A stretch of 64,000 bases of DNA from Ignavibacteriales bacterium CG07_land_8_20_14_0_80_59_12. Its GTDB lineage: Bacteria > Bacteroidota > Ignavibacteria > 0-14-0-80-59-12. The stretch spans positions 5,104-69,103 of the forward strand of contig PEWR01000061.1 in assembly GCA_002779395.1 (NCBI GenBank), given 5' to 3'. Under the pieces are notes generated by a model. That model made no database searches, was not told the origin of the DNA, and worked only from the letters and a program-made list of their open reading frames with translations. Below are positions 1 to 64,000 of the stretch, in pieces (the first letter of the stretch is position 1; the number at the start of each line of letters is the position of its first letter). Both the position numbers and the translations under genes were made by a program.

Positions 1-1681
1 CAAGCGAAGAGAACCGCTCGGCGTTCGTGAGGAGGACTTCGCTCTTCCGGTTGTTTTCCTTCATCTTCGCCTGAGTTGTGTATGTCCCTTGGTGGTACTC
101 AAGGTAGAGCTCATCGTCCCACGTCGGAAGCGACGAAAGATCTTGCTTCTTGAGCCAGTCAATGTACTGCGTCGCGGTCCCGTAGTCGATCGATGGGAAG
201 ATGTCGAGCGTCTTCAGGTGCTCAATCCGGTCGATCATGGCGAGGGACGGGCCGCCGCCGTGATCGCCGACACCGAACAGGACGAGGAGCTTCGTGAAGC
301 CGGTGTTCGCGTCGAATTGCCGCATCCAGTCGACCAGACGGTACGGGTCTTCGATCTGGCTGACGTAATCGAACGGGAAGTAGCTAAGAATTGTCGACTT
401 CTCCGGTGCCTCCCACCAGAAGACACGGTACGGGAACACGTTCACGGCGTTCCATCCGATTTTCTGCGTGATGAACGCATCGATGCCCGCGTTCTTGTAG
501 AACTGCGGCATGTTCCAGTTGTATCCGAACGAATCGGGGTTCCAACCGATCTTCACGTCCTCCCCTAACTTGCTCCTGAAATACCGCTTTGCATAGAGGA
601 GGTGCCTCGCCCACGACTCACCGCTCGGCAGGTTGCAGTCCGGTTCGACCCACATCCCGCCAATGACCTCCCATCGACGGTCCTTCACATGCTGCTGGAT
701 TTGACGGAAGAGGTCTGGGTAAAGCCGCTCCATCCAGTCGTAGTACGCAGCCGAGCTTTGCGTGTACGTGAAGTCCGGCCGCGCATTGAACATGTTCATC
801 ACGGACGAGAAGGTGTTCTTGCACACTTCGATTGTTTCCTTCTCGCGCCACAGCCACGCCGCATCGATGTGTGCATTCGAATCGAAGAAAAGTGTGTACC
901 GTTTCGCGAACTCGCTGATCGGCTTCAGCTCCGATTTCACGCTCTTCAGCGAGACGGTGAAACCGTCGACGGAGCCGCGCGCAAGCGCATCGACGTCGAC
1001 ACGTGCGGCGAGCGTCTGGAGCAGCTCGCCGAGCCGCTTCTTCTCATCACGGCTCATCTTTGACTTGTCAGTCCCGGGATCAACCTTGTTGTTCGAGCTC
1101 GTCTGGTACGTGTCGAAACCGGTGAGCTTCTGCCCCACACGCATGCTGAGCGCAAAGTCCCTGACCGACTGCAGCAAGGGCGCCGTATTCTCTGTCTCGA
1201 TCTCAGCCCTTATGATTCTCAGCGGGCCGCTCGTGTTGATCGCCCGGATCGCGATAAGGAAGGTGTCGCCGGGCTTCCCGTTCTTCGTCAGCTCGAACTC
1301 GCCGTCCCACGGGAAATACCCACGGCTTTCTCCATTGATCCACATGTAGCCGTAGTCATCGACGGAGACAAGGAACTTCGCCGGTCCTGAGATGGGAACC
1401 CCGAGGATCGTCTGCGGCAGGACGATCGTCTTCCTGATCCAGCATGAATCAGGATAGATCCGCTCATTCAGCTTCAGGTTGTCCCATTTCGAATCGTCGA
1501 AGCCCGCCTGTTGTGGGTCCTTCCCATCGAGCTTCGCGATCTTCAGGTCCGGGCTGACCTTCCAGTCGTTGTAGGATGTGGAGACTAGTGAATCGAGCCG
1601 CGACACGAGCCTGTCGACGCTTGTCTGGGCGGAAAGCAGCGTCGTTCCCAGAACGCACGCCGCAAGGAGCCTGCCGAGCAT
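1..1681 (-). CDS. Alpha-mannosidase, glycoside hydrolase family 38, with signal peptide. The C-terminal part runs off the window start.
   Basis: The minus-strand frame is open from the ATG at 1679-1681 to position 1. It is absent from the ORF track because there is no stop inside the window. The N-terminus is a signal peptide, MLGRLLAACVLGTTLLSAQ. GH38 catalytic motifs are read directly: FFDSNAHIDAAWLW, GGMWVEPDCNLPSGES, WNPDSFGY, YLEYHQGTYTTQA. Confidence 0.85.
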   Translation of the reverse strand, partial: MLGRLLAACVLGTTLLSAQTSVDRLVSRLDSLVSTSYNDWKVSPDLKIAKLDGKDPQQAGFDDSKWDNLKLNERIYPDSCWIRKTIVLPQTILGVPISGPAKFLVSVDDYGYMWINGESRGYFPWDGEFELTKNGKPGDTFLIAIRAINTSGPLRIIRAEIETENTAPLLQSVRDFALSMRVGQKLTGFDTYQTSSNNKVDPGTDKSKMSRDEKKRLGELLQTLAARVDVDALARGSVDGFTVSLKSVKSELKPISEFAKRYTLFFDSNAHIDAAWLWREKETIEVCKNTFSSVMNMFNARPDFTYTQSSAAYYDWMERLYPDLFRQIQQHVKDRRWEVIGGMWVEPDCNLPSGESWARHLLYAKRYFRSKLGEDVKIGWNPDSFGYNWNMPQFYKNAGIDAFITQKIGWNAVNVFPYRVFWWEAPEKSTILSYFPFDYVSQIEDPYRLVDWMRQFDANTGFTKLLVLFGVGDHGGGPSLAMIDRIEHLKTLDIFPSIDYGTATQYIDWLKKQDLSSLPTWDDELYLEYHQGTYTTQAKMKENNRKSEVLLTNAERFSSL

Positions 1682-1721
1682 GTTCACGGTGCACCTCCCT
1701 TTGAGAGTGTTGATGGGAATC

Positions 1722-2678
1722 TCATCTCTTTCTGAACTGGTCGAGAAGGACTGCAAGGAGTATGACAACGCCGACCATCACCTGCTGTACATACGAGCCG
1801 ACATTCAGCAGGTTCAGGCCGTTGCGAAGCACGGCGATGAGCATCGCGCCGATGAACGTCCCGACGATGGATCCCCTTCCGCCCGAGAGGCTTGTCCCTC
1901 CCACAACGACGGCGGCGATGACATCGAGCTCATACATGATGCCGGCATTGGGTTGTCCGGAGTTCATCCGCGAGGCAAGAAGGATCCCGCTCACTGCCGA
2001 GAGGACGCCGCTGATTGTGTAGACACCCGTGAGCACGCGATGCGTCCTGATGCCTGCAAGCCGCGCCGCCTCAATGTTCCCGCCAACCGCAAACACGTAC
2101 CTCCCGAACCGAGTGTATTTCAGAACGACGTGTGCGGTCAGATACACGATGACCATGATGATCGTCGGTATCGGGACGCCGAGGAGGCGCCCGGTGCCGA
2201 GTACGCTGAATGCCTCCGGAAGCTCCCAGACCGGCCTCCCCTCTGTCACGACAAACGAGGCGCCGCGCCACACGGTCATGAGCGCAAGGGTGACAATAAA
2301 CGGCGCGATGTTGAACCGGGTGATGAAGAAGCCGGCAAACGAGCCGGAAAAGGCGCCGACCACCAACCCTGCAAAGATGGCAAGGGGAAGAGCGGCTGTC
2401 ACCGGGATCCCGGTCTTCAGCGTCCCTGTCGCGACGATCCCGGCGAATGCAACGACCGACCCGACGGAGAGGTCGATGCCCGCGGTAAGTATGACGAACG
2501 TCATGCCGGCGGCGATGATTGCCGTGATCGACGCCTGGAGGGTGACATTGAGGAGGTTCTCGGCAGTAAAGAAGTACGGTGAGAGCTGTGAGAAGGCGAG
2601 GAACTCGACGACGAGCACCGCACCAATACCCAGCTCGCTGAAGCGCCTCAGGGTGAAACTACCTGTTTCGTTCTTCAT
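1722..2678 (-). CDS. ABC sugar transporter permease (RbsC/XylH-like, about 10 TM helices)
   Basis: The track ORF is 1722..2912. The N-terminal 78 residues are non-hydrophobic junk, so the start is placed at the internal ATG at 2678 (MKNETGSF), which has a GGAGA RBS. The remainder is a typical branched/ribose-type permease (GIDLSVGSVVAF..., GGTSLSGGRGSIVGT). Confidence 0.85.
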   Translation of the reverse strand: MKNETGSFTLRRFSELGIGAVLVVEFLAFSQLSPYFFTAENLLNVTLQASITAIIAAGMTFVILTAGIDLSVGSVVAFAGIVATGTLKTGIPVTAALPLAIFAGLVVGAFSGSFAGFFITRFNIAPFIVTLALMTVWRGASFVVTEGRPVWELPEAFSVLGTGRLLGVPIPTIIMVIVYLTAHVVLKYTRFGRYVFAVGGNIEAARLAGIRTHRVLTGVYTISGVLSAVSGILLASRMNSGQPNAGIMYELDVIAAVVVGGTSLSGGRGSIVGTFIGAMLIAVLRNGLNLLNVGSYVQQVMVGVVILLAVLLDQFRKR

Positions 2679-2740
2679 TCTCCACGATGTCAGAAGTTGT
2701 AGACAACATGGACGGTGTCGGGTCCCCGGGTCAGGATTCT

Positions 2741-2932
2741 TCACTGGATGACAGAGCCGTCCTTGAGAAGCAATTTCGAATTCCTCTTCAACGACGTGTC
2801 GGTCGGCACCGCCCTCATCGTGTCGAGGGAGGTCGTTGGGCCCGGGACGGTCGCGGGTTTCTCCTCCATCGACAGCAACGATCCACCGCCAAACAGTGCT
2901 ATGATGGCACACATGAGCAAGATATGCTTCAT
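2741..2932 (-). CDS. Small hypothetical protein (63 aa) with a signal-peptide-like N-terminus, sitting between the ABC ATPase and the permease
   Basis: The ATG is 10 nt after the ATPase stop. The N-terminus MKHILLMCAIIALFGGGSLLS is hydrophobic and the rest is hydrophilic. It occupies an unusual 266-bp spacer inside the operon. No homology is recognised. Confidence 0.25.
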   Translation of the reverse strand: MKHILLMCAIIALFGGGSLLSMEEKPATVPGPTTSLDTMRAVPTDTSLKRNSKLLLKDGSVIQ

Positions 2933-2944
2933 CGACGCGCTCTC

Positions 2945-4462
2945 TCAGTTGTTCGGCATCTCACCCACCCGCCGGAAGCTCGTGGCGAGCGTCATGATCC
3001 GTTCCTGGGTCGCCTCGCTGCGAGTCAGTTCCCCGCTGACCCTCCCCTCGCACATCACGACGATCCGATCGGACATCCCGAGCAGCTCGAGGAGATCTGA
3101 TGAGATCATCACGATGCCTGTCCCTTCCGCCGCAAGCCTGTTGACCAATGTGTAGATCTCGTACTTCGCTCCGACGTCGATCCCGGCGGTCGGCTCATCG
3201 AAAACAAGGACCTTCGAGCGCGTGTGGAGCCAGCGGGCGAGCACCACCTTCTGCCGGTTTCCGCCGCTCAGGCTCTCAACCCTCACCTCCAGCGACGGAG
3301 CTTTGATGCGAAGCTGATCAACGAACGCCATCGCCGCACCCTTTTCCTTCGAACCGCTGATGAAGGGTCCGGTAAGAAGATCGCGGAGGTTCGAGAGTGT
3401 AATGTTCTCCCTTACGTTCATTTCCGCGATGAGGCCGTACCGGTTCCGGTCCTCGGTGAGGAGGCCAATCCCGAGGTCAATGGCTTCACGCGGCGAGCGG
3501 GGATTGATCTCGCAGCCGTCGAGGAAGATGCTGCCGCTTTCCTTGCGGTCAGCGCCAAAGATGAGACGGGCGACCTCGCTTCTGCCCGCGCCGACAAGTC
3601 CGGCAAGGCCGAGGATCTCTCCGCGGTGCAGCGAGAGTGTGATATCCTTCAACCTTCCACCCGTCACATGCTCCAGCCTCAGCGTTTCATCCCCGCGCTG
3701 GAGATGCACACCCGGGAACTCGTTTTCGAGCTCCCGCCCGACCATCCACCTGATGAGCTGCCGCCGGTCGACTTCCGCGACGGCTCGTGTCTCGACCATT
3801 TTCCCGTCGCGCAGCACGGTGACCCGGTCGCCGATCTCAAAAACCTCTTCGAGCCGGTGGGAGATATAGATGATGCCCACACCCTCGGCCTTCAAGCGGC
3901 GGATGACACCGAAGAGGTTCTGGATCTCATGTTCCGTGAGAGAGGTGGTTGGCTCGTCGAGGGCCAGGATGCGGACCTTCCGCGAGATCGCCTTCGCGAT
4001 CTCGACCGTTTGACGCTGCGCGACACTCAGGTCCCCCACGATGGCGGAGACGTCGATCTCCTCGCCGAGCTGCCGAAGCGCACCGCGCGCGGTCGACTCC
4101 ATTGCCTTCCGGTCGATGAACGGCAAACCGGGAATGGTCGGCTCGGACCCGAGGAGAATGTTCTCCGCGACCGTGAGCGCCGGGACAAGCTTGAAGTCCT
4201 GGTAGATCATCCCGATCCCGAGCGACTGTGATGCCGCTGGGGTCCCGATCTCCACCCTTCTTCCCTCGATGAGGATCTCGCCCGCGTTCTTCCCGATGGC
4301 GCCGGCGAGGATCTTCATGAGCGTCGACTTGCCCGCCCCGTTCTCCCCGACCAGGCAGTGGACCTCGCCCGCGGAGAGGCTGAAGTTCACATCGTCAAGC
4401 GCGAGGACACCCGGATACCGCTTGACAATACCCCGCATCCCGAGGAGCGGAGGCGTCGTCAC
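2945..4462 (-). CDS. ABC sugar transporter ATP-binding protein with duplicated ABC domains (RbsA/MglA-like)
   Basis: There are two Walker A sites (GENGAGKST; GLVGAGRSE) and two ABC signatures (LSVAQRQ; LSGGNRQKV) in 505 aa. It overlaps the upstream binding-protein gene by 4 nt. Confidence 0.9.
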   Translation of the reverse strand: MTTPPLLGMRGIVKRYPGVLALDDVNFSLSAGEVHCLVGENGAGKSTLMKILAGAIGKNAGEILIEGRRVEIGTPAASQSLGIGMIYQDFKLVPALTVAENILLGSEPTIPGLPFIDRKAMESTARGALRQLGEEIDVSAIVGDLSVAQRQTVEIAKAISRKVRILALDEPTTSLTEHEIQNLFGVIRRLKAEGVGIIYISHRLEEVFEIGDRVTVLRDGKMVETRAVAEVDRRQLIRWMVGRELENEFPGVHLQRGDETLRLEHVTGGRLKDITLSLHRGEILGLAGLVGAGRSEVARLIFGADRKESGSIFLDGCEINPRSPREAIDLGIGLLTEDRNRYGLIAEMNVRENITLSNLRDLLTGPFISGSKEKGAAMAFVDQLRIKAPSLEVRVESLSGGNRQKVVLARWLHTRSKVLVFDEPTAGIDVGAKYEIYTLVNRLAAEGTGIVMISSDLLELLGMSDRIVVMCEGRVSGELTRSEATQERIMTLATSFRRVGEMPNN

Positions 4463-5388
4463 CGCGCCGCCTGTTTCGAAAGGGCCTCCCGGTCGACGAT
4501 GCCGACGTCCACAGGCACGGCCCGCGGCACCTTCTCTCCGGCGAAGCAGGCCCTGATCTCATCGATCGTCGCGGAGCCAATCTTCTTCGGGTACTGGACG
4601 ACATCCGCCTTCAGTGGTGTCCCCCTCATGATCGCGTCCGCCGCGGGAGGCGTCGCATCGTACCCCACGATGACGACCTTCGACCGCTTGAACTGCTGAA
4701 CCGCATCGAGTGCGCCGAGTGCCGAATCATCATTGATCCCGAAAATCCCATTCAGGTCAGGGTGGGCCTGCAGCGCGTCGGCCGCAACCTCAAGCGATTT
4801 GTCGCGGACTCCCTGTCCGTTGACATCGGCAGCCACCTCTATCCCGGGGTACTTCGCAATAGCTTCGCGGAAGCCCTGCACACGGTCGAGGACTGATGTG
4901 ATCGCGGGCTGATTGATGATGCCGATCTTCCCCTTCCCGCCGAGCAACTTCGCGAGGTACTCCCCTGCGAGACGTCCACCCGCGACGTTATCCGATGCGA
5001 TGTGGCAGACAACATCTCCTTCCTCGGCAGCAATGTCCGCCGTAAAGACCGGGATGCCCGCTTTGTTCGCCTTCCTGATCCCCGTTCCGACTCCCTTCGA
5101 GTCCACCGGACAGACGAGGATCGCATCGACTTTTCTTGCCACGAAGTCTTCAATCTGCGCAGTCTGCTTTCCGAGATCGAAATCGGCCGATGTGATGATC
5201 AGATCGTAGTTGTGCTTCGCCGCTTCCTGCTTCAACCCATCCTCGAGGTCGCGGTAGAACATGTGGCCACGTGTGAGGAGTGTCACGCCGATCACTTTCG
5301 CCCCTTTTTTCTCTTCCTTCTTTCCACATGAGCCGAAGAGGAATGAAATCGCCAGCGCACAGCACAGGACCATCGCAATTCGTTTCAT
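4459..5388 (-). CDS. Periplasmic sugar-binding lipoprotein of the ABC transporter (RbsB-like)
   Basis: Lipoprotein signal MKRIAMVLCCALAISFLFGSCG. Type-I periplasmic-binding fold motifs are present (KVIGVTLL..., DAILVCPVDS, IVGYDATP). Confidence 0.9.
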   Translation of the reverse strand: MKRIAMVLCCALAISFLFGSCGKKEEKKGAKVIGVTLLTRGHMFYRDLEDGLKQEAAKHNYDLIITSADFDLGKQTAQIEDFVARKVDAILVCPVDSKGVGTGIRKANKAGIPVFTADIAAEEGDVVCHIASDNVAGGRLAGEYLAKLLGGKGKIGIINQPAITSVLDRVQGFREAIAKYPGIEVAADVNGQGVRDKSLEVAADALQAHPDLNGIFGINDDSALGALDAVQQFKRSKVVIVGYDATPPAADAIMRGTPLKADVVQYPKKIGSATIDEIRACFAGEKVPRAVPVDVGIVDREALSKQAAR

Positions 5389-5406
5389 ATCATGCTCCAG
5401 GCTTCG

Positions 5407-5649
5407 TTAGACCGTTTCGATGCCCGATTTCAGCGGAAGGAGAAGGGCGATGACAAAGGCAAGAATACCGAGCCCAAAGAAGACGTGGCCGATCCCGGCA
5501 TCGTGTTCAAGCAGGCCGAGAGTCCCAAGCATATAGGACCAGTCATGTGTTCCCTTCCCGAGGAGGGGTAGAACGTGCGCCCGTGCATCGGCGGCGTAGA
5601 CGCTGATGTTGATGAGGTTCTGACCGAGCCAGACGATGAAGACCTGCAT
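5407..5649 (-). CDS. Hypothetical small membrane protein (2 TM helices)
   Basis: The track ORF is 5407..5835, but only the C-terminal 80 aa from ATG 5649 (MQVFIVWLGQ... GLGILAFVIALLLPL) look protein-like. It lies 19 nt upstream of the binding-protein gene on the same strand. No homology is recognised. Confidence 0.3.
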   Translation of the reverse strand: MQVFIVWLGQNLINISVYAADARAHVLPLLGKGTHDWSYMLGTLGLLEHDAGIGHVFFGLGILAFVIALLLPLKSGIETV

Positions 5650-6212
5650 TCCGAACCGGTAGCCGTTCCTGAGGAAGTGAATCTTTTCCACATTTGCTGC
5701 GTAGTCAGTCAAGGGACTTGGCCAGCGTATGCCGCCGGATGGGATCAATGGCGAGCTCTCACGAGAGAACCGTTTGAGGGCCGCGGCGCTCGAACGCAGT
5801 GTTGAGAAATTACGCAGAAAACAGTAGAATAACAATCACTCCAGCCGCTGGATTCTCACGAGCTGTCGTGCCGCTTTTCTCGTCGTCTCCAGAGATCATC
5901 TTCATCCGCGTACACCAGCCCGTTCTCGTGTCGTCCGTGGTTCAATTCTTCTTCTCTGACACGCAGTTGCTTATATTGTGTGCATTGGCTCTCTTTGCCC
6001 CTCTCACACCGCACGAATATGGAGTCATGTGAATGGACAGGAATCGGATCTACCGCCACCTTGGCGAGTTCGAGCCCTTCAAGGACCTTGACGACCGGGA
6101 GCGCCGTCTCGTCGCCTGCAGCACGGAGGTGAAGCCAAGGAGTTTGAAGCCTTAAGCGGCCGCGATCGATTGTATACTCTGAGATGACACACTACAGGCG
6201 AGGCGAAAAACG

Positions 6213-6704
6213 ATGATGGACAAGCAACCGAATTCACGCATGTGCTTCATCTGCGGGCTGCAGAACCCGGTCGGTCTGAAGATGTCGATCTACAGCGACC
6301 CGGAAACGCGGCAGTCAACCTCCACTGTCACGATACCTGACCACTTCCGCGGATATCCCGGAGTAGTCCACGGCGGCATCATTGCGGCGATGCTCGATGA
6401 AGTCGCGGGGCGCGCGCTCCTCATCGACGGCGGCGACGACTATCTCATGGTCACCTTGAAGCTCGAAGTCAAGTACCGCCGTCCGACCCCCACGCTCACA
6501 CCGCTCACGATCGTCGGGAAGGTGACGCAGCCCGGCACCTCCCGGGCTGCCGTCCACGGTGAGATCCGCCTGCCCGACGGGACAGTCACTGCGGAGGCCG
6601 ATATCGTCCTCGCGCGAACGCCAGGGAGCGTCCGAGACCTGTGGGATGACGAGCGCGAGGACTGGAAGGTGTACCCGGACAACGAGGGGGCAGCCCCGAG
6701 TTGA
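6213..6704 (+). CDS. Hotdog-fold acyl-CoA thioesterase (PaaI/YbgC-like)
   Basis: CFICGxxNPxGL N-terminal motif and HGG catalytic region (YPGVVHGGIIAAMLDEVAG); 163 aa. Confidence 0.8.
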   Translation: MMDKQPNSRMCFICGLQNPVGLKMSIYSDPETRQSTSTVTIPDHFRGYPGVVHGGIIAAMLDEVAGRALLIDGGDDYLMVTLKLEVKYRRPTPTLTPLTIVGKVTQPGTSRAAVHGEIRLPDGTVTAEADIVLARTPGSVRDLWDDEREDWKVYPDNEGAAPS

Positions 6705-6787
6705 AGGGCTGCCGGCAGAACAACGAAATCCCGATGCCATTCGTCGTCCAGATGGAACACTTCATCATTTCTCCCTATTCTGATCTC

Positions 6788-6917
6788 CTAGAAGTCCGGC
6801 CGAAAACCCGCATGTCGACGGGAGTGTAGCATGAAGCTTGCGCCATTTCTTGAGCACACGTGATCTCAGAAGAAAAACAGGCGAATCCATGTTCAACCAG
6901 CGTGACGCTCAAGAGTC
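6788..6917 (+). mobile_element. Solo 130-bp left-end fragment of an IS5/IS1182-family element (copy 1). It includes the first 9 codons of the transposase, after which homology stops.
   Basis: It is about 97% identical (3 mismatches) to 9869..9998, where the same sequence continues into a transposase ORF. The shared string begins ctagaagtccggccgaaaacccgcatgtcgacggg and ends atgttcaacc[a/g]gcgtgacgctcaagagtc. Confidence 0.6.
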
Positions 6918-6939
6918 AAATAAGAGGTGAAAAGTCAAA

Positions 6940-6964
6940 CCCCCTCTCCATAGAGGAGAGGGGG
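6940..6964 (-). terminator. Probable intrinsic terminator for gene 6992..7570
   Basis: Perfect 10-bp GC-rich stem ccccctctcc/ggagaggggg with a 5-nt loop. On the minus strand it is followed by GTTTGACTTTTC. It lies 27 nt past the stop codon. Confidence 0.4.
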
Positions 6965-6991
6965 TTAAAGAACCTCTTCGGGGAGTGTGGT

Positions 6992-7570
6992 CTACCGCAC
7001 GTAGGCTAACTTCTTCACATTGGTGGATGTTCTGCTACTCACCTCAGATTTCGCCACCATACGATAGAAGTAAATCCCGCTGGCAACAGCCTCCGGCTTC
7101 CAATCAACTTTGTGAAAACCAGGTGGCTCAATCCCTTCAACGAGCGTTGCAACTTCTTCTCCAAGCACATTGTAGAGCTTGATGCTCACCTGAGATTCCT
7201 CAGGAAGTGCAAATTCAATCATAGTGCTCGGATTAAATGGATTCGGGTAGTTCTGCTCAAGCCGATACTCAGTAGGAAGCATCTCGCCCGGCTGCTCTGC
7301 TACACCTGTCAACAGATAGCGCTGCACGTGCCAGAAGCCGGCGATCTGCTTATTGGATGCATTGCTCGTTGTGCCGATGAATGGCTGTCCGAGCGTGCCA
7401 ACAAGCTTGTTGTCCCTGGAACTGAGTGAACCTCCTCCACTTCCAAAGACGCTCCGCGGGATGGCATACTGCCCTGATGCACTCTGGCAGAAGAGAAACA
7501 AGAAAACCACAATTCCTGCCGAAAAAATTGTCCCGCTAAAAGAAACGGGATTTTCAAGAAGATGTCTCAT
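6992..7570 (-). CDS. Small secreted protein with a T9SS C-terminal sorting domain (192 aa); cargo function unknown
   Basis: Signal peptide MRHLLENPVSFSGTIFSAGIVVFLFLFCQSASGQ. The last ~85 aa form a type-A Por secretion tail (NYPNPFNPSTMIEFALPEESQVSIKLYNVLGEEVATLV...GIYFYRMVA). GC is about 50% versus about 62% for the window. Confidence 0.8.
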   Translation of the reverse strand: MRHLLENPVSFSGTIFSAGIVVFLFLFCQSASGQYAIPRSVFGSGGGSLSSRDNKLVGTLGQPFIGTTSNASNKQIAGFWHVQRYLLTGVAEQPGEMLPTEYRLEQNYPNPFNPSTMIEFALPEESQVSIKLYNVLGEEVATLVEGIEPPGFHKVDWKPEAVASGIYFYRMVAKSEVSSRTSTNVKKLAYVR

Positions 7571-7583
7571 TTTTTTACCCTCC

Positions 7584-9617
7584 TCACTTTGCCTCTGGCT
7601 TTGCTTGCATCTTCTCTTGCTCAGCTTTCATCTTCTCTTGCTCAGCTTTCATCTTCTCTTGCTCAGCCCTCATCTGCTCCTCCATCTCGTGGTTCTTCTC
7701 ATAGTCTATACCCAACGTCTCTGATACGCCGTATTCCTTTGGATGGATGTACTTCCCTCGCTCCGCACCGGTTTTCTCCACCTCAACTTGAGCGGGATGC
7801 GCTTTAACATACGGGTCGTTACGGATGCCTGTGACCTGCCAGGAGACTCTCACGTTCGGTTTGTCAGTCTTGATTGAGAAGCGGTTGTTGTGAATTTCTT
7901 CACTCACGATTGCCTGAGCAAACTGTCCGATGACCGTTAATTGGTAGCGAAAGTCGCGGTTGAGGGCTTCGAAGTAGTCGGGTAGGGTGACCGTTGCCTC
8001 ACCATTAGCATCAGTAACGACGTTACCATTGTAGATATTCAGCACCTCATCCGACTCCACACAGAAATGGGCCAGGTACTTATTTGCCGGGTCGAGCGGA
8101 TGATCAATTTTGAATGACTTGTAGCCACCGACGTAGAGATGTCCTACGATCACCACATCGCCTTCGAAGTGGCCAGCGGGGGAGCTGCCGCTGCTCCAGC
8201 CATACACGGCGATGCCGGTGGTACTGTAGCCATATACGCCGTAGGGGTTGCCGGAGCCCCACACGCCGCAGTCACTCATGCCAAGGTATCCGAAGTTGCC
8301 GCTACTGCTGTAGCCATACACGCCATAGTCCGCGCCGTCGCCATACACGCCGTAGGTGCCGTGTCCATACACGCCGTAGCTTTGGCCGCCAAGGTATCCA
8401 TAGCGACCGCTCCCGTCGTTGCAGCCATACACGCCATACTCCCCGGCCTTGCCATACACGCCAGTGCTCCTGAAGCTCGTACCTCTGCCATAGACGCCGT
8501 AGCCGCTGTTGCTTTCGCCATACACGCCGTTGCCGCTGTTGTTGTAGCCATGCACGCCGTCGTTGCTGGTGCTTTCGCCATAGACGCCGTAGCCGCTGCC
8601 GCTGTAGCCATAGACGCCGTAGCCGCTGTTGCTGTAGCCAAACACGCCATCGTTGCTGTTGCTTTCGCCATACACGCCGTAGCCGCTGCCGCTGTAGCCA
8701 AACACGCCTTCGCCGCTGCTGCCAAGCCATCCGTAGTTGCCGCTGGTGCTGTGTATGCCAGACACGCCGGAGACGTAACCGCCAAGGTATCCGTAGCTGT
8801 CGCTAGTGCTGTTGTAGCCTTTCACGCCGGCGCCGCTGCCGGAATTTGTAGCAAAGATAATTGAATTTGGAGAAGCAGAGCTGCCGCTGAGTGAAAGAGG
8901 AACCCTCACGTTCAACGTCACATCACCAGTCGTTCCTCCACCGGATAAGCCTGTACCGGCAGTGACCCCAGTGATGTCGCCGCCAGCTCCGCCTGGGGTT
9001 GTGGCAATGGTCAAGGTGTTACCCAACGGGGTGATGCTTACGTTGGACCCTGCCTGCAGCGTGACGTTGTCGTGCAAGCTGTTCAGGCTCTTGACCACCT
9101 CTCCAGAGGCAATCTTGGTGCTGTCCACAGCACCATCGGCAATCTTCGCTGAGGTAACTGCATTGTTGTTAATACTTGGATTTGGATATCTCCCTGTTAA
9201 ATCACCGCCAGCTGTAATACCATTGATGCTGTCTGTGTTTGCAGCACGGAAGCTGTAGCCAGAGCCTGTCAACTGCATTCTCGGCGTAAGTTCCGTACCA
9301 GCTCCAACTGTTACTTCAAGCCAGTACGGCTTGTTAAAGGGCAGGTTTAATGTATCTACGCTCCCTAAGTTCACGCTGAATATCCCTTTGCTGACTGCAA
9401 CTGATTGTACCTCTTGCCATAGCGGCGTACCGCCTGTGGTAACGTCGTAGAGCTTGAAGGTGAGGCTGTAGTTACCATCAGGTACAGCCGTGCCGCTGGC
9501 ATCTGTCAAGATCCCCTGGTAGCTGATCGTCTTGGGAATTTGTGCAAGGCTCAATGGTGCAAGAAGAAGCACCATCAGTGCGATGGACAAGAATGTCCAA
9601 CGTAGAGTTGTGTTCAT
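7584..9617 (-). CDS. Gly/Tyr-rich repeat fibre-like secreted protein (677 aa). It has a signal peptide, an N-terminal beta domain, GYGVYG decapeptide repeats, a conserved C-terminal domain and a heptad coiled-coil tail.
   Basis: AAGGAGG RBS. Signal peptide MNTTLRWTFLSIALMVLLLAPLSLAQ. N-terminal domain ISYQGILTDASGTAVPDGNYSLTFKLYD. Central region has ~15 copies of the GYGVYG core across residues ~260-470, of which 8 are regular 30-bp units. C-terminal domain KSFKIDHPLDPANKYLAHFCVESDEVLNIYNGNVVTDANGEATVTLPDYFEALNRDFRYQLTVIG. Tail MRAEQEKMKAEQEKMKAEQEKMQAKPEAK. There is no T9SS C-terminal domain. Confidence 0.85.
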   Translation of the reverse strand: MNTTLRWTFLSIALMVLLLAPLSLAQIPKTISYQGILTDASGTAVPDGNYSLTFKLYDVTTGGTPLWQEVQSVAVSKGIFSVNLGSVDTLNLPFNKPYWLEVTVGAGTELTPRMQLTGSGYSFRAANTDSINGITAGGDLTGRYPNPSINNNAVTSAKIADGAVDSTKIASGEVVKSLNSLHDNVTLQAGSNVSITPLGNTLTIATTPGGAGGDITGVTAGTGLSGGGTTGDVTLNVRVPLSLSGSSASPNSIIFATNSGSGAGVKGYNSTSDSYGYLGGYVSGVSGIHSTSGNYGWLGSSGEGVFGYSGSGYGVYGESNSNDGVFGYSNSGYGVYGYSGSGYGVYGESTSNDGVHGYNNSGNGVYGESNSGYGVYGRGTSFRSTGVYGKAGEYGVYGCNDGSGRYGYLGGQSYGVYGHGTYGVYGDGADYGVYGYSSSGNFGYLGMSDCGVWGSGNPYGVYGYSTTGIAVYGWSSGSSPAGHFEGDVVIVGHLYVGGYKSFKIDHPLDPANKYLAHFCVESDEVLNIYNGNVVTDANGEATVTLPDYFEALNRDFRYQLTVIGQFAQAIVSEEIHNNRFSIKTDKPNVRVSWQVTGIRNDPYVKAHPAQVEVEKTGAERGKYIHPKEYGVSETLGIDYEKNHEMEEQMRAEQEKMKAEQEKMKAEQEKMQAKPEAK
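7603..7686. repeat. 21-bp tandem repeat, about 3.5 copies, encoding AEQEKMK heptads at the C-terminus of the fibre protein
   Basis: gcttgcatcttctcttgctca / gctttcatcttctcttgctca (twice) / a degenerate 4th unit. The period of 21 bp equals 7 aa. Confidence 0.8.
8482..8751. repeat. 30-bp imperfect tandem repeat, 8 regular units from 8512 with a degenerate copy upstream, encoding (S/N)SGYGVYGES decapeptides inside the fibre gene
   Basis: Units such as GCCATAGACGCCGTAGCCGCTGTTGCTTTC recur with 2-6 substitutions each. Antisense ORFs in the track (8139..8864, 8276..8785, 8302..8730) are artefacts of this repeat. Confidence 0.8.
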
Positions 9618-9868
9618 GGTACTACCTCCTTGTTTTGTTTGTTATGATGGTTTGTTTCCTAACGTGCAAAAGACGTTGGGCTGTTGACTGTCCCGCTGAA
9701 AAGAACGGGATTTTTCAATCTGTGCACATCTATGTTTACCCCTTTCCTTGTAGGAGAGGGTAGGGTGAGGTCATGAAATGCCTGGCTCATTGCTGCAACT
9801 GTTTCCTTCTGCATCCGCTTATTTACTGTTATATATAGTAGGAATTTGCTTCAGCTGCAAAAGATAAT

Positions 9869-10430
9869 CTAGAAGTCCGGCCGAAAACCCGCATGTCGAC
9901 GGGAGTGTGGCATGAAGCTTGCGCCATTTCTTGAGCACACGTGATCTCGGAAGAAAAACAGGCGAATCCATGTTCAACCGGCGTGACGCTCAAGAGTCTC
10001 TTCTCAATTCTGACAGTCAGTTTCTCAAAACTGTGGGTCGAGACACGTTCTATGGATTTCTCTCTGAGCATCGGCACGGGATCTTCCGTGACGACGACTT
10101 CGGATTTCTCTACTGCCGGAACAACGGCCGCCCGTCGGTCCCGCCGAGCATCTTAGCTCTCTCACTTCTCCTGCAGATCTACAACAAGGTCTCGGACGAC
10201 GAGGCGGCGCGCCGTGCCCACTTCGATCTCCAGTGGCAGGTCGCGCTCGGGATCCCCGTCGGTTCGCAAACGTTCGTCAAGAGCACGTTGCAGATGTTCC
10301 CTTCGCAACTCATTCTCCATGAGACAGCGCGCGACATTTTCATGAAGTCGATTGGCAACCACCTAACTGTCCGGAAGGCTGTGACACGGTACAACGCCGA
10401 GAATGCTCTCCGCCTCACCGATCAGGCTGT
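9869..10430 (+). mobile_element. Truncated IS5/IS1182-family element (copy 2): left end plus the N-terminal ~150 codons of the transposase. The 3' boundary is approximate.
   Basis: The first 130 bp duplicate 6788..6917. The encoded N-terminus contains the InsH-type DUF772 motif FLYCRNNGRPSVPPSILALSLLLQIYNKVSDDEAARRAHFDLQWQVALGI. There is no DDE catalytic region. The ORF runs into the oppositely oriented gene at 10435. Confidence 0.6.
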
Positions 10431-10506
10431 TCTGTCATTTCACCAAGGTCATCTTCTGAATCTTCGAGAACGACCCTCCCGTTATCTGATAGAAGTAGAG
10501 ACCTGA
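9970..10506 (+). pseudogene. Transposase N-terminal fragment (IS5/IS1182 family), truncated
   Basis: The true start is most likely MFNRRDAQESLL at 9970; the track ORF 9919..10506 starts at an upstream in-frame codon. Only ~150-180 aa of the expected ~450 are present, and the tail is probably read-through into antisense of the neighbouring gene. Confidence 0.55.
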
Positions 10507-10740
10507 GGAAAACCCTGAGGCGTCGAACAGAACCGCATGCATCCCGGGCGAGAGCGTCTCATCCACCAGCTTGGTGATTTCCCGGCCCATCGAGTCGAAA
10601 ACCCTCAGCACGACGTGTTCTGACTGTGGCAATTCAAAGCTTATCATGGTGTTTGGATTGAAGGGATTTGGAGAGAGGTGAAGCTTGCCCCTGTTGCGCC
10701 CGAATCGGATGTACGGCAATGGCGGCAAAACAGAAGGCAA
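10435..10740 (-). pseudogene. Orphan T9SS C-terminal sorting domain, a remnant of a decayed secreted-protein gene
   Basis: The track ORF begins at a TTG. Only the last ~80 aa are domain-like (SPNPFNPNTMISFELPQSEHVVLRVFDSMGREITKLVDETLSPGMHAVLFDASGFSSGLYFYQI). An ATG-initiated signal-peptide ORF (MRILSGIAVAFCFAAIAV...) lies in another frame at 10723-10765. The upstream PQQ gene is in the third frame. Confidence 0.5.
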
Positions 10741-10787
10741 CCGCGATACCGGACAAGATTCTCATTGTTTCCCCCTTTCTTGTTTGT

Positions 10788-12041
10788 TCATTTGATCGCG
10801 TATACGTGGTGACCGGGATTGTTGGAGCTCACATATATTCTCCCGTTACCGCTGATTGCCGGCGGAGAATCGATATTGGGGATCCAACCGCCCAGACCTC
10901 CCGCGAGATACATCTGAAACTTCATCGTGCCATCTGGATTCAGAGCAATGAAGTTGGTTGAATCGGCTGGATTCCCGTATGGTCTGCGAGAGTGAGTGAG
11001 TCCAAAGTAGATTGTCCCATCCACGTCAATGGCTGGTATGCAGTCAGAAAGTGCAGGAAGTGGGTATTTCCACTTCAGTCTGCCTGCGTAGTCGATCGCA
11101 TACAAATCCAAACACGTGATAACATAGATCGTGCCGTCCCATCCGATGATGGGCCCGATGCCCAACCCTGTCCAGGGCACTCCAGGGAGTCGCCACCGCA
11201 GCACGCCCGATTGGTCGAACGAGCATAATTCATCCGCTCCGGCACAGAAGTAGACATTGCCGTCGTTGTCAACTGCAGGCGCCGATGGTACTTTTCTGCA
11301 AGTCAACCTCAAATGACCGCTCGTGTCCACAGCATAAAGCGCGTGGCCACCAGGGACATAGAGTAATGTGCCATCCGGGCTCATCGCCGGTGAGTATTGA
11401 ACGGAGTCACTGTCGGGCTTCCACTTCCAGTGTAGTGTCCCATCCCTTCGGATAGCGTATAGTGAACCTACCGCAAGATAGACTGTTCCCCCATCTTTCG
11501 AGATTACCGGCGAACTGAAGCTCGCATTCCCTACCACAGGGAATCTCCATTTCAGAAAACCACCACGGTCATAAGCAAACAGGTACCGTTGCCAGTTGTC
11601 ATAACCGTCCACGTGCACATTCCCATCAGCAGCGACCAACGCCGAGCCGTCTCCTGCAGTGGATTTGCTCCACTTTAACTGACCATCTGCTCCTATGGCG
11701 AGGAAATCCGGAGAAAAAGAACTGACGCGCACGTAGATTGTCCCGTTTTCATCAATCACCGGGGATGAGAATACCCCACCGCCAGCGAAAAACGTCCACT
11801 CGACTTTCCCCTCTTGCGGACCGCGGTACGGGCTCCTTCCGGTATGCTGCGCATCATGGAGGAACATTGGCCAGGGGGAATTGGCTAACCCCGGCCAGGA
11901 GATCTCATGTTGTTGCTTGGTTAGAAAATGCGCGGTGTCCGGCGGCGCAACTAGTTGGCTGTTCTTCCTACATGACGCGGAGAAGAGAGCGAAGGACAGG
12001 ATGAGAACTGATCCCACAAATGCTGCAAGTGCGCTTCGCAT
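10788..12041 (-). CDS. PQQ-like beta-propeller repeat lipoprotein (BamB-like fold)
   Basis: AGGAGG RBS. Lipoprotein signal LILSFALFSASC. Repeated xDGTIY(V/F) blades recur throughout (DENGTIYV, DGNVHV, DGGTVYLAV, DGTLLYV, DGNVYF, DGTIYV, NGRIYV). GC is about 52%. Confidence 0.8.
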   Translation of the reverse strand: MRSALAAFVGSVLILSFALFSASCRKNSQLVAPPDTAHFLTKQQHEISWPGLANSPWPMFLHDAQHTGRSPYRGPQEGKVEWTFFAGGGVFSSPVIDENGTIYVRVSSFSPDFLAIGADGQLKWSKSTAGDGSALVAADGNVHVDGYDNWQRYLFAYDRGGFLKWRFPVVGNASFSSPVISKDGGTVYLAVGSLYAIRRDGTLHWKWKPDSDSVQYSPAMSPDGTLLYVPGGHALYAVDTSGHLRLTCRKVPSAPAVDNDGNVYFCAGADELCSFDQSGVLRWRLPGVPWTGLGIGPIIGWDGTIYVITCLDLYAIDYAGRLKWKYPLPALSDCIPAIDVDGTIYFGLTHSRRPYGNPADSTNFIALNPDGTMKFQMYLAGGLGGWIPNIDSPPAISGNGRIYVSSNNPGHHVYAIK

Positions 12042-12501
12042 CTTTAACCTCCTGTATATCGTGACACTCTATTATCGGAGAGATGAGTATGCAAGCAGAA
12101 GCGTTCGCACCTCTCTCCCGAAAACGTCGAAGACCTTCAAGACGACCGGCTCCTTCACCGGGATCTTGAACTCGATCAGGGTCGATGCGCCCCGGAAGCT
12201 GGATCGGAGGATTCGGAGTGAGGTAGACGTAGTTGTCGTTCGGTTCATTCCGGTAAGCGTACCGGTATTCGAGCCGACCGCACGTTCGCCCGCGGAACGC
12301 GTTCATGTCGGAGATCGAGAACCTTGTCGCCAGGGTGTCGATGTTCAATCCACTCATGCTCCACTCCGCGGGCGAGGAGAAGTCCTGCATGAGATAGCTT
12401 CCAGCCGGTGCGACAACCTTCACGGTGGCGGTGTCCGATACGCCTCCGTAGCGGCACACAACGATTGCCTCGCCGCTCCGTTGCCCGCCGTGACGGGGAC
12501 C

Positions 12502-13344
12502 TCAGAACTTCAGGACCTCACGAATCCGCTTGAGAACCGGCTGGATTTCACGGTCCCAGAATTTCCAGTCGTGCCTTCCCGGCACCTCGCGATATTCGTA
12601 CCACGCCCCTGCGGCCCGGAGCGAATCCGCAAGTGCGCGGTTTCGCAGAAGAATGCTCTCCAGTCCATCCTGGATGCCGACGGCCATGTAAATGTACGGA
12701 AGTGTCCCGGGCTCTGCCTCCTTGTACACGGTAAACAGATCGTCGCCCGGCGGGAACGTACTTCGTTTCTCTCCGTACGCCTTCTCAAGGCTCGGCAGAA
12801 CCCACGAAAACGAGGGCTTCTTCTTGTACTCCTCGACGTCTCCAGGCATCGCGAGGACGCCGCTGAGACTCCCGGCAAAGCGGAACTTGTTTGGGTGCTT
12901 CATCGCGACGAGAAGTGAACCGTACCCTCCCATTGAGAGTCCAGCGATTGCCTGTCGAGCTGTGTCGACTGAGTATTTCTGCTGAATGAAGCGCAGAAGA
13001 TCGATCGCGATGTAGTCCTCATACCGCCCCCGGGGATCGGTCACAGAATTAACATACCACGAGTCGTCCGCATCCGGCATCACGACAATGAGAGGCAAGT
13101 CGGCGACATACTTCGAGATGGAAGTCCGCGTCGTCCAGTCAACAAAGCTCCCGGTGAGCCCATGAAGCAGGTAGAGCGAAGGGTACCGCTTTGAGGCGTC
13201 ATAACCCGAGGGGAGCAGGACTATCAGCTTCTTGACGCTGTCGAGGCTCGGGACGAAGAAGCTGTCGGTTACGGCGATCGTCTCTGCGAGCGCCGCGGCG
13301 GAGTTAAGGAGCAATACCGCGACAAGAGTGGCCCGTCTCTTCAT
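12502..13344 (-). CDS. Secreted esterase (Esterase D/enterochelin-esterase-like alpha/beta hydrolase)
   Basis: The start is placed at the internal ATG 13344 (MKRRATLVAVLLLNSAAALA signal peptide). The track ORF extends to 13491. GLSMGG nucleophile elbow and the LYLLHGLTGS motif are present. Confidence 0.85.
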   Translation of the reverse strand: MKRRATLVAVLLLNSAAALAETIAVTDSFFVPSLDSVKKLIVLLPSGYDASKRYPSLYLLHGLTGSFVDWTTRTSISKYVADLPLIVVMPDADDSWYVNSVTDPRGRYEDYIAIDLLRFIQQKYSVDTARQAIAGLSMGGYGSLLVAMKHPNKFRFAGSLSGVLAMPGDVEEYKKKPSFSWVLPSLEKAYGEKRSTFPPGDDLFTVYKEAEPGTLPYIYMAVGIQDGLESILLRNRALADSLRAAGAWYEYREVPGRHDWKFWDREIQPVLKRIREVLKF

Positions 13345-13536
13345 GTTGCATCCATCTTCATGTGAGCATTGTCCACGTGAACGCTGGTTCGAGAGGGATG
13401 TTGTAGCAGTGGGCCGTGTCCCAGAAACCGGGGTACTCGAGCCAGGCAGGAAATGGCGGCGTCCAGCTGAGCCGATTGCCGCCACCGACAAACCACTTCT
13501 CCTCGCGTGAGAGAAACCGAACGGGGTCTATTCGTC

Positions 13537-16152
13537 TCATTTGAACACGACCTGAACTTGATGCTTCACGAATTCCCCGCCCCGACCACCTGGAATCTGC
13601 ACGTGGATGACGTCGCCGTCCAGTGCCGCCCCGGTGACTGAAGCAACCCGGGAGGCGTTCCTGACAGGGAGAGAATAGGCCTCTCCGCTCACTCCCTCAA
13701 CCAGAAGCCTCAGCGTGTCCCCCTCCAGGTTCTGTGAGACGACTTTCAACGAGTAGTTCGTCGCGCCGGGACTCGTCTGGATTGCCGGTGCGACGATTTC
13801 AGGGACCGCATTCCACTCAAGCGCGGCGACCGACCGGGCAGAGACAGAGAGACGAACCGTTGGATGGACGTCCTGCGAGTTCAGCGAAAGCTCCGCATCA
13901 GCCGGCGTGCCATCGAGGACCGCCTTCACTTCTCGAACACCGAGGGGAAGTGCGGGCGAGAATTGAAGCTCCACCACGCCCGGGCCCTCCTTCCTGACCC
14001 GAAGCTCCATGCTCCCGTTCGTGCGTTTCAGAATGAGATCGACGGTCATCAGGCCGACACGAACGTTTCTCACCGCGATGCTGTCCCAGTCCGGGGAAAG
14101 GTGGGGGGCAAACAGAATCTTCCCTCTCACCGCGTCGACCTCCAATCCAAGGAGCCCCCGCACCAGCGGGACAACATATCCGGTAGTGGAGAACCCCTGG
14201 TGGTGGTACGCCTCACCAAGCTTCTGGTTAAGTGTCCCCGAAAAGACCTCGGGAACGCAGCCGATTCCGTTCGTGAACGCCTGCCGAACCACGGAACAAA
14301 GCGTCTGATATCCGGAGAGGCCGAAGTGATGCCGGAATTGCGCCGTCCCGAGGAACGTCGATAGAAAAGGCCACACGGCCCCATAGTTGTAGTTCGTGGG
14401 CTCGAAGTACGCGGATGACGGCGGGAGGGAGCGTGTCCCCCAGTCCGTGCAGAGGTCAGCGCCGCTGTAGGCTTCGAGACTCTGCAGAGTGCGGTTCTCG
14501 TCAAGCAGGCTGAACATCATGGCGGTGGCGGGCCAAGGTGTTTTCTCCTTTACCTGCTCGTTTTCCTCCGTTGCACCGTAGCTGTAGAAGCCGAGGTCGT
14601 TCATCCAGAACTTCTGTTCAAGCGCCTTCTGCGCGCGGATGAGTTGCGGCTCGGCGGCTTTCCGCATTTCGTGATCGCCGACCACATCCGCCATCTCAGT
14701 CATTTCTCTTATTGCCTGCGTCCACACCGCGCACGTGTACATATCGGCATAGATGCCGACAAGCTTCCCAAACTCCAGCGCGCCGAGCCCGGCACCTTTC
14801 AGGTCCATCAAGCCGTCGCCGTCGCTGTCCTTGGACAGGCACCATTGGTACGCCTGCTTGAGCGACCGCCAGCTCTTCTTGATGAAATCCGCGTCGCCGC
14901 TTGAGCGGAGGTAGTCCCCCATCGCGACGATGTACCACGGCGTCGTGTCGGCATGGTTGTAGCCGTAGTGGTAGTCGTTCCACCAGTCGACGAGTCCGTC
15001 GCTCTGCGACAGCTCATGCGCCATCTTTCCAACGTCCCTGTTCACAGTGCCCGGTCGCTTCCGAATCGGGAAATCTTCCTGCCGCTGCCACTTCTGCGCA
15101 AAGGCAAGGCCCTCCCGCACTGCAGCAAAGGCACCGTAGCTGTCGAACGCAAGCGTGTTGATAAACGCATCCCCACCGAAGAACCATGCAAACCCCGGAC
15201 GCGCGCTCCCACCCGAGAGTCCGAAGCCGGCGACGAGGCCCGTCCCGAGTGCCGGATTCCTCACGAGAAGATTGTCGAGCGCAATCTTCCCCCATTCGAA
15301 AGCCCTATCAATCTCCTTCACGGGAGTCGAGATCTGCACCGTTGACTCGCGGAGTGCCCGGTAATATCCTTGATTCCGCTTGTACAGTCCTTCCGCATCT
15401 GTCCACAGGTGCTTATAAATCGACTTCACGGAGTCCATCTTCATCCCTTGGCCCCCTGCAATCACGAGTGGGATGAAATGGCCTGCTGATTCGCCCGCAC
15501 TCAGGCTAATCTTGAACTGGAGCGGCGCGTCGGCGAACATATGCGCGGGAGGCGCCGCCATCGGCTCGCTCGCCGGTGACCCGCAGAGGAAGATCGCCCG
15601 CCACCTCCCCTCTGAGATAACGTATGCGTTCGCGACATCGTCCCAGTAGCTGAACTGCCCTCCGATTCCTGCGGGCCACATCGGCTCCATGACGGGAAGG
15701 AAGCTTGCCACGATGGTGAGCGGAGCAGTCGTGTGGACATCGAGGAGAAGGACCGCCCCCGGCTCGTCCAGCGGGACGATGGCGATCTCTCGCACCGTGA
15801 ACGACTCATAGGAGTAGGTAATAACCGTCGCTTCGGGCGCCACGGAGACCGTGCGGACAACGTCGCGCGCAAGGATCGGCTGCGTCGACGTGCCGAGAAG
15901 GAATGAGAGTTCGAAATTCCGCAGCGGCTTCCAGGGCCACACCCACATCTCGAACGAGCCGCTCTCGTAGCCCATGAGGCCAGCCCTGCGGCCGATCTTG
16001 TCGAAGTACTGGAGCGGTTGCGCGAGCCGCGTCACCTCGATGTCGCTTAGCTCAAGCCTGAAGGCAGGGACGAGGACTGTGTCCGGCAGCGCCTCACGCG
16101 CGAACCCGATCGTGACACTGCATATGAGAAGGAGAATCCAACGGCGCATCAT
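13537..16152 (-). CDS. Secreted glycoside hydrolase, six-hairpin (alpha/alpha)6 clan GH-G-like (amylo-alpha-1,6-glucosidase/GH63-type catalytic domain) with extra beta domains
   Basis: The start is placed at ATGATG 16152 (MMRRWILLLICSVTIGFA signal peptide). The track ORF extends to 16365. Motifs read directly: PGFAWFFGGDAFINTL (the WF-GRD-type motif) and WWNDYHYGYNHADTTPWYIVAMGDYL. Length 871 aa. Confidence 0.7.
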   Translation of the reverse strand: MMRRWILLLICSVTIGFAREALPDTVLVPAFRLELSDIEVTRLAQPLQYFDKIGRRAGLMGYESGSFEMWVWPWKPLRNFELSFLLGTSTQPILARDVVRTVSVAPEATVITYSYESFTVREIAIVPLDEPGAVLLLDVHTTAPLTIVASFLPVMEPMWPAGIGGQFSYWDDVANAYVISEGRWRAIFLCGSPASEPMAAPPAHMFADAPLQFKISLSAGESAGHFIPLVIAGGQGMKMDSVKSIYKHLWTDAEGLYKRNQGYYRALRESTVQISTPVKEIDRAFEWGKIALDNLLVRNPALGTGLVAGFGLSGGSARPGFAWFFGGDAFINTLAFDSYGAFAAVREGLAFAQKWQRQEDFPIRKRPGTVNRDVGKMAHELSQSDGLVDWWNDYHYGYNHADTTPWYIVAMGDYLRSSGDADFIKKSWRSLKQAYQWCLSKDSDGDGLMDLKGAGLGALEFGKLVGIYADMYTCAVWTQAIREMTEMADVVGDHEMRKAAEPQLIRAQKALEQKFWMNDLGFYSYGATEENEQVKEKTPWPATAMMFSLLDENRTLQSLEAYSGADLCTDWGTRSLPPSSAYFEPTNYNYGAVWPFLSTFLGTAQFRHHFGLSGYQTLCSVVRQAFTNGIGCVPEVFSGTLNQKLGEAYHHQGFSTTGYVVPLVRGLLGLEVDAVRGKILFAPHLSPDWDSIAVRNVRVGLMTVDLILKRTNGSMELRVRKEGPGVVELQFSPALPLGVREVKAVLDGTPADAELSLNSQDVHPTVRLSVSARSVAALEWNAVPEIVAPAIQTSPGATNYSLKVVSQNLEGDTLRLLVEGVSGEAYSLPVRNASRVASVTGAALDGDVIHVQIPGGRGGEFVKHQVQVVFK

Positions 16153-16377
16153 TCTTCGTTTTCCTTTCGGCCTATGAGTATCATCCGTGCTGCCGGCGGC
16201 TGCACATTTTCCCTCAACCCCGGGAGTCACTGCAGGTTGCGCCGTGGCGGGCCGAAGCAATCGGGTCGCGAACTGACGCGGAGCGGCACCATTGGAGAGG
16301 TCCTCACGCTGGGAGCCCCTCACATCCTCCGCCCGCAGGCGGGCCGCGTGACTCGCAATGACCAACTTTGACGGGAA

Positions 16378-17493
16378 CTACTTCTTTTCCAGGTCAAGCG
16401 TGTCGAGAACCTTGCCGTGGTCGTTGTAGACGACAAGGTGGAGCGTGGTCGGGGTTACGTCCCCGATTGCGTAACAGTAGTCTGCCGCATACTTCAAGAC
16501 GTTCGGTCCGTTCTCGGGGGTGTAGATCGGCGCGCCCGCCGTCCCGATCACAAAGTGATGAATCTTGTTCACCAGACTGTGCTGAAAGAAATGCGAGTGC
16601 CCCGAGAGAACGATATCGACGTGGTACTTCTCGAATAGGTTCTCGGACATCGCCTCCATCTCGACGTCGTTGCCATGTCCCCCCTCGCAGTATGCGGGCT
16701 TGTGGGAGATCACGATGTTCCATTTGTTCGTGCTCTCCTTCAGGTCCCTCTCGGCAAACCGGTACTGGGGGCTCCCCATTGTGGAGGTGATCTCGTTGTT
16801 CACCACAAGCGCATGGACATCGCCGTAGTCGAAAGAATAGTACTCCTGTTTTCCCGATGAAGACACAGGCGCCTGCGTGAACGCCTTTGTGTTCGTCGAC
16901 CAGCGTTCATGGTTCCCCGTGGCGTTGAAGAACGGGACGTGGGAAGCGAGTTCAAGCTCACGGGGACGGAAGAATTCGTCCTTGAAAGAGCGGTACGAAC
17001 TGCTGCTGCAAAGGTCTCCACCGTAGAGAGAGACCGCGGGGTTTGCATCGCTGATCCGCGCGGCGATCATGTCATGGATCCCCGTTCCTCCGCGGACATC
17101 CGCGAGCCATGCGAACCGGAAGCTGGTGCCGGGTTCGACAGCCGTTCTGAATGAGGCGCCTGCGGAAGTGCTTCCCCCCTGCTCCGCCCGGTAGCAGTAC
17201 AGTGTGTTCGGCTTGAGCCCTGAGAGGAGCACCTTGTGAACATACGTAGATGGAGAGGCTCCGGTCTGGGCGATCGACCCGGCGGTCGTGCTGTGCCCGT
17301 AGTCACCTGTTGTGCCGTACTCGACTCTAACAGCTTCCTTCGAGTCACATTCCGCAAGCACGTATACACTCGTCTTCGTGACCGCCTGCAGGTAAGGCGT
17401 CATGAGAATCCTCGGGTATGCGAGGACCGGCAGGAGGAGAAGAATTGCAAGCAGCGCGAGACGTCGGCATGATCGGTTCATCTGTTCCCTCAT
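16378..17493 (-). CDS. Secreted metallophosphoesterase (purple-acid-phosphatase-like calcineurin fold)
   Basis: Signal peptide. Motifs GDLCSS..., GNHE and GHSHFFQ are present. The N-terminal region is a PAP-like beta domain. Confidence 0.85.
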   Translation of the reverse strand: MREQMNRSCRRLALLAILLLLPVLAYPRILMTPYLQAVTKTSVYVLAECDSKEAVRVEYGTTGDYGHSTTAGSIAQTGASPSTYVHKVLLSGLKPNTLYCYRAEQGGSTSAGASFRTAVEPGTSFRFAWLADVRGGTGIHDMIAARISDANPAVSLYGGDLCSSSSYRSFKDEFFRPRELELASHVPFFNATGNHERWSTNTKAFTQAPVSSSGKQEYYSFDYGDVHALVVNNEITSTMGSPQYRFAERDLKESTNKWNIVISHKPAYCEGGHGNDVEMEAMSENLFEKYHVDIVLSGHSHFFQHSLVNKIHHFVIGTAGAPIYTPENGPNVLKYAADYCYAIGDVTPTTLHLVVYNDHGKVLDTLDLEKK

Positions 17494-17697
17494 CTTGTTT
17501 TCGATTGGACTCGTTCCTTCGTCTGCTGTTCGGCGTCGCTCTCCTGTAGTTTACTGATGTGCAGGGACATCTTCAAGACCCACCCTGCTGACGACGCGGC
17601 GCAGTGTGTGCTGGACCACTTCACTCCCGGCGGGCCGCACTTTGCGGCTCACACAGTGCAGCAGGCACGGAACGACAGCCGCGTGTTTCCGATTTGA

Positions 17698-17726
17698 TTG
17701 TTTTTTTTCTTCGCATTTGCTATACT
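17698..17726 (+). promoter_or_regulatory. Sigma70-type promoter TTGTTT-N17-TATACT for smpB, probably giving a leaderless mRNA
   Basis: The -10 box ends 10 nt before the smpB ATG at 17737. There is no Shine-Dalgarno sequence. Confidence 0.4.
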
Positions 17727-17736
17727 TTTCATCGCG

Positions 17737-18204
17737 ATGAAGGAAGTGGAACGGGGGATCAACGAACGGGTTGTGGCGACGAACCGGAAGGCGCGCCACG
17801 AGTTCTTCATCGTAGAGACATACGAAGCGGGCATCTCTCTCGTTGGGACAGAGGTGAAGTCCCTTCGCCAAGGGAAGATGAACCTGCAGGAGAGCTATGC
17901 TGTCATCAGGGACGGCCAGCTGGTCCTCGAGGGAGCGCACATCAGCCCCTACGAGCGGGGTGGTTATGTCAACCATGATCCCGACCGGCCGCGCCGCCTC
18001 CTCCTCCACCGCAAGGAGATACGAAAGCTGATCGGGAAGACGGCCGTGAAAGGGATGACACTCATTCCTCTGCGGGTCTACTTCAAAGGGCAGCATGCGA
18101 AGGTTGAGCTTGCTCTCGCCCGCGGAAAGCACGAATACGACAAGCGCCAGGCCATCGCTCAGCGAGAGATGAAACGCGAAATGGAGCGGCAACACGACGA
18201 CTGA
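17737..18204 (+). CDS. smpB: SsrA-binding protein SmpB
   Basis: The start is placed at the internal ATG (MKEVERGINERVVATNRKARHEFFIVETYEAGISLVGTEVKSLR...). The track ORF starts at 17698. Canonical SmpB throughout, 155 aa. Confidence 0.9.
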   Translation: MKEVERGINERVVATNRKARHEFFIVETYEAGISLVGTEVKSLRQGKMNLQESYAVIRDGQLVLEGAHISPYERGGYVNHDPDRPRRLLLHRKEIRKLIGKTAVKGMTLIPLRVYFKGQHAKVELALARGKHEYDKRQAIAQREMKREMERQHDD

Positions 18205-18261
18205 ATTGGTCATATGGCTTCACGACCTCTGACATCACTATCCAGGAGATAACTGATAGAG

Positions 18262-19482
18262 TTGTTCCCCCCGGTCAACGAACAAATCGACGTCATTCGG
18301 CGCGGATGCGCCGAGATCATTCCCGAAGAAGACCTCTCTCGGAAACTTGAACTTTCCTTCAAGAAGAATCAGCCGCTGACCGTCAAACTGGGATGCGACC
18401 CCAGCCGCCCGGACCTCCACCTCGGCCATTCTGTTGTCCTCCGTAAGCTACGGCAGTTCCAAGACCTGGGGCACACGGCCGTTCTCATTGTCGGGGACTT
18501 CACCGGCATGATCGGGGATCCCTCAGGCCAGAACAAGACCCGGCCTTCCCTTTCCCTCGAAGAAGCGCGGCTCAACGGAGAGAGCTACCTTGCGCAGGCA
18601 CGGCTGGTCCTTTCCGACGAGCGGCTTCGGATGGTCTACAACTCGGAGTGGCTGGCCAGGATGAGCTTCGAGGACGTCATCCGCCTCGCGAGTAAGTACA
18701 CAATTGCACGCATCCTCGAGAGGGACGACTTCACCAAGCGTCTGAGGGCGAGCGAGCCGATCAGCATCCATGAGCTCCTCTACCCTCTCGCGCAGGCGAT
18801 GGATTCGGTCGCCATCCGCGCCGACATTGAGCTCGGCGGCACCGATCAGAAATTCAACCTCCTCGTCGGCCGGGAGATACAGCGTGAATACGGAATCGAC
18901 CCGCAGGTAATTGTCACGACGCCGATCCTCCGGGGAACGGATGGGATCGAGAAGATGAGCAAGTCACTCGACAACTACATCGCCTTGAACGATCCACCGG
19001 GAGAAATGTACGGGAAGACTCTGTCCATCCCCGACTCGCTCATCTACGACTACTTCCTCCTCACGACGCAGGCGACGGCCGGTGAGCTTGCCGCGATCAA
19101 GGAGCAGCTCGACTCCCATTCCGTAAACCCACGGAATCTTAAGCGCCAGCTCGCCCGCGAGATTGTTGCCCTCTACCACGGCCACGACGCCGTCCGCGCG
19201 GCCGAAGAGGCATTCGATCGGGTCTTCGTGCAGAAGGGGGTCCCCGACGACATCCCCACCTTCGTGCTCAAGGCGGAGCGTAGCGCCGCAACAATCAGTC
19301 AGTTCCTCGCGCTTACCGGGCTGACCTCCTCCGGAAACGAGGCGCGGCGGCTTATCCTCCAGGGAGGCGTCACTATCGACGGCGAGAAGGTGAGCGACCC
19401 TCTCGCTCCACTTCCCCCCGACAGAGAGTTCATCATCAAGGTCGGCAAACGGCGATTCATCAAAGTCGTACGGCCCGAGTGA
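18262..19482 (+). CDS. tyrS: Tyrosyl-tRNA synthetase
   Basis: HLGH (DLHLGH) and KMSKS motifs plus a C-terminal S4-like domain. The TTG start has a stop 12 nt upstream and no in-frame ATG or GTG. Confidence 0.9.
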   Translation: MFPPVNEQIDVIRRGCAEIIPEEDLSRKLELSFKKNQPLTVKLGCDPSRPDLHLGHSVVLRKLRQFQDLGHTAVLIVGDFTGMIGDPSGQNKTRPSLSLEEARLNGESYLAQARLVLSDERLRMVYNSEWLARMSFEDVIRLASKYTIARILERDDFTKRLRASEPISIHELLYPLAQAMDSVAIRADIELGGTDQKFNLLVGREIQREYGIDPQVIVTTPILRGTDGIEKMSKSLDNYIALNDPPGEMYGKTLSIPDSLIYDYFLLTTQATAGELAAIKEQLDSHSVNPRNLKRQLAREIVALYHGHDAVRAAEEAFDRVFVQKGVPDDIPTFVLKAERSAATISQFLALTGLTSSGNEARRLILQGGVTIDGEKVSDPLAPLPPDREFIIKVGKRRFIKVVRPE

Positions 19483-19488
19483 CCACCA

Positions 19489-20052
19489 ATGGAAGGAGAC
19501 ACTGAATTGTACGTTCCGTCGAAAATCTTTTTCACCAAAGGAGTCGGCCGCCACAAGGACTATCTTCAATCCTTCGAGCTTGCCCTCCGCGACGCGAAGA
19601 TCGAGAAGTGCAACATCGTGGCGGTTTCCAGTATTCTACCGCCGCGGTGCAAGCGGATCTCAACGGACGAAGGGTTAAAGCTCCTTCAGCCGGGACAGAT
19701 CACCTTCTGCGTCCTCGCCCGGAATGCAACGTGCGAGCCGAACCGTCTCATCGCCGCCTCGATCGGCGTGGCAACTCCGGCGGAGGTGGAGATGTACGGG
19801 TATCTCTCTGAGCACCATCCGTTCGGCGAAACTGACGAGAAAGCGGGGGAGTACGCTGAGGACCTTGCTGCGACGATGCTTGCGACGACGCTCGGGCTGG
19901 AGTTCGACCCGAATACGGCGTGGGATGAGCGTGAGAAGCTCTACAAGATGAGCGGCAAGATCGTGCGGACGTTCAACGTGACGCAGTCGGCGCAGGGGGA
20001 TAAGAACGGCCTCTGGACGACGGTGGTCTCGACCGCTGTCCTCCTACCGTGA
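19489..20052 (+). CDS. pdaD: Pyruvoyl-dependent arginine decarboxylase (PdaD family)
   Basis: [11 protein letters not shown]...VAVSSILPP self-cleavage Ser-Ser region; 187 aa. Confidence 0.8.
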
Positions 20053-20086
20053 CCTTCTTCAACGGATTCCCTTCCACACACGGAAT

Positions 20087-20112
20087 GAACGGGGGAGGCG
20101 CCTCCCCCGTTC
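20087..20112. terminator. 26-nt perfect palindrome between convergent genes; candidate bidirectional terminator or protein-binding site
   Basis: gaacgggggaggc|gcctcccccgttc. There is no flanking T-tract. Confidence 0.35.
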
Positions 20113-20132
20113 CTCCCCTCTCTCCTCTCACT

Positions 20133-20879
20133 TCAGAAGCTCACGGTGCAAGCCACAAGCGCTCCCCCGGAGAGAGGAATCACAAACACACTTAACTTCT
20201 CGGTCCCTGACCCGCCGGCGCGGCTCTCCCCTGCAGGCAGTACCTGCGACTCCCGAAAAACGGAGCGGTCGAGTCTCTCAAATTCCCCCTCAAGCAGATG
20301 CATCGCGTACCCCGATGCGACACCAACCGCCACCCCCCCGAGAACATCGCCCGGATAGTGCAGCCCGAGATAGACTCGCCCGTACGCCACGAGTACAGCC
20401 CAGGCATAGGACGCGGCAATGACAGCAGGCCTCGGGTACCGGAGCGAGAGAGCAGTCGCCGCGGCAAACGCCACCGCCGTGTGTCCGGAGGGGAACGAAT
20501 AGGCGTCGGCGGACTCAAGATGCTGCACGTGAACGTCAGACAACCTCACGTACGGTCGATCGCGCCTGATCAGTTCCTTCACAGCGAGGGTGACAAGAAG
20601 CGCCATGGCAGACGAGGCCCCGATGGTGTATCCGGTCACCCGCGCCGGCCGGTCGTCTGCGCCGAGCCCGTAGACGAAGAAACCCGCCGGCAATGCAATG
20701 ACGGCGGGCTTCACGGCGGCGGCGTTGAACCCGATGACGCGGTCGAGGAAGGGACTCTGAGAGTCATTGATTGAACGAAAAAGACGGACGTCTATCGACT
20801 CGTCCGGCTGAGCGTGCGAGACAGCCGGGATGAGGAAGAGGAGCAATCCGACGAGAGAAGCACGCGGGAGGGATCTCAT
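20133..20879 (-). CDS. PAP2-family (phosphatidic acid phosphatase type 2) membrane phosphatase
   Basis: KELIRRDRP, SFPSGHT and GLHYPGDV motifs with a signal peptide. Confidence 0.85.
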   Translation of the reverse strand: MRSLPRASLVGLLLFLIPAVSHAQPDESIDVRLFRSINDSQSPFLDRVIGFNAAAVKPAVIALPAGFFVYGLGADDRPARVTGYTIGASSAMALLVTLAVKELIRRDRPYVRLSDVHVQHLESADAYSFPSGHTAVAFAAATALSLRYPRPAVIAASYAWAVLVAYGRVYLGLHYPGDVLGGVAVGVASGYAMHLLEGEFERLDRSVFRESQVLPAGESRAGGSGTEKLSVFVIPLSGGALVACTVSF

Positions 20880-21622
20880 AGCGGGAACTTCAAGAGGTAT
20901 TCCTCATAGGTGCGGGCAACCCGTTCGACGTAGTCCGCGGTGCCGTCGCCGTTCTTGAAGAAGCCGTTCCTTGGCCGCGGGGTTCCCCAAACGTCCTGGT
21001 GAAGTGTTGAGAACTGCGGCGCCAGGAGCGGCAGCGATCCTCTCACAGACTCCCAGTTGGCCGGATCCTCACCGAGGTACCGCACTACATCCTGGGCGTC
21101 AAGGACACGGCCCGGTCCGGCATTGTAGGCGGCGATCATGAGCTTGGCCCGGTCCATCCCGACGGCTCCATCGAAGAGCAGCGAAAGCCGCCACAGGTAG
21201 TAGATACCGGCAGCGATGTTGTCGCGCGGCGCCTCTACCGAGTCGAGGCCCAGCGTGGTCGCGATCGACTTCCCCGTCGTCGGCATGAGCTGCATGAGCC
21301 CGAACGCGCCGCGGTTGCTTCGGGCACCAGTCTGGAAACGCGATTCCCCGACGATGACCGAGAGGACAAGCCTCCAGTCGAGCGCGTACCGCTTCGAGTA
21401 CTTTCGAACGATCTCCACGATCTGTTCGGGCGGCATGCTTTCCCGCCGGACACCTTCATCCACCGTCCGGGGTGACACTGCGTCGGAACGCACGACCGCC
21501 TGCTGGCCGCGCGGCTCCCCCGGTGCGTCCAACAGGAGCGTGGACTGCCGAGGCATGTCCGAGCAGCTTGCAACAAGGAGCGCTCCGAAGCAGAGTATCT
21601 TCGCGGCGGAAATCCTGCTCAA
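20876..21622 (-). CDS. Lytic transglycosylase (SLT domain) lipoprotein
   Basis: LLVASCS lipobox. ESRFQ..., GAFGLMQLMPTT and AYNAGPGRV motifs are present. Confidence 0.85.
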   Translation of the reverse strand: MSRISAAKILCFGALLVASCSDMPRQSTLLLDAPGEPRGQQAVVRSDAVSPRTVDEGVRRESMPPEQIVEIVRKYSKRYALDWRLVLSVIVGESRFQTGARSNRGAFGLMQLMPTTGKSIATTLGLDSVEAPRDNIAAGIYYLWRLSLLFDGAVGMDRAKLMIAAYNAGPGRVLDAQDVVRYLGEDPANWESVRGSLPLLAPQFSTLHQDVWGTPRPRNGFFKNGDGTADYVERVARTYEEYLLKFPL

Positions 21623-21831
21623 TTCAAGCCCAGCCCGATGATGAGACCAATCATGACGAAGAGTCCGCCGACTGCGTTGCCGAACGCGAGGTTCGCCTTC
21701 TCAAGTTCCCTCGCAAACGAGAAGTGCGTCACACGGCCGAACAGCTTGCACGACGCAGTGGCAGAGAGAATTCCGATGAGGACTCCGCCAATGGCATACG
21801 CGAAACTCAGAACCGCTATCCTTGCAGGCAT
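21619..21831 (-). CDS. Small 2-TM membrane protein (70 aa), translationally coupled (ATGA overlap) to the downstream transglycosylase gene
   Basis: Hydrophobic helix - KLFGRVTHFSFARELEKANLAFGN - hydrophobic helix. Confidence 0.4.
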   Translation of the reverse strand: MPARIAVLSFAYAIGGVLIGILSATASCKLFGRVTHFSFARELEKANLAFGNAVGGLFVMIGLIIGLGLN

Positions 21832-21867
21832 TCAGTTCGATCACCGCTTCGACATCCAACCGAGGGC

Positions 21868-22329
21868 TCACGGCCCCCACTCAAGAACCTCGATCCGCAC
21901 ACGCACAGTCCCGCTGGCGATAAGACCGATCTGCTTCGCCGCGGCGAGTGAAAGATCGATGATCCGCTCTTCCTTGAACGGCCCGCGGTCGTTAATCCTG
22001 ACCGTGACATCGCGACCGTTCTCAAGGTTCGTTACGCGGACCCGCGTGCCGAACGGCCACTCCCTGTGAGCCGCCGTCAACGCGTTCATGTCGTACACCT
22101 CGCCGCTCGACGTCTTCCGGCCGTGGTACTGGTCAGCGTAGTACGACGCGATCCCTTCATACAACGTAATAGCACGGCCCGACGGACTCGACGCTTTCCC
22201 GTCCGCCCGCCGAACGGCGGGCGCCGATTCCTGCGACGTGAACCGCGGCGCAACCGCACATCCACACAACATCATCCCCGCAAGCATCCCACACGGGAGG
22301 AGAAGCCCGTACGAAAGCCGTTGTCTCAC
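21868..22329 (-). CDS. RlpA-like lipoprotein (double-psi beta-barrel)
   Basis: GIASYYADQYHGRKTSSGEVYDMNALTAAHREWPFGTRVRVTNLENGRDVTVRINDRGPF. Confidence 0.85.
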   Translation of the reverse strand: MRQRLSYGLLLPCGMLAGMMLCGCAVAPRFTSQESAPAVRRADGKASSPSGRAITLYEGIASYYADQYHGRKTSSGEVYDMNALTAAHREWPFGTRVRVTNLENGRDVTVRINDRGPFKEERIIDLSLAAAKQIGLIASGTVRVRIEVLEWGP

Positions 22330-23414
22330 AGATAGTCTGAGAGTTGTTTCCGCCGTATGGTGTCGACGACTTCCTTGACGTCCTGTGAATGCATCCGCTT
22401 ACAGACAAGCACTGCGTCGGGCGTTTCGATCACGATGACATCCGAGACGCCCACCGTTGCGACAAGCCGGCCGCTCGAATGAATCAGCGAGCGTGATGTC
22501 CCCTTCGCGATCACGAGCCCGTCGACCGCATTTCCATCTTCATCCTTCGGCAGGAGCCGATACACCTCGTCCCAGCTTCCGATGTCGTTCCAGTTAAACG
22601 CCGCCTTGATCACAAAGACCCGGTCCGCTTTCTCCATTACTCCGTAGTCGATCGACACGGAGCGGATGAGGCCATACACAGTATCGACCGTCTCCTCGTA
22701 GCCGTGAGTCCCGATGGATGGCTCAACAGTCGCGAGCCCCTGCGCGAGGTCGGGGAGATGCCGGTTGATCTGTTCAAGGATCACATCGGCGCGCCACACG
22801 AACATCCCGGAATTCCAAAGGAAATCGCCGCTCTCGAGAAACTTCTGGGCCGTTGCCAGGTTCGGCTTCTCTGCGAACGTCTTGACACGGTAGATATCTT
22901 TGCCCACAGGACGATTCCCGACCTCCCCTTCATCAAGAATCTGAATGTACCCGTAGCCCGTCTCCGGGCGAGTCGGGTGAATGCCGATCGTGACGAGCGC
23001 GGCTGACTCGTCGGCCACCCTCGCCGCCGTCTCAATGGCGCGATGGAACAAAGGTTCGTCTTCGATCCTGTGGTCGGCCGGAAGGACAACCATGACGCCG
23101 GCGGGGTTCAGGCGTTTCACATGGAGCGCCGCGAGCCCGATGCAGGGGGCGGTATTTCGACCCACGGGCTCAACAAGGAAGTTCGCTCGAGGGATCTGCG
23201 GCAGTTGCGCAAGGACACTCTCGAGCTGGGATTCGTTCGTCACGACGAATGTCCTCTCCGGCGGCACCAGCGAGCCGATGCGGTCGAACGTCGATTGAAG
23301 AAGCGACTCCTTGCCGATGATCTTCAGGAGCTGCTTTGGCATGCGCTCCCGGCTCGTCGGCCAGAAACGCGCCCCCACCCCGCCGGCCATGATAACCGCA
23401 TAGAGCTCAGGCAT
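22326..23414 (-). CDS. manC: Mannose-1-phosphate guanylyltransferase (GDP-mannose pyrophosphorylase)
   Basis: AVIMAGGVGARFWP...PKQL N-terminal nucleotidyltransferase motif; 362 aa. Confidence 0.9.
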   Translation of the reverse strand: MPELYAVIMAGGVGARFWPTSRERMPKQLLKIIGKESLLQSTFDRIGSLVPPERTFVVTNESQLESVLAQLPQIPRANFLVEPVGRNTAPCIGLAALHVKRLNPAGVMVVLPADHRIEDEPLFHRAIETAARVADESAALVTIGIHPTRPETGYGYIQILDEGEVGNRPVGKDIYRVKTFAEKPNLATAQKFLESGDFLWNSGMFVWRADVILEQINRHLPDLAQGLATVEPSIGTHGYEETVDTVYGLIRSVSIDYGVMEKADRVFVIKAAFNWNDIGSWDEVYRLLPKDEDGNAVDGLVIAKGTSRSLIHSSGRLVATVGVSDVIVIETPDAVLVCKRMHSQDVKEVVDTIRRKQLSDYL

Positions 23415-23501
23415 GCAGATTCCCTCTGATAGTGTTTTCAGCTGAAACGATTGAGTTCCCCCGGGTCCCGTCGATGATCACGACGGAAAGGGTCCCGCGA
23501 T

Positions 23502-24671
23502 TCAGTCCGGCCTGGAATCCCGAACAAACACTCGAGGGACCCGGGGGGACACTGAACAGGTAATTTCGTATGGAATAGTATCGATGAGACGGGCCACATC
23601 CCAAGCGGTGATCTGATTCCCGCCCTGTGTCCCGATGAAGACGACCTCATCGCCGACCGCGACATGATCATCCCCCACGTCCACCATCACGTGATCCATG
23701 GCAATCGTGCCGACAACCGGGTAGCGGCGCCCGCCGATCAGTACCGACGCACGGTTGGTGAGGCGGCGGCTGAGCCCGTCCGCGTAGCCGACCGGGATCG
23801 TGGCAATAAGCACCTCACGAGTGGTATAGTACCGCCGACCATAGCTGATGCTGGTCGCCTCGGCAACACGCTTTGCGAAGACGACCCTCGACTTGATGCT
23901 CATCACGGGACGAAGAGGCACGCTTTCGGTGGTCTCCTGCGACGGGTAGTAGCCGTAAAGCATGATCCCCGGACGAACCATCGTAAAGTAGCTTTCCGGA
24001 AGATCAAGGATGCCCGCGCTCCCGGCCATGTGGACATCCTGAACCTCGATTCGGAGTTTCCCCAATGCATCGAGGACGTGCCCGAACCTCTGTAACTGGT
24101 TCTCGGAAAATGACTTATCCGCCTCGTCCGCCGCCGCGAAATGCGAGAAGACACCAGTGATTTCAAGATGCGGCATGCGCGCGATGGTCACAATGGAGTC
24201 CGCCGCGGAATTCCACTCGAATCCAAGCCGTCCCATCCCGGTATCCACTTTGACGTGGACCGGGCACCGTAGGTTTCGCTTCTGTGCCTCCTCCTCAAGG
24301 CGAGCTGCAACATCTATGGACGCGACCGCTGGGATCAGCTTGTAATCGAAGTAGAGAGGCATCTGTTCCCACATCGGCGAGGTGAAGACAAGGGTTTCCG
24401 CGGAGAGCCCTGCATCCCGCAGTGCTATGGCCTCCTCAGGAAATGCCACAGCCAGGCAATCTGCCTCTCCAGCGAGCGCCTCTCGGGCGATCTCGACGCT
24501 TCCATGCCCATATGCATTCGCCTTCACAACCGCCATGATCTTGACGCCAAAGCCGACCCGCTTCCTCACCCCGCGGAGGTTGTACGAGAAAGCGTCGAGG
24601 TTCACCTCGACCCAGCCGGGCCGTGTCGGCATCGCCTGTGTCGGCTGATAAGTCGATCCCGGTTCTTGCAT
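23502..24671 (-). CDS. alr: Alanine racemase
   Basis: AVVKANAYGHG PLP-lysine motif. The start could also be the ATG at 24632. Confidence 0.9.
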   Translation of the reverse strand: MQEPGSTYQPTQAMPTRPGWVEVNLDAFSYNLRGVRKRVGFGVKIMAVVKANAYGHGSVEIAREALAGEADCLAVAFPEEAIALRDAGLSAETLVFTSPMWEQMPLYFDYKLIPAVASIDVAARLEEEAQKRNLRCPVHVKVDTGMGRLGFEWNSAADSIVTIARMPHLEITGVFSHFAAADEADKSFSENQLQRFGHVLDALGKLRIEVQDVHMAGSAGILDLPESYFTMVRPGIMLYGYYPSQETTESVPLRPVMSIKSRVVFAKRVAEATSISYGRRYYTTREVLIATIPVGYADGLSRRLTNRASVLIGGRRYPVVGTIAMDHVMVDVGDDHVAVGDEVVFIGTQGGNQITAWDVARLIDTIPYEITCSVSPRVPRVFVRDSRPD

Positions 24672-24703
24672 GGAGATACGGGTACTGAACCAATGCCTTG
24701 TAA

Positions 24704-24732
24704 AGTATAAGGTTTCTCGAACTCAGATGCAA
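24704..24732 (-). promoter_or_regulatory. Sigma70-type promoter TTGCAT-N17-TATACT upstream of alr
   Basis: Read on the minus strand in the AT-richer 24672-24760 spacer. Confidence 0.4.
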
Positions 24733-24868
24733 TTAAGTCCGTGTCCACTCAGCGAACGGACCCTCCCGCAGAACGACTCAGGGAGAGCCAATGATGGCCC
24801 TCTGATTTCGTGCGGCAGCTTTGCCAATTCTGCTCCGGATTCGCAGAAAACGCGCCTCCTTGAAAGGA

Positions 24869-26245
24869 TCATGGATTCAGTCTTGTCAGCACATCTCTTA
24901 TCTTCCTGAGACCTTCGTCCAGCTCATCCTTTTGGATATTGAGAGCCGGACGGAACCGGATCGTTCTCTCGCCGCAGCCCAGCATCAGGACCCCTTCCTC
25001 GTACAGCTCGCTCCGGAAGGTATTCCTCAACTGAGGCGTTGGGAAATCCATAGCGCAGAAAAGGCCCCTGCCCCTTGTGTTGCTGACCAGGGCCGGGAAT
25101 TCCCTTTCAATCACACGAAGCTCATCCAGAAGGTGAACGCCGAGCCTCGCCGCGTGGTCGACAAGCCTTTCCTCCTCGATGATTTCCAGGTACTTCGCGA
25201 CCCGCACCATGTCCGCGAGGTTCCCGCCCCAGGTCGAGTTCAGCCTCCCCGCCTTCTGGAACACGTTTCCCTCCACCTCGTCGATCCGGGTGCCTGCGAG
25301 AAAGCCGCAGATCTGAGTCTTTTTCCCGAACGCCATCATGTCCGGGTTCACAAAATGCTGATGGGCCCACATCTTGCCGGTCAATCCCACGCCCGTCTGG
25401 ATTTCGTCAAAAACGAGCATGAAGTCATTCTCGTCTGCCAGCAGCCTGAGCCCCTCCAGAAACTCCTTCCGGAAGTGGTTGTCCCCCCCCTCCGCCTGGA
25501 TCGGCTCAATGATAAGCGCTGCAACATTGTGCCCGTATTCACCAATCGCCCCCTTGATCTCGTCGACGGCGATTTCTTCGCGGCGTTTTACATCTTCAAG
25601 GTTTTTCTCGTTCAGAGGGAACCTGATCGCGGGGTTTGAAATCCTGGGCCATCTGAACTTCGGGAAGTAGTCAACCTTGACGGGATCGGTGTTTGTGAGG
25701 GAGATCGTGTAACCGGTCCGTCCGTGGAAGGCCTGCCGGAAATGAAGGACGACGAGCCTGCTCTCGTCTGCCGTTGAGCGGTAGAACCCTGACGCCAGGT
25801 TCTTCCTCATCTTCCAGTCGAACGCCGCCTTCAGCGCGTTCTCAACACCGAGCGCACCCCCCTCGATGAAGAAGACGTGCGGGAGATAGTCGGGCATCGC
25901 GATGCGCGCAAACGTGTCCACAAACTCCGCCATCTCAACTGTGTAGACGTCGGAGTTCGTCGGTTTGTTCACAGCCGCCCTGCCGATCTTCTCGATGAAT
26001 TCAGGCGTCATCATCTTCGGGTGGTTCATGCCGATGGGAGCCGAGGCGAAGTACGAGAAGAGGTCGAGGAACCACCTGTCGTGCCGCGCATCGTAGATGC
26101 GTGAGCCGTGGCTTTTCCCTATGTCGACCACGAGGTCAAAACCGTCCGCCAGCATGTGCTTTCCGAGGATCTCGTGCACATCGCGGGGGGTGATCGGTGA
26201 CCGGGTCTGGATCCGCCCGAGAGCGGCCGTCTGAAACTCTGCCAT
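24869..26245 (-). CDS. lat: L-lysine 6-aminotransferase (class-III aminotransferase, LAT family)
   Basis: DGFDLVVDIGKSHGSRIYDARHDRWFLDLFSYFASAPIGMNHP is an LAT-type N-terminus. A PLP-lysine region is present. Confidence 0.8.
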   Translation of the reverse strand: MAEFQTAALGRIQTRSPITPRDVHEILGKHMLADGFDLVVDIGKSHGSRIYDARHDRWFLDLFSYFASAPIGMNHPKMMTPEFIEKIGRAAVNKPTNSDVYTVEMAEFVDTFARIAMPDYLPHVFFIEGGALGVENALKAAFDWKMRKNLASGFYRSTADESRLVVLHFRQAFHGRTGYTISLTNTDPVKVDYFPKFRWPRISNPAIRFPLNEKNLEDVKRREEIAVDEIKGAIGEYGHNVAALIIEPIQAEGGDNHFRKEFLEGLRLLADENDFMLVFDEIQTGVGLTGKMWAHQHFVNPDMMAFGKKTQICGFLAGTRIDEVEGNVFQKAGRLNSTWGGNLADMVRVAKYLEIIEEERLVDHAARLGVHLLDELRVIEREFPALVSNTRGRGLFCAMDFPTPQLRNTFRSELYEEGVLMLGCGERTIRFRPALNIQKDELDEGLRKIRDVLTRLNP

Positions 26246-26259
26246 AGCGACCTCACATC

Positions 26260-27753
26260 CTATTGGTTGTACGTATCAATCTGTGCCTTCTGGAGCTTAC
26301 CGCTGAAATCGACGTACACCGTTTTCCACTCGGTATAGAAATCGAAAACAGTCCATCCGCCTTCGCGATGGCCGTTGCCGGTCTGCTTTACGCCGCCGAA
26401 CGGCATATGCGCCTCGGCGCCGATTGTCGCACCGTTGATGTAGGTGATGCCCGCCTCGATATCGCGCATTGCACGGAAGGCCCGGTTCACGTCCTGCGTG
26501 AAGATGGAAGAGGAGAGCCCATAGCTGGTCCCGTTCAGGACATCGACCGCCTCTTCGAATGATTTCACTGTGAGGACAGAGAGGACCGGTCCGAAGATCT
26601 CCTCCACGGCGATCCGCATCGCGGGAGTGACCCCGTCGAAGATCGTCGGCTTGTAGAACCATCCCAAGTCGAGGTCACCGCCCGTCGCGGCTTCACCGCC
26701 GAGGACAAGCTTCGCGCCCTCCTGCCTGCCGATTTCGACGTAGCTGTGGACCCTCTCGCGCTGCCCTTCATTAATGCAGGGACCCACCTCAACATCGGGC
26801 AGAAGCCCGTCGCCGAGCCGGAGCTTCGACGCCCGGTTGATGAGCATCTTCATGAACATGTCGTGGATCTTCTCGTGAAGAATGAGGCGGCTGGTCGCTG
26901 TGCACCTCTGTCCGGTGGTACCGAACGCTCCCCAGAGCACCGCATCAAGCGCGAGATCGAGGTTCGCATCATCCATCACGATCTGCGCGTTCTTGCCTCC
27001 GAGCTCGAGCGAGATCCGCTTCAGAGTGCGGCTCCCCACTTCGGAAAGCTTCTTCCCGACGACAGTCGAGCCGGTGAAGCTCAACGCATCGACGTCCGTG
27101 TGCTCGACAATGGCGTTCCCGACTTCTCCTCCGCCGCCGTGAACAATGTTGATGACACCCGTCGGCAGCCCCGCTTCCTCGAGGATCTTCACGAGCATCG
27201 TGGCGGTCGCCGGCGTGTCGGAGGCGGGCTTGAAGACAACTGTGTTCCCCGAGACGAGCGCCGGGAAGATCTTCCACGTTGGAATCGCCATTGGGAAGTT
27301 CCACGGTGTGACAACGCCGACAACGCCGATCGGCACGCGGAAGGAGAGATTCATTTTGTTGGGGAGCTCGGAGGGCGCGTTCATTCCGAAGAGCCTCCGC
27401 CCTTCCGTGGCAGCGTAGTAGCCGGTATCGATCCCTTCCTGCACGTCGCCGCGTGTCTCGAGGAGCACTTTCCCCATCTCGCGTGTCATGAGACGGGCGA
27501 TTTCTTCCTTGCGCGCTACGAGGAGGTCGGCCGCCTTTCGAACGATGTCGCCTCGTTTGGGCGCAGGGACCAGACGCCATGTCTTGAAAGCCGCCCTGGC
27601 GGCCTTCACTGCTTCATCCACATCTTCTTTCGATGACTTCGGGAAGGTACCGACGACCTCATCCCAGCGTGCCGGGTTCCGATCTTCAAAGGTCCTCCCG
27701 GATTTCGTATCAACCCATTGACCGTTGATGTAGTTCTGAAATTTCTCCGACAT
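26260..27753 (-). CDS. Aldehyde dehydrogenase, probably piperideine-6-carboxylate/aminoadipate-semialdehyde dehydrogenase
   Basis: The start is placed at ATG 27753 (MSEKFQNYINGQWV) with an AAAGGAG RBS. The track ORF extends to 27960. ALDH motifs ELGGKN and the catalytic Cys region GQRCTA are present. It lies 15 nt downstream of lat. Confidence 0.85.
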   Translation of the reverse strand: MSEKFQNYINGQWVDTKSGRTFEDRNPARWDEVVGTFPKSSKEDVDEAVKAARAAFKTWRLVPAPKRGDIVRKAADLLVARKEEIARLMTREMGKVLLETRGDVQEGIDTGYYAATEGRRLFGMNAPSELPNKMNLSFRVPIGVVGVVTPWNFPMAIPTWKIFPALVSGNTVVFKPASDTPATATMLVKILEEAGLPTGVINIVHGGGGEVGNAIVEHTDVDALSFTGSTVVGKKLSEVGSRTLKRISLELGGKNAQIVMDDANLDLALDAVLWGAFGTTGQRCTATSRLILHEKIHDMFMKMLINRASKLRLGDGLLPDVEVGPCINEGQRERVHSYVEIGRQEGAKLVLGGEAATGGDLDLGWFYKPTIFDGVTPAMRIAVEEIFGPVLSVLTVKSFEEAVDVLNGTSYGLSSSIFTQDVNRAFRAMRDIEAGITYINGATIGAEAHMPFGGVKQTGNGHREGGWTVFDFYTEWKTVYVDFSGKLQKAQIDTYNQ

Positions 27754-27934
27754 TCCGCAGCTCCTTTCAGTTACGGCTGAAGCGAATCGACGGTCGTTGA
27801 CGGTGGCGCATTCGACCTGGCGCGAAGAGGATGCCGAGGAACGGGATTCTCGGGCATCCGTGGAACATGCGAATTGCGATGTGTTCAGCAGCGTTGGGAT
27901 AAAGGTGCGTCCCGTGCCTGGTGGGAAAGCTGGA

Positions 27935-29308
27935 TCACTGCATCGTCCCCTTGCTCTCATCCGCAGCGCGTGCCGTCTGCGCGCGTGTTGTGTCGGACCT
28001 CACATTCACGGGTTGTCTAAGTCCTGCCCGCTCAAAGATTTCATCAACGTGACGGAAGGCTTTTGCAGTGTCGAATACCTCGTTGATCTCCTCGCGGCTC
28101 AACTTCGCCAAGACACTGGCATCCCCTTCGATGAGGTCCCGGAACTTCTCGTGCGTCCGCCATGCCTGCATCGCGTGTTCCTGGACGATCGCGTAAGCAA
28201 CCTCGCGCGAAACCCCTTTCTGAACCAGCGCAAGAAGGAGCGCCTGCGAGAAAATGAGTCCGCCCGTGCGCTCAAGGTTCCTTACCATTGACTCGGGATA
28301 CACCTGCATCCCGCGGACCACATCCGTGAACGTGGTCAGCATGTTGTCGAGGAGGATACACGAGTCGGGGAGAATAATCCGTTCGACGGATGAATGCGAG
28401 ATGTCCCGTTCATGCCAGAGCGTGATGTTCTCCATCGCGGCAAGCGCATTTCCCCGCAGGACGCGCGAAAGCCCGGCCAGGCGCTCGCATGTGACCGGAT
28501 TCCGCTTGTGCGGCATCGCGGAAGAGCCCTTTTGTCCGGCAGCGAACGGCTCTTCCACTTCGAGAACCTCCGTCCTCTGGAGATGCCTGATCTCGGTCGC
28601 GAACTTTTCGATCGACGAGCCGATAAGAGCGATGGTCGTCATGAACTCCGCGTGCCTGTCACGCTGGATGATCTGGGTGGAGACCGGCGCGGGAGTGAGC
28701 CCGAGCTTCCCGCAGACATACATTTCGACGAACGGGTCAAGGTGCTCGTATGTCCCAACGGCGCCGGAAATCTTGCCGGCGGAGACTGTGTCTTTCGCAC
28801 GCCGCAGGCGCTCCTCGTGCCTTCCCAGCTCGTCGTACCAGATGGCAAGCTTCAAGCCGAATGTGATCGGCTCTGCGTGCACACCGTGCGTCCGTCCGAT
28901 CATCGCGGTCGTCTTGAACTCCCGGGCTCTCTCTCCCACCGCCGAGCGGAGAGATGAGAGGTCCGACTCAAGGAGCTCTGCCGACTGCCTGAGCTGGACG
29001 GCGAGTCCGGTGTCGAGGACATCCGACGATGTCATCCCGTAATGGATGTGGTGCGCCAGAGGCCCGACGTTGTCGCCCACGTTTGTGAGGAAGGCGATAA
29101 CGTCATGCTTCACCTGCCGCTCGATCTCGTCAATCCGGGCGGTGTCAAAGCGTGCTTTGCGGCGAATCTCTTCGACGTCACTCCGCGGAATCTCTCCGCG
29201 CTCGGCCCGCGCCTCGCAGGCGAGGAGCTCGATCTCGAGGAAGACACGGAATCTGTTCTCTTCGGACCAAATCTGCCCCATCTCCGGACGTGTGTAGCGG
29301 GGGATCAT
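27935..29308 (-). CDS. purB: Adenylosuccinate lyase
   Basis: GSSAMPHKRNP fumarate-lyase signature; 457 aa. Confidence 0.9.
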   Translation of the reverse strand: MIPRYTRPEMGQIWSEENRFRVFLEIELLACEARAERGEIPRSDVEEIRRKARFDTARIDEIERQVKHDVIAFLTNVGDNVGPLAHHIHYGMTSSDVLDTGLAVQLRQSAELLESDLSSLRSAVGERAREFKTTAMIGRTHGVHAEPITFGLKLAIWYDELGRHEERLRRAKDTVSAGKISGAVGTYEHLDPFVEMYVCGKLGLTPAPVSTQIIQRDRHAEFMTTIALIGSSIEKFATEIRHLQRTEVLEVEEPFAAGQKGSSAMPHKRNPVTCERLAGLSRVLRGNALAAMENITLWHERDISHSSVERIILPDSCILLDNMLTTFTDVVRGMQVYPESMVRNLERTGGLIFSQALLLALVQKGVSREVAYAIVQEHAMQAWRTHEKFRDLIEGDASVLAKLSREEINEVFDTAKAFRHVDEIFERAGLRQPVNVRSDTTRAQTARAADESKGTMQ

Positions 29309-30489
29309 GACTTGCCCAGCCTGAGTGTGACCACCTGTTCGTGCTTGTCCCTGAAAACTTTGAGGCGGAGCATATCGCCGACCTTCAACTCGTTAAGGAT
29401 GCCGATGATATCCTGCTCCTTTTCCACCTTCTCCCCGTTCGCCTCAAGGATGATATCTCCTACTCGTATCCCGGCGCGTTCCCCCGTGCTCCCTGCGGCC
29501 ACGTCTTTCACGACGAGGCCCAACGGCTTCGGAAGCCCGAAGTACTTCGCGATGTTCCCGTCCACTCTCTGGACCGAGATGCCTGTCGAAATACTCCGGT
29601 CGATCTTCCCGTTTTTCCTTAACTCGTCGACGACAGCCTTCACCCTGTTCACCGGGATCGCAAAGCCGAGGCCGATGTTCCCCTGGTTCGGTGTGTAGAT
29701 GATCGTGTTCATCCCGATCACCTCCCCCATGCTGTTGACGAGAGGACCGCCGCTGTTCCCGCTGTTGATCGCGGCGTCGGTCCCAATCATGTTCCGGTAG
29801 GAGCGCCGCGGGTCGTCCGACTGCAGGTTCATGTGGAGGGCGCTCACGACTCCGACAGTCACGTAGGGCTGGTCGTTGATCTCGAACATCCCGAAGGGGT
29901 TCCCAAACGCAATCACCCATTCTCCGATCATGACGTTGTCCGAGTTCCCGAGGACGAGGTGAGGGAGGTTCCTTCCGTCGATTTTCAGGAGGGCGATGTC
30001 GGACACAACATCATGGCCGATGACTTTTGCCGGGTGCTTCTCACCGTTCGTCATCGTCACGGTTATTTCCTTCGCGTTTCCCGCGACGTGGTCGTTTGTG
30101 ACGATGTATCCGTCCGGTGAGATGATGAACCCCGAGCCGGCATTTTGGACCTGCTGCTTCTGGGTTCCGAAAAACTGCCGGAAAAAGGGGTCGTCGCCGA
30201 AGAAACGCGAGAACGGATCCCGGTATTCGATCACTTCAATGACGCTGACGCCGACGACCGCCGGGGATACGCGACCCACGGTGCGGGTAATCGCCGTCTC
30301 CCTCGACTTCTGGATTTCGTCGCCCAGCGAGGGCCGGTCAGTCTGCTGATACCGCGCCTCTTCGAAAACGGGTGCCCCTCCCCCCTTCGCGACGGCCGAG
30401 CGGTGTGTCCCGCCGATGTAGTAGCCAAGCAGCGCGCCGAAGAGGAGCGGGACAATTGCCAGGAGGGTCATGACGAATCGTCGCTTCAT
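29305..30489 (-). CDS. htrA: HtrA/DegP-family periplasmic serine protease (trypsin domain plus PDZ)
   Basis: The start is placed at ATG 30489 (MKRRFVMTLLAIVPLLFG) with a GGAAG RBS; this avoids an 11-nt overlap with plsY. The HD...GNSGGPLVN catalytic triad region is present. Confidence 0.9.
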   Translation of the reverse strand: MKRRFVMTLLAIVPLLFGALLGYYIGGTHRSAVAKGGGAPVFEEARYQQTDRPSLGDEIQKSRETAITRTVGRVSPAVVGVSVIEVIEYRDPFSRFFGDDPFFRQFFGTQKQQVQNAGSGFIISPDGYIVTNDHVAGNAKEITVTMTNGEKHPAKVIGHDVVSDIALLKIDGRNLPHLVLGNSDNVMIGEWVIAFGNPFGMFEINDQPYVTVGVVSALHMNLQSDDPRRSYRNMIGTDAAINSGNSGGPLVNSMGEVIGMNTIIYTPNQGNIGLGFAIPVNRVKAVVDELRKNGKIDRSISTGISVQRVDGNIAKYFGLPKPLGLVVKDVAAGSTGERAGIRVGDIILEANGEKVEKEQDIIGILNELKVGDMLRLKVFRDKHEQVVTLRLGKS

Positions 30490-30505
30490 TTTGCTTCCGA
30501 TCTTC

Positions 30506-31150
30506 TCATACGGCACTACCCGCGCTCTCTCCGAGCCGGGTGATAGCCTGCCGGATTGGTTTCACATGTTTCAGGAGAAGCAGCAGTGAAAGGATGACGA
30601 AGAATACGCGCACTTCCGAAGGGAGTGCTTCAGGTTTCACAAGGCGATCAAGGATTGAACCGGGGAGGACGACGAGGAGAATGGGGGTCAAGAGGATTGC
30701 GAATCCGCTTGCAAGGTGGGTCTGCTTGAAGAGGTACTTGCCCAGCAGCCAGATCGCCCCCCAGACGGCCAGCACCGGCCACATAGTAAGGAGAAGCGCG
30801 CCGGCACCGACCGCAAGCCCCCGCCCCCCCTTGAAGCCGAGCCAGATGGAGAAGTTGTGCCCGAGCACCGCGGCAAGGGCCGCGCTCGCCATGTAGTAGA
30901 ACACGGGGCCAAAGAGCGCGAGGGCGACCCAGACCGCTGCAAAACCCCTAAACACGTCCCCGAGGAGGACCAGCACGCCCGCCTTCTGTGAACCGGTGAA
31001 GCGGTAGCTGTTCATGGTTCCCGAGTTCCCGCTGCCAACAGTCGTGATGTCCTCGCCGGTATGCCGCTTCCCTACGGCGTAGGCCGTAGGGATGGAGCCA
31101 ATAAGGTAGCCAAGGGCAACGACAATTATTTCGGGGATCAGGTCAATCAT
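30506..31150 (-). CDS. plsY: Glycerol-3-phosphate acyltransferase PlsY
   Basis: LIGSIPTAY...GKR...GSGNSGTMN motif region. Confidence 0.9.
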   Translation of the reverse strand: MIDLIPEIIVVALGYLIGSIPTAYAVGKRHTGEDITTVGSGNSGTMNSYRFTGSQKAGVLVLLGDVFRGFAAVWVALALFGPVFYYMASAALAAVLGHNFSIWLGFKGGRGLAVGAGALLLTMWPVLAVWGAIWLLGKYLFKQTHLASGFAILLTPILLVVLPGSILDRLVKPEALPSEVRVFFVILSLLLLLKHVKPIRQAITRLGESAGSAV

Positions 31151-31179
31151 CTTTCATCGTAGGTCTGTTCCGCCCTTAG

Positions 31180-31208
31180 AACTTACGAAAAACGGGACTA
31201 AGAAACAA
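31180..31208 (-). promoter_or_regulatory. Promoter TTGTTTCTTAG...-N17-TAAGTT upstream of plsY. It shares an extended TTGTTTCTTAG -35 region with the glgA promoter.
   Basis: The minus strand reads TTGTTTCTTAGTCCCGTTTTTCGTAAGTT, 24 nt before the plsY ATG. Confidence 0.45.
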
Positions 31209-31406
31209 GGCGTCCTAGGGCTCTTCCTCCAGCTAAGTGATAACCGTATAATGAGTTACAGCAAGGAGGCGTACACGACATGGAGTCGGCGCATCCTCTT
31301 CCTTGATTGAAGCGCCGTACGGTGGGACGTCGGCCTTCTGAGGATAGGACGAAAGTTCCGGGGCAGGGCCCGTCCACGGGCGCAGGGGTGAGGGGGAGAC
31401 AGCCGC

Positions 31407-32321
31407 TCAGCTCGTTCGTGTCACCACGAAGTCTATGAGGTTAATGAGCGAGCCCTTCCCAGGGGATTCAGGGAAGGCTCCCAGGGCCGCCTTGGCATCG
31501 GCGGCGTAGGCTTCAGCACGAGCCTCTGAGTACTCGATCCCCCCGTGGTCCGAGACGAACTTGACGACCGCGGAGACGTCCTTTGCCTTCGCGCCGTTCT
31601 TGATGAGGCCGATGATCCGCTGTCCCTCGGCTGACGTTGAACTCCTGAGGGCATGGATGAGCGGGAGTGTGATCTTCTTCTCTTTCAGATCTCCACCGAC
31701 CGGTTTGCCGAGCAGTGAAGACTTCCCGACGAAGTCGAGGACATCGTCACGGATCTGGAATGCAATCCCGAGGTTCTCACCGAAAGCGCGGAGCGAGGAA
31801 TGGGCCGACTCGTCGGCCGTTGCACTCTGAGCGCCGAGCTCCGCACAGGTGGCAATGAGCGATGCAGTCTTGTCTCCGATGATCCGCAGGTATGTTTCTT
31901 CATTGATATCGAGTTTACGAGTCTTCTGAATCTGCAGAAGCTCCCCCTCGCTCATCCGCCGGACAGTGTTCGAGATCGTCTTGAGGAACTTAAAGTCGTC
32001 GTTCTCGAGAGAAAGGAGGAGCCCTCTCGCCAGGAAGTAGTCTCCCATGAGCACCGCAACCTTGTTCTTCCAGATGGCATTCACGGAGAGGATCCCGCGC
32101 CTGGTGTCGGCATTGTCGACCACGTCGTCGTGGACGAGGGTGGCGGTGTGGAGAATCTCGACAAGCGATGCCGCCCTGTACGTGCTCTCATTGATTCCTC
32201 CGCTTACGCTCGCGGAGAGGAGAACGAGGATTGGCCGGATGCGCTTCCCCTTCTGTTTCACCAGGTATCGCGCCACCGTGTCGACGACCGCGACTTTCGA
32301 GCGCATGGTCGACTTGAACAC
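31407..32321 (-). CDS. ispB: Polyprenyl diphosphate synthase (IspB-type)
   Basis: DDxxD motifs LVHDDVVDNADTRRG and FQIRDDVLDF. Confidence 0.85.
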   Translation of the reverse strand: MFKSTMRSKVAVVDTVARYLVKQKGKRIRPILVLLSASVSGGINESTYRAASLVEILHTATLVHDDVVDNADTRRGILSVNAIWKNKVAVLMGDYFLARGLLLSLENDDFKFLKTISNTVRRMSEGELLQIQKTRKLDINEETYLRIIGDKTASLIATCAELGAQSATADESAHSSLRAFGENLGIAFQIRDDVLDFVGKSSLLGKPVGGDLKEKKITLPLIHALRSSTSAEGQRIIGLIKNGAKAKDVSAVVKFVSDHGGIEYSEARAEAYAADAKAALGAFPESPGKGSLINLIDFVVTRTS

Positions 32322-32385
32322 GTCGTCGAACGTGCGGAGCTCATTCTCGACCGGGGCTGTGATGTCCTTCAGCGTCGCGCGCCTC

Positions 32386-33096
32386 TCACGTTTCCTGCTC
32401 TTTCTTTTGCGCCGCCTTCGAGACCCATATGCTCACCTCGTAGAGCAGCATGAGCGGTATCGCAAGGATGACCTGGCTCACCGGGTCGGTCCCGGGCGTC
32501 AGGGCCGCAGCAAGGATGAAGATAACGACGATGGCATGGCGCCGGTAGTGCCGCATGAACGACGGTTTCAGGATACCTAACTTTGAGAGGAACCACGAAG
32601 CCATCGGAAGCTCGAACACAATCCCGGCCCCGAGGATCACGCTCACGACAAAACTGATATACTCCTGGATGGCGATATTGTTCTCGATGTTCTTCGAGCC
32701 GAAGGCGGCGAAGAACCGGAGTGCCATCGGGAGCATGGCAAAGTAGGCGAATGCGATCCCGGAGAAGAAGCAGATCGAGGTGAAGGCTACGATCCAGAAG
32801 GCATACTTCCTCTCCCTCGGCATCAGCCCCGGTGCGATGAACTTCCAGAGCTGGTACAGGATCACCGGCGTGCTCAGGACGACACCACCGATGATGGCGA
32901 CCTCCATATAGAGAAGGAGCTGCCCGAACGGCTTCAGGTTCTGGAGGTGGAACCCCGACTTGATCGCCGGACGGAGGAGCACGCCGTCAATGAGCCAGTC
33001 AATGAATATCCAGCAGACGATCGCGCCGAGGACGACTGAAACAAGTGCCTTGACCAGCCGCCAGCGGAGTTCCTCGAGGTGATCGAAGAAGGACAT
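32386..33096 (-). CDS. tatC: Twin-arginine translocase subunit TatC
   Basis: The start is placed at ATG 33096 (MSFFDHLEELRWRL) with a GAAGGAG RBS. The track ORF starts 19 codons upstream. Six TM helices. Confidence 0.9.
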   Translation of the reverse strand: MSFFDHLEELRWRLVKALVSVVLGAIVCWIFIDWLIDGVLLRPAIKSGFHLQNLKPFGQLLLYMEVAIIGGVVLSTPVILYQLWKFIAPGLMPRERKYAFWIVAFTSICFFSGIAFAYFAMLPMALRFFAAFGSKNIENNIAIQEYISFVVSVILGAGIVFELPMASWFLSKLGILKPSFMRHYRRHAIVVIFILAAALTPGTDPVSQVILAIPLMLLYEVSIWVSKAAQKKEQET

Positions 33097-33176
33097 CTCC
33101 TTCTCGTCCCCCCGCATCTCCCCACGGGGCGAATCGTCGCGTTCTTCTGTCATCGGCCAGACCCGGCTCCAAAAGC

Positions 33177-34466
33177 CTATACCAGCTCAGGATACAGCGG
33201 GAACCGGGCACAGAGATCCTCGACTCCATTTCTGACGTTCGCTTCCACAGCCGCATCCCCGATCCGTGTGATCACGCGGTCGATGAGATCTGCGATGATC
33301 TCCATCTCCGGCTCCTTCATCCCTCGCGTCGTCATCGCCGGTGTCCCGATCCTGATGCCGCTCGTCACCATCGGGCTTTGGGTGTCAAACGGAACCATGT
33401 TCTTGTTCACGGTGATGCCGGCGGCGTTGAGACTGTCCTCCGCCGCCTTCCCCGTTACCCCTTTGTTCCGCAGGTCGATGAGCATCAGGTGGTTATCGGT
33501 CCCGCCCGAAACGACCGCATATCCCTTCTCTGCCATCTTCAACGCAAGGTGCTTGGCATTCCGGATGACATGGGCGGCATACTCCCTGAACTCGGGTTTC
33601 AGGTTTTCCCCGAAGGCAACCGCCTTTGCCGCAATAACATGCATGAGGGGCCCACCCTGCATCCCGGGCATAACGGTGCTGTCCATCACCTCCGACATAC
33701 GTTTCAGGCGTCCACTCTTCGGTGCGGTGATGCCGAGCCGGTTCTCATGGTCTCTCCCGATGAGGATGAGGCCGCCGCGGGGGCCGCGGAGGGTCTTGTG
33801 TGTCGTCGAAGTGACGACGTCACAGTATGGGAGTGGGTCGCGGAGGAGCTTCGCCGCGATGAGTCCGGCCGGATGCGCAATGTCCGCCATGATGAACGCA
33901 CCCACGCTGTCTGCGACTGTGCGGAACTTGTCGTACTCGTAGTCGCGTGAGTACGCGCTCGCGCCGATGATAATAAGCTTCGGTTTCTCCCGCTTTGCGA
34001 CGTCTTCGACCTGGTTGAAATCCACGCGTCCGGTCTCGCGCTCAACACCGTAGGAGACGATACGGTAGAGTCGTCCGGAGAAGTTGACAGGGGAGCCGTG
34101 GGTAAGGTGCCCGCCGTGGGCGAGGTTCATCCCCATGACGGTGTCCCCCGGCTTCACATAGGTGAAATAGACCGCCATGTTTGCCTGCGAGCCCGAGTGC
34201 GGCTGCACGTTGGCATACTCAGCCCCGAAGAGCGCCTTCACACGGTCGCGTGCAAGGTTCTCTGCAACGTCGACGTACTCGCAGCCGCCGTAGTACCGCT
34301 TTCCCGGGTACCCTTCGGCATACTTGTTCGTCATGACCGAGCCAAGCGCTTCGAGGACAGCCGGGCTGACGAAGTTCTCCGACGCGATGAGCTCAAGCTT
34401 CGCGTTCTGCCGGTGAACCTCGCTCTGCAGTGAAGCGAAGACCTCGGGGTCGCGGCTCTTCAACAT
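33177..34466 (-). CDS. glyA: Serine hydroxymethyltransferase
   Basis: [15 protein letters not shown]-lysine motif; 429 aa. Confidence 0.95.
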
Positions 34467-34497
34467 GAGTGAGGCGATCGTCGTCCTCTTTACATGG

Positions 34498-34935
34498 CTA
34501 CAGGTTCGTCAGGGTATGGATCAGCTCAACTCGCCGCTCGTGACGCCCTCCCTCGAATGGCGTCGTGAGGAATTCGCGGACGATCGCTTCGGCGGTCGCC
34601 CAGTCCGTGAGCCGTCCGCCGATGGCGAGAACGTTGGCGTCATTGTGGAGCCGGCCTAACCGCGCCGCTTCGACGCACTGGCACGCGGCCGCGCGCACGC
34701 CGGGGTGTTTGTTTGCTACAATCGACATCCCGATACCGGTACCGCAGAGAAGGATTCCCCTTTCGCACTCGCCGGTAGAAACCGCGGCCGCCGCAGCGTG
34801 CGCGAAGATAGGATAGTCAGACGCTTCCTGAGAGGCCGTTCCAAAGTCACGATACGAAAGCCCCAGAGATGTCAGGACTCCTTTGAGCCGCTCCTTGTAC
34901 TCGAACCCCGCGTGGTCGCTCGCGAGCGCGATCAT
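34498..34935 (-). CDS. rpiB: Ribose-5-phosphate isomerase B
   Basis: [14 protein letters not shown]...[13 protein letters not shown] (RpiB/LacAB family). Confidence 0.9.
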
Positions 34936-34936
34936 C

Positions 34937-36199
34937 CTATCGCTCCTCGGGCCTATCGAACCACTTCTCGCTGGCGCTCAGCATCAGGCCGATGCGGAAG
35001 ACGCTGTCCTTCGGAAGGTCGCCGTTCGCGGAAGAGCGGAGGGCGTATTCGGCCGAGAGCCGCAGGAGCGTCCCGGTCGAGATTGGAAGCCCTACCCCGC
35101 CGCTCACACCGAGCTCATGTGTCGTGCTTCCCTTCACAGTCTCGTAGAGAGTCGAGTAGAATGCGCCGCCGCGCAGTTCCGTGCGCTCGGAGTATGAGGC
35201 CGTCGGGTCGACGGACGCGATCCGCTCGACCCCGATCGAAACCCGACTGAGATCGCTGAACGGTGAGGATGGGAGAAGAGGGCTCGACTTCGACCACGGC
35301 TGCATGTAATAGTCAGCCGCAACAAATGAGCGCGTGCCGAGCGGCAGGGAGACTCCCACGCCGAATGCGAGCGGCATATCCATGCTCGCGGAGACGCCGG
35401 CGGTCGTATCCTTCAGCTGTGCATAGCTGTAGTACGATTCGTACGAGAGGTTAAGTGTCGTTGGCGTAGTGAGGACGACACCGAGGGATGCGTTCTTGAG
35501 TGCCTCAATCGGGATGATCGACGGGATGTCGTCGAAGATCGCACCGAACGTGAAGTCCGCGCCGTACGCACCCGTGGTCTTCCTGATACTTCCCCCGGCA
35601 AGTTCATGGTTGTCGCTAAACTCAATAATTGTGTTCTGTCCGGCCGTTCCGAAGACGTAGTTGAACCGGGCGCCGAAGTGAAGTGACTTCAAGAGATCGT
35701 AGGAGAATCCGATCGTTCCGACCGACGTCCCTCCGTCACCAAAGTAGCGTACCTTCGCCGTCGAGCCGAAGAGGGAGGTCGGGCTCTCGATATTGTAGTT
35801 CATCGTTGAGAAGGGAAGGAACCCCCCCGCCACCGCAAGCCCCTGGCTTTCTGAAATCGGGATGGCAAAGAGTACGCCGTTGAAGTTGCCCCAGCTCTGA
35901 AAGACTCTCCCGTTCGGATCGCTCGTCCTGTACCCCTCGTAGAGGAACCCGACGTCAAGACGGGTCCGCTCGATGCGTGCCCACCCGGCAGGGTTGAGCG
36001 CGTTGATAGAACGAGGCCTCAGAAGCGCAATTCCGGTGTTTGCCATTCCTGCAGCCGCAGTGCCTCCCAGGTACCGGAGGTCGCCGAGGCCAAGACTGGA
36101 ATAGGGAGACCCACCCCCCGACGCCACAAGGAGAGAGGGGAGCATGGCACTCAGGAGAAGCATTCGTCGGAACACGGTCATCGGGTGCTGTTTCCTCAT
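34937..36199 (-). CDS. Putative outer-membrane protein (FadL/TodX-like N-terminal motif), signal peptide
   Basis: Signal peptide MRKQHPMTVFRRMLLLSAMLPSLLVA. Gly/Ser/Tyr-rich alternating pattern typical of beta-barrels. NALNPAG motif. It does not end in an aromatic residue, so the call is tentative. Confidence 0.4.
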   Translation of the reverse strand: MRKQHPMTVFRRMLLLSAMLPSLLVASGGGSPYSSLGLGDLRYLGGTAAAGMANTGIALLRPRSINALNPAGWARIERTRLDVGFLYEGYRTSDPNGRVFQSWGNFNGVLFAIPISESQGLAVAGGFLPFSTMNYNIESPTSLFGSTAKVRYFGDGGTSVGTIGFSYDLLKSLHFGARFNYVFGTAGQNTIIEFSDNHELAGGSIRKTTGAYGADFTFGAIFDDIPSIIPIEALKNASLGVVLTTPTTLNLSYESYYSYAQLKDTTAGVSASMDMPLAFGVGVSLPLGTRSFVAADYYMQPWSKSSPLLPSSPFSDLSRVSIGVERIASVDPTASYSERTELRGGAFYSTLYETVKGSTTHELGVSGGVGLPISTGTLLRLSAEYALRSSANGDLPKDSVFRIGLMLSASEKWFDRPEER

Positions 36200-37356
36200 T
36201 TCACTGGTGTGTATCTGATGATGAGCCGGGGGCGGAGCAGCGTGTCGGCCTGCGCACCGTAGAAGACGAACCGGTCGAGACGGTAGCTCTCAGCGAGCGG
36301 ACGGAGCACGATGCCCTGGTTGGATTCTCCGGAAACCCAGCGCTGCACGATCGGGCCGATGGGAACCTCCAGCGTCTGCGAGGTAAGAGATCGCGGGGCG
36401 CTCGGCTGGTAGCCCGTCGTGCTGTACGCCTTGCTCGAAGAGTCGGTCACGAAGTACGCGACGAGGCTGTCGACCGAGTAGTGGTTCAACAGTGTCGCCT
36501 GCTGATCGACCGAGAGGATGAGCCGCGCATCATGAATGATTGCCCGGGCTGGAATTGATCTCACGTCGGCGAAGAGGTATCCGCGCTGGCCAACGCCTCC
36601 TGCGATGACAAACCGTCCCTGGGGGATGCTGAGAGAACCCGGGTGGGCCGCGTAGGCGGACGAGCCGGTGATGAGCTGCAGCGTGTCGAGTCTACCGCTC
36701 TTCGCGTAGGCGATCTCAAGCCGCGGGGGCGTCCCCCAGATGAACGAGCCGAATCCCTTGACGATGTTCGTGCCGCCTGACGCGACGAGGGCGATACCGT
36801 TGACGGGGACCGAATCTGCTCTCTGCTGAAACCACCTTTGAATGAGCGCAGGATCCAGCGAGATCGCAACCGTGCCGGTGTCGGGAAAGACGCCCGTGAG
36901 TGAGCCGACAGAAGCGGAGTTGTAGAAGCCCGGCGTGATGGATGACCAGTATACACTGTCCGCTTTCCAGGCCGATGCCACTTCGTGGACGCTCATCAAG
37001 AACGATGCGAGTGTGTCCCCGAACGAGTAGGTTGGGCTGAGCGTGAGGATCGCGCTCGAGACGGCCGCTCCCTTGAGCGTGTCCGGAATGTCGGAGAAAG
37101 AGAGAAGTCCCACCGATTCACAGAGGGGCGAGTTCCCGACGATCAACACGTTGCCCTGTCCCGTGCCGAAGGTTGCCGGGAAGGTCACCGCCTGGGATGG
37201 GTAGAGTATGGAGCTGTCTGCCGCCACGAGATCCTCCGGAGGTATGATCCCGATCCCTGTCCCGTTTGGCTCCTTGGTGCAGGCGTTCAGGAGGAAAGAA
37301 AGGAGCAGCACAGACAGTGCCGCGAATGTCCGCCCCGGGTGAAGGAAGCTGCGCAT
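36196..37356 (-). CDS. Hypothetical lipoprotein (DUF4270-like, the family that commonly neighbours glgA in Bacteroidetes)
   Basis: Lipobox LLSFLLNAC. 386 aa. The DUF4270 guess rests on synteny with glgA and length only, not on motifs. Confidence 0.45.
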   Translation of the reverse strand: MRSFLHPGRTFAALSVLLLSFLLNACTKEPNGTGIGIIPPEDLVAADSSILYPSQAVTFPATFGTGQGNVLIVGNSPLCESVGLLSFSDIPDTLKGAAVSSAILTLSPTYSFGDTLASFLMSVHEVASAWKADSVYWSSITPGFYNSASVGSLTGVFPDTGTVAISLDPALIQRWFQQRADSVPVNGIALVASGGTNIVKGFGSFIWGTPPRLEIAYAKSGRLDTLQLITGSSAYAAHPGSLSIPQGRFVIAGGVGQRGYLFADVRSIPARAIIHDARLILSVDQQATLLNHYSVDSLVAYFVTDSSSKAYSTTGYQPSAPRSLTSQTLEVPIGPIVQRWVSGESNQGIVLRPLAESYRLDRFVFYGAQADTLLRPRLIIRYTPVK

Positions 37357-37362
37357 ACAGTC

Positions 37363-37951
37363 CTATCCGTTGTTCGTTGAAGTCACACTCGTGATGTAGC
37401 GGACGGCGTCAAGCAGGTCGTCGGCCACGTGCTCAGGGACCGCCCCGTCCGGACCGATTCTTTTTTCTTCCACCGATCCGTAGCCGGTCCTCACAAGAAC
37501 GGAACGAGCACCTCCGTTGTGCCCGGTCTCCACATCGATGAGCTTGTCACCGACAATGAACGACCGGCTCAGGTCGATGCCGAGCTCGTCACGCGCACGC
37601 AAGAGCATGCCCGGTTTCGGCTTCCGGCAGCTGCACTCATCGGCCGGCGAAAGGTCGGGCGCCGCCGGGAGATGCGGACAGTAGAAGATGCCATCAACTG
37701 CGACCCCGTCAGCGGCGAGGAGCTCTTCGAGCCGCGCGTTGACCCTCCTGACATCTTCCTCGGTGAGGAGTCCCCTGCCGACACCGGCCTGGTTCGAGAC
37801 GATGATGATCTTGAAACCGTTCGCGCGGGCTTCGCGGATAGCCTCGGCTGCCCCGGGTATGAGACGGACCTGGTCCGGTGAAGAGAGGAAATTCGCTTCC
37901 TCATTGACTGTCCCGTCGCGGTCAAGAAAGATAGCACCACTGGAGCGGGTC
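37363..37951 (-). CDS. gmhB: D-glycero-D-manno-heptose-1,7-bisphosphate phosphatase-like HAD phosphatase
   Basis: AIFLDRDGTVNE and CSCRKPKPGM motifs. The start is probably the GTG at 37951, 2 nt into the glgA stop. The track ORF extends to 38010. Confidence 0.75.
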
Positions 37952-39440
37952 ACGATTTCTTTCCGAGTTTCCGGTACAGGCCGAGGTACTTCTTCGCTGA
38001 AGACTCCCACGAGAAATCCCTCGACATCCCTTCCTTTACAATCCTACGCCAGAGAGTCTGGTCACGCCACGCCTTCAAAGCGCGGTCGATGGCACCGAGG
38101 AGGGCAGGCGCCTTGTACTCTTCGAACTTGAACCCGGTCCCCTTCCCCGACTTCGGCTCTACATCCTCAATCGTGTCATCGAGCCCGCCGGTAGCACGGA
38201 CAATGGGGACGGTGCCATATTTCAGGCTGTAGAGTTGATTGAGTCCGCAAGGCTCATACCGCGACGGCATGAGGAACATATCCGAGCCGGCCTCGATGAG
38301 GTGGGCAAGCTCATTACTGAAGCCCAGATAGACTCCGACCTTCGAGGGGAATTTCTTCTTCAGCGACTCGAAGAGGTCGTGGTACTTCTTCTCGCCCGTC
38401 CCAAGGACAACGATCTGAAGGTCGCGCTTCATGAGTTCGTCGGCGACCTCGCCGATAAGGTCAAATCCCTTCTGGTCGGCGAGCCGTGAGATGATGCCGA
38501 TGACGGGGGTGGAGTCGTTGAACTCGAGGTTGAGTTTCTTCAGGAGCGCCTTCTTGTTCTCGACCTTGTTGTTGACCGTGGCGGGTTCATAGCGGAACGG
38601 GATGAGCGTATCGACAGCGGGGCTCCAGACGTTGTAGTCAATGCCGTTGATGATGCCGAAGAGGTCGTTCTTGCGTTTCTGGAGGACGCCGCTCATCCCT
38701 GCGCCGAACTCCTCGTGCGTCCGGATCTCAACCGCGTAGCGCTCGCTCACCGTCGTGATGATGTCGGCAAATACCAACCCGGACTTCAGGAAATTGAGGT
38801 GGCCGAAGAACTCGACTCCCTTGGGGGAGAAAAGCTCCTGCGGGAGGCCTGTCTTCTTGAATGATGGTGCGGGAAATGAACCCTGGTAGGCAATGTTGTG
38901 CACCGTGAAGACGGTCTTCACATCCTTGAAGAACGGGTCGTTCTTGTAGAAGGTCTTCAGGTAGACGGGGATGAGTCCGGTCTGCCAGTCATTGCAGTGG
39001 ATGATGTCTGGCTGCCAGCCGAGGCGCTTGAGCGTCTCAAGGATCCCCCGGCAGTAGAAAATGAACCGCTCGTCGTTGTCCGGATAGTCCTTCTTCGTGG
39101 CCGGATCCACATAGAGACCGCTTCGGCTTCCAAAAAAGCCGTCATGCGTGTAGAAGTAGACCTGTACCTTCGCACGCTGGCCCACAATGAAAGAGGAACG
39201 TATTCCACCCTTCTCCACCCTGTCACCGATGGGGATCTTGATGTCGCGAAGACGGATCACCTCGTGGAGCCTGAACTTCCCTTCGTCGATGGCTCCGTAC
39301 TTGGGCATCATGATACGAACCTCAACGCCAAGCTCTTTCAGCGTCTGAGGGAGCGCCCCGGAGACGTCCGCGAGGCCGCCGGTTTTCGCAAACGGATCGA
39401 CCTCGCTCGAAACGAAGAGGACATTCAACGGTTTCAGCAT
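37950..39440 (-). CDS. glgA: Glycogen (starch) synthase
   Basis: The start is placed at ATG 39440 (MLKPLNVLFVSSEVDPFAKTGGLADV; the KTGGL motif). The track ORF has a 94-codon junk extension. C-terminal GT-B domain. Confidence 0.9.
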   Translation of the reverse strand: MLKPLNVLFVSSEVDPFAKTGGLADVSGALPQTLKELGVEVRIMMPKYGAIDEGKFRLHEVIRLRDIKIPIGDRVEKGGIRSSFIVGQRAKVQVYFYTHDGFFGSRSGLYVDPATKKDYPDNDERFIFYCRGILETLKRLGWQPDIIHCNDWQTGLIPVYLKTFYKNDPFFKDVKTVFTVHNIAYQGSFPAPSFKKTGLPQELFSPKGVEFFGHLNFLKSGLVFADIITTVSERYAVEIRTHEEFGAGMSGVLQKRKNDLFGIINGIDYNVWSPAVDTLIPFRYEPATVNNKVENKKALLKKLNLEFNDSTPVIGIISRLADQKGFDLIGEVADELMKRDLQIVVLGTGEKKYHDLFESLKKKFPSKVGVYLGFSNELAHLIEAGSDMFLMPSRYEPCGLNQLYSLKYGTVPIVRATGGLDDTIEDVEPKSGKGTGFKFEEYKAPALLGAIDRALKAWRDQTLWRRIVKEGMSRDFSWESSAKKYLGLYRKLGKKS

Positions 39441-39483
39441 CGAAGCAATCCCCCATCCCGTGGCAGGTACAAAATACTTGTCT

Positions 39484-39512
39484 AAGGTACGAAAGGAAGG
39501 GCTAAGAAACAA
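39484..39512 (-). promoter_or_regulatory. Promoter TTGTTTCTTAG...-N17-TACCTT upstream of glgA
   Basis: The minus strand reads TTGTTTCTTAGCCCTTCCTTTCGTACCTT. The first 11 nt are identical to the plsY promoter. Confidence 0.45.
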
Positions 39513-39580
39513 ACCTCCTTTTGAGGCCCATGGAAGGCACATGAAGCGTCGCTCCCGTCTCTCCCCGCCTTCATCGGCTA

Positions 39581-39609
39581 TTGAAACATCGTTCGGCTTG
39601 CGGTATATT
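39581..39609 (+). promoter_or_regulatory. Strong sigma70-type promoter TTGAAA-N17-TATATT for the multihaem cytochrome gene, followed by a ~125-nt structured 5' UTR
   Basis: ttgaaacatcgttcggcttgcggtatatt. Downstream there are nested inverted repeats gagaagcc/ggcttctc and cttgc/gcaag before the GGAGGAG RBS. Confidence 0.5.
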
Positions 39610-39736
39610 GTCACGTTGCGCCGTGCCTCAAGAGCTGTGCTGGGTGCAGGCTCTCGCATTGCCGCCGGCCTCTGTGAGAGAAGCCTTGCGCGGCAAGCGG
39701 GGCTTCTCGAGGCCGCCAACAACGGAGGAGAAAGGA

Positions 39737-41233
39737 ATGAGAAGGAAGAGGTTCCCGGATATACTGTACAACCCCATCAGCATGGTCGGAGCGGGCATTG
39801 CGACTGTCAGCTTCGTGATGATTGTGTTCTTGATGCTCGTTGACATCGTTACCGCCGCGCCGGCTCCCTACCTGGGTATCATCACTTTCATCCTGCTTCC
39901 TGCCATCCTCATCCTCGGCCTCATCATCGTCTCGGTCGGTGTTCTGGCGGAGCGTCGCCGGCGGCATCGCATGACCGGCATCGAAAAACCCCCTCTCCCG
40001 CGGATTGACTTGAATGAACCGAGACAGCGGACGGCGTTCTTCTTCTTCTCCACCGGCACTATCGTGCTGCTCCTTTTCAGCGCCGTCGGCAGCTACCGGG
40101 CATTCGAGTTCACCGAATCGGTCCAGTTCTGCGGCACGCTTTGCCATGAAGTCATGAACCCTGAATACACTACGTACCGTCATTCCCCGCACGCACGCGT
40201 GCGATGCGTCGACTGCCACGTCGGCTCAGGAGCGAGCTGGTACGTGCGATCGAAGCTTTCGGGCGTGTATCAGATCTACGCCGCCCTCTTCGATAAATAC
40301 CCCCGCCCGATCCCAACGCCGATCAAGAATCTGCGTCCCGCCAGGGAGACATGTGAGGAGTGTCACTGGCCGGGTGCTTTTCTCGGCGAGAAGAGGATCA
40401 CGAAAGAATACTTCCTCTCGGATTCCGGAAATTCTGCCTGGACTCTCGATATGCTCCTGAAGATCGGAAGCGGGACAGTGGCCGAGGAGCCGCGTCCGGG
40501 CGTCCACTGGCACGTTTCCAACACTATCGTAAAGTATATCGCAACCGACTCGATACTGCAGGTCCTCCCCTGGGTGAGCCTCGAGCAGCCGGGCAAGAAG
40601 CCGATCATTTACGTCTCCGAGGAGAATCCCATATCTGACGAACAAATGAGAGAAGCGAAGGTCGCGACCGTGGACTGCATGGATTGCCACAACCGCCCAA
40701 CGCATATCATACGGAATCCGACCGACGCCGTGAATGCCGCGATGGCGAAAGGAAGCATCAACCCGACGCTTCCGCTTGCCAAGAAGATCTCCGTCCAGGC
40801 GCTCATCCCTAACTACACGTCAGAGGAGACGGCGTTTGACAGCATCGGGATTCAGTTGAGGGAGTATTACCAGCAGAACTACCCGCAGATATTCACGAGC
40901 CGAAAGGGCGACATTGAATCGGCCGTAACTGCGCTCAAGGCCATCTACCAGGAGAACTTTTTCCCATACATGCGCGTCGACTGGCGGGCGTACCGAAACA
41001 ACATCGGCCACCACAATACCGCGGGCTGCTTCCGGTGCCATGACGGCAAGCACAAGAGCAGCGACGGCCGCGTCATCTCGAATGACTGCCAAACCTGTCA
41101 CGTGATCCTCGCACAGGGGAGGAGCCTCGCGAGGGAGGCGAACCTCTTCGGCCTCCCATTTCAGCACCCGGCCGATGTCGGGGACGCCTGGAAGACCACG
41201 CTGTGCAGCGACTGCCACGACGGAACACAGTAG
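39737..41233 (+). CDS. Membrane-anchored heptahaem c-type cytochrome: NapC/NirT-like N-terminal module plus an extra multihaem C-terminal domain
   Basis: Seven CxxCH motifs (CGTLCH, CVDCH, CEECH, CMDCH, CFRCH, CQTCH, CSDCH). N-terminal TM helix. NapC/NrfH-type spacing of haems 1-2 (C..CH...SPH..VRCVDCH). The start is placed at ATG 39737 with a GGAGGAG RBS. The track ORF starts at an upstream TTG. Confidence 0.85.
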   Translation: MRRKRFPDILYNPISMVGAGIATVSFVMIVFLMLVDIVTAAPAPYLGIITFILLPAILILGLIIVSVGVLAERRRRHRMTGIEKPPLPRIDLNEPRQRTAFFFFSTGTIVLLLFSAVGSYRAFEFTESVQFCGTLCHEVMNPEYTTYRHSPHARVRCVDCHVGSGASWYVRSKLSGVYQIYAALFDKYPRPIPTPIKNLRPARETCEECHWPGAFLGEKRITKEYFLSDSGNSAWTLDMLLKIGSGTVAEEPRPGVHWHVSNTIVKYIATDSILQVLPWVSLEQPGKKPIIYVSEENPISDEQMREAKVATVDCMDCHNRPTHIIRNPTDAVNAAMAKGSINPTLPLAKKISVQALIPNYTSEETAFDSIGIQLREYYQQNYPQIFTSRKGDIESAVTALKAIYQENFFPYMRVDWRAYRNNIGHHNTAGCFRCHDGKHKSSDGRVISNDCQTCHVILAQGRSLAREANLFGLPFQHPADVGDAWKTTLCSDCHDGTQ

Positions 41234-41360
41234 AAGGCAGCACCCCCCAGACAACGCACGATTTGCGCACGCCCGGCAAAGTCTGCATGAACATGAGGGG
41301 CGTGTTGCCTTATTGCCGCGGAAACCAATGGCTTTCGGCAGTCTGCCGCTGGCACGGGGA

Positions 41361-41389
41361 TTGAAGCTCATTGTACGGAGAGATAGAAT
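41361..41389 (+). promoter_or_regulatory. Sigma70-type promoter TTGAAG-N17-TAGAAT for the lipoprotein gene
   Basis: It lies 42 nt upstream of ATG 41431. Confidence 0.4.
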
Positions 41390-41430
41390 CTTCACGACGC
41401 CAGCTTGTTGCACATTACTCGAGGGACGAG

Positions 41431-42384
41431 ATGAAACAGACGACCTTGAAGCTACGAGACACATGGTTATGCATTGTCGCATCCGTGCTTATCCTTGGTG
41501 CGGCGCTGTCAGGATGCCAGAAGAGCAGCAACCCGGCTCAGCCGACATCAGAAGCATCCGCATCAACAAACCAGGATGCCGCCCTCTCGGTCGCGAGTGC
41601 CGTGAGTGAGAACAACGGCGGTGCGCTTGATCAGATGGGCGATGCGGCCGACCTCTCCTGTGGCCTCAGGATTCGCGGAGATTCCGAGGGGCTCATGTGG
41701 GGACACGGCGTGGGGATGGGAATGGGATTCGGTCATGGGCATGGAATTGTCGACACGACGTACAATCCGGCCACAGCTTGGTGGACGGCAAATCTGACGC
41801 GGACACGAGGCTCGGAAGACGGCAACTACTCTGCGACATTGACTCGAACGTATCAATACCAGTTCCTGGACAAGAATGGTCAGCCGCAGAAATACTGGAA
41901 GGTCACGAACGCGGGCGGAACGGTCGACACAGCCTACAGCATCCACTTCAAGATCATTCGCGGCTCCGGAGAGCACCACACTCCCCGCATATCAGCCCAC
42001 CTCACATCGCTCAGCGGCGACTGGATGGTAACAGGAACGAATACGCGAACCATCACGATAAACGGAACGTATGCCCGCACGGGCGTGGATACCGTCATGA
42101 GACATGATGCGATGAGGACGCTGAGCTATTCACTTGACCTCACTTTCAACAATGTGACAGGCCCGAGGACCGGACGGGAGGAGTTTTCGCGCAAGACGAG
42201 CGGCACGATTACCGGGACATACACTGGACTTGCGACATACACGAAGGGGAATGAGCACTCGGAGCAAACCATCAGCCGCACGATCAATATCACTTTTAGC
42301 GGTAGCGGCCGGGGAGGCATCGACGTGGACAACGACCACTTCCCCTTCGACTCCTCGCTGGGCGATCTTGACGAGAACGATTGA
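41431..42384 (+). CDS. Hypothetical lipoprotein with a His/Met-rich motif (GHGVGMGMGFGHGHG); possible periplasmic metal-binding beta-rich protein
   Basis: The start is placed at ATG 41431 (MKQTTLKLRDTWLCIVASVLILGAALSGCQ lipobox). Thr/Ser/Gly-rich beta-strand-like repeats (TRTYQYQF, TGTNTRTITINGTYARTG, GTITGTYTGLATYTKG). Confidence 0.6.
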   Translation: MKQTTLKLRDTWLCIVASVLILGAALSGCQKSSNPAQPTSEASASTNQDAALSVASAVSENNGGALDQMGDAADLSCGLRIRGDSEGLMWGHGVGMGMGFGHGHGIVDTTYNPATAWWTANLTRTRGSEDGNYSATLTRTYQYQFLDKNGQPQKYWKVTNAGGTVDTAYSIHFKIIRGSGEHHTPRISAHLTSLSGDWMVTGTNTRTITINGTYARTGVDTVMRHDAMRTLSYSLDLTFNNVTGPRTGREEFSRKTSGTITGTYTGLATYTKGNEHSEQTISRTINITFSGSGRGGIDVDNDHFPFDSSLGDLDEND

Positions 42385-42496
42385 CAACTCTTGACTGCCG
42401 GACTGCTTGCCACGGCTATCAATAGACCTTGTTGCGCTCGGTGAGAGACTATGCGCAAGCCGGTGAAAGACGGGGCTAGTGTGCGTCGCTCCGCGT

Positions 42497-42997
42497 CTAT
42501 GCCTTGGGCTTTCGAGGATATCCATACAACTTGGTTGCGCAATCCGGACAGATTCCGTGCGTAGCCTGCCGTCCCCCGCTCTCCTCCAGGTATTTCTCGA
42601 TAGGGAACCACTGACCTTCTTCAGTTCGGTACTTCTTGCAGTTGGCACAAATAGGAAGCAGAGTCTCCAAGTCACGGATACGCTTTTCTTCTGCCTGCTG
42701 ATGCTTGATGATCTTTATGAAGCCAAGAATAAGGAGCACAATACCCATAGCATCCGCGACATTTCCCATCTGAGCAAAAACCGTTTCGAGTGTTTTTGCG
42801 GATAGACCAAGGAGTTCGGGAAGCCGGCTGGACGGATGTTCGACGAGAACGTCGCACAAGCGACCTATGGAGAGAAAACAGACGGCTGGAAGTATTGGCG
42901 CGAGCGAGAAGAACCGATCCCTTTCTCTCCACACAGTGAAGAACCCCCAAAGGAGAAGAAAGAAGGTAAGCAGATCAACCGCAACAACTATGTCCAT
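42497..42997 (-). CDS. Small membrane protein with a C-terminal Cys-rich putative zinc-ribbon/metal-binding domain
   Basis: Two N-terminal TM helices, an amphipathic segment, then LPICANCKKYRTEEGQWFPIEKYLEESGGRQATHGICPDCATKLYG (CxxC...HGICPxC). GC is about 52%. Confidence 0.6.
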   Translation of the reverse strand: MDIVVAVDLLTFFLLLWGFFTVWRERDRFFSLAPILPAVCFLSIGRLCDVLVEHPSSRLPELLGLSAKTLETVFAQMGNVADAMGIVLLILGFIKIIKHQQAEEKRIRDLETLLPICANCKKYRTEEGQWFPIEKYLEESGGRQATHGICPDCATKLYGYPRKPKA

Positions 42998-43067
42998 TTT
43001 TCAACTCCTATCGTGTTCCCATCTTGCCAAGTGAGCTAGGCAGGCAAGGGCGCAAATGTTTCTGCGC

Positions 43068-43253
43068 TCATATACCTGAGACTCGATTGACATCCCCGAC
43101 CGAACCACGAAATGCCAATCTGCCGAACACCGCCTTCTCGTATCGCGTTGCGGGAACCTCCTGACCGGGGAACCGGGACAGCGTCTCAGCAACGGGTACG
43201 AAACCCATCTTGCGGTAGAAGCCGCCGTTGTAACGAGGAATGATTGTCTCAAC
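43068..43253 (-). pseudogene. C-terminal fragment of a GNAT-family acetyltransferase with no start codon
   Basis: The frame opens immediately after a stop and encodes ...IIPRYNGGFYRKMGFVPVAETLSRFPGQ..., where FY.K.GF is a typical GNAT C-terminal strand. It lies directly 3' of tRNA-Arg. Confidence 0.35.
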
Positions 43254-43310
43254 TCAGGTGACGGTACCGTTGATGGGTGTGAGAAGGGGCTCAGAAACTG
43301 GCGAGTTTTG

Positions 43311-43384
43311 TACGCCCGGGGGGATTCGAACCCTCAACCCTCAGCTCCGTAGGCTGATGCTCTATCCAGTTGAGCTACGGGCGC
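43311..43384 (-). tRNA. tRNA-Arg (anticodon ACG)
   Basis: Cloverleaf: GCGCCCG/TA/GCTC-AACTGGATA-GAGC/A/TCAGC-CTACGGA-GCTGA/GGGTT/GAGGG-TTCGAAT-CCCCC/CGGGCGT/A. G1-U72 pair. One A-C mismatch in the T-stem. CCA is not encoded. Confidence 0.9.
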
Positions 43385-43401
43385 ATGACAATCCACTCAG
43401 A

Positions 43402-43430
43402 AATTTAGCAATTCGACAGATCGTTTGCAA
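43402..43430 (-). promoter_or_regulatory. Sigma70-type promoter TTGCAA-N17-TAAATT for tRNA-Arg
   Basis: The -10 box ends 17 nt before the mature tRNA 5' end. Confidence 0.45.
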
Positions 43431-43718
43431 ACTGCCGACGGCGAGACACAAATCACGCGCCCCTCTTGAAACGGTTCACGGTTGGATCCACCTCGAGTAC
43501 TCAGTGGGCCTGAAGAAGAGAATCCTCACATCGGGAGCAAACAGAAATGTCCTCACCTGCTCATCAAGGTAGGGGCTTCTCTCAAAGCCCTCAAGTCTCG
43601 CTGACGATGTGCAGCCTGAGAATTGAAGGGCAAGAGCGAGAATGCAACCAACGAAGAGGGCCCGCGTTGATGCAAGCGAGTTCGGAAGGGATTCCTGCGT
43701 CGAGGGGACGCCGCAGAA

Positions 43719-44984
43719 TTACCGACTCTTCCCTTTCGTGAGGGAAGTCAACTGCAGTTCGATCCGCTTCCCTTCACTCCGGGCCCCGATGATGCGGTAA
43801 TGCGCTTTCGCACGTTCCAGAGCCGCACGCGCAGGAGCTTCTTCGCCGCGCGCAAGGGCAAGCTGTCCGAGCTCCTCGTACGATTCGGCAAGGTTCAGCG
43901 GATTACGATATTCCTCGTTGATGCGGATACTTGTCTGCAGGTAAAGCTCGGCGACATCCAGGTCCCCCATGGCGCGTTGGATGCCCGCCTTCACTTTGTA
44001 AACGTCGGCCATGCCCAGACGGTCGTCAAGCTCACGGAAGACTGAAAGCGCACGGTTGGCAAATGCGACGGCGAGCGGGTAATCTCCCTGCTTCTGGTGA
44101 AGAGCCGACTTGCCGAGGTACGAGAGCCCGATGAGCGGCTTGTACTCAGCGCGAGCCGAGTAGCCAAGGCTCATGTCAAACTGCCCGAGTGCCTCGGTGT
44201 GCTCCCCCTTCGCAAGGTACATCATCGCGTAGTTGTGATGGAGCTCCGCGAGTCTGGTGAGACTCCCGAGCTCTTCGAACCGTGGAAGGACCTGCTGGTA
44301 GAAAATGAGCGCCTCGTCGTGCTTCCCTTGTATGTTCGCCAGGATGCCGAGGTCCATCGTCACGACTGCCGACATCTCGGCTTGCTTCGCCCGCTCGAAC
44401 ATGCTGCGGGCTTTCCGCATGTGCGCGGCGGCCTCCTTCAGGTCACCGCGCTCTGCAAGCGAAATACCGAGGTGGTTCTCCACACGAGCAAGGCCAAGCT
44501 GGTCCTTGGCCCGGGTGAAGTGTTTCGCCGCCTGGTGGAGGTCGGCATGGGCTTGTTCCCACTTCGCCTGCCGGAGAAAGATCTCGGCCCGTCTTGTGAG
44601 CGCCATGCCTGCAGCGCGTGCAAACCGCAGGGAGCTGCCCGCCCTCTCAACAACAAGGTCGGCAAGCCGCTCTGCAGTCGGATAGTCACCGGTCGTCACG
44701 CTGAGCGCGGCTGCCTCGTTTGCGAGGTCGAGGAAACTCTCCTTCGGCAGCGCCCTCTCGCATTCGGTTATCGCGGCCTCGAGATAGAATGATTCATCCC
44801 CTCCGCGCTTCTCGCCCGGAATGCCAGCGGCCTTTCCCAGAAGCTGCTCCTCGGACTCCTGCAGCTTTTCAATATCGGACCGTATTCTCTTCAGGAGCGC
44901 GTCGTCGCAGAACCTGCCCAGAAGGTCCCACAAGGATCCCCCCTTAGCCTCCGGTGAGGAGGCGTCCACTTGCGCCTTTTTCAT
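43719..44984 (-). CDS. Tetratricopeptide-repeat protein
   Basis: Multiple TPR-like helical repeats (alternating A/L/G/Y patterns). No signal peptide. 421 aa. Confidence 0.75.
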   Translation of the reverse strand: MKKAQVDASSPEAKGGSLWDLLGRFCDDALLKRIRSDIEKLQESEEQLLGKAAGIPGEKRGGDESFYLEAAITECERALPKESFLDLANEAAALSVTTGDYPTAERLADLVVERAGSSLRFARAAGMALTRRAEIFLRQAKWEQAHADLHQAAKHFTRAKDQLGLARVENHLGISLAERGDLKEAAAHMRKARSMFERAKQAEMSAVVTMDLGILANIQGKHDEALIFYQQVLPRFEELGSLTRLAELHHNYAMMYLAKGEHTEALGQFDMSLGYSARAEYKPLIGLSYLGKSALHQKQGDYPLAVAFANRALSVFRELDDRLGMADVYKVKAGIQRAMGDLDVAELYLQTSIRINEEYRNPLNLAESYEELGQLALARGEEAPARAALERAKAHYRIIGARSEGKRIELQLTSLTKGKSR

Positions 44985-44998
44985 ATGTCAGGCAGCCC

Positions 44999-45601
44999 TC
45001 AGAACCCGAATCCGTAGCGGGAGAAATGGGGTATTTCTCCATCCTCGCAGACTATCTTTCCTCGAGACCGAGAGACCGTGATGTTGGCGCTCATCGGCTC
45101 CCATGAAGCGGTCGCAGGATCGTACCAGTAAAGATGGACGTTGGCCCCCTCCGGAACCGCCGACAGATCGAGGCCGGTCGTCGTCATGTCGAGAAGCGCT
45201 GGCGTTCGGAACGCCGTCCCCCCGGGTCCGAAGTCCGCTGCAAGCATCTCATCATCAAGCGCAATGCTGAACCATCCGCTCTCGCTGATCGACTGCGGCG
45301 CTATCCGAAGAGACATGTCCGTCCTCACCGTCACAGCACGCCCCTCATCGAGGTATTCCCCATGCACCTTCAGCAGGCCACCAGACAGAGCAGTGATGAA
45401 CTTACTCACTGTGATGTCCTTCGAGAGCGGTCCCCCCCCAGAGCGCGGCAGAAAGATGAGGGTCGGTGTTGGGCTGACTGACCCTGTACCAACCGCAGGA
45501 TTGGCAGGCACACCGACAGGATTATCCAGTGTCGAGCACCCTGCAAGAAGGGTCATCACAGCGACGAGGACGATCCCGAAAATCATGTTCGGGCGCTTCA
45601 T
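44999..45601 (-). CDS. Hypothetical lipoprotein
   Basis: The start is placed at ATG 45601 (MKRPNMIFGIVLVAVMTLLAGCS) with an AGGAAAGGA RBS. The track ORF extends to 45694. It ends in ...GFGF. Confidence 0.6.
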   Translation of the reverse strand: MKRPNMIFGIVLVAVMTLLAGCSTLDNPVGVPANPAVGTGSVSPTPTLIFLPRSGGGPLSKDITVSKFITALSGGLLKVHGEYLDEGRAVTVRTDMSLRIAPQSISESGWFSIALDDEMLAADFGPGGTAFRTPALLDMTTTGLDLSAVPEGANVHLYWYDPATASWEPMSANITVSRSRGKIVCEDGEIPHFSRYGFGF

Positions 45602-46029
45602 TCCTTTCCTCCTTGGGATGTTCGAACAATGCCTGCATGAAGGCGTGCAAATACTATGCCAGTAGTCGCAGGTCATCGCAGAAAGCAACGGCAAAAGAGC
45701 TTACACTGGCCGTCTGAAGCTCTACAAGAGGGAGGGAAGGTGAAACTGTAATGAAACGTTACACCTCATCGTAACGTCCTGTTGCAGAACTCGTGCGGAC
45801 AGACCTGACCGGCCCTCTGGATGGGGACACGCGGTCCGGCCGGCGAACCCTTAGGAGCATCAGGCTGCCTGCGGGGAGTCCACCCTGATCGCAGTTTGCG
45901 ATCCACTCTTGCGAGTCTCATTGGAAGCTGCATCTGGATTAGGCGGAGGGATCTCGTCCTCAACCGGCATGGGTTGGTTGAGACAAGAAATCAGCTGAGG
46001 GAAAAGGGAGAAGACTGGTGCGCGGCTTG

Positions 46030-46102
46030 TAGCGCTAACGGGAATCGAACCCGTATTTCAGCCTTGAGAGGGCTGCGTCCTAAACCGTTAGACGATAGCG
46101 CC
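46030..46102 (-). tRNA. tRNA-Glu (anticodon CTC)
   Basis: GGCGCTA/TC/GTCT-AACGGTTTA-GGAC/G/CAGCC-CTCTCAA-GGCTG/AAAT/ACGGG-TTCGATT-CCCGT/TAGCGCT/A. Confidence 0.85.
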
Positions 46103-46109
46103 GCTGAAG

Positions 46110-46182
46110 CTGCCCGGCCAGGGCTCGAACCTGGACTTTTCTGATCCAGAGTCAGACGTGTTGCCAATTACACCACCGGGCA
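46110..46182 (-). tRNA. tRNA-Gln (anticodon CTG)
   Basis: TGCCCGG/TG/GTGT-AATTGGCA-ACAC/G/TCTGA-CTCTGGA-TCAGA/AAAGT/CCAGG-TTCGAGC-CCTGG/CCGGGCA/G. It has the U1-A72 pair typical of bacterial tRNA-Gln. It is 7 nt from tRNA-Glu. Confidence 0.85.
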
Positions 46183-46194
46183 GTTCCGTTCAAT

Positions 46195-46223
46195 AAAATA
46201 CCACTATCGAGTTTCAAAATCAA
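46195..46223 (-). promoter_or_regulatory. Sigma70-type promoter TTGATT-N17-TATTTT for the tRNA-Gln/tRNA-Glu pair
   Basis: The -10 box ends 12 nt before the tRNA-Gln 5' end. Confidence 0.45.
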
Positions 46224-46339
46224 GACGCTCTCGATGTGTTGAACCCGTTTCAGACTCCTTGCATTTCAGCGGCCACTTGCGTAATTTTTTTTACCTCGAA
46301 TGATGACTTCGTTTCTTACCATCAGTTGTCCGGGCATCC

Positions 46340-46822
46340 ATGGCGACGTTCCGCGGCGTTGATTACTACAGTCTCGGCTCCCTCCTCTCTCCCGAAGAAA
46401 TCCTCGTCCGTGATACGATACGCGAATTCGTGGACGACAACGTTCTCCCGATTATTGAGAGGCACTACAGGGAAGGCACATTTCCCCTGGAGCTCGTCCC
46501 GAGGATGGCTGAGCTGGGCCTTCTGGGTGCCACCCTCCCCGGGAAATACGACTGTGCAGAAATGAACAACGTCGCCTGCGGGCTCATCATGCAGGAGCTC
46601 GAACGCGGCGACAGCGGTGTTCGAAGTTTCGCCTCGGTCCAAAGCGCGCTCGAGATCGCCCGCACCGCGCGGGAGATACTCGGTGCGAACGGCATCCTTG
46701 ACGAGTATCCCGTGATGCGGCACATGGCTAACCTGGAATCAGTGAAGACGTATGAGGGAACGCACGAGATGCAGACGCTCATCATCGGCGCCGACATCAC
46801 CGGAATAGAATCGTACCGATAG
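46340..46822 (+). pseudogene. Glutaryl-CoA dehydrogenase-like acyl-CoA dehydrogenase with a ~270-aa in-frame internal deletion (N-terminal ~100 aa fused to C-terminal ~60 aa)
   Basis: The N-terminus ...[52 protein letters not shown]...[25 protein letters not shown] joins directly to the C-terminal helix [54 protein letters not shown]. The whole middle beta domain and the catalytic region are absent. Confidence 0.55.
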
Positions 46823-46873
46823 ACGGCTCATGCTTGGTACTTTCTCCGCTGCAACGCGGAGCCGGCACGATGA

Positions 46874-48418
<1,545 letters not shown>

Positions 48419-48429
48419 GACAGGCCCCG

Positions 48430-49500
48430 GTGCACGCTACACGACTTCTCATCGCGCTGCGCACTCTCATGGAGAAAGAGCGCCTCGACGCTCTTCTCCT
48501 GACCGATCCTCCCCACGTCAGGTTCTTCAGCGGCTTCAAGGGATCGACAGCGCTCCTCTTCATCACGCGCCGATCCGCTCTTCTCATCACAGACGGTCGC
48601 TACCGCGGCGAATCACGATCCGTGCAGCATGTCGCAGTGCACATTGCGAAACGCTCCCTCTTTGAGGCCCTCGGGAAGAAAGTTCATCTCCCCCCGGACT
48701 CCGTTGTGGGCATCCACGAGCGTCACGCCTCGTTTGCAGATGTCCAGGCGATGAAGTTTCATCTCCCCGGGATGAAAGTGCGCACAGCTGCAAAGTTGAT
48801 CGGCAGCGTGACATCCGTGCGGTCGAGGCGCGACCTTGCCTCCCAGTCCACAGCGGTGAAGCTATCGGAGTTCGTCTTCGGGGAGATTCTCGATATGCTC
48901 CGTCCCGGCGTGCGGGAGGACGAGATCGCCGCGGAGATCACGTACCTCCACAGGCGCTTCGGCGCAGAGCGAGACGCGTTCGAGCCTATCGTAGCGAGCG
49001 GGCCCCGTTCCACGCTCCCGCATGCCTGCCCGAGGGGAAGGAAACTCAGGCGCGGCGACCTCGTCGTTATCGACTTTGGATGCGTCGTGGGCGGGTTCAC
49101 CTCCGACATTGCCCGTACGGTCTCGATCGGCCGGCCGTCACGCCGCGTGCGAGAGATGTACGATGCGGTCCTCGAAGCCCAATCACGTGCCATCGAGGCG
49201 GTTGCCGACGGAGTCCGGGGGAAGGAAGTTGACCGCGCCGCGCGCGATCTGCTCACATCCCGGGGGTACGGAAGAGAATTCATTCATGCCGCGGGACACG
49301 GTCTCGGCATCGAAGTCCATGAGCCGCCCCGGATCTCTCCGCGGAGCAACGACATCCTCGCACGCGGGAATGTCATCGCGATCGAGCCGGGCGTCTACCT
49401 CCCCCGTGTCGGGGGGATCAGGCTCGAGGATGACCTCATTGTCACACGATCGGGCGCGGCTCTCCTTACTCATCTTCCACGCGAAATGATCATTGTATGA
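48430..49500 (+). CDS. M24-family Xaa-Pro aminopeptidase/dipeptidase
   Basis: Pita-bread fold motifs DFGCVVGGFTSD, HAAGHGLGIEVHE and GNVIAIEPGVY...IRLEDD. GTG start. Confidence 0.85.
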   Translation: MHATRLLIALRTLMEKERLDALLLTDPPHVRFFSGFKGSTALLFITRRSALLITDGRYRGESRSVQHVAVHIAKRSLFEALGKKVHLPPDSVVGIHERHASFADVQAMKFHLPGMKVRTAAKLIGSVTSVRSRRDLASQSTAVKLSEFVFGEILDMLRPGVREDEIAAEITYLHRRFGAERDAFEPIVASGPRSTLPHACPRGRKLRRGDLVVIDFGCVVGGFTSDIARTVSIGRPSRRVREMYDAVLEAQSRAIEAVADGVRGKEVDRAARDLLTSRGYGREFIHAAGHGLGIEVHEPPRISPRSNDILARGNVIAIEPGVYLPRVGGIRLEDDLIVTRSGAALLTHLPREMIIV

Positions 49501-50816
49501 CCGAGGCAAACCGGACGATAGAGGGGGAATACCGGAAACGGGTTCTCATCATTGCGTACTACTTCCCTCCGATGGGGCTGAGCGGTGTCCAGCGAACCCT
49601 CAAGTTCGCGAAGTATCTCCCACCACTCGGCTGGAAACCGACCGTTCTCACCGTGACACCGACCGGATACTTCGCCCAGGACGAGTCCCTCCTCGGCGAA
49701 GTTGAATCCGCCGGGATCGAGGTCATCAGGACAGGTTCTCTCGACCCAACACGCGCTTTCTCGAAGCGCAACAACGCACCTGTCGTAGTGAAGATGCCTT
49801 CAGAACCATTCCGGAAGCTCCTCAACATAACGAGCCAGATCTTCTTCATACCAGACAACAAGATCGGATGGAAGCGGCGGGCGCTCCGTGCCGCCCTCGC
49901 GTTCATGGAGCGGGAGAAGGTCGATCTCATCTTCGCGACGGCGCCCCCCTACACCGACTTCCTCATCGGTGCGGAGCTACAGCGGAAAACGGGAATTCCG
50001 CTCGTCGTCGACTACCGTGACGCCTGGTACGACAATCCGTACCATTTCTACTTCACTCCACTTCATCGCTATCTTCACGCGCGGCTCGAGAAACGGGTCC
50101 TCCGCGCAGCCAACAAGATCATCACCATCAACCGGCGCATCAAGGAGCTCCTCCTCAGGCGCTATCGTTTCCTCCGGTACGACGACGTGTTGATTGTGCC
50201 GCAGGGATACGACCCATCGGACTTCAACGTCGACTCCGAAGCTCTTCCCCGCACACCGAAGATGCGGTTCACCTATGCCGGGACGTTCATTGACAAGCGG
50301 TCACCGAAGTTCTTCCTCCGCGCCCTCAAGAACGCGCTCGCACGCACACCCGAGATGCGCGGGAACATCGAGGCGTGCTTCCTCGGGAACTTCCGGGAAG
50401 AGAACCGGAAGCTCGTGACCGCCCTCGGACTCGAAGACGTCGTGAACGTTGTCGGGTACAAAGGTCACGCTGAGACCGCCAGGTATCTCCTCGCATCGGA
50501 CGTCCTGTGGCTCATCATCGGCGAGGGGAAGGGGGAGGACATGATGTCGACGGGTAAACTCTTCGACTACATCGGCGCTCGAAAGCCGATTCTCGGATGT
50601 GTCCCCGAAGGCGTCGCACGTACCGTAATCCGTGAGTCAAAAGCCGGCAACGTCACATCACCGTACGATGAGCATGAGATCGAGCAGGCCATCCAGAAGC
50701 TGTACCGCGACTGGAAGTCCGGTGCGCTTCCGGTGCCTGACAACGCATTCACGCAGAAATACCGCCGAGACATCCTCACGGCGGAGCTCGCACGCATCTT
50801 CGAGTTCATGACATGA
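49497..50816 (+). CDS. Glycosyltransferase (GT4/GT-B-like)
   Basis: 439 aa. The N-terminal domain (KRVLIIAYYFPP...) and C-terminal domain are typical of group-1 glycosyltransferases. The assignment rests on architecture only. Confidence 0.65.
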   Translation: MTEANRTIEGEYRKRVLIIAYYFPPMGLSGVQRTLKFAKYLPPLGWKPTVLTVTPTGYFAQDESLLGEVESAGIEVIRTGSLDPTRAFSKRNNAPVVVKMPSEPFRKLLNITSQIFFIPDNKIGWKRRALRAALAFMEREKVDLIFATAPPYTDFLIGAELQRKTGIPLVVDYRDAWYDNPYHFYFTPLHRYLHARLEKRVLRAANKIITINRRIKELLLRRYRFLRYDDVLIVPQGYDPSDFNVDSEALPRTPKMRFTYAGTFIDKRSPKFFLRALKNALARTPEMRGNIEACFLGNFREENRKLVTALGLEDVVNVVGYKGHAETARYLLASDVLWLIIGEGKGEDMMSTGKLFDYIGARKPILGCVPEGVARTVIRESKAGNVTSPYDEHEIEQAIQKLYRDWKSGALPVPDNAFTQKYRRDILTAELARIFEFMT

Positions 50817-52114
50817 GAATCCTCGTTCTTGGCGCGGGCGGCCGGGAGCATGCCATCACATGGAAGCTCTCGCTGAGCAATCCATCCCGTCTTTTCTGCG
50901 CCCCCGGGAACGGCGGCATCGCGGAAGCGGCGGAATGCGTCCCGCTCAAGGCCGACGATCCTGTCGCGGTTCGGCAGTTCGCACTTCAGAACTCGATTGA
51001 GCTCGTCGTCATCGGGCCGGAGGGGCCGCTTGTAGCCGGTGTCGCGGATGCCCTTCGGGAAGAACGGATCCCCGTGTTCGGCCCGGACTGTTCCGCGGCA
51101 GCAATTGAAGGGAGCAAGGCCTTTGCAAAGGCGTTCATGGAGCGATGGAGGATACCGACCGCCCGGCACGTCGTCTTCACACGGGGGGAGTCGTCCCGGG
51201 CCCACCGGTACATCGATGAACACGGCACACCCGTCGTTGTCAAGGCGGACGGTCTCGCCGCCGGCAAGGGCGCTTTCGTCACCGAAAATGCCCTCGATGC
51301 CCATGCCGTCATCGATGACCTCTTCACAAGGGGACTCCTTGGCGCAGCCAGCGACCGAATCATAGTCGAGGAGTTCATGCGCGGAGACGAAGCTTCCGTG
51401 TTCGCGCTCACAGATGGACGCAACTTCGTGATCCTCCCCCCCGCACAGGATCACAAGCGTGTCTTCGACGGAGACCGGGGACCGAACACCGGCGGCATGG
51501 GGGCGTACGCTCCAACCGCACTCATCGACGGCCCCCTCCTCGGACGCATCATTGAAGAGATCATTGAACCAGCGATTCGTGGACTCGCGGCGGAAGGAAA
51601 GCGCTACCTCGGATGTCTCTACGCAGGCCTTATGATCACCGCCGAAGGGCCGAAGGTCATCGAGTTCAACGCGCGGCTCGGGGACCCTGAGACGCAGGCG
51701 GTCCTCCCCGTTATCGACGTCGACTTCCCGGGGCTGCTTCTCGCATGCGCAACAGGCGGACTGGACGGCAGCCGCATCATTGGGCCATCCCGTACCGCCG
51801 CAACAGTCGTCATCGTATCGCAGGGGTACCCCGGTCGCTACGAAACAGGAAAGGAGATCGGAGGACTTGCCGCTCTCAGAAACCGGGACGACGTTGTGGT
51901 TTTTCACAGTGGGACCCGGCGTGACGGCGATCGCATCCTCACCTCGGGCGGACGTGTTCTCTCCGTGACCGGCGTTGCCGGAAGGGACGATCTTCAGACG
52001 GCGATCGCTTCGGCCTACGACGCAGTGGGACAGGTTCGCTTCGAAGGGGCATATTTCAGGTCGGACATCGCTGCAAGAGGGTTGCGCTACACAGGCTCGA
52101 GGAATGCTCAATGA
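50813..52114 (+). CDS. purD: Phosphoribosylamine-glycine ligase
   Basis: MRILVLGAGGREHAI N-terminus and ATP-grasp domain. Confidence 0.95.
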   Translation: MRILVLGAGGREHAITWKLSLSNPSRLFCAPGNGGIAEAAECVPLKADDPVAVRQFALQNSIELVVIGPEGPLVAGVADALREERIPVFGPDCSAAAIEGSKAFAKAFMERWRIPTARHVVFTRGESSRAHRYIDEHGTPVVVKADGLAAGKGAFVTENALDAHAVIDDLFTRGLLGAASDRIIVEEFMRGDEASVFALTDGRNFVILPPAQDHKRVFDGDRGPNTGGMGAYAPTALIDGPLLGRIIEEIIEPAIRGLAAEGKRYLGCLYAGLMITAEGPKVIEFNARLGDPETQAVLPVIDVDFPGLLLACATGGLDGSRIIGPSRTAATVVIVSQGYPGRYETGKEIGGLAALRNRDDVVVFHSGTRRDGDRILTSGGRVLSVTGVAGRDDLQTAIASAYDAVGQVRFEGAYFRSDIAARGLRYTGSRNAQ

Positions 52115-53034
52115 AGATACTCGTCACAGGCGGAGCGGGCTTCATAGGTTCACACATCGTCGACGCCTACATAGCCGCTGGGCATGACGTGGCGGTGATT
52201 GATAACCTCTCCACGGGAAGGCGTGAGAACATCCAACACGCGGCCCGCTTCTATGAACTCGACATACGCAGCAAGGCAATCGGAGAAGTGTTCGAGCGTG
52301 AGCGCTTCGACGTTGTGAACCACCAGGCGGCTCAAATCGATGTCCGGAAGTCCGTCAAGGATCCCGTCGAAGACGCCTCCGTGAACATTCTTGGCGGCCT
52401 GAACCTCCTGGAGAGCGCGCGAAGGACCGGTGTGGACAAGATCATCTTCTCCTCCACGGGCGGTGCGATCTATGGCGAACAGGACTGCTTCCCGGCCGAC
52501 GAGTCCCATCCCACACGACCCGTTTCTCCGTACGGCGTCGCGAAACTTGCACTGGAGCACTACTTGTTCTACTATCGGCAGGCGCACGGCCTTGAGTACT
52601 GCGTGCTCCGGTACGCCAATGTCTACGGCCCCCGCCAGAACTCGAACGGTGAAGCCGGCGTCGTGGCGATTTTCACGAGCAAGATGCTGACAGGCGAGCA
52701 ACCGGTCATCAACGGCGACGGGCACCAGACGAGGGATTATGTCTATGTCTCGGACGTCGCGCGTGCCAACGTTCTCGCTCTCTCCCTCGACCACTCGGAC
52801 GTCTTCAACATCGGAACGGGCATTGAAACCGACGTGCGTCAGCTCCTCCACATGCTCTCCGGGCTCATCGGGGCCAGGGCGCCGGAAGTGTACGCACCCG
52901 CCAAGGCGGGTGAGCAGATGAGGAGCGTGATCTCGTGGCGGAAGGTCCACGACGCACTCGGCTGGCAACCCGATACGCCTCTTGAGGAGGGATTACGTCG
53001 TACCGTCGACTCATTCCGGAAGGCTCTCGTATGA
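52111..53034 (+). CDS. NAD-dependent sugar epimerase/dehydratase (GalE-like SDR)
   Basis: TGGAGFIGSH Rossmann motif and YxxxK region (YGVAKLALEHY). Confidence 0.85.
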   Translation: MKILVTGGAGFIGSHIVDAYIAAGHDVAVIDNLSTGRRENIQHAARFYELDIRSKAIGEVFERERFDVVNHQAAQIDVRKSVKDPVEDASVNILGGLNLLESARRTGVDKIIFSSTGGAIYGEQDCFPADESHPTRPVSPYGVAKLALEHYLFYYRQAHGLEYCVLRYANVYGPRQNSNGEAGVVAIFTSKMLTGEQPVINGDGHQTRDYVYVSDVARANVLALSLDHSDVFNIGTGIETDVRQLLHMLSGLIGARAPEVYAPAKAGEQMRSVISWRKVHDALGWQPDTPLEEGLRRTVDSFRKALV

Positions 53035-53990
53035 GCCACGACCGCGAGAACTGCAGCGCGCTCGTGGATGGGGTCGTCCGGGGGGACAAGCGTGCCCTCG
53101 CGCGCGCGATCTCGCTCGTTGAGAGTTACCGGCCGGAATCGGAGACGCTCCTCAAGGTCATCTTCGCGAAAACCGGCCGCGCGTACAGGGTGGGGATCAC
53201 AGGTCCACCAGGTGCCGGCAAGAGCACACTCGCATCGAGGATCGCTCGTCACTACGGCAACCGGGGGTTGAAAGTGGGGATCATTGCCGTCGATCCGACA
53301 AGTCCATTCACCGGCGGCGCGCTGCTGGGGGACCGTGTCCGTATGAGCGATGTTGAGCTTGACGGAAGCGTGTTCATCAGAAGCATGGCCTCGAGGGGAA
53401 GCCTCGGGGGGTTGAGCGTCGCGACGCAGGACGCGGCCGATGTCCTCGACGCGGCGGGGTTCGATCTCATCCTGCTCGAGACCGTCGGCGTGGGACAGTC
53501 GGAGCTTGACGTGGTCCGCGCCGCCGACACGGTCATCGTGGTCCTTGTCCCTGAATCCGGCGACTCGATCCAGGCGATGAAGGCGGGCCTCATGGAGATC
53601 GCGGACCTCTTTGTGATGAACAAGTCCGACCGCCCGGGAGCCGACCAGGCGGCAACGGCGCTGAGAACCATCCTTTCTCTCCGGCCGAACCCGCACAGCT
53701 GGACACCTGAAGTGCTGAAGACAACCGCGAGCGAGTCGCAGGGGATTGACCGGGTCTGCACCTTCATCGAGAAGCATCGCGAATTCCAGTCGTCGAACGG
53801 CCTCCTCGAACAGCGGCGCGCTGCCCGGCTGCAGGAGAAGGTGAAAGAGCTCGTGATCCGCTCTCTCCATACCGAGTTCTGGAACAACGAACGCCGCGAG
53901 CTCCTCGAGGCCAGGCTCCCCTCCCTCTGCGAGCGGTCAACCTCTCCGTACGAGGTCGTCGAAGAACTCTTGCGTACGTTCCCTTTGTGA
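53031..53990 (+). CDS. meaB: Methylmalonyl-CoA-mutase-associated GTPase MeaB/ArgK
   Basis: G1 motif GITGPPGAGKST, VDPTSPFTGGALLGDRVRM and the NKSD G4 motif. Confidence 0.9.
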   Translation: MSHDRENCSALVDGVVRGDKRALARAISLVESYRPESETLLKVIFAKTGRAYRVGITGPPGAGKSTLASRIARHYGNRGLKVGIIAVDPTSPFTGGALLGDRVRMSDVELDGSVFIRSMASRGSLGGLSVATQDAADVLDAAGFDLILLETVGVGQSELDVVRAADTVIVVLVPESGDSIQAMKAGLMEIADLFVMNKSDRPGADQAATALRTILSLRPNPHSWTPEVLKTTASESQGIDRVCTFIEKHREFQSSNGLLEQRRAARLQEKVKELVIRSLHTEFWNNERRELLEARLPSLCERSTSPYEVVEELLRTFPL

Positions 53991-54057
53991 ATCGCCGCCC
54001 CGTCAGACACCTGCCCCTTGGCGGGGGGTCAAGATAGGGCATTCGTTCCGCAACCAT

Positions 54058-55248
54058 TTGACAGGGTGGACTGCCATGCCTGACGCACACGCTCCTTCCG
54101 GAATCGAATTCTCCTTCACTGACACGATGAAGATGGTTCAATCGCTTGCACGCGACTTCGCTGTCTCGGAGATCAGACCCGTCGTCGTGAAATACGACGA
54201 GTCGCAGGAGTTCCCATTCGACCTCGTGCGTAAGATGGGGGAGCTCGGCTTCATGGGGATCCTGTTCCCGGATGAGTACGGCGGCGCCGGGTTCGGGTAC
54301 CTCGAGTACGTCGTGATCCTTGAGGAGCTTTCGAAGATTGACCCCTCGATCGGGCTCATCGTTGCCGCGCACAACAGCCTCTGTACCAACCACATCTACA
54401 GGTTCGGGAACACGAGCCAGAAAAAGGAGTACTTACCCGGTCTCTGCACCGGCCGAACCGTCGGCGCATGGGCGCTCACGGAGCCCGGGTCGGGAAGCGA
54501 TGCCGGTGCGATGAGGTCAACAGTTCGGCGCGAAGCCGACGCGTTCATACTCAACGGTTCAAAGGCCTTCTGCACAAACGGCTCGGTCGCAGGGACGGCA
54601 GTGGTCATGGCGGTAACCGATCCGTCGAAAGCGAAGAAAGGGATTTCCGCGTTCATCCTTGAGAAGGGTATGCAGGGCTTCTTCCCTTCGAAGAAGGAGA
54701 ACAAGCTCGGCATGCGGGCCTCTGACACATCGAGCCTGACGTTCGACAACGTGCGCATCCCACGGGGGAACCTCCTCGGTGAAGAGGGAAGCGGCTTCCG
54801 CCAGGCCCTCACGATCCTGGACGGCGGCCGCATCAGTATCGCCGCCCTCGCCCTCGGGATCGCGCAGGGGGCGCTCGGCGCAAGCGTGAAGTACTCCCGA
54901 GAGCGCGAACAGTTCGGGAAACCGATCGGCGAGTTCCAGGCCATCCAGTGGAAGCTCGCCGACATGGCAACGGAGATCGAGGCCGCACGGCTCCTCACGC
55001 TGAAAGCGGCGTTCCTCAAGGACCGGGGGAACGAGGTCGTCCTCGAGTCGTCCATGGCGAAGTACTACGCGAGCGAGGCGGCCGCCCGCGCGACATCGGA
55101 GGCTGTTCAGATCCACGGAGGCTACGGCTTCATCAAGGAATTCCCTGTGGAGAAGCTGTACCGCGATGTGAAGCTCACGACCATCGGCGAGGGGACATCG
55201 GAGATACAGAAGCTCATCATCGCACGGGAGCTTCTGAAGACGTTCTGA
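54058..55248 (+). CDS. Acyl-CoA dehydrogenase (short/branched-chain type)
   Basis: GAWALTEPGSGSDAGAM, the YAxE region and the catalytic E in the TTIGEGTSEIQ region near the C-terminus. Confidence 0.9.
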   Translation: MTGWTAMPDAHAPSGIEFSFTDTMKMVQSLARDFAVSEIRPVVVKYDESQEFPFDLVRKMGELGFMGILFPDEYGGAGFGYLEYVVILEELSKIDPSIGLIVAAHNSLCTNHIYRFGNTSQKKEYLPGLCTGRTVGAWALTEPGSGSDAGAMRSTVRREADAFILNGSKAFCTNGSVAGTAVVMAVTDPSKAKKGISAFILEKGMQGFFPSKKENKLGMRASDTSSLTFDNVRIPRGNLLGEEGSGFRQALTILDGGRISIAALALGIAQGALGASVKYSREREQFGKPIGEFQAIQWKLADMATEIEAARLLTLKAAFLKDRGNEVVLESSMAKYYASEAAARATSEAVQIHGGYGFIKEFPVEKLYRDVKLTTIGEGTSEIQKLIIARELLKTF

Positions 55249-55278
55249 AGCTGCGCCTTCATTCCCGTTCAGTCTGAG

Positions 55279-56943
55279 GTGAAGACCGTGTCACGCATCG
55301 GAAGCGAAGTCGCACACGACCTCACGTTCAACAGGCAGGATGACTCGCTGAGGAACATGGTGAGGATCCTTCGTGCCCGGGAGGAAACCGTCCGCGCCGG
55401 CGGCGGTGATGAGAACGTGGAGAGGCACCACAAGCGCGGCAAGCTCACCGCGCGCGAGAGAATCTCCAGGCTCATCGATCCCGGCCTGCCTTTCCTTGAG
55501 ATCGGCAGCTTCGCGGCGCACGGGATGTACGAAGAGTATGGCGGCGCTCCGTCGGCGGGTGTCGTGACCGGCATCGGGAGAGTTCAGGGGCGCGACGTCG
55601 TCATCGCGGCGAACGATGCGACTGTGAAGGCCGGTGCATGGTTCCCGATCACCTGCAAGAAGAACCTCCGCGCACAGGAGATCGCAATGGAGAACCGGAT
55701 CCCCATCGTTTACCTTGTCGATTCGGCGGGTGTCTTCCTCCCCCTCCAGTCCGAGATCTTCCCCGACAGGGAACATTTCGGGAGGATCTTCCGCAACAAC
55801 GCGGTCATGTCCGCGATGGGAATCCCGCAGATCGCCGCGATCATGGGCCCCTGCGTGGCCGGCGGCGCGTACCTCCCGATCATGAGTGACGAGGCGCTCA
55901 TCGTCGAAGGGACCGGGAGCGTGTTTCTCGCGGGCCCGCACCTCGTCCGTGCGGCGATAGGGGAGGACGCAGACATCGAGACGCTCGGCGGGGCGACGAC
56001 ACACTCTGAGATCAGCGGAGTCACCGACTACAAGGTGAAGAACGATGACGAGGCGATCCAGGCTCTTCGGAGCATTCTCGGCAAGCAGGGGAAACATCCC
56101 CGGGCCGGGTTCGACAGGATTCAGCCCGCACCGCCGCGCTTCGGACCCGAGGAGATTTACGGGATCATCCCAGATGACAGGTCCCGTCCCTTCGATATGT
56201 ACCAGGTCATCGCCCGCATCGTCGACGGCGGCGAAATCGACGAGTACAAGGCAGCATACGGAAAAACGCTCATCACCGCGTACGCGCGTGTCGACGGCTG
56301 GGCGGTGGCCATCGTCGCAAACCAGCGACGCGTCGTGAGGACACGGACGGGCGAGATGCAGATCGGCGGCGTCATCTACAGCGACAGCGCCGACAAGGCG
56401 GCCCGGTTCATCATGAACTGCAACCAGAAGCACATCCCTCTCGTTTTCTTCCAGGATGTCGCAGGCTTCATGGTGGGGACACGCGCCGAGCAGGGCGGGA
56501 TCATCAAGGACGGTGCAAAGATGGTGAACGCAGTCGCCAACAGCGTCGTACCCAAGATCACGTTCATCACCGGCAACAGCCACGGTGCGGGCAACTACGC
56601 CATGTGCGGCAAGGCCTATGACCCGCGATTCATCTTCGCCTGGCCGACAGCACAGATAGCCGTCATGGGAGGAGAGCAGGCAAGCGAGACACTTCTCAGC
56701 ATCCGCGTCAGCCAGCTCAAGAGGGAGGGGCGGCACCCGTCGGAGGCGGAGAAGAGGAAACTCCTCGACGAAATCCAGTCCCGCTATGAGGCGGAGGCCG
56801 ATCCTTATTTCGCCGCGGCGCGGCTCTGGATCGACGGCATCGTAGACCCGTGCGAAACACGCGGGCTCATTTCTCGTAGTATAGACATAGCGGACAATAA
56901 TCCCGACTTTCCTCCCTTCAAGCTTGGCGTGATCCAGGTGTGA
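55279..56943 (+). CDS. Acyl-CoA carboxylase carboxyltransferase subunit (methylcrotonoyl-/propionyl-CoA carboxylase beta-type)
   Basis: Two carboxyltransferase half-domains. GKLTARERI motif. GTG start with a GAGGTG RBS. 554 aa. Confidence 0.9.
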   Translation: MKTVSRIGSEVAHDLTFNRQDDSLRNMVRILRAREETVRAGGGDENVERHHKRGKLTARERISRLIDPGLPFLEIGSFAAHGMYEEYGGAPSAGVVTGIGRVQGRDVVIAANDATVKAGAWFPITCKKNLRAQEIAMENRIPIVYLVDSAGVFLPLQSEIFPDREHFGRIFRNNAVMSAMGIPQIAAIMGPCVAGGAYLPIMSDEALIVEGTGSVFLAGPHLVRAAIGEDADIETLGGATTHSEISGVTDYKVKNDDEAIQALRSILGKQGKHPRAGFDRIQPAPPRFGPEEIYGIIPDDRSRPFDMYQVIARIVDGGEIDEYKAAYGKTLITAYARVDGWAVAIVANQRRVVRTRTGEMQIGGVIYSDSADKAARFIMNCNQKHIPLVFFQDVAGFMVGTRAEQGGIIKDGAKMVNAVANSVVPKITFITGNSHGAGNYAMCGKAYDPRFIFAWPTAQIAVMGGEQASETLLSIRVSQLKREGRHPSEAEKRKLLDEIQSRYEAEADPYFAAARLWIDGIVDPCETRGLISRSIDIADNNPDFPPFKLGVIQV

Positions 56944-57698
56944 AAAGAAGAATCCTGATCCCGCTTCTCATCGCGTCCGCGATGGCCGCAGGGGCGCTCC
57001 ACGCCCTGCCGCGAAAACCAGCATCGGACCGCGACTCCATTCTCTTCCGGGCGGAGCGGATTCTTGTTGAGATCCGCGAATCGTACCACAGGTTCTCGCT
57101 GGGACGCAACGCGAGGGATATCATCCTCCCAGATTTCCTCAGGGATGCGCTTGAGCTGCAGGCGATGATCCGCGATGACCGTTTCGAGACGGTGCGTGCG
57201 ATCGTGACCGATGAGGAGCTCGTCGACCTCATCTACTGGCAGGCCATGGCCGTAAGCGACGGTGACGTGCGGCGCGGACTCCTTGTCATGACCCTCGCCG
57301 TCATGGACCACTGGAAACTCGGCCTGCGGCTGCGGCCCTTCGGTATCCTCCGCCTCCCCCTCACACTCGAATCCGAGGATGAGTTCCGTGTAAGGGCCTC
57401 GCGGCTTCCCAGGAACCTCTTCGGTGACACCCCGTCCGATGCGTACGGGGACAGGGACAAGTTGCAGCATTTCTTCGGTTCAGCGTATCTTACAGAGGGA
57501 CCCGGAGGAAAGACGTTCGCCGACGCAACGGGCGAGTTCGTGGAATGGGGGGAGTCGGCCTTTGTCGTGGGTGGAGTGAACGATGTGCGAGACGTGGCCG
57601 CGAACCGCCGTGGACAGGCCTTCGCACGCGCGCTCACCGCCAACCCTGATGCGCGTCCGTCCGATTTCCTCGGAGGCGACCTGAAACAATCACCCTGA
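56940..57698 (+). CDS. Hypothetical secreted protein
   Basis: Signal peptide MKRRILIPLLIASAMAAGALHA. No recognised domain. It overlaps the previous gene by 4 nt. Confidence 0.5.
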   Translation: MKRRILIPLLIASAMAAGALHALPRKPASDRDSILFRAERILVEIRESYHRFSLGRNARDIILPDFLRDALELQAMIRDDRFETVRAIVTDEELVDLIYWQAMAVSDGDVRRGLLVMTLAVMDHWKLGLRLRPFGILRLPLTLESEDEFRVRASRLPRNLFGDTPSDAYGDRDKLQHFFGSAYLTEGPGGKTFADATGEFVEWGESAFVVGGVNDVRDVAANRRGQAFARALTANPDARPSDFLGGDLKQSP

Positions 57699-57705
57699 CA
57701 TCCAT

Positions 57706-59118
57706 ATGCATATGGCAAAGCGGACAGTCCTCGTCGTCGACGACGATGAGAGCATTCGATCAAGCATCAAGATGATCCTCGAGTATGAAGGGTACGCGAC
57801 CCTTCTGGCGCCTGACGGCCTCACGGCTCTCCGGGACGTCGATCCCGCCTCCGTCGACACGGTCTTACTCGATGTAAAGATGCCTGCGATCGACGGAATC
57901 GAGGTCCTCGAGCGGCTCCGGGCGCGCGACAGCGACCTGCCGATCATCATGATCTCGGGACACGGGATGATCGAAACCGCCGTCGAGGCAACGAAGAAGG
58001 GAGCATTCGATTTTCTCGAGAAGCCGCTCGACCGCGACCGTCTCCTCCTCGTCATCCGAAACGCTGTCGAGCAGCGGTCCCTCCTCAAGGAGTTCAGAAA
58101 AGTCCGCGAAGCCTCGGAGAGGGGGGACAGGATCCTCGGCGAGAGTCCCGCCATCCGGAATATTCACGAGATGATCAAACGCGCCGGTCCGACCGACGCG
58201 CGCATGCTCATCAGCGGTGAGAACGGCACCGGGAAAGAGCTTGTCGCGCGCGCACTCCACCGTGCCAGCCAACGTGCGAAGGGTCCGTTCGTCGAGGTCA
58301 ACTGCGCCGCCATTCCGAAGGACCTTATCGAGTCGGAGCTCTTCGGACATGAGAAGGGGGCATTCACCGGGGCCGCATCGCAGTATATCGGGAAGTTTGA
58401 GCAGGCGGACGGAGGGACGATCTTCCTCGACGAGGTCGGAGACATGAGCCTCGAGGCGCAGGCGAAGGTGCTCCGCGTTCTTGAAGAGGGGAAAGTCGAG
58501 CGTGTCGGCGGACGCGGGCTCATTCAGGTCGATGTCCGTCTCCTTGCCGCGACAAACAAGGACCTTCCCAAGATGATCGAAGAAGGGACGTTCCGGGAGG
58601 ACTTCTACCACCGGCTCAACGTCATCCCGATCCAGGTCCCCCCTCTCCGCGAGCGGAAAGAGGACATCCGCATCCTCGGGGAGCACTTCATTCGAGAGGT
58701 ATGCGAGCGGAACGGCATGCCGATGAAGTCACTTTCGAGCGGCGCCTTCCTTGCGCTCGAGCGCCGGGAATGGCGGGGGAACGTGCGGGAGCTCAGGAAC
58801 GTCATCGAACGACTCGCCATCATGACGCCGCGTGCGACGATCGACGCGCCCGACGTCGAAGCGCTCGTCACTTCAACACACGGGGAGTTCGAGGACGTCC
58901 TCCACACGAGCACCACCTTCCAAGACTTCAAAGAGCGGTCCGAGGCGGCGTTTATCAAGTACCAGCTCGATCTTCACAAGTGGAACATCAGCCGGACGGC
59001 AGAGGCGCTCGGAATCCAGCGGAGCCACCTCTACACGAAGATGAAGCGGTACGGACTGATGAAAGAGGATGTCGAGGAGGCCCCGGCGGTGAGCGCCGCA
59101 GATGATGAAGAGTCATAG
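57706..59118 (+). CDS. Sigma54-dependent response regulator (NtrC family: REC, AAA+ and Fis-type HTH domains)
   Basis: Receiver domain D residues. Walker A GENGTGKE. GAFTGA sigma54-contact motif. C-terminal HTH. Confidence 0.9.
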   Translation: MHMAKRTVLVVDDDESIRSSIKMILEYEGYATLLAPDGLTALRDVDPASVDTVLLDVKMPAIDGIEVLERLRARDSDLPIIMISGHGMIETAVEATKKGAFDFLEKPLDRDRLLLVIRNAVEQRSLLKEFRKVREASERGDRILGESPAIRNIHEMIKRAGPTDARMLISGENGTGKELVARALHRASQRAKGPFVEVNCAAIPKDLIESELFGHEKGAFTGAASQYIGKFEQADGGTIFLDEVGDMSLEAQAKVLRVLEEGKVERVGGRGLIQVDVRLLAATNKDLPKMIEEGTFREDFYHRLNVIPIQVPPLRERKEDIRILGEHFIREVCERNGMPMKSLSSGAFLALERREWRGNVRELRNVIERLAIMTPRATIDAPDVEALVTSTHGEFEDVLHTSTTFQDFKERSEAAFIKYQLDLHKWNISRTAEALGIQRSHLYTKMKRYGLMKEDVEEAPAVSAADDEES

Positions 59119-59177
59119 ACCGGGGATTCGCCGCGGAGCTGCGCGAACGAAGACGAATTCGCGCGGACGGGAGGAAG

Positions 59178-59918
59178 CTATGACAACAACCGGCGCTTCC
59201 GGACCACTTCGTACATCACGATCGCCCCGGCCACAGACGCATTGAGCGACTCGGTCTGCCCGTACAGGGGGATTCTCACGAGGAAGTCACACTTGGCCTT
59301 CACGAGGGGCCGGATTCCCTTCCCTTCGTTTCCCACCACGATCGCACACGGGGTTCGATAGTCGACCGCCAGGTACAGATTCTGTGCGCCGGCATCAGTT
59401 CCCACGATCCACACACCCTTCTCCCTCAACTCGTCGATGGTGGCGGCGATGTTAGTTACTTTCGCGACCGGCATGTGTTCCACCGCACCTGCTGAGGCGC
59501 GGGATGTCCCCTGCGTCAGCGACGCGCTGTGGTGGCGCGGGATGATCACACCGTGCACGCCCGCGCATTCAGCCGTTCGAATGAGCGCCCCGAGGTTCTG
59601 CGGGTCCTCGATTTCATCGAGGATAAGGAGGAACGGCGGCTCATTGCGTGTCGTCGCCCTCTCGATGAGGTCGTCGACAGTCGAATACGTCTTCTGTCCG
59701 ACGATCGCCACGACCCCCTGCGTTGTCGCATCGCTCACAAGCTCGCGAAAGGTCGTCTTGTTCGCCTCGACGACCGGGATGTGGCTTTGCTCCGCGAGAT
59801 TCTTGATCCGTTCGATAACCGGCCCCTTCACCCCGTAGAGGAGCACCACCTTCTCGATGAGGGCGCCTGATTTTATCGCTTCGATGACCTGGTTCCGACC
59901 TGCGATTATTTGTGCCAC
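59178..59918 (-). CDS. rlmB: 23S rRNA (guanosine-2'-O)-methyltransferase RlmB (SpoU/TrmH family)
   Basis: N-terminal L30e-like domain and SPOUT motifs (LILDEIEDPQNLGALIRTAE, IVVGNEGKGI). Confidence 0.85.
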   Translation of the reverse strand: MAQIIAGRNQVIEAIKSGALIEKVVLLYGVKGPVIERIKNLAEQSHIPVVEANKTTFRELVSDATTQGVVAIVGQKTYSTVDDLIERATTRNEPPFLLILDEIEDPQNLGALIRTAECAGVHGVIIPRHHSASLTQGTSRASAGAVEHMPVAKVTNIAATIDELREKGVWIVGTDAGAQNLYLAVDYRTPCAIVVGNEGKGIRPLVKAKCDFLVRIPLYGQTESLNASVAGAIVMYEVVRKRRLLS

Positions 59919-59978
59919 GAGCTCACAATTCCTTTGCTGTTCTGAAATGAGATACCGAGTTCCCCCGCGTGTGCCCGT

Positions 59979-60755
59979 CTATTCCTTTCTGCTCTTCTCA
60001 ATGGCCGGCGGCGCCTGGCGGAAACGGTAGAGCCCCGCCGCACCGATAATGATCATCACGACTGAGATCCACTGCGCCTCTGTCAAGCCGAGCGCGATCT
60101 TCGGGTTGAGACGTATGAACTCCACAAGGAGCCGTTCAAGTCCGGCGAGGACAAGGTAGATGAGAAACAATGTTCCCGGCTTCCGCGGTTTCTTCCTGGT
60201 CCCCCAGAGATAGGCGAAAATGATGAGGCAGGCGATCGTCTCGTACACCGGGGTTGGATGGACGCGCACACCGGGGGGCGTTGGGACCACGCCGTTCGGA
60301 TACCCCATCGCCCACGGGAGGTCGCTCAGAATGCCGTAGTCCCCGTCTCCCGCAAGCTGACATCCTATTCTGCCGATCCCGTAGCCGAGGATGAGTGAAG
60401 GCGCAACGGCGTCGAGGAGCCGTGCAAGGGGGTACTTCTTCCGTTTCAAGTAGGCCACACAGGCGATGGTGGCGAGAACAAGTCCTCCGTAGAATGTGAG
60501 CCCGCCGGGCGAGAACGCCATGCCTGCCGGGTCCTTCATGAAGGCGTCCCACTCCTCGATTAGGTAGAGTCCCTTCGCACCCACGATTCCTCCAACGAGC
60601 GCGATGAGCGTGAGCGTCCCCGCAAGGTTCTGATCGATCTTCCTCCGTCTCAGCTCGATGGAGAAAGTCCAGCTGGCAAGGACAAACGCAATGGCAACCA
60701 TAAGCCCGTAGCTGTAGACGGTGAACGGGCCAACATGGAACAGAACGGGACACAT
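59979..60755 (-). CDS. lgt: Prolipoprotein diacylglyceryl transferase
   Basis: Lgt signature region LGYGIGRIGCQLAGDGDYG...LPWAM; 7 TM helices. Confidence 0.9.
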   Translation of the reverse strand: MCPVLFHVGPFTVYSYGLMVAIAFVLASWTFSIELRRRKIDQNLAGTLTLIALVGGIVGAKGLYLIEEWDAFMKDPAGMAFSPGGLTFYGGLVLATIACVAYLKRKKYPLARLLDAVAPSLILGYGIGRIGCQLAGDGDYGILSDLPWAMGYPNGVVPTPPGVRVHPTPVYETIACLIIFAYLWGTRKKPRKPGTLFLIYLVLAGLERLLVEFIRLNPKIALGLTEAQWISVVMIIIGAAGLYRFRQAPPAIEKSRKE

Positions 60756-60759
60756 GATG

Positions 60760-61209
60760 TCAGGTTCCTCCCTTGTGCGAATCGGGTGGGAAGGTGAGAA
60801 TTTCCAGGAACGCCTTCTTCCGCTTCGAGCGTTTCGAGCGGACGGGGATCGGCTTCTTCAGGATGTGGATGCTACCCTCGCTGATGAGGATTGTCGACTG
60901 GTTTCTTTCGCCGTCAGGCTTCTCGACGATGATCTCGTACGTCCCGGTGAGGGGACCGAAGTCTCTTTTCCACCGTGCACTCCCCGTCTCGGGCATCGCG
61001 AGGAGAGGTGAACGGAGGCCGCTCATGTGGAGTGTAATGTTGCGGCCCTCGACGCTCTCCCGTACGACGATCTCGTACCGGAAGCTTCGGAAGAGGCGTG
61101 TTGTCTCAAGCAGCATAATGGTGCTGAGCTCGTCACTCATCTCGTCCCGCTTCAATGCGATCGAGAGTGTATATTCGGTGTCAGGCTTCTTCCGGGGCAT
61201 GCCGGTCAC
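60760..61209 (-). CDS. Hypothetical protein with a Lys/Arg-rich C-terminal tail, embedded in the hisS-lgt operon
   Basis: 149 aa. Tail PIPVRSKRSKRKKAFLEI. Overlaps hisS by 4 nt and is 4 nt from lgt. Confidence 0.5.
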   Translation of the reverse strand: MTGMPRKKPDTEYTLSIALKRDEMSDELSTIMLLETTRLFRSFRYEIVVRESVEGRNITLHMSGLRSPLLAMPETGSARWKRDFGPLTGTYEIIVEKPDGERNQSTILISEGSIHILKKPIPVRSKRSKRKKAFLEILTFPPDSHKGGT

Positions 61210-62468
61210 CCGATCATCCTGAGAAGTGAATCGGCGAGCTCCTCCTTCGGGATCTGGCGCTGCTCACCGTTCCGCATGTCTCTCAACGCAACGAGTCCCG
61301 TCTTCCATTCGTCTCCGCCGAGGAGGACGACGGCATCCGCGCGCTGACGCCCGGCTTCCCGCATCTGAGCCTTTAGGCTCCGCCTGTGGAAATCCATTTC
61401 GGCGCTGATCCCGCTCTGGCGGAGCTCCTGGAGAAGCCGAAACGCGTCCTCTCGCGCTTCCCCGTTGAGCGTCGCCACGAACACGGTCGCGTGCGGTGCT
61501 TCGCCGCGGAAGAGGGAACGTTTCTCAAGGACCACGAGGAGCCGCTCGATCCCGGCGGCGAAGCCGATCCCGGGGGCCGGGCTGCCGCCGAGCTCCTGTG
61601 CAAGGAGATCGTAGCGGCCTCCGCCCGCAAGCGCATCCTGTGATCCCAGGTCGCCGCTCACAAGTTCAAAGGCGGTCTTCGTGTAGTAGTCGAGCCCACG
61701 CACAAGTCGTCCGTCTATCTCAAATGCCACTCCCGTCTTCGTGAGAAGCGACTGAAGCTCCCTGAAATGGTCGCTGCACTCCGGACAGAGATGGTCTTTG
61801 ACGAGCGGTACGTTCGCGGTCGCCGCCCGATCCTGCGGCTCCTTGGAGTCGAGCACGCGCATCGGATTCTCGTCCACACGGCGCTGACTATCCGCTGTGA
61901 GCCGGTCCACGACGCTCCTGAGTGCCTCCTGGAGAATCTTCTTGTACCCCGGACGGCATTTCTCGCAGCCGACAGAGGTCAGCTTGAGGACTGTCTTCTC
62001 CAGTCCGAACGAGGCATAGATGCTCGTCGCGAGGAGGATCACCTCGGCATCGATCTCAGGGTGGGCACTCCCGAGAGCCTCAGCCCCGAACTGGTGGAAC
62101 TGCCGAAGGCGGCCCGCCTGCGGGCGTTCCTGCCGGAACATCGGGGAGATGTAGAAGAGCTTCGTGAGGGGAGCCGACGACCCGAGGTGATGCTGGATGA
62201 ACGCACGAATCACCGAGGCGGTCATTTCGGGCTTCAGCGTGAGGCTTGTCCCTCCCCGGTCTTCAAAGGTGTACATCTCCTTGCTGACGATGTCGGTAAG
62301 CTGGCCGATGCCGCGGGCAAAGAGGGTCGTCTCCTCGAACGCCGGCGTCTGGATCTCCCGGTAGTTGAACCGTCTGAACCAGGCCCGTATCTGATTCTCG
62401 ACGAATTCCCACTCGTACGATTCGTCGGGGAGTATGTCTCTGGTTCCCCGTATCGTTCGAAAACCCAC
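61206..62468 (-). CDS. hisS: Histidyl-tRNA synthetase
   Basis: Class-II motifs FRQERPQAGRLRQFHQ and GGGRYD. Confidence 0.95.
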   Translation of the reverse strand: MGFRTIRGTRDILPDESYEWEFVENQIRAWFRRFNYREIQTPAFEETTLFARGIGQLTDIVSKEMYTFEDRGGTSLTLKPEMTASVIRAFIQHHLGSSAPLTKLFYISPMFRQERPQAGRLRQFHQFGAEALGSAHPEIDAEVILLATSIYASFGLEKTVLKLTSVGCEKCRPGYKKILQEALRSVVDRLTADSQRRVDENPMRVLDSKEPQDRAATANVPLVKDHLCPECSDHFRELQSLLTKTGVAFEIDGRLVRGLDYYTKTAFELVSGDLGSQDALAGGGRYDLLAQELGGSPAPGIGFAAGIERLLVVLEKRSLFRGEAPHATVFVATLNGEAREDAFRLLQELRQSGISAEMDFHRRSLKAQMREAGRQRADAVVLLGGDEWKTGLVALRDMRNGEQRQIPKEELADSLLRMIG

Positions 62469-62558
62469 TTCACAACTCCATTTTCGTTGGCTTCAACGCA
62501 GCTTCGGCAGGGGCTGCTCACCACACAAGTTCAGTCCACGCCGCGGGCGGCCGGTTGA

Positions 62559-63026
62559 TCACTCGTGAAACTTCGCTTCCTCCTCGTGGAAAATCGAGAG
62601 GACATCGGCGGGAGACGAGGCGTGCAGGAGGCGTTTCCGGACGTCCTCCTTGTTCATGAGGCGCGACATCCGGCTCAGGACCTTGATGTGCGGGCCGACC
62701 ATCGTCCCGCGCGTCACGAGGATGAAGACGAGCCTCACGGGCTGCTCGTCGAGCGATTGGTAGTCGACAGGCTCCGCCGTTGTCGCAAACGCTGCACAGA
62801 GGTCGCTCACGCCGTCCGACTTGCCGTGCGGGATCGCGAATCCGTTTCCCACACCGGTGGACATGATCCGCTCACGCTCTAAGATCGCCTCGCGGACCTT
62901 CTCCTTGTCGACGACATTTTTCGAATGCGCAAGGAGATCGATCATCTTCTCGATAAGGTCCTCCTTTGACGACGCAGCCAGGCCGGTCTCGACGAGGTCG
63001 TCGTTGAGCAGGTCAGAAACGTTCAC
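62559..63026 (-). CDS. ptsN: PTS EIIA type-2 (nitrogen-regulatory PtsN-like)
   Basis: GVGNGFAIPHGK active-site His region; 155 aa. Confidence 0.85.
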   Translation of the reverse strand: MNVSDLLNDDLVETGLAASSKEDLIEKMIDLLAHSKNVVDKEKVREAILERERIMSTGVGNGFAIPHGKSDGVSDLCAAFATTAEPVDYQSLDEQPVRLVFILVTRGTMVGPHIKVLSRMSRLMNKEDVRKRLLHASSPADVLSIFHEEEAKFHE

Positions 63027-63068
63027 AGTCCGATCTCCTTTCTTCGAACGGCACGAAAGGGCCCCCGG

Positions 63069-64000
63069 TCACGAGGGGGGCTCCTTCCATGCCTGGAGGC
63101 GTTCCTCAAATTCGTCCGCCGACGCTGCAGCCGTGGGCGCATCAGATGCCTCAACAATGATCGTGAAGACGGGCCGCGTCGGGTCCGGGAGGAGGAGAAT
63201 CGAATGCACGTTCCCTTCGCCGGACCGGTGGACTCTCACGCCGTCAATGAGGTCGCGCTCCATGCTCTCCGTGTACTCCATGATGCGGCGCATGACGGCC
63301 CCACGCGCGGTCCATGGGCAGGGCACGTTCCGAGCCACTCGGTGGAGCCGCGGCGTCTTCTCGTTGAGCTCCCCGATCTTCGTCCCCGTGATCGCCATGA
63401 GCTCCATGATCTTCGCAACGGCGAACATCGCGTCCGAGGCGAAGAGAAAGTCGCTGAATATGAACCCGCCGCGCGTGCCGCCGACGAATGGAAGGCCCTC
63501 ATCAAGCGCCGCCTTCATCATCGAGAGGTGACTATCCTTCGTGCGGAGGACTTCCACGCCCCTCTCCTGCGCGATGAGGTCGACCTCCAGCGTAGCCGAC
63601 GCCGGCACTGCAATTCTCTTCACCGACGGGTTCGCCTCGAGGTACAGCCAAGTCACAAGCGACAGAAGGCGCTGCGAATCGATGACGAATCCCTTCTCAT
63701 CGAGCGCCGTGAGCTTCTCCCCCCCAGCGTCGATTACCCAGCCGGCATCATAGTGGAGTGAAGTTACAACATGCGAGAGCTCCCGGATGGCGGCGTCGAC
63801 CTCCTCGTTCGGCCGTGTCAACTTCCGCGGGTCGATGTACGCGTTCACAGCGAGCACCTGGCAGCCGAGGGAACCGAGGATGTTCGGCATCATCGTCGAC
63901 GCAATGCCGTTGGAGTAGTCAAGGACAACCCGGAAATGCGCTTTCTCCATCGCACCAACGTTCAGCGCGGAGAGGAACTTCTCACGGTAGCTCTCCCTGA
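63069..64000 (-). CDS. Phosphomannomutase/phosphoglucomutase (alpha-D-phosphohexomutase). The N-terminal part runs off the window end.
   Basis: The frame stays open upstream of the track ATG (63950) to position 64000 (RESYREKFLSALNVGAMEKAHFRVVLDYSNG). Domains III-IV of the phosphohexomutase fold are present. Confidence 0.85.
   Translation of the reverse strand, partial: RESYREKFLSALNVGAMEKAHFRVVLDYSNGIASTMMPNILGSLGCQVLAVNAYIDPRKLTRPNEEVDAAIRELSHVVTSLHYDAGWVIDAGGEKLTALDEKGFVIDSQRLLSLVTWLYLEANPSVKRIAVPASATLEVDLIAQERGVEVLRTKDSHLSMMKAALDEGLPFVGGTRGGFIFSDFLFASDAMFAVAKIMELMAITGTKIGELNEKTPRLHRVARNVPCPWTARGAVMRRIMEYTESMERDLIDGVRVHRSGEGNVHSILLLPDPTRPVFTIIVEASDAPTAAASADEFEERLQAWKEPPS

What the first reader, a model, noticed from the sequence alone, without database searches (positions are those of the whole stretch)
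10435..10790. Decayed gene: the T9SS sorting domain, a signal peptide and the PQQ-propeller gene are all in three different frames
The PQQ-propeller ORF stops at 10788-10790 (frame A). A short ATG ORF encoding a signal peptide, MRILSGIAVAFCFAAIAVHPIRAQQ, starts at 10765 (frame B). The T9SS tail (NPFNPNTMISFEL...) is in frame C, open only from 10752 downward. The 3' end of this remnant abuts the truncated IS. No single indel restores a fusion because frame A closes before frame C opens. This looks like a small signal-peptide-plus-tail gene, similar to 6992-7570, that has suffered at least one frameshift. Alternatively it is the tail of a larger cargo protein truncated by IS insertion, or there is a sequencing error in the GGGGG homopolymer at 10766-10770.
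Basis: seen in the sequence. Interest (0 to 1): 0.5.

Follow-up and report, generated by a model that had tools for sequence, protein, structure and literature searches.

The report
Dead remnant of a secreted-protein gene
This is the broken leftover of a gene for a secreted protein: its export signal and its secretion tag survive in different reading frames and the working middle part is gone, which is ordinary gene decay and not a sequencing error.

Summary
On the minus strand the propeller gene stops at 10790-10788. A Shine-Dalgarno-like AGGGGG precedes an ATG at 10765, which opens a 43-codon signal-peptide ORF (frame B). A complete type A T9SS sorting domain lies in frame B+1 (about 10683-10435). 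It scores 33.8 bits on PF18962 (cut-off 27) and 35.8 bits on TIGR04183 (cut-off 23). Its stop codon touches the truncated end of an IS1182-family fragment (9869-10434).

Deleting any one base in 10636-10764 reopens an ATG-to-stop ORF. Only a change within about 10677-10697, for example one G of the GGGG run at 10688-10691, keeps both modules. The 109-aa product would carry no cargo at all.

The sequence is identical in seven independent assemblies. A sister haplotype about 1% diverged has the same frameshift and the same IS junction, so this is inherited, not an error. No intact version exists in the public protein collections searched. Relatives carry signal-cargo-tail genes, or their wrecks, at this position. 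A second cargo-gene relic lies on the other side of the propeller gene.

Verdict: an ordinary, fixed pseudogene relic. Interest is low.

The parts
10788..12041 (-). Intact neighbouring gene for a 417-aa PQQ/BamB-like beta-propeller lipoprotein (frame A). It is not part of the remnant.
   Evidence: Pfam PQQ_2 gives 46.7 bits. The lipobox Cys24 is invariant and the C-terminus ends Y[AK]I[KR]* (FEVK* in L020), with no sorting domain in any of the five orthologues. GGAGG lies upstream of the ATG at 12041.
10771..10776 (-). Shine-Dalgarno-like AGGGGG, 5 nt upstream of the ATG at 10765.
   Evidence: Read directly from the sequence. Other genes in the window use GGAGG-type sites at similar spacing.
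10634..10765 (-). Frame B ORF of 43 codons. The first 23 codons (10765-10697) form a Sec-type signal peptide, MR / ILSGIAVAFCFAAIAV / HPIRA, with a predicted cut before QQ. The rest is out-of-frame read-through of the tail.
   Evidence: Translation. The uncharged 16-residue h-region has a mean Kyte-Doolittle value of 2.6. No signal-peptide predictor was available, so the assignment rests on sequence features.
10677..10697 (-). Interval that must contain the frame change, either a deletion junction or an indel. It includes the GGGG run at 10688-10691.
   Evidence: The signal peptide ends at 10697. Homology to sorting domains begins at frame C residues 20-23, which is 10683-10672. Removing one G gives the 109-aa ORF.
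10435..10683 (-). Complete type A T9SS C-terminal sorting domain in frame C (= B+1), including its TGA stop at 10437-10435.
   Evidence: PF18962 gives 33.8 bits against a cut-off of 27. TIGR04183 gives 35.8 bits against 23. There are 226,776 representative proteins with E<=1e-3. In the 150 best-scoring, which are the ones listed, the match covers only this stretch and, in most, lies at the protein's own C-terminus.
9869..10434 (+). 5' fragment of an IS1182-family element, comprising the left end, about 100 nt of leader and the first ~155 transposase codons. There is no DDE domain. Its truncated end touches the tail's stop codon.
   Evidence: NF033551 profile positions 5-123 of 488 and DUF772. 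Alignment to homologues runs, with a 9-aa gap, to about residue 155 of the ORF that starts at 9970.
6788..6917 (+). Second, shorter copy of the same IS left end (130 nt, 98% identical to 9869-9998), in direct orientation. It lies downstream of the intact 192-aa T9SS gene.
   Evidence: with the sequences.

Best explanation

The gene once had the standard layout: ribosome-binding site, Sec signal peptide, cargo domain(s), then a type A C-terminal sorting domain. It sat immediately downstream of the propeller lipoprotein gene, as in related genomes. An internal deletion whose length was not a multiple of three removed essentially all of the cargo. This left the signal peptide (frame B) and the complete sorting domain (frame B+1) side by side, with the junction somewhere in 10677-10697.

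Translation from the ATG at 10765 now yields a 43-aa peptide that ends at 10634. The sorting domain has no signal peptide of its own, so it cannot reach the periplasm. A separate deletion removed the right-hand three quarters of an IS1182-family element and brought its interior up against the stop codon of the tail.

Shown: the three frames, the identity of the modules, that the sequence is real, and that the state is shared by two haplotypes.

Inferred: that one out-of-frame deletion caused it, and that the lost cargo gene was the neighbour seen in relatives.
For: **The sequence is real and the state is inherited.**
- L001-L007, from seven samples and three pipelines, are 100% identical over the site.
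- L031 has flanks 98-100% identical, differs at only 5 nt inside the remnant, and carries the same frameshift and the same IS junction.
- All cluster members are the frameshifted form, and the repaired 109-aa sequence is absent from the collection of about 15 billion proteins.
- No other protein shares the signal peptide.

**The modules are what they seem.**
- The sorting domain is complete and scores above the curated cut-offs.
- In the 150 best-scoring homologues, homology starts only at frame C residue ~20-23. The stretch of frame C that overlaps the signal-peptide codons aligns in none of them.

**No cargo remains.**
- At most about 7 codons separate the signal-peptide cleavage site from the start of the sorting domain.
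- The twelve hits inspected, nine of them among the shortest in the list of 150, include no natural signal-plus-tail-only protein; all but P0011, a complete small protein with its own cargo domain, are fragments without a signal peptide.

**Position in relatives.** The gene directly after the orthologous propeller gene is a signal-bearing secreted protein.
- L039: 386 aa, intact, with a sorting domain (PF18962 44.4 bits).
- L010: 459 aa, with a sorting domain.
- L038: 485-residue open frame, cut at its 5' end, ending in a sorting domain.

**The same slot decays independently elsewhere.**
- L009/L032 keep only about the last 140 codons.
- L033/L034 have a frameshift in a T7 run and further breaks.

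**A second relic in the window.** A second T9SS-cargo relic lies on the other side of the propeller gene at 12072-12459.

**No sign of recoding.** The RNA fold has z = +1.11, and there are no Rfam matches.
Against: - No intact ancestor or orthologue with this signal peptide was found, so the deletion is inferred, not observed.
- The tail is no more similar to the tails of the syntenic genes (41-46% identity) than to unrelated ones (up to about 60%). Orthology with the neighbour genes of relatives therefore rests on position alone.
- The excision is very tidy, with both end points within a few codons of the domain borders. That is unlikely for a random deletion, and leaves room for a two-step history through an in-frame signal-plus-tail gene.
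- There are too few substitutions between the two haplotypes (5 nt) to test for relaxed selection.
Confidence: 0.75

Rival explanations
1. A recently inactivated minigene. A small gene encoding only a signal peptide fused directly to a sorting domain (109 aa) existed in frame, and was knocked out by a one-base insertion in the GGG(G) run at 10688-10691.
For: - Removing one G restores exactly such an ORF, with both modules intact and a good ribosome-binding site.
- The tidy domain borders would be explained if the in-frame fusion had once been under selection.
- The sorting domain still scores like functional ones.
Against: - It needs two events, cargo loss and then a frameshift, where one suffices.
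- No signal-plus-tail-only protein was seen among the twelve hits inspected, drawn from the 150 best listed of 226,776 homologues. The short ones are fragments.
- After the tail is cleaved, such a product would be only a few residues long. That rests on established knowledge of type A sorting-domain processing.
Confidence: 0.17
2. A functional gene expressed by recoding or phase variation. Either a +1 ribosomal frameshift, or slipped-strand changes in the G run, would switch synthesis of a signal-plus-tail peptide on and off.
For: - The frames differ by exactly +1, with a short G run at the only place where a shift keeps both modules.
- Genes in the same slot in relatives also carry frame disruptions.
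Against: - G4 is far shorter than known contingency tracts.
- There is no length variation in at least 22 contigs or between two haplotypes.
- There is no zero-frame stop or rare codon at the site, and no stimulatory RNA structure (z = +1.11).
- The shifts in relatives differ in direction and position. L009 is -1 and is really a 5' deletion. L033 has additional breaks.
Confidence: 0.03
3. The sorting domain was once the C-terminus of the propeller protein and became separated from it.
For: - The tail follows the propeller gene on the same strand, about 100 nt away.
- In L009 the tail is in the propeller's frame, separated from it only by two TAG codons.
Against: - All five orthologous propellers end at the same place, with Y[AK]I[KR]* in four and FEVK* in L020, and with an invariant lipobox cysteine. 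They are complete lipoproteins without tails.
- A ribosome-binding site, an ATG and a signal peptide lie between the two.
- In L009 the stretch before the tail aligns weakly to the C-terminal part of the separate downstream protein of L038.
Confidence: 0.02
4. A sequencing or assembly artefact, or truncation of a larger cargo gene by IS insertion. These are the reader's two alternatives.
For: Homopolymers are present, and an IS fragment is adjacent.
Against: - The sequence is identical in seven independent assemblies and is conserved in a diverged haplotype.
- The IS touches the stop-codon end of the tail with an internal IS position, so it cannot have removed the cargo, which lay on the 5' side.
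Confidence: 0.02

Closest known systems
Type A T9SS substrates: Sec signal peptide, cargo, and a C-terminal sorting domain of PF18962 / TIGR04183 type
   Same: - It has a complete C-terminal sorting domain scoring above the curated thresholds and ending at a stop codon.
- It has a Sec-type signal peptide with a ribosome-binding site at the 5' end.
- It lies in a neighbourhood of other T9SS cargo genes.
[quoted passage not shown]
   Different: - The signal peptide and the sorting domain are in different reading frames.
- There is no cargo between them.
- It therefore cannot be made or secreted as a T9SS substrate.
The 192-aa T9SS gene in the same window (6992-7570), with relatives such as P0011 (171 aa)
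   Same: - It is a small minus-strand gene with a signal peptide and a type A sorting domain.
- An IS left-end fragment lies downstream of it.
   Different: - That gene is intact and has a mature domain of about 80 aa (GSGGG...AGFW motif) shared with P0011.
- Its tail is only 38% identical to the remnant's.
- The remnant is therefore not a decayed copy of it.
Decayed downstream genes in orthologous loci (L009/L032, L033/L034)
   Same: - They occupy the same position after the orthologous propeller gene.
- They are T9SS-type secreted-protein genes reduced to fragments or broken by frameshifts.
   Different: - The lesions differ. L009 has lost the 5' ~345 codons but keeps about 60 codons before the tail. 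L033 keeps the N-terminal domain.
- The events are therefore independent, not shared ancestry of the break.
IS1182-family insertion sequences
   Same: The fragment at 9869-10434 encodes the N-terminal DUF772 region of such a transposase, and shares a 130-nt left end with a second copy at 6788-6917.
   Different: - Only about one third of the element is present.
- There is no DDE catalytic domain and no right end.
- It is an immobile fossil.

Membership tests
Type A T9SS substrate (PF18962 / TIGR04183 sorting-domain protein) | Match to the sorting-domain profile above the curated cut-off | tested here: met
   PF18962 gives 33.8 bits against 27, covering profile positions 3-73 of 75. TIGR04183 gives 35.8 bits against 23, covering 2-69 of 72.
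Type A T9SS substrate (PF18962 / TIGR04183 sorting-domain protein) | Sorting domain at the extreme C-terminus of the ORF | tested here: met
   The domain ends ...KMTLVK, followed directly by TGA at 10437-10435.
Type A T9SS substrate (PF18962 / TIGR04183 sorting-domain protein) | N-terminal Sec signal peptide in the same reading frame | tested here: not met
   The signal peptide is in frame B and the tail in frame B+1. Frame C has a TGA at 10764-10762 and no signal peptide of its own.
Type A T9SS substrate (PF18962 / TIGR04183 sorting-domain protein) | A cargo (mature) domain between the signal peptide and the sorting domain | tested here: not met
   At most about 7 codons lie between the predicted cleavage site (10697) and the first residue homologous to sorting domains (10683-10672).
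Type A T9SS substrate (PF18962 / TIGR04183 sorting-domain protein) | T9SS machinery (PorV, Sov/SprA, PorU and others) encoded in the genome | not tested
   Only the intact 192-aa sorting-domain gene in the window was seen. The machinery genes were not looked for.
IS1182-family insertion sequence | Full-length DDE transposase (NF033551 at or above 270 bits) | tested here: not met
   62.2 bits, covering profile positions 5-123 of 488 only. There is no DDE domain.
IS1182-family insertion sequence | Two terminal inverted repeats with a target-site duplication | tested here: not met
   Only a left end is present (9869, shared with 6788). No inverted repeats were found in 5500-12500.
Programmed ribosomal frameshift gene | A shift-prone site with a stimulatory element, conserved across homologues | tested here: not met
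   There is no structure (z = +1.11) and no Rfam element. Lesions in relatives differ in position and direction.
Phase-variable (contingency) gene | A long homopolymer or repeat tract whose length varies between isolates or reads | tested here: not met
   The tract is only G4. It is identical in seven assemblies, in at least 22 contigs and in two haplotypes. Read-level variation is not testable with these tools.

The most novel reading that the evidence does not exclude
The locus encodes a deliberately cargo-less signal-peptide-plus-sorting-domain peptide. This might be a decoy or regulator that engages the T9SS translocon or PorV. Its synthesis would be gated by a rare +1 shift or by G-tract slippage at 10688-10691. 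The tidy retention of exactly the two targeting modules, and their survival in two haplotypes, would then reflect function rather than chance.
Probability: 0.03. Interest if true: 0.45.

Novelty: already known. Interest (0 to 1): 0.1.

Why it matters
It matters little beyond annotation.

- The 97-aa 'hypothetical protein' in the public record of this Ignavibacteriales MAG (PIU45438.1, COS95_03585) should be flagged as a pseudogene fragment, not counted as a T9SS substrate.
- The locus illustrates how T9SS cargo genes around a conserved propeller lipoprotein gene turn over by deletion and IS activity in this lineage.
- Only if the minigene or recoding reading were true would it bear on T9SS biology.

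Tried and rejected
- **Search for an intact ancestor.**
  - The word-index search with the repaired 109-aa protein found only the remnant itself and one 40%-identical tail.
  - The search with the 43-aa signal ORF found only itself.
- **Orthology of the tail by similarity.** This was uninformative. The tail is 41-46% identical to the tails of the syntenic genes, and up to about 60% identical to unrelated ones.
- **The full-length IS in variant L003 as a template for the truncated IS.** It is unrelated in sequence.
- **A shared frameshift direction across lineages as a hint of recoding.** I rejected this after re-indexing. L009 is -1 and is really a 5' deletion. L033 is +1 in a T7 run but has further breaks.
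- **Terminator, promoter, RNA-fold and Rfam scans.** These found nothing of note.
- **dN/dS between haplotypes.** This was not attempted, because there are only 5 differences.
- **Failed call.** The first genome contigs call failed on the server and was repeated.

Full report
**What is in the sequence**

On the minus strand, the 417-aa propeller ORF (12041..10788) ends ...HVYAIK-TGA at 10790-10788.

Twenty-two bases further on lies an ATG at 10765. It is preceded by AAAGGGGGAAACA, an AGGGGG Shine-Dalgarno-like site with 5-nt spacing. Other genes in the window use GGAGG-type sites in the same way.

The ATG opens MRILSGIAVAFCFAAIAVHPIRAQQ..., a textbook Sec signal peptide. It has a basic N-terminus, a 16-residue uncharged core (mean Kyte-Doolittle value 2.6) and I-R-A before the likely cut. 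This frame (B) then runs into GQASPLSKSLQSKHHDKL and stops at 10636-10634.

Frame C (= B+1) is closed by a TGA at 10764-10762. From 10761 it reads ...GKLHLSPNPFNPNTMISFELPQSEHVVLRVFDSMGREITKLVDE...KIQKMTLVK-TGA, with the stop at 10437-10435.

Two of its coordinates are off:
- Frame C opens at 10761, not 10752.
- The G5 run is at 10771-10775, not 10766-10770. It sits in the ribosome-binding site, outside both ORFs, so it cannot be the cause.

**Identity of the pieces**

*The tail.* It is a complete type A T9SS sorting domain.
- PF18962 gives 33.8 bits against a gathering score of 27, covering profile positions 3-73 of 75.
- TIGR04183 gives 35.8 bits against 23.
- An exhaustive HMMER search of 1.84 billion representative proteins found 226,776 hits at E<=1e-3.
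- In the 150 best-scoring hits, the match covers only residues ~20/23-101 of the frame C ORF. In most of them it lies at the extreme C-terminus, in proteins of 108-2295 aa.
- The first ~19 residues of frame C overlap the signal-peptide codons. They align in none of the listed hits except one that starts at residue 6 (a few more start at 17-19). This supports frame B as the coding frame there.

*The neighbour on the + strand.* ORF 9919-10506 is the N-terminal part of an IS1182-family transposase.
- It matches NF033551 profile positions 5-123 of 488 at 62 bits, against a cut-off of 270, and Pfam DUF772.
- Aligned to homologues, the similarity continues to about residue 155 of the ORF that starts at 9970, which is about nt 10434. 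It is degraded and has a 9-residue gap.
- An internal point of the IS is therefore joined directly to the stop codon of the tail.

*A second IS copy.* A 130-nt copy of the same IS left end lies at 6788-6917. It is 98% identical and in the same orientation, just beyond the terminator hairpin of the intact 192-aa T9SS gene.

**Can it be repaired?**

Any single-base deletion between 10636 and 10764 gives one uninterrupted ORF from the ATG to the tail's stop. No single-base insertion does.

Only changes within about 10677-10697 keep both the signal peptide and the sorting domain intact. That interval contains a GGGG run at 10688-10691. Removing one G gives MRILSGIAVAFCFAAIAVHPIRAQQGKLHLSPNPFNPNT...KMTLVK, 109 aa.

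At most about seven codons lie between the cleavage site and the sorting domain. The 192-aa gene at 6992-7570 is different. It has a mature domain of about 80 aa that it shares with database relatives such as P0011, and its tail is only 38% identical to the remnant's.

**Not an error, and not polymorphic**

- The exact propeller protein is encoded on 14 public contigs. Eight were retrieved, from ENA, JGI and Logan assemblies of different samples. Seven of them span the frameshift, and all seven are 100% identical to the window there.
- L031 is a sister haplotype. The esterase gene and the remnant/IS region are 98-100% identical to the window. It differs from the window at 5 positions within the remnant, and it has the same frame arrangement and the same IS junction.
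- The protein cluster of the tail ORF holds six variants on at least 22 contigs. These are two haplotypes under different gene calls of 70, 94 and 97 aa. Every call long enough to reach upstream of the NPFNP motif shows the frameshifted upstream sequence.
- The repaired 109-aa sequence is not in the collection of about 15 billion proteins.
- No other protein shares the signal peptide.
- One source names the organism as Ignavibacteriales bacterium CG07_land_8_20_14_0_80_59_12.

**Comparative context**

Orthologous propeller genes at 42-52% amino-acid identity were found in other Bacteroidota/Ignavibacteria MAGs and metagenomes.

All five aligned propellers have an invariant lipobox cysteine and stop at the same place, ending Y[AK]I[KR]* in four and FEVK* in L020. 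None carries a sorting domain. The tail therefore never belonged to the propeller.

The gene immediately downstream is a separate secreted protein with its own signal peptide:
- L039: an intact 386-aa protein ending in a sorting domain (PF18962 44.4 bits).
- L038: a 485-residue open frame (cut at its 5' end) from the same 'YRDA[DE]YEDGNG' family, ending in a sorting domain.
- L037: the same family, cut by the contig end.
- L011: a shorter version of the same family.
- L010: a different 459-aa cargo with a sorting domain.

The same slot has decayed independently elsewhere:
- L009/L032 retain only about the last 140 codons. The sorting-domain part of that stretch aligns clearly to residues 345-485 of the L038 protein, and the ~57 residues before it align only weakly.
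- L033/L034 carry a +1 shift in a T7 run inside the signal peptide, plus later breaks.

In the window itself, the 460-nt gap on the other side of the propeller gene (12042-12501) holds a second wreck:
- One piece is 33% identical to an internal domain of an 825-aa T9SS protein.
- In another frame there is the first half of a sorting domain, STLIEFKIPVKEPVVLKVFDVFGREVRTLL, 57-63% identical to the matching halves of intact tails.

In this lineage the propeller gene is thus flanked by two dead T9SS cargo genes.

**Most likely history and mechanism**

The simplest account is as follows.
1. A standard signal-cargo-tail gene lay downstream of the propeller gene.
2. One internal deletion, not a multiple of three in length, removed the cargo and put the two surviving ends out of frame.
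3. Separately, a deletion removed most of a nearby IS1182-family element up to the tail's stop codon.

Today, ribosomes starting at 10765 would make a 43-aa peptide. The sorting domain is untranslated, or, if translated from an internal start, it lacks a signal peptide and stays in the cytoplasm. T9SS substrates need both a Sec signal peptide and the CTD (PMC12618676, abstract).

I rate 'dead, inherited relic' at about 0.9 overall. This is the best explanation (0.75) plus the inactivated-minigene rival (0.17). The specific one-step deletion story is weaker: I put it at about 0.55, rather than the full 0.75 entered as the confidence of that explanation. The alternative is a two-step route through an in-frame 109-aa minigene that was later hit by a one-base insertion in the G run.

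The unusually tidy excision slightly favours the two-step route. Parsimony, the absence of any natural signal-plus-tail-only homologue among the hits inspected, and the lack of any plausible product after tail cleavage count against it.

**Recoding or phase variation**

- A G4 tract is too short to be a contingency tract.
- It does not vary in any assembly.
- There is no zero-frame stop or hungry codon at the site.
- The RNA around it folds no better than shuffled sequence (z = +1.11).
- Rfam finds nothing.
- The disruptions in relatives differ in position and direction.

I give this reading about 3%.

**Verdict**

It is a decayed gene and a one-base change joins the frames. It is not a sequencing error, it was not truncated by the IS, and it is not a copy of the 192-aa gene type. 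This is ordinary gene decay in an IS-rich, cargo-gene-rich neighbourhood, and its interest is low.

Noticed in passing
window 12042-12501 (minus strand), especially 12072-12459: A second T9SS cargo-gene relic lies between the esterase and propeller genes. One frame is 33% identical over 87 aa to residues 550-632 of an 825-aa T9SS protein (P0147). Another frame holds the first half of a sorting domain (STLIEFKIPVKEPVVLKVFDVFGREVRTLL, 57-63% identical to intact tails), then a stop. Pfam gives no hit because the piece is too short. In the sister haplotype L031 this intergenic stretch is replaced by a shorter, unalignable one.
   Followed up: partly
window 10869-11810 compared with L031: The interior of the propeller gene is only 52-91% identical per 100 nt to L031, with indels, and about 76% identical at the amino-acid level. 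Both flanks are 98-100% identical. This pattern suggests allelic replacement by recombination, or strong diversification of this surface lipoprotein.
   Followed up: partly
window 6788-6917 and 9869-9998: Two direct copies (98%) of the same IS1182-family left end, both truncated on their right side, bracket a 2.95-kb segment carrying the 677-aa and 192-aa genes. In both cases the truncated end faces the 3' end of a minus-strand sorting-domain gene. How this arrangement arose was not worked out.
   Followed up: partly
L003 2596-4407 (corresponds to window left of 9831): One population variant (JGI 3300025837) diverges from the window at 9831. There it carries a different, full-length IS with a 476-aa transposase (DUF772 + DDE_Tnp_1), unrelated in sequence to the truncated fragment. 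This is a structural polymorphism at the locus.
   Followed up: partly
window 7584-9617 (minus strand): This 677-aa secreted protein has no Pfam domain. It has a long run of 30-nt-period Gly/Tyr-rich repeats (GYGVYG...) and a C-terminal 21-nt-period EQEKMKA repeat. Its N-terminus matches the Bdellovibrio 'mosaic adhesive trimer' fibre N-domain weakly (NF053851, 28.8 bits against a cut-off of 60).
   Followed up: no
window 7529-7554 / 9689-9714 and 6941-6962 / 9739-9760: Two short repeat pairs were found. One is 26 nt at 88% (TGTCCCGCTnAAAGAACGGGATTTT, hairpin-like). The other is 22 nt at 82% (CCCCTCTCC...GGAGAGGG, terminator-like). Both occur near the 192-aa gene and again, close together, upstream of the 677-aa gene. 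They may be recurring terminator or leader elements, or chance matches.
   Followed up: no
L033 5282-5400 and L034 (same sequence); L009 7255-7695 and L032: The gene downstream of the orthologous propeller is also broken in other lineages. L033/L034 have a +1 shift in a T7 run inside the signal peptide, plus later breaks. L009/L032 have a 5'-deleted remnant whose tail lies in the propeller's frame behind two TAG codons.
   Followed up: partly

Follow-up and report, generated by a model that had tools for sequence, protein, structure and literature searches.

On balance, the low-GC segment that adjoins the 3' end of a tRNA-Arg gene in this window (the whole stretch of DNA that was analysed, 64,000 nucleotides) is best read as a deletion scar lying beside an atypical, probably horizontally acquired gene, and we hold this reading with moderate confidence. 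A preliminary description had taken the segment for the eroded remnant of an integrated element, but there is no evidence that a mobile element ever occupied the site. Rather than a single foreign block, the "islet" consists of one compositionally alien gene together with an unusually long noncoding run in which a gene relic is embedded. The pieces of the locus are listed in Table 1.

Table 1. Pieces of the locus around the 3' end of tRNA-Arg, in window coordinates.
Feature	Positions	Strand	Remarks
Spacer between the convergent stops of a 317-aa lipoprotein-like gene (+) and the 166-aa gene (-)	42385-42496		GC 58.9%, not low-GC; from the list of open reading frames
Intact 166-aa gene	42497-42997	-	GC 50.5%, GC3 0.54; sole compositionally anomalous piece
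70-nt spacer upstream of the 166-aa gene, with its Shine-Dalgarno sequence (AGGAG, about 43005-43009) and presumably its promoter region	42998-43067	-	GC 51.4%
Read-through tail of the GNAT relic, 18 codons and stop	43068-43124	-	Beyond the GNAT-profile match, past the end of full-length relatives
43-codon GNAT 3' relic	43125-43253	-	Exhaustive HMMER scan and family profile
In-frame TGA (43254-43256), then 53-nt spacer up to the tRNA 3' end	43254-43309	-	GC 53.6%; holds the truncation breakpoint
tRNA-Arg (anticodon ACG), intact	43310-43384	-	ARAGORN; Rfam RF00005, 62 bits
334-nt noncoding stretch between the TPR gene and tRNA-Arg	43385-43718	-	GC 53.6%

Composition of the segment beside tRNA-Arg

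The low-GC segment and its tRNA neighbour are both present, as the preliminary description had claimed. The 3' end of the tRNA-Arg gene, whose sequence is the same in a sister strain with no differences, points to lower coordinates, and the segment starts directly at that end, at 43309. Positions 42390-43310 have a GC content of 53.0% against 59.3% for the 64-kb window, a level as low as is reached by just 4.5% of windows of equal length, and the 300-nt minimum (49%) falls on the open reading frame at 42497-42997. The dip is not bounded by the tRNA gene, and extends to the noncoding stretch of equally low GC on its upstream side (Table 1).

Taken piece by piece, the segment does not behave as a single compositional unit. 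Host codon usage applied to the amino-acid sequence of the 166-aa protein predicts a GC content at third codon positions (GC3) of 0.755, whereas its gene has 0.539 (z = -6.5), and the low GC3 is uniform along the whole length of the gene. As a host baseline, 15 neighbouring genes have a GC3 of about 0.74, and the genes of at least 200 aa in the window have 0.742 +- 0.053. The GNAT relic is host-like, with a GC3 of 0.698 (z = -0.84), a value that comes from only 43 codons and lies no more than about 2 standard errors from that of the 166-aa gene. Noncoding DNA within the segment has a GC content of 0.51-0.59, and seven of eight other nearby intergenic stretches lie at 0.53-0.59, the remaining one, of 50 nt, at 0.66. 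The compositional anomaly that had been ascribed to the whole segment was thus borne out for the 166-aa gene but not for the GNAT tail, nor for the noncoding parts, which have ordinary intergenic GC. Together, one low-GC3 gene and a noncoding run of unusual length make up the dip in GC.

The noncoding pieces themselves carried little signal. The spacer between the convergent genes (42385-42496) varies most between strains, its 112 nt differing from contig L016 by 3 mismatches and a 9-nt indel, and holds no copy of the tRNA-Arg 3' end. In the spacer upstream of the 166-aa gene (42998-43067), a promoter scan matched no sigma-70-like consensus and the predicted RNA fold was no more stable than shuffled sequences (z = -0.6); scans for promoters and terminators gave nothing notable.

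Elsewhere in the window, positions 6992-12041 hold a second, larger cluster of low-GC3 genes. Its members are a Por_Secre_tail protein (GC3 0.54), a 677-aa protein with no Pfam match (0.645), a 195-aa open reading frame with a DUF772 transposase domain at 9919-10506 (0.64) and a PQQ_2 beta-propeller protein (0.58). As a candidate for foreign DNA, this cluster is stronger than the segment beside tRNA-Arg.

A 3' relic of a GNAT gene

The start-less C-terminal fragment of a GNAT acetyltransferase that had been proposed at 43068-43253 turned out to be real over 43 of its codons. An in-frame TGA immediately precedes the minus-strand frame, which reads VETIIPRYNGGFYRKMGF...RYEKAVF over the 43-codon relic. 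When the 61-aa fragment was used as a query, neither Pfam, NCBIfam and PDB nor a word-indexed homologue search yielded any GNAT relative, the sole return of the last being a 41-aa fragment from the same species. An exhaustive HMMER scan of 1.84 billion representative proteins, by contrast to this word-indexed search, gave 15 matches at E<=0.001. The best non-self match, P0108 (169 aa), was obtained at E 2.9e-8 with 63% identity, query residues 1-43 aligning with its residues 126-168, and all eight of the longest matches (128-169 aa) match Pfam GNAT models.

We also searched positions 42950-43450 with a profile of this GNAT subfamily, whose proteins are about 165 aa long. Profile positions 120-162 of 164 were matched at 61 bits, and positions 1-119 were not found in any frame of that interval; homology to GNAT proteins is therefore evident, but for this C-terminal part only and not for a complete GNAT fold. 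The relic residues are 50-64% identical to the C-terminal strand-helix region of the subfamily and keep its invariant IPxYNGGFY motif. The region of GNAT proteins upstream of profile position 120 contains the acetyl-CoA-binding core. The relic begins 53 nt from the 3' end of tRNA-Arg, and its start codon is absent. Since everything before profile position 120 is missing along with the start codon, the fragment, a true 3' relic of a GNAT gene of about 165 aa, cannot be an enzyme. In the alignment, the 18 read-through codons and the stop that follow the relic have no counterpart in full-length relatives. A sister strain carries a CGA>TGA change in this tail, which ends the frame four codons earlier and is consistent with a frame that selection has ceased to maintain.

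No part of the neighbourhoods of the loci with full-length relatives of the relic recurs in the window, and a gene of the 166-aa family stands beside GNAT relatives in none of 40 metagenome loci; two of the GNAT loci contain, about 4 kb off, a weak match to the C-terminal module of the 166-aa protein. One apparent link, a GNAT gene that lies beside a member of the 166-aa family in L010, was rejected, as it belongs to a different GNAT subfamily and the adjacency is coincidental.

Some 3 kb from the segment, at 46340-46822 on the plus strand and 157 nt from tRNA-Gln, lies a 160-aa remnant of an acyl-CoA dehydrogenase with host-like GC3 (0.74). The remnant lacks the middle domain: an N-terminal domain covering Pfam positions 1-88 of 113 runs in frame straight into the final ~50 residues of the C-terminal domain. 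A full-length paralogue is found at 54058-55248.

The 166-aa membrane protein and its Cys/His module

The small Cys-rich membrane protein that the preliminary description had placed at 42497-42997 is encoded by an intact open reading frame on the minus strand, with AGGAG 7 nt upstream of its ATG. The protein has 6 Cys residues, three predicted hydrophobic helices at its N-terminus, a long helix and a C-terminal CxxC...HxxCxxC module, and its AlphaFold2 model has a pLDDT of 81. It has 99 full-length homologues that are 41-62% identical to it, the few with source names being Bacteroidota. Residues C117, C120, H147, C150 and C153 are invariant in the family alignments, and the window copy aligns colinearly over its full length with P115, K121 and W130 also invariant.

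The module, LLPxCxxCKKxR..G.W..E.Y....HGxCPxC (residues ~110-160, encoded at 42497-42660 on the minus strand), recurs in the related entries P0095-P0099. It forms the C-terminus of PAS and response-regulator proteins, such as P0095, which has a PAS domain, and P0096, which has a receiver domain, and the last ~55 residues of the 166-aa protein are 51-53% identical to the module of these two. Neither the protein nor its module has a match in Pfam, NCBIfam or PDB. Comparison of the AlphaFold2 model with PDB, by fold and by sequence, gave no meaningful match, and a literature search with the motif strings gave nothing relevant. The gene encodes a membrane-anchored protein whose C-terminal module probably binds zinc. 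More tentatively, the family may be an undescribed one whose C-terminal module, LLPxCxxCKKxR..W..IE.Y...THGxCPxC, is a new zinc-binding signalling module, with the window copy perhaps a xenologue that has outlived DNA lost beside tRNA-Arg; we regard this proposal, taken as a whole, as possible though somewhat doubtful.

To place the low GC3 of the gene, homologues in eight other contigs were compared with their own neighbours. Their GC3 is near that of the neighbouring genes, differing by less than 1 sd in six contigs and falling about 1.4 sd short in the other two, and the two closest non-self homologues (62% identical) come from contigs of 57% GC in which the gene has a GC3 of 0.745. The family therefore has no intrinsic tendency towards low GC3. 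Since the GC3 of the window copy lies so far below that of the host, horizontal acquisition from a lower-GC relative is the most likely explanation, the gene being not yet ameliorated; a cause other than transfer could also produce such a value. No donor lineage can be named, because the nearest non-self homologue is only 62% identical and the bootstrap of a neighbour-joining tree did not settle the placement of the protein.

In other genomes, homologues of the 166-aa gene lie in unrelated contexts. The two closest non-self relatives (L066 781-1735 and L068 1936-2873) have the family gene convergent with a DUF302 gene, a microsynteny that is absent from the window. Of the eight other homologue contexts examined, just one also adjoins a tRNA: in L009 (5603-6513) a same-strand tRNA-Arg(CCT) precedes a 55%-identical homologue by 325 nt, probably by coincidence.

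Origin of the segment and comparison with known systems

We compared six contigs with an identical 166-aa protein (35 blocks list it in the index) together with a subpopulation of ~98.5% nucleotide identity. One layout is common to all sampled strains: the TPR gene, tRNA-Arg, the GNAT tail, the 166-aa gene, and the convergent lipoprotein and cytochrome genes. The islet is 98.4-98.6% identical between strains and its flanks 98.5%; islet and flanks have thus diverged equally, and the arrangement therefore predates the split between these subpopulations. Against L016, the ~200-aa gene upstream of the TPR gene, at 44999-45601 (minus strand), shows only 91.6% nucleotide identity and a 3-nt indel, where its neighbours show 98-99%.

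A scan of a genome collection with the TPR protein found no close relative. The next relatives found have TPR orthologues at 56% and 48% identity, have lost synteny and have no tRNA downstream; they keep only the pair formed by a 205-aa gene and the TPR gene, followed by a GAF-domain gene. A conserved pair of the ~200-aa lipoprotein-like gene and the TPR gene occupies 43719-45601 (minus strand) in the window and 7369-9266 in L015, where the two genes show 42% and 56% identity, respectively. In both L015 and L018 the GAF-domain gene comes directly after the TPR gene and overlaps its stop codon, and in its place the window has tRNA-Arg and a noncoding stretch of 334 nt (43385-43718), in which no remnant of the GAF gene was found.

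We propose that a deletion or rearrangement, with one endpoint ~53 nt past the 3' end of tRNA-Arg, cut a resident GNAT gene. The event would have stripped the gene of its promoter and of about 120 codons out of ~165, leaving 43 codons as a dead relic. Beside this relic would stand a small gene, intact and with a ribosome-binding site of its own, whose probable horizontal acquisition came earlier, and the remainder of the segment would be ordinary intergenic DNA. Deletion as the mechanism of the truncation is what we infer, and the acyl-CoA dehydrogenase remnant 3 kb away indicates that deletional decay is active in this region. A breakpoint that hugs the 3' end of a tRNA gene is also what a lost tRNA-integrated element could leave behind. 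The deleted DNA may have included such an element, which would explain why the breakpoint lies near the tRNA.

The reading of the preliminary description goes further than this, in that the segment itself would be the remnant of a tyrosine-integrase element (a genomic island or prophage) in the 3' end of tRNA-Arg. Its integrase, most of its cargo and its distal att repeat would later have been deleted, and the 5'-truncated GNAT gene and the 166-aa gene would be the last surviving cargo. It accounts for the position of the segment, which begins right after the tRNA 3' end, for the truncation of the GNAT gene at the end that faces the tRNA, at a distance of 53 nt, for the strongly atypical GC3 of the intact gene, and for the unrelated contexts in which homologues of that gene occur elsewhere. 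However, no direct repeat of the tRNA 3' end was detected. No copy within 3 mismatches in 20 nt occurs anywhere in the 64 kb, the best blastn-short match is one of 16 nt (E 0.38) located 40 kb away, within 42300-43250 the top-scoring local alignment (7.5) falls below the shuffle mean (8.2), and an Rfam covariance search of 42200-43900 found just tRNA-Arg, with no tRNA fragment and no other RNA family. The attR-like repeat that an insertion of this kind had led the preliminary description to expect is thus not there, while its remark that no integrase remains was correct: domains of integrases or other mobility proteins (Pfam) are lacking from the called genes within 10 kb, and integrase domains are lacking from the other large open reading frames of the window that were scanned. 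The sole mobility-like frame in the scanned set is the DUF772 transposase-domain fragment at 9.9 kb, 32 kb away.

The GNAT subfamily was not found in the IMG/VR viral contigs or PLSDB plasmids searched. The 166-aa family was not found in PLSDB, nor at full length in IMG/VR, where its C-terminal module alone occurs, in three contigs. A tRNA lies near full-length GNAT relatives in none of the 40 metagenome loci, within up to 6 kb (many of these contigs being short), and the long locus of one GNAT relative, L041, is an ordinary chromosomal context. Moreover, the codon composition of the GNAT tail is host-like, which leaves the two supposed cargo genes without a shared origin and argues against their having arrived jointly. 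What stands of the earlier reading is a gene truncated beside a tRNA and an intact alien gene, but not an att repeat, a nearby mobility gene or a single compositional unit. We consider an eroded integrated element unlikely.

Still less probable, in our judgement, is that everything in the segment is native, nothing having been acquired. The low GC3 of the 166-aa gene would then be specific to that gene, through weak expression, relaxed codon selection or mRNA-level constraints, for example, and the GNAT gene would have decayed in place. Such a view gains from the wide occurrence of the 166-aa family in contigs, its few named sources being Bacteroidota, from the fixation of the layout in every sampled strain, and from the low GC3 of other genes in the window; the TPR gene, which is clearly native, also has a best non-self identity (56%) comparable to that of the 166-aa protein (62%). 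It conflicts, however, with the near-neighbour GC3 of the homologues in eight other contigs, two of them of similar GC, and with the size of the deviation in the window copy, which was calculated with the amino-acid sequence controlled for.

With a deletion scar beside a probably acquired gene as the preferred reading, the segment is an ordinary case of known processes, a pseudogene relic and a compositionally atypical gene, and an instance of routine gene decay. One atypical gene and a long noncoding stretch with a relic suffice to produce a GC dip beside a tRNA gene, so that such a dip alone does not indicate an integrated element; before an island is called, each piece should be tested for its composition, third codon positions included. 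Only the unannotated 166-aa membrane family with its conserved Cys/His module is mildly new, and it may merit a domain description.

In tRNA-linked islands and cryptic prophages, integrase-mediated insertion takes place at the 3' end of a tRNA gene, e.g. argW and leuX in enterobacteria. The segment resembles these in lying directly downstream of a tRNA-Arg 3' end and in containing an atypical gene and a truncated one. It differs from them in its length of only 0.9 kb, in the host-like composition of its truncated gene, and in lacking an att direct repeat, mobility genes and any integrase, intact or relic. A closer parallel is the concept, reportedly put forward by Mira, Ochman and Moran in 2001, of pseudogene relics left by deletional bias in bacterial genomes. 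The GNAT fragment shares with such relics a start-less 3' remnant, here 26% of the gene, whose frame reads on beyond the end of its relatives, an extra premature stop in one strain, and a second, internally deleted gene 3 kb away. There is no substantive difference from these pseudogenes, the sole oddity being the breakpoint 53 nt from a tRNA gene. Within the GNAT superfamily (Pfam Acetyltransf_1/7/10), the relic aligns to the C-terminal region of the ~165-aa subfamily, and the fragment by itself matches no Pfam model. Finally, the module of the 166-aa protein is the one found in PAS and response-regulator proteins, but whereas it is attached there to a cytoplasmic sensor or receiver domain, it sits here on a three-helix membrane anchor.

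Follow-up and report, generated by a model that had tools for sequence, protein, structure and literature searches.

The C-terminal domain of the Fur-family metalloregulators is a dimerization domain whose S1 zinc site is critical for dimerization, and in BosR mutation of the corresponding cysteines abolishes zinc binding, dimerization, and function (PMC6476982). Fur proteins sense metal at a different place, the S2 hinge site, and not at the Cys4 S1 site (PMC6476982). The published concept nearest to the subject of this study is that of HalOD2 and TackOD1, small Cys-rich domains that lie C-terminal to REC in archaeal response regulators and are predicted to be Zn-finger outputs: HalOD2 has two CxxC motifs 20–25 residues apart and is found in a few halobacteria only, and TackOD1 carries 11 cysteines (PMC5847659). 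Here we describe a Cys4-His module that likewise occurs behind REC domains, is set apart from HalOD2 and TackOD1 by the Cys patterns described for them (PMC5847659), and is probably, judging from profile comparisons, a remote but specific relative of the Fur/PerR Zn(Cys)4 dimerization domain.

We studied the module in a 166-aa protein encoded in a 64,000-nt stretch of an Ignavibacteriales contig, the whole of which is called the window below. The gene occupies positions 42497..42997 of the minus strand, comprising an ATG start, 166 codons, and a stop, with an AGGAG Shine-Dalgarno-like sequence 7 nt 5' of the ATG (43005..43009, minus strand). Translation confirmed the product as an earlier note on this DNA had given it, 166 aa with the C-terminal sequence PICANCKKYRTEEGQWFPIEKYLEESGGRQATHGICPDCATKLYG, and placed it on the minus strand. 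The same product, with the same neighbors, recurs in 36 blocks of public metagenome assemblies that had been processed with independent gene callers. The ORF is a genuine conserved gene and not a chance ORF, because ∼94 clusters of full-length homologs share 41–98% identity, with 23 invariant positions in an alignment of 25 of these homologs; all of the clusters are unnamed or annotated as “hypothetical protein.” In the window the gene is monocistronic, and no known RNA element was found in its 5' region. On sequence grounds, it probably encodes a signaling protein with a previously unrecognized Fur-like terminal domain, absent from the profile libraries searched.

The N-terminal part contains three hydrophobic helices, not the two TM helices and amphipathic helix that the earlier note had read. 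Kyte-Doolittle peaks are centered near residues 13, 43, and 85, both in the protein itself and in the family average, and an AlphaFold2 (AF2) model of moderate confidence (mean pLDDT 80) has helices at residues 3–24, 33–53, and 67–112. TM1 (residues 3–23; 42929..42991, minus strand, as for all parts of the protein below), assigned from hydropathy, the AF2 helix at 3–24, and conservation, has D8 near its periplasmic end (D or E in 23/25 homologs) and an invariant W23 at its cytoplasmic end. It is followed by a short K/R-rich loop, predicted to be cytoplasmic (residues 24–29, RERDRF; 42911..42928). TM2 (residues 30–52; 42842..42910) and TM3 (residues 76–98; 42704..42772) were both assigned from conservation, AF2, and hydropathy. 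The periplasmic half of TM2 carries R46 (R or H in 25/25) and an invariant D49, and TM3 has an invariant D82 near its periplasmic end and an invariant G92-F93. Between them lies a predicted periplasmic loop (residues 53–75; 42773..42841), recognized by its conservation, its charge, and a short AF2 helix at 59–63; it begins with an E-H-P-S motif, of which the opening E53 is E or Q in 25/25 homologs.

Across the family, the 6-residue loop behind TM1 has a K+R density of 0.43 and the 23-residue loop behind TM2 one of 0.06. Under the positive-inside rule, such a bias predicts an N-out/C-in topology in the inner membrane, with the Cys-rich module on the cytoplasmic side. Within the membrane part, the conserved polar residues are D8, R46, D49, E53, and D82; every one of them lies in the periplasmic half of the three-helix bundle, where they would form a candidate ligand or cation site.

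The E/K/R-rich stretch behind TM3 (residues 99–114, HQQAEEKRIRDLETLL; 42656..42703) is the cytoplasmic extension of that helix, continuous with it in AF2 as a single helix 67–112, and stands out by conservation and periodicity as well. I107, L110, and L114 are invariant or nearly so in the 25-homolog alignment, and the linker, about 16–18 residues long, ends in I107..L110..L113-L114-P115-I116-C117. Among 306 distinct, diverse module proteins, hydrophobic residues recur at positions −17, −13/−14, −10, −7, and −3/−4 before the first Cys, Pro is fixed at −2, and the spectral power of the linker peaks at a period of 3.5. By this pattern, the segment before the module forms a heptad helix whose register relative to the module is fixed, as in the signaling helices that feed other transmitter domains.

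The module itself spans residues 115–158 (42524..42655), as delimited by a six-frame motif scan, residue invariance, AF2, and hhalign, and the scan gives its core as C117-x2-C120-x26-H147-x2-C150-x2-C153 (42539–42649). Its invariant residues are C, C, W, H, C, and C, here C117, C120, W130, H147, C150, and C153. Only 13 residues of the 166-aa protein follow C153, and its linker ends in L-L-P-[IL]-C as elsewhere in the module family. The last eight residues (159–166, GYPRKPKA) form, with the stop codon, a variable basic tail (42497..42523) that is unconserved in the alignment and has low pLDDT at 162–166. AF2 models the module as a knuckle, a β-hairpin, a helix, a strand, and a second helix, with a pLDDT of 77. 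The 26-residue spacer is kept in 238 of the 249 module occurrences in the retrieved proteins.

No significant Pfam or NCBIfam match was obtained for the whole protein, for module-only sequences, or for their consensus; the sub-threshold matches (GFA, DUF5679, DUF3039, DZR_2, and similar) cover one CxxC knuckle each. PADLOC and PHROGs gave no match for the module, sequence searches of the PDB, run with either the single protein or the module profile, returned nothing below E 0.06, and no published description of the module was found in openly searchable full-text literature by motif, spacing, or concept. With no match in any of these resources, the module still belongs to no assigned family, as the earlier note had it.

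The top PDB profile match, a weak one, was nevertheless B. cereus Fur, and the best Foldseek matches, from structure searches that stayed below significance, were PerR/Fur; likeness to Fur was therefore tested directly by hhalign. The comparison used A6, a profile of four Fur-family C-terminal domains (B. subtilis PerR, whose query sequence was verified as identical to 2fe3_A, and three Fur-family domains from PDB alignments). The module profile reached 77.5% against PerR alone and 94.1% against the four-sequence A6 profile (E 1.3e-7, score 37.0, 42 columns), in an alignment that runs through the two CxxC pairs and has a single 6-residue deletion on the module side. Another alignment of the module, independent of the first, gave 91.7% against A6, and the 166-aa protein's own family alignment gave 71.6% with the register unchanged; these two again cover both pairs. 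In 300 Cys-fixed column shuffles of the Fur profile, scores averaged 12.7 (sd 3.0, maximum 26.4) and none reached 37.0. Rubredoxin (verified as 1bfy_A), which has the identical spacing C-x2-C-x29-C-x2-C, yielded 1.9% over 8 columns, and this value speaks against a rubredoxin identity of the module despite the equal Cys spacing. As both controls score far lower, the likeness exceeds the Cys pattern.

The features that module and Fur domain have in common include I-C-x-x-C-[GK]-K-I after the first knuckle, [HY]-G-[IV]-C-P-x-C at the second, and the acidic helix. Opposite the conserved His of the module, B. cereus Fur also has His, but PerR and C. jejuni Fur have Tyr, which suggests a packing or second-shell role for the His and not that of a fifth ligand. 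In both the module and the C-terminal domain of Fur, PerR, Zur, and BosR, two CxxC pairs flank a β-hairpin, a helix, and a strand, but the module is ∼6 residues shorter, with one strand missing before the last CxxC. It lacks the winged-helix DNA-binding domain at the N-terminus of Fur-family proteins, as well as their hinge and S2 regulatory metal site, and has in front of it a coiled-coil linker attached to TM, PAS, GAF, or REC sensors. The stretch before the first CxxC is His-rich in Fur proteins (HYHAIC, HHDHMIC, and HHHLIC), whereas the module has L-L-P-I-C, and the HMMER FUR model does not detect the module. The earlier note had held a clean mapping onto a well-characterized family against its own reading. 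What we found goes half that way: the module has a remote and specific link to the Fur domain, but the 166-aa protein is not itself a Fur-family member, being without winged helix, regulatory site, or FUR Pfam match (neither FUR, PF01475, nor any HTH family at E up to 10), and its N-terminal 98 residues are the three TM helices. Zinc binding and dimerization of the module would be expected by analogy with the S1 domain of the Fur family (PMC6476982).

The module is widespread. An exhaustive HMMER search matched 19,194 representatives of 50%-identity clusters at E ≤ 1e-3, a count that rests on a query (residues 101–166) with 16 linker residues, and 1197 of them at E ≤ 1e-10. Bacterial hosts include Desulfobacterota, Spirochaetota, Chloroflexota, Acidobacteriota, Nitrospirota, Verrucomicrobiota, Fermentibacteria, and Gemmatimonadota, among others, and the module also occurs in Asgard archaea, namely in a 7-TM protein of Lokiarchaeum ossiferum and in a Promethearchaeota MAG. 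Annotated plasmids gave one match, in an IS-disrupted GAF gene of Dongshaea marina, which is uninformative.

Nearly all copies are terminal: 229 of the 249 lie ≤ 30 residues from the C-terminus, and two-copy proteins account for the internal copies of the kind seen among the other 20. In 82 longer proteins, the Pfam domains preceding the module are PAS families (up to 24), MASE6 (11), REC (8), and GAF (5), and more rarely HAMP, 7TMR-DISM, PocR, Reg_prop/Y_Y_Y, and dCache; many other module proteins are multi-TM, and short “coil + module” proteins of 60–110 aa were also found. The statement in the earlier note that the module is appended to sensors in other phyla was thus correct, for PAS, GAF, REC, HAMP, MASE6, and 7TM proteins. 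Motif scans of two independent sets of long module proteins (73 and 58) found no GGDEF motif, kinase H-box, or HATPase G-boxes, the 45 Pfam families in the 82 fusion proteins have no catalytic output domain among their 25 most frequent, and the 166-aa protein itself has no HisKA/HATPase_c or GGDEF Pfam match.

By its architecture, the module occupies the output or terminal position and not the input, because it stands C-terminal to sensors and receivers behind a linker in fixed register. This is the place of HisKA- and GGDEF-type transmitter outputs, C-terminal to PAS, GAF, HAMP, REC, or TM domains and behind a heptad helix in fixed register, and the motif scans suggest that module and transmitter exclude each other. 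Unlike those outputs, the module has only ∼45 residues and no catalytic or DNA-binding signature. The 166-aa protein accordingly resembles a one-component membrane sensor, but one without any classical output. Of the metal- or redox-sensing role proposed earlier, the sensing is weakened, since the module always lies C-terminal to receivers or sensors and is never followed by a catalytic output. Binding of a metal, zinc in particular, through the four cysteines has become more plausible, because the alignment pairs the module with the Zn(Cys)4 site of Fur/PerR.

Our main reading, to which we assign a probability of about 50%, is that of a homodimeric membrane signaling protein in which a periplasm-facing polar pocket of the three TM helices acts through TM3 and its coiled coil on a Zn(Cys)4 Fur-like terminal dimerization/transmitter element. 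The D8/R46/D49/E53/D82 cluster would be the input site, for example for a cation, a proton, or a small polar ligand. TM3 would continue unbroken as a two-heptad cytoplasmic coiled-coil linker ending in the fixed register L-L-P-I-C, and the four invariant cysteines of the ∼45-residue module would hold one structural Zn2+, like the S1 site of Fur, PerR, and Zur, so that the Fur-like module caps the signaling helix as its terminal dimerization/transmitter element. The signal, running from membrane to cytoplasm, would shift the helix and change the packing or exposure of the paired modules, which may alter the binding of a putative downstream protein. With ∼45 residues and neither catalytic nor DNA-binding signature, the module would have to deliver its output through contact with a protein or through its oligomeric state. 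Residues of surface type (K-K-x-R, D-D, and E) are extremely conserved, which hints at a conserved partner. Extending this to the module at large is more tentative: it may be an undescribed, widespread output domain that turns PAS, GAF, REC, and TM signals into zinc-dependent homo- or heterodimerization in bacteria and Asgard archaea, with other paralogs or bona fide Fur-family regulators of the same fold as possible partners.

We consider it unlikely that the module is instead a thiol/redox switch in its own right, whose Zn(Cys)4 site would be oxidized, releasing zinc and forming disulfides, such that the cytoplasmic redox state is integrated with the N-terminal sensors and the membrane form reports redox stress at the membrane. 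Hsp33, RsrA, and the CXXC pairs of cyanobacterial FurA are precedents for such switches. Four invariant cysteines in two CxxC pairs, together with an invariant His, would suit this role, the closest known domain is the PerR site that the PDB title of 2fe3 calls a “Zn(Cys)4 structural redox switch,” and the lineages that carry the module are mostly anaerobic or sediment groups. Its terminal place after REC receivers is nonetheless that of an output, and the alignment of its His with Tyr in PerR and C. jejuni Fur suggests packing rather than catalysis.

Gene neighborhoods bear on this alternative from both sides. Our survey, a check that the earlier note had suggested, covered six family contexts, the metagenome copies of the window, ∼18 GTDB family loci, and 66 other module loci, and it yielded no conserved partner gene. 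Downstream of the gene in the window, and convergent with it, are a 337-aa ORF without known function and a NapC/NirT-type multiheme cytochrome. The neighbors of homologs vary, including cytochrome bd with rubrerythrin, histidine biosynthesis, an NADH-dehydrogenase-like complex, and a large PAS kinase, among others; redox and respiratory genes are thus frequent near family members, as a redox switch would have it, though unconserved. No thioredoxin-like or other redox partner recurs, and the neighboring cytochromes are non-orthologous between loci, which counts against such a switch. The multiheme cytochrome had seemed a promising partner, as locus P0026 also has a cytochrome beside it, but was dropped because the two are no orthologs of each other and the genes that accompany them are likewise unrelated. 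In all-against-all clustering of neighbors, two-component proteins alone were recurrent: a large PAS kinase or REC protein adjoins 4 of the ∼18 family loci, and HK or REC proteins adjoin 11 of the 66 other module loci. The TPR protein gene upstream (43719–44984, same minus strand as the gene) was likewise rejected as a partner, its similarity to the TPR-module fusions of Fermentibacteria being no more than generic for TPRs; the closest relative, L021, has an unrelated gene upstream.

An improbable alternative would give the work to the membrane domain, with the dimer forming a 6-helix bundle that has the invariant Asp pair and serves as a small channel or carrier for ions or solutes, and with the module as a dimerization clamp or metal-dependent gate. 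This would accord with the invariance of D49 and D82 within the membrane, next to R46 and D8, and with a dimerization domain as the closest relative of the module. It would also accord with the single architecture in which the TM domain occurs: a profile search with the TM region only retrieved solely proteins of 161–191 aa with identical architecture and none in which the 3-TM domain is fused to other outputs, so that, within the sensitivity of this search, the domain is specific to the full-length family.

We likewise give little credence to the module as a sensor of metal (Zn or Fe) or carrier of an Fe-S cluster through its five conserved Cys/His ligands. It does offer five potential ligands, and the related Fur family consists of metal sensors, but Fur senses metal through the S2 hinge site and not through the Cys4 S1 site (PMC6476982). 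In addition, L-L-P-I replaces the His-rich stretch that precedes the first CxxC in Fur, and the architectural position of the module is that of an output, as in our main reading.

Still more doubtful is a nucleic-acid-binding zinc finger, with which the protein would regulate at the transcriptional or post-transcriptional level while tethered to the membrane. Behind the first CxxC lies a conserved K-K-x-R patch, and DNA or RNA binding has been predicted for small Cys4 output domains in archaeal response regulators (HalOD2; PMC5847659). The 37-residue module core is, however, net acidic (mean charge −1.3; 67% of modules negative), which argues against nucleic-acid binding, no DNA-binding family matches, and the related Fur domain is the dimerization half of the regulator, not its DNA-binding half (PMC6476982). 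ZAS (zf-HC2) anti-sigma factors such as RsrA and ChrR have a Cys/His zinc site, some are anchored in the membrane, and the 166-aa protein is likewise a small membrane protein with a Cys/His metal motif predicted to be cytoplasmic, but the anti-sigma-like factor once suggested for this gene is largely refuted: there is no zf-HC2 Pfam match even at E up to 10, the motif is H-x2-C-x2-C at the C-terminus instead of the ZAS H-x3-C-x2-C at the N-terminus, and no ECF sigma gene adjoins the gene in the window or in the ∼18 family loci.

This module forms the C-terminal tail of thousands of PAS, GAF, REC, and membrane-sensor proteins from anaerobic bacteria and Asgard archaea. As none of the profile libraries searched covers the tail, the sources of these proteins name them only “hypothetical” or after a sensor or receiver domain. 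Once the tail is read as a Fur-like Zn(Cys)4 domain, the proteins have a terminal element that is testable by zinc content, dimerization, and partner capture, and an evolutionary link is suggested between the dimerization domains of metal regulators and signaling proteins. A dedicated family model is justified, so that censuses of signal transduction stop overlooking the module. The 166-aa membrane form is among the simplest members, with three TM helices, a linker, and the module, and would lend itself as a minimal system to studies of what drives the module. If the module were indeed a general output domain, prokaryotes would have a branch of signal transduction that is neither enzymatic nor DNA-binding and is now counted as “sensor domain only.”

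In a scan of one genome per GTDB species, full-length relatives (L009–L022) were found only in MAGs labeled Ignavibacteriota/Ignavibacteriae, Kryptoniota, Bacteroidota, or Bacteroidetes, plus one Chitinophagaceae. Near the gene in the window, an upstream tRNA-Arg(ACG) (43310–43384, same minus strand as the gene) and a dip in GC may point to a genomic island, for which no att-like repeat was found. Two full-length copies, L009 and L016, are present in one MAG.

The C-terminal Cys4-His module occurs in several protein contexts beyond the membrane protein encoded by the target gene. Two complete modules are carried by each of P0101, P0102, P0103, P0105, P0106, P0111, P0114, and P0116, in the order sensor-module-sensor-module, which resembles a fusion of two neighbouring paralogous genes; only in these two-module proteins does a module occupy a position other than the C-terminus. 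TPR_12-type repeat proteins from Fermentibacteria MAGs (loci L040, L043, L075, and L084) end in the heptad linker, the coiled-coil-type helix that precedes the first Cys, followed by the module, and TPR arrays can therefore be another N-terminal partner. The TPR gene upstream of the target gene (window 43719–44984) shares only generic TPR similarity with these Fermentibacteria proteins.

The same module is encoded by Asgard archaea, namely Candidatus Lokiarchaeum ossiferum (L071) and a Promethearchaeota MAG (L023). The Lokiarchaeum module forms the end of a 325-aa protein with ∼7 TM helices (L071 4224–5198, CP104013.1). Among 72,556 plasmid records, the sole module match was an unannotated remnant on the Dongshaea marina plasmid NZ_CP028898.1 (L096, 36166–36303), which lies 3′ of a gene annotated as “GAF domain-containing protein” and is flanked by IS21 and IS91 transposase genes. 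This remnant apparently derives from a GAF-module gene disrupted through IS insertion.

Full-length family genes are directly preceded by a tRNA gene on the same strand, ∼300–700 bp away, in three independent lineages, and the identity of the tRNA differs in each: tRNA-Arg-ACG upstream of the target gene (window 43310–43384, − strand), tRNA-Arg-CCT in the group formed by L003 (5603–5676), L010 (1230–1303), and L014 (4500–4573), and tRNA-His-GTG at L013 (4246–4320). As a rough estimate, such an upstream tRNA would be expected by chance at <1% per locus. A search of the window for an att-like repeat of the tRNA-Arg found none. On the strand opposite this tRNA (43310–43384, + strand), Rfam gives a sub-threshold match to “Plastid-ycf2 5′UTR” (26 bits; gathering score, 65.7), which almost certainly arises artefactually from the antisense tRNA sequence.

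GC content is locally lowest at the target gene (0.50 at window 42500–42999, vs 0.56–0.63 in its neighbours and 0.59 for the whole window), which could reflect either membrane-protein composition or foreign origin. Converging on the target gene are two + strand genes, encoding a multihaem cytochrome of the NapC/NirT type that contains several CxxCH motifs (39581–41233) and, after it, a 337-aa protein without a Pfam match (41371–42384); gene callers elsewhere give these as 498 and 317 aa, respectively. The pair is not conserved beside homologues of the target gene.

Elsewhere in the window, tRNA-Glu(CTC) and tRNA-Gln(CTG) lie in tandem on the − strand (46029–46102 and 46109–46182), separated by 7 bp. 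A 160-aa ORF (46340–46822, + strand) matches the acyl-CoA dehydrogenase N-terminal domain followed by just the tail of the C-terminal domain, and because the middle domain is absent, it may represent a truncated gene, a decayed gene, or a mis-called start.

Follow-up and report, generated by a model that had tools for sequence, protein, structure and literature searches.

A probable glutaryl-CoA dehydrogenase pseudogene, formed by an in-frame internal deletion, precedes guaB in a groundwater Ignavibacteriales population

We examined a single 64-kb stretch of DNA (64,000 nucleotides, hereafter the window) from an uncultured, free-living groundwater Ignavibacteriales population. Through this analysis, we identified an open reading frame (ORF) of 160 aa, with an ATG start, at positions 46340..46822 of the plus strand, and we put at roughly 85% the probability that it is a non-functional remnant, that is, a pseudogene, of an orthologous gene for decarboxylating glutaryl-CoA dehydrogenase (GCDH, encoded by gcdH). 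We propose that in a recent ancestor of this species-level lineage a single deletion took out 687 bp, corresponding to codons 105-333, and that the breakpoints, which fall in two in-phase, G+C-rich Ala-Leu repeats (GCGCTC), would be the footprint of slippage or of another microhomology-mediated event. The resulting product, having lost the beta-domain and most of the C-terminal-domain helices, would have no acyl-CoA dehydrogenase (ACAD) activity despite the retention of its Glu, Tyr, and Arg. With the promoter region, start, and stop apparently intact, and with the remnant standing as the first gene of a gcdH-guaB arrangement, transcription would be expected to continue. Finally, gcdH would be dispensable in this lineage, and a sister lineage lost a different internal segment of it independently.

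The product is deposited as PIU45467.1, which the NCBI record describes as 'hypothetical protein COS95_03765 [Ignavibacteriales bacterium ...]'. Its match to GCDH nonetheless goes well past anything that chance would give. The features of the ORF on which the argument rests are as follows.

46340..46651, plus strand: 5' gcdH remnant, codons 1-104; N-terminal alpha-domain, broken off inside the fifth long helix
46646..46651, plus strand: deletion junction GCGCTC (Ala103-Leu104), the one surviving repeat copy, in ...SFASVQS[AL]...
46652..46822, plus strand: 3' gcdH remnant, codons 105-160 (full-length codons 334-389) plus stop; last helices of the C-terminal domain
46751-46756, plus strand: catalytic Tyr-Glu pair Y138/E139, within the 3' remnant

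Pfam places the Acyl-CoA_dh_N domain (PF02771) at ORF residues 17-104 (model positions 1-88 of 113; E 9e-22) and the C-terminal Acyl-CoA_dh_1 domain (PF00441) at residues 101-152 (model positions 97-148 of 150; E 6e-9), and finds no match to the middle domain, PF02770, anywhere in the 160 residues. The ORF therefore departs from the three-domain ACAD architecture (N-terminal alpha, middle beta PF02770, C-terminal alpha). When solved structures were searched with the ORF, the top matches were all GCDHs, and each aligned in two pieces; in the Thermus thermophilus enzyme (2eba_A; E 1.7e-42), ORF residues 7-105 correspond to residues 2-100 and ORF residues 99-158 to residues 325-384. An earlier note on this DNA, made by eye, had taken the ORF to be the beginning and the end of a GCDH, and both the Pfam matches and the two-piece structural alignment bear this out. 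Among the NCBIfam models, the best ORF scores were 54-64 bits against cut-offs of 470-640, such that no curated family cut-off was reached. At 160 of 389 aa (41% of the orthologue), the protein is both grossly shortened and deprived of an essential domain, as is expected of a pseudogene product.

The nearest full-length proteins were obtained by searching 5.8 billion clustered proteins, starting from P0002, a 251-aa allele of the same gene from a sister lineage that is described below. Two proteins of 389 aa, P0121 and P0122, proved to be 79-80% identical to P0002 (80% in the case of P0121). P0121 matches 2eba with 439 bits over its full length and is a bona fide GCDH. The 5' remnant is collinear with codons 1-104 of both orthologues (86 of 104 residues identical to P0121), the 3' remnant is identical to P0121 at 53 of 56 residues, and over all 160 residues the identity to P0121 is 87%. 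Alignment to a full-length GCDH, a check that had been suggested earlier, puts the end-points of the deletion at codons 104 and 334. What is missing is 229 codons (687 bp; codons 105-333 of P0121 and P0122), and the reading frame is preserved, as the earlier note had stated. On an AlphaFold2 (AF2) model of P0121, the left breakpoint lies inside the helix spanning residues 92-112 and the right one inside the helix spanning residues 318-343. The deletion thus removes the end of the N-terminal domain, the whole of the FAD-binding beta-domain (strands 132-226), and two and a half helices at the start of the C-terminal domain, whose helical fold is lost as far as residue 333, or for about two thirds of its extent.

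The catalytic residues, by contrast with the beta-domain, were spared. Using the residue equivalences and the description of the GCDH fold in PMC3169403, E139 of the remnant, which lies within the motif KTYEGTHEM, is the catalytic base (orthologue column E368, human Glu370, Burkholderia Glu374); the adjoining Y138 is equivalent to human Tyr369; R95 is equivalent to human Arg94, which binds the terminal carboxylate of the substrate; and S99 is the equivalent of human Ser98. The E139, Y138, and R95 columns are invariant across 119 orthologues. It had been suggested that both the middle beta-domain and the entire active-site region were missing. The former is indeed gone, as is evident from the absence of a PF02770 match, but the latter is not wholly so, since E139, Y138, and R95 are all kept; the part that has disappeared is the scaffold that binds FAD and forms the substrate channel.

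The chromosomal position of the ORF identifies it further. In the related loci L013-L018, tRNA-Arg(acg), tRNA-Glu(ctc), and tRNA-Gln(ctg) lie on the minus strand upstream of gcdH and are followed by the 389-aa gcdH itself, guaB (4 bp later), an M24 peptidase gene, a glycosyltransferase gene, purD, an epimerase gene, meaB, and an ACAD gene. The gene order in the window is the same, with the 160-aa ORF standing where gcdH would be. The immediate surroundings of the ORF are as follows.

46029..46182, minus strand: tRNA-Glu(ctc) and tRNA-Gln(ctg), called by ARAGORN and Rfam; upstream synteny anchors, which also precede the intact gcdH in L013 and L016
46183..46339, plus strand: upstream non-coding region, putative gcdH-guaB promoter region; aligned with L008, L013, and L016
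46907..48418, plus strand: guaB (IMP dehydrogenase), the conserved downstream neighbor

Within the tRNA pair, the tRNA-Gln occupies 46109-46182. The start codon of the remnant aligns with those of the orthologues, and the region upstream of it has been kept. When GTDB genomes were scanned with P0002 (best match, 75% identity), gcdH was full length at 76 of 80 loci from related species and was directly followed by guaB at at least 43 of the 80; in every relative examined, the syntenic gene encodes 388-389 aa. The ORF thus shares its chromosomal position with gcdH and is collinear with it on both sides of the gap, and on these grounds it is the orthologous gcdH by descent.

The same junction was found on 39 indexed contigs (9+5+4+19+1+1), which encode either the protein itself or one of five variants with one or two substitutions; it is limited to these six protein variants, which are mutually at least 99% identical. 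We fetched 24 loci from 24 samples, whose assemblies came from ENA (with MEGAHIT and SPAdes contig names), JGI, and Logan, and the junction was identical in all of them. The fetched ORFs represent five nucleotide haplotypes, none of which contains a stop codon, and the remnant alleles differ among themselves at 0-9 of 483 nt. The microhomology at the junction falls well short of the k-mer length of any assembler, and this, together with the independence of the assemblies, makes an assembly artefact unlikely. A collapsed assembly had been raised beforehand as an objection; checked at the level of contigs, with the junction repeated over 39 of them and three assembly sources, it does not hold, and we regard the deletion as confirmed to be real. 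Among the 5.8 billion clustered proteins, we found neither an intact allele nor a piece of the middle domain with more than 80% identity, and within this Ignavibacteriales population every allele recovered was the deleted one. Two sub-lineages can be told apart among the 160-aa alleles, A (the group of the window) and B (L101-L104), at a distance of 8 of 483 nt. The upstream genes join B with L008, the locus of the sister lineage (36 differences, versus 79-85, per 1976 nt), whereas the intergenic and tRNA segment joins A with B (13 differences, versus 22-23, per 645 nt); these conflicting groupings indicate recombination within the species.

At the junction, the window reads CAA AGC GCG CTC/GAG ATC GCC, where the slash marks the breakpoint. 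The left flank, as it stands in L008, is AGC GCG CTC/GTC ATG TAC, and the right flank, as it stands in the orthologues (codons 331-335), is CAC GCG CTT/GAG ATA. Read together, these flanks would place each breakpoint in an in-phase Ala-Leu codon pair of the form GCGCT(C/T). The placement of the junction within ...SFASVQSA, proposed earlier, agrees with its position here (46646-46651), and the microhomology that was to be sought there appears to be present in the form of this repeat. The left copy, GCGCTC, is intact in L008, while the right copy is known only from the 80%-identical orthologues, as GCGCTT; with the right copy taken from these, the microhomology would be 5-8 bp long. The junction also lies inside an 8-bp palindrome, AGCGCGCT, at 46643-46650. 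Because the two repeat copies share the same phase, the deletion product is in frame. Clayton et al. (2016; PMC4948707) described deletion-biased slippage at G+C-rich repeats in decaying bacterial genomes, in which, under neutrality, frameshifting events should outnumber in-frame ones two to one. The junction in the window would fit replication slippage or another microhomology-mediated deletion.

A second deletion in the same gene was found in the sister lineage, represented by L008 (Logan SRR22388182). This locus is syntenic with the window, its flanking DNA is about 1-4% diverged, and in place of gcdH it has the 251-aa ORF that encodes P0002. P0002 keeps codons 1-201 and 340-389 and lacks 138 codons (202-339), again in frame. 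Its junction reads TCC GCG C/GG GAG ATA, and the orthologues have TCT GCT CCC GAA ATG at the left breakpoint and ATG GCA AGG GAG ATT at the right one. The corresponding site in the window is as follows.

46665..46672, plus strand: CCGCGCGG, end site of the L008 138-codon deletion, 15 bp downstream of the window junction

L008 holds 97 codons that are absent from the window, and the window holds five (EIART) that are absent from L008. As ancestral sequence missing from either allele survives in the other, the two deletions are independent, and we could rule out that one is nested in, or derived from, the other. The right breakpoints of the two are nonetheless only 15 bp apart, and each junction falls on a G+C-rich palindrome of 8 bp that was there before the deletion, AGCGCGCT (46643) and CCGCGCGG (46665), respectively, of a kind that occurs 2.7 times per kb in the window. 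The retained middle segment of L008 carries the changes N162S, D175N, and G185S, each at a site that is invariant in 119 of 119 orthologues. Evidently, gcdH is dispensable in this lineage, and the sister lineage lost a different internal segment of it in parallel.

The deletion in the window appears to be young. Identity to the relative that encodes P0121 is 87% for the remnant, 81% for guaB, and 56-73% for the other neighbors, and so little decay of the remnant implies that the deletion is of recent date. A recent pseudogene had been one of two readings offered in the earlier note, and it is upheld here as the most likely one by the full-length syntenic orthologues, by the restriction of the junction to alleles at least 99% identical, and by the 87% identity that is kept. 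Some changes have accumulated all the same, including one at a highly conserved position.

46577..46579, plus strand: codon 80, TGC (Cys), giving Y80C; Tyr in 119 of 119 full-length orthologues and in L008

Y80C is derived and is common to all of the fetched haplotypes of the 160-aa allele, while D13G, F4Y, I113V, M129I, and G68V are derived within the sub-lineages. The changes that we assigned to the post-deletion period comprise 5-6 non-synonymous and 4-5 synonymous ones. Between the intact gcdH genes of L013 and L016, the non-synonymous-to-synonymous count is 9:64 (dN/dS 0.04), relative to which the ratio in the remnant is higher (Fisher p 0.002-0.01); when the same comparison is confined to the 160 codons that the remnant retains, the count is 4:21 and p is 0.04-0.08. 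Segregating changes in the remnant number 4-5 non-synonymous to 5 synonymous, or a pN/pS of about 0.25, in a within-population comparison that is underpowered. They are indistinguishable (Fisher p = 1) from those of guaB, pepP, the glycosyltransferase gene, and purD, for which the pooled count is 29:34, and they fall marginally short of what neutrality predicts (binomial p 0.06-0.10). Taken at face value, the counts, along with Y80C and the L008 changes at invariant sites, are suggestive, albeit weakly, of relaxed constraint. As a counterpoint, the ORF is open, from start to stop, in both sub-lineages, and with this and the outcome of the neutrality test in mind, some residual purifying selection on the peptide is possible.

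As a dehydrogenase, the 160-aa product is almost certainly inactive. Because the beta-domain and most of the C-terminal-domain helices are deleted, neither a canonical FAD pocket nor a tetramer interface is predicted for it from the known fold (PMC3169403). Modeling with AF2 from a 28-sequence alignment, which was shallow and of low diversity, gave the remnant a pLDDT of 43 and a pTM of 0.42, with no residue at 70 or above, whereas a control with the same sequences gave full-length P0121 a pLDDT of 68.7, a pTM of 0.74, and the correct alpha-beta-alpha topology; we take this as a weak sign that no stable product would form. The remnant probably continues to be transcribed, ahead of guaB in a single unit, and its translation perhaps yields an unstable peptide. 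guaB starts 84 bp past the stop codon of the remnant, and its ATG is preceded, at 9 nt, by a GGAGGA-like site. The promoter is placed by inference, no sigma-70-type consensus site having been found on the plus strand of the upstream region, and the spacer between the remnant and guaB contains only one weak terminator-like site, with a 5-bp stem. Searches with Rfam over the whole window and over 46150-46950 returned three tRNAs only; the spacer in front of guaB gave no riboswitch and no leader RNA.

Two of the alternatives to a pseudogene are very improbable. One is that the join is a collapsed or chimeric artefact and that the organism has an intact gcdH. The window does come from a metagenome-type assembly, but one junction recurs over 39 contigs, several pipelines, and five nucleotide haplotypes; the sequences joined at the junction share 6-8 bp; and the protein collection holds no intact or partial middle-domain allele above 80% identity. 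The other, to which we give equally little credence, is that the ORF belongs to a genuine, conserved family of short ACAD-like proteins without the middle domain. Other proteins of 146-280 aa with N- and C-terminal ACAD domains and no middle domain can in fact be found. However, the junction is different in each of them, most come from a single source labelled 'src' and some of these have scrambled stretches, and one (P0111) stands in an unrelated gene context, while the window junction is confined to alleles at least 99% identical and the syntenic genes encode 388-389 aa. When the 5.8 billion clustered proteins were searched with the ORF, the proteins of its own architecture were all near-identical ones of 160 aa. 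We therefore rejected these short hits as a family on account of their differing junctions and largely common source; the contig of a further one, P0043, has generally fragmented genes. A short-paralogue family, which had been named earlier as the finding that would overturn the deletion reading, is thus ruled out by synteny and by the differing junctions.

A third alternative, unlikely but appreciably less so than these two, is that the in-frame remnant is itself under selection, either as a translated, non-polar leader cistron for guaB or as a peptide with a new function. In its favor, each of the two independent deletions preserves the reading frame and leaves the 5' end (the first 104-201 codons) and the last 51-56 codons in place, and their right breakpoints are 15 bp apart; gcdH is promoter-proximal to guaB in at least 43 of the 80 related species and only 4 bp from it in the closest relatives; and the pN/pS of the remnant, at about 0.25, equals that of functional neighbors and is marginally under neutrality. 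Against it, two in-frame deletions of two would arise by chance with a probability of about 1/9, and in-phase repeats give an in-frame product automatically. Tight translational coupling is absent, given that guaB is 84 bp off and has its own Shine-Dalgarno-like site. Moreover, the 3' remnant shows no unusual nucleotide conservation relative to that in relatives, Y80C and other changes strike conserved residues, AF2 yields no confident fold, and no short-protein family extends past the near-identical alleles. That two in-frame deletions should lie 15 bp apart at AGCGCGCT and CCGCGCGG might likewise be attributed to selection for a non-polar loss, or else to a deletion hotspot at palindromes with a GCGC core, and we consider it improbable that either is responsible. 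We thus favor a decayed, non-functional gcdH.

The metabolic context of the remnant is of interest, in that the window also contains genes for what the earlier note took to be the first two steps of lysine catabolism via aminoadipate.

24869..26245, minus strand: lat, L-lysine 6-transaminase; TIGR03251, 651 bits against a cut-off of 520.8, over residues 21-453 of 458; intact
26260..27960, minus strand: aldehyde dehydrogenase gene beside lat; sub-threshold matches only to aldehyde dehydrogenase (ALDH) equivalogs

The lat assignment is secure by this score (651 bits versus 520.8). The semialdehyde dehydrogenase, by contrast, does not stand as an assignment, as the product of 26260..27960 scores 381 bits against the piperideine-6-carboxylate dehydrogenase model NF050084, whose cut-off is 730, although a role as an aminoadipate-semialdehyde/piperideine-6-carboxylate dehydrogenase is plausible. 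The only other ACAD gene in the 64-kb window, at 54058..55248, was considered as a replacement GCDH and rejected; its product is 35% identical to GCDH and lacks equivalents of the Arg and the Tyr. Unless a second copy exists, this organism would lack the usual route from glutaryl-CoA to crotonyl-CoA, though its lysine 6-transaminase is intact. In practical terms, PIU45467.1 should be read in metabolic reconstructions as a gcdH pseudogene and not as an ACAD. More generally, the locus offers a natural example of ongoing gene loss, in which two sister lineages have lost different internal pieces of one gene, apparently at short, G+C-rich repeats.

Engineered non-polar deletions, as used in bacterial genetics, are internal and in frame and leave start codon, stop codon, and operon signals untouched. 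The remnant likewise keeps these signals, and by analogy guaB should stay expressed; the deletion described here is, of course, a natural one. Relative to characterized GCDHs (EC 1.3.8.6; T. thermophilus 2EBA, human 1SIQ/1SIR, and B. pseudomallei 3EOM), the remnant is collinear with the first 104 and the last 56 residues, stands at the orthologous locus, and keeps the catalytic Glu, the Tyr, and the carboxylate-binding Arg. It differs from them in lacking 229 residues, among them the beta-domain, whose seven strands form a wall of the FAD site, and canonical FAD binding is predicted to be impossible from the known fold (PMC3169403). A parallel can also be drawn with the slippage pseudogenes of Candidatus Sodalis pierantonius (PMC4948707). 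Unlike that host-restricted symbiont, the present host is a free-living groundwater member of the Ignavibacteriales, and the deletion, at 687 bp, far exceeds most slippage indels, with a right repeat that is deduced from orthologues. As in Sodalis, however, a G+C-rich repeat appears to have been reduced to one copy in a seemingly dispensable gene, and about one such event in three should come out in frame. Set beside these known cases, the remnant is an ordinary, recent pseudogene and not a new kind of system, with the parallel loss in the sister lineage as its mildly interesting aspect.

Positions 46340-48418 of the window were compared with loci L013-L098. A co-directional guaB lies immediately downstream of gcdH in at least 43 of 80 Ignavibacteria/Bacteroidota species loci, a conserved arrangement, and in the closest relatives, whose gcdH is intact, the gap between the two genes is 4 bp. 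No obvious functional connection is known between GMP synthesis and the catabolism of lysine/tryptophan.

Two pre-existing 8-bp G+C-rich palindromes with GCGC cores, AGCGCGCT at 46643-46650 and CCGCGCGG at 46665-46672, coincide with both independent gcdH deletion junctions, that of the remnant in the window and that of the sister-lineage locus L008. This coincidence could mark a deletion hotspot, or else it could be chance; the background density of such palindromes is 2.7 per kb.

The local phylogeny changes at about position 45695 of the window, as revealed by comparison with L008 and with L101 (sub-lineage B of the 160-aa allele). In the genes upstream of this point, L101 and L008 belong together (36 differences versus 79-85 per 1976 nt); in the intergenic/tRNA segment, it is the window and L101 that do so (13 differences versus 22-23 per 645 nt). 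The switch in grouping points to homologous recombination between members of the species, at a site beside the remnant.

A 2.6-kb insertion (43385-46028) also lies upstream of the remnant, between two tRNA genes that adjoin one another in the relatives L013 and L016:

43310-43384, tRNA-Arg, left of the insertion
43719-44984, minus strand, TPR protein gene, within the insertion
44999-45694, minus strand, hypothetical gene without a Pfam match, within the insertion
46029-46102, tRNA-Glu, right of the insertion

At locus L106, it is instead an IS110-family transposase pair that is located upstream of the remnant. Farther upstream, the window carries a multihaem cytochrome c gene (39581-41233; NapC/NirT-like N terminus, c7/c3-like C terminus) where relatives have pgi, and synteny is therefore lost upstream of the tRNA cluster.

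Downstream, positions 53031-57698 may constitute an acyl-CoA catabolic cluster:

53031-53990, meaB
54058-55248, short-chain-type acyl-CoA dehydrogenase
55279-56943, carboxyltransferase (mmdA/acyl-CoA carboxylase beta family)
then, within the same stretch, a 252-aa ORF with no Pfam match

The acyl-CoA dehydrogenase of this cluster best matches the acryloyl/butyryl-CoA type, below the cut-off. The cluster does not replace glutaryl-CoA dehydrogenase.

The aldehyde dehydrogenase ORF adjoining lat (26260-27960; 566 aa) overlaps at its start the end of purB (27935-29308) by 26 nt and shows homology only from about residue 70; its real start is probably an internal codon.

Our short-protein list comes from the first search, whose matches were all ≤280 aa; because no protein >280 aa was returned, the list is enriched for internally deleted gcdH. 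Two database proteins from unrelated lineages, P0111 (contig L099, 4001-4441; 146 aa) and P0050 (153 aa), carry in-frame internal gcdH deletions of their own, and in both the sequence picks up again at ...RHMANLESV....
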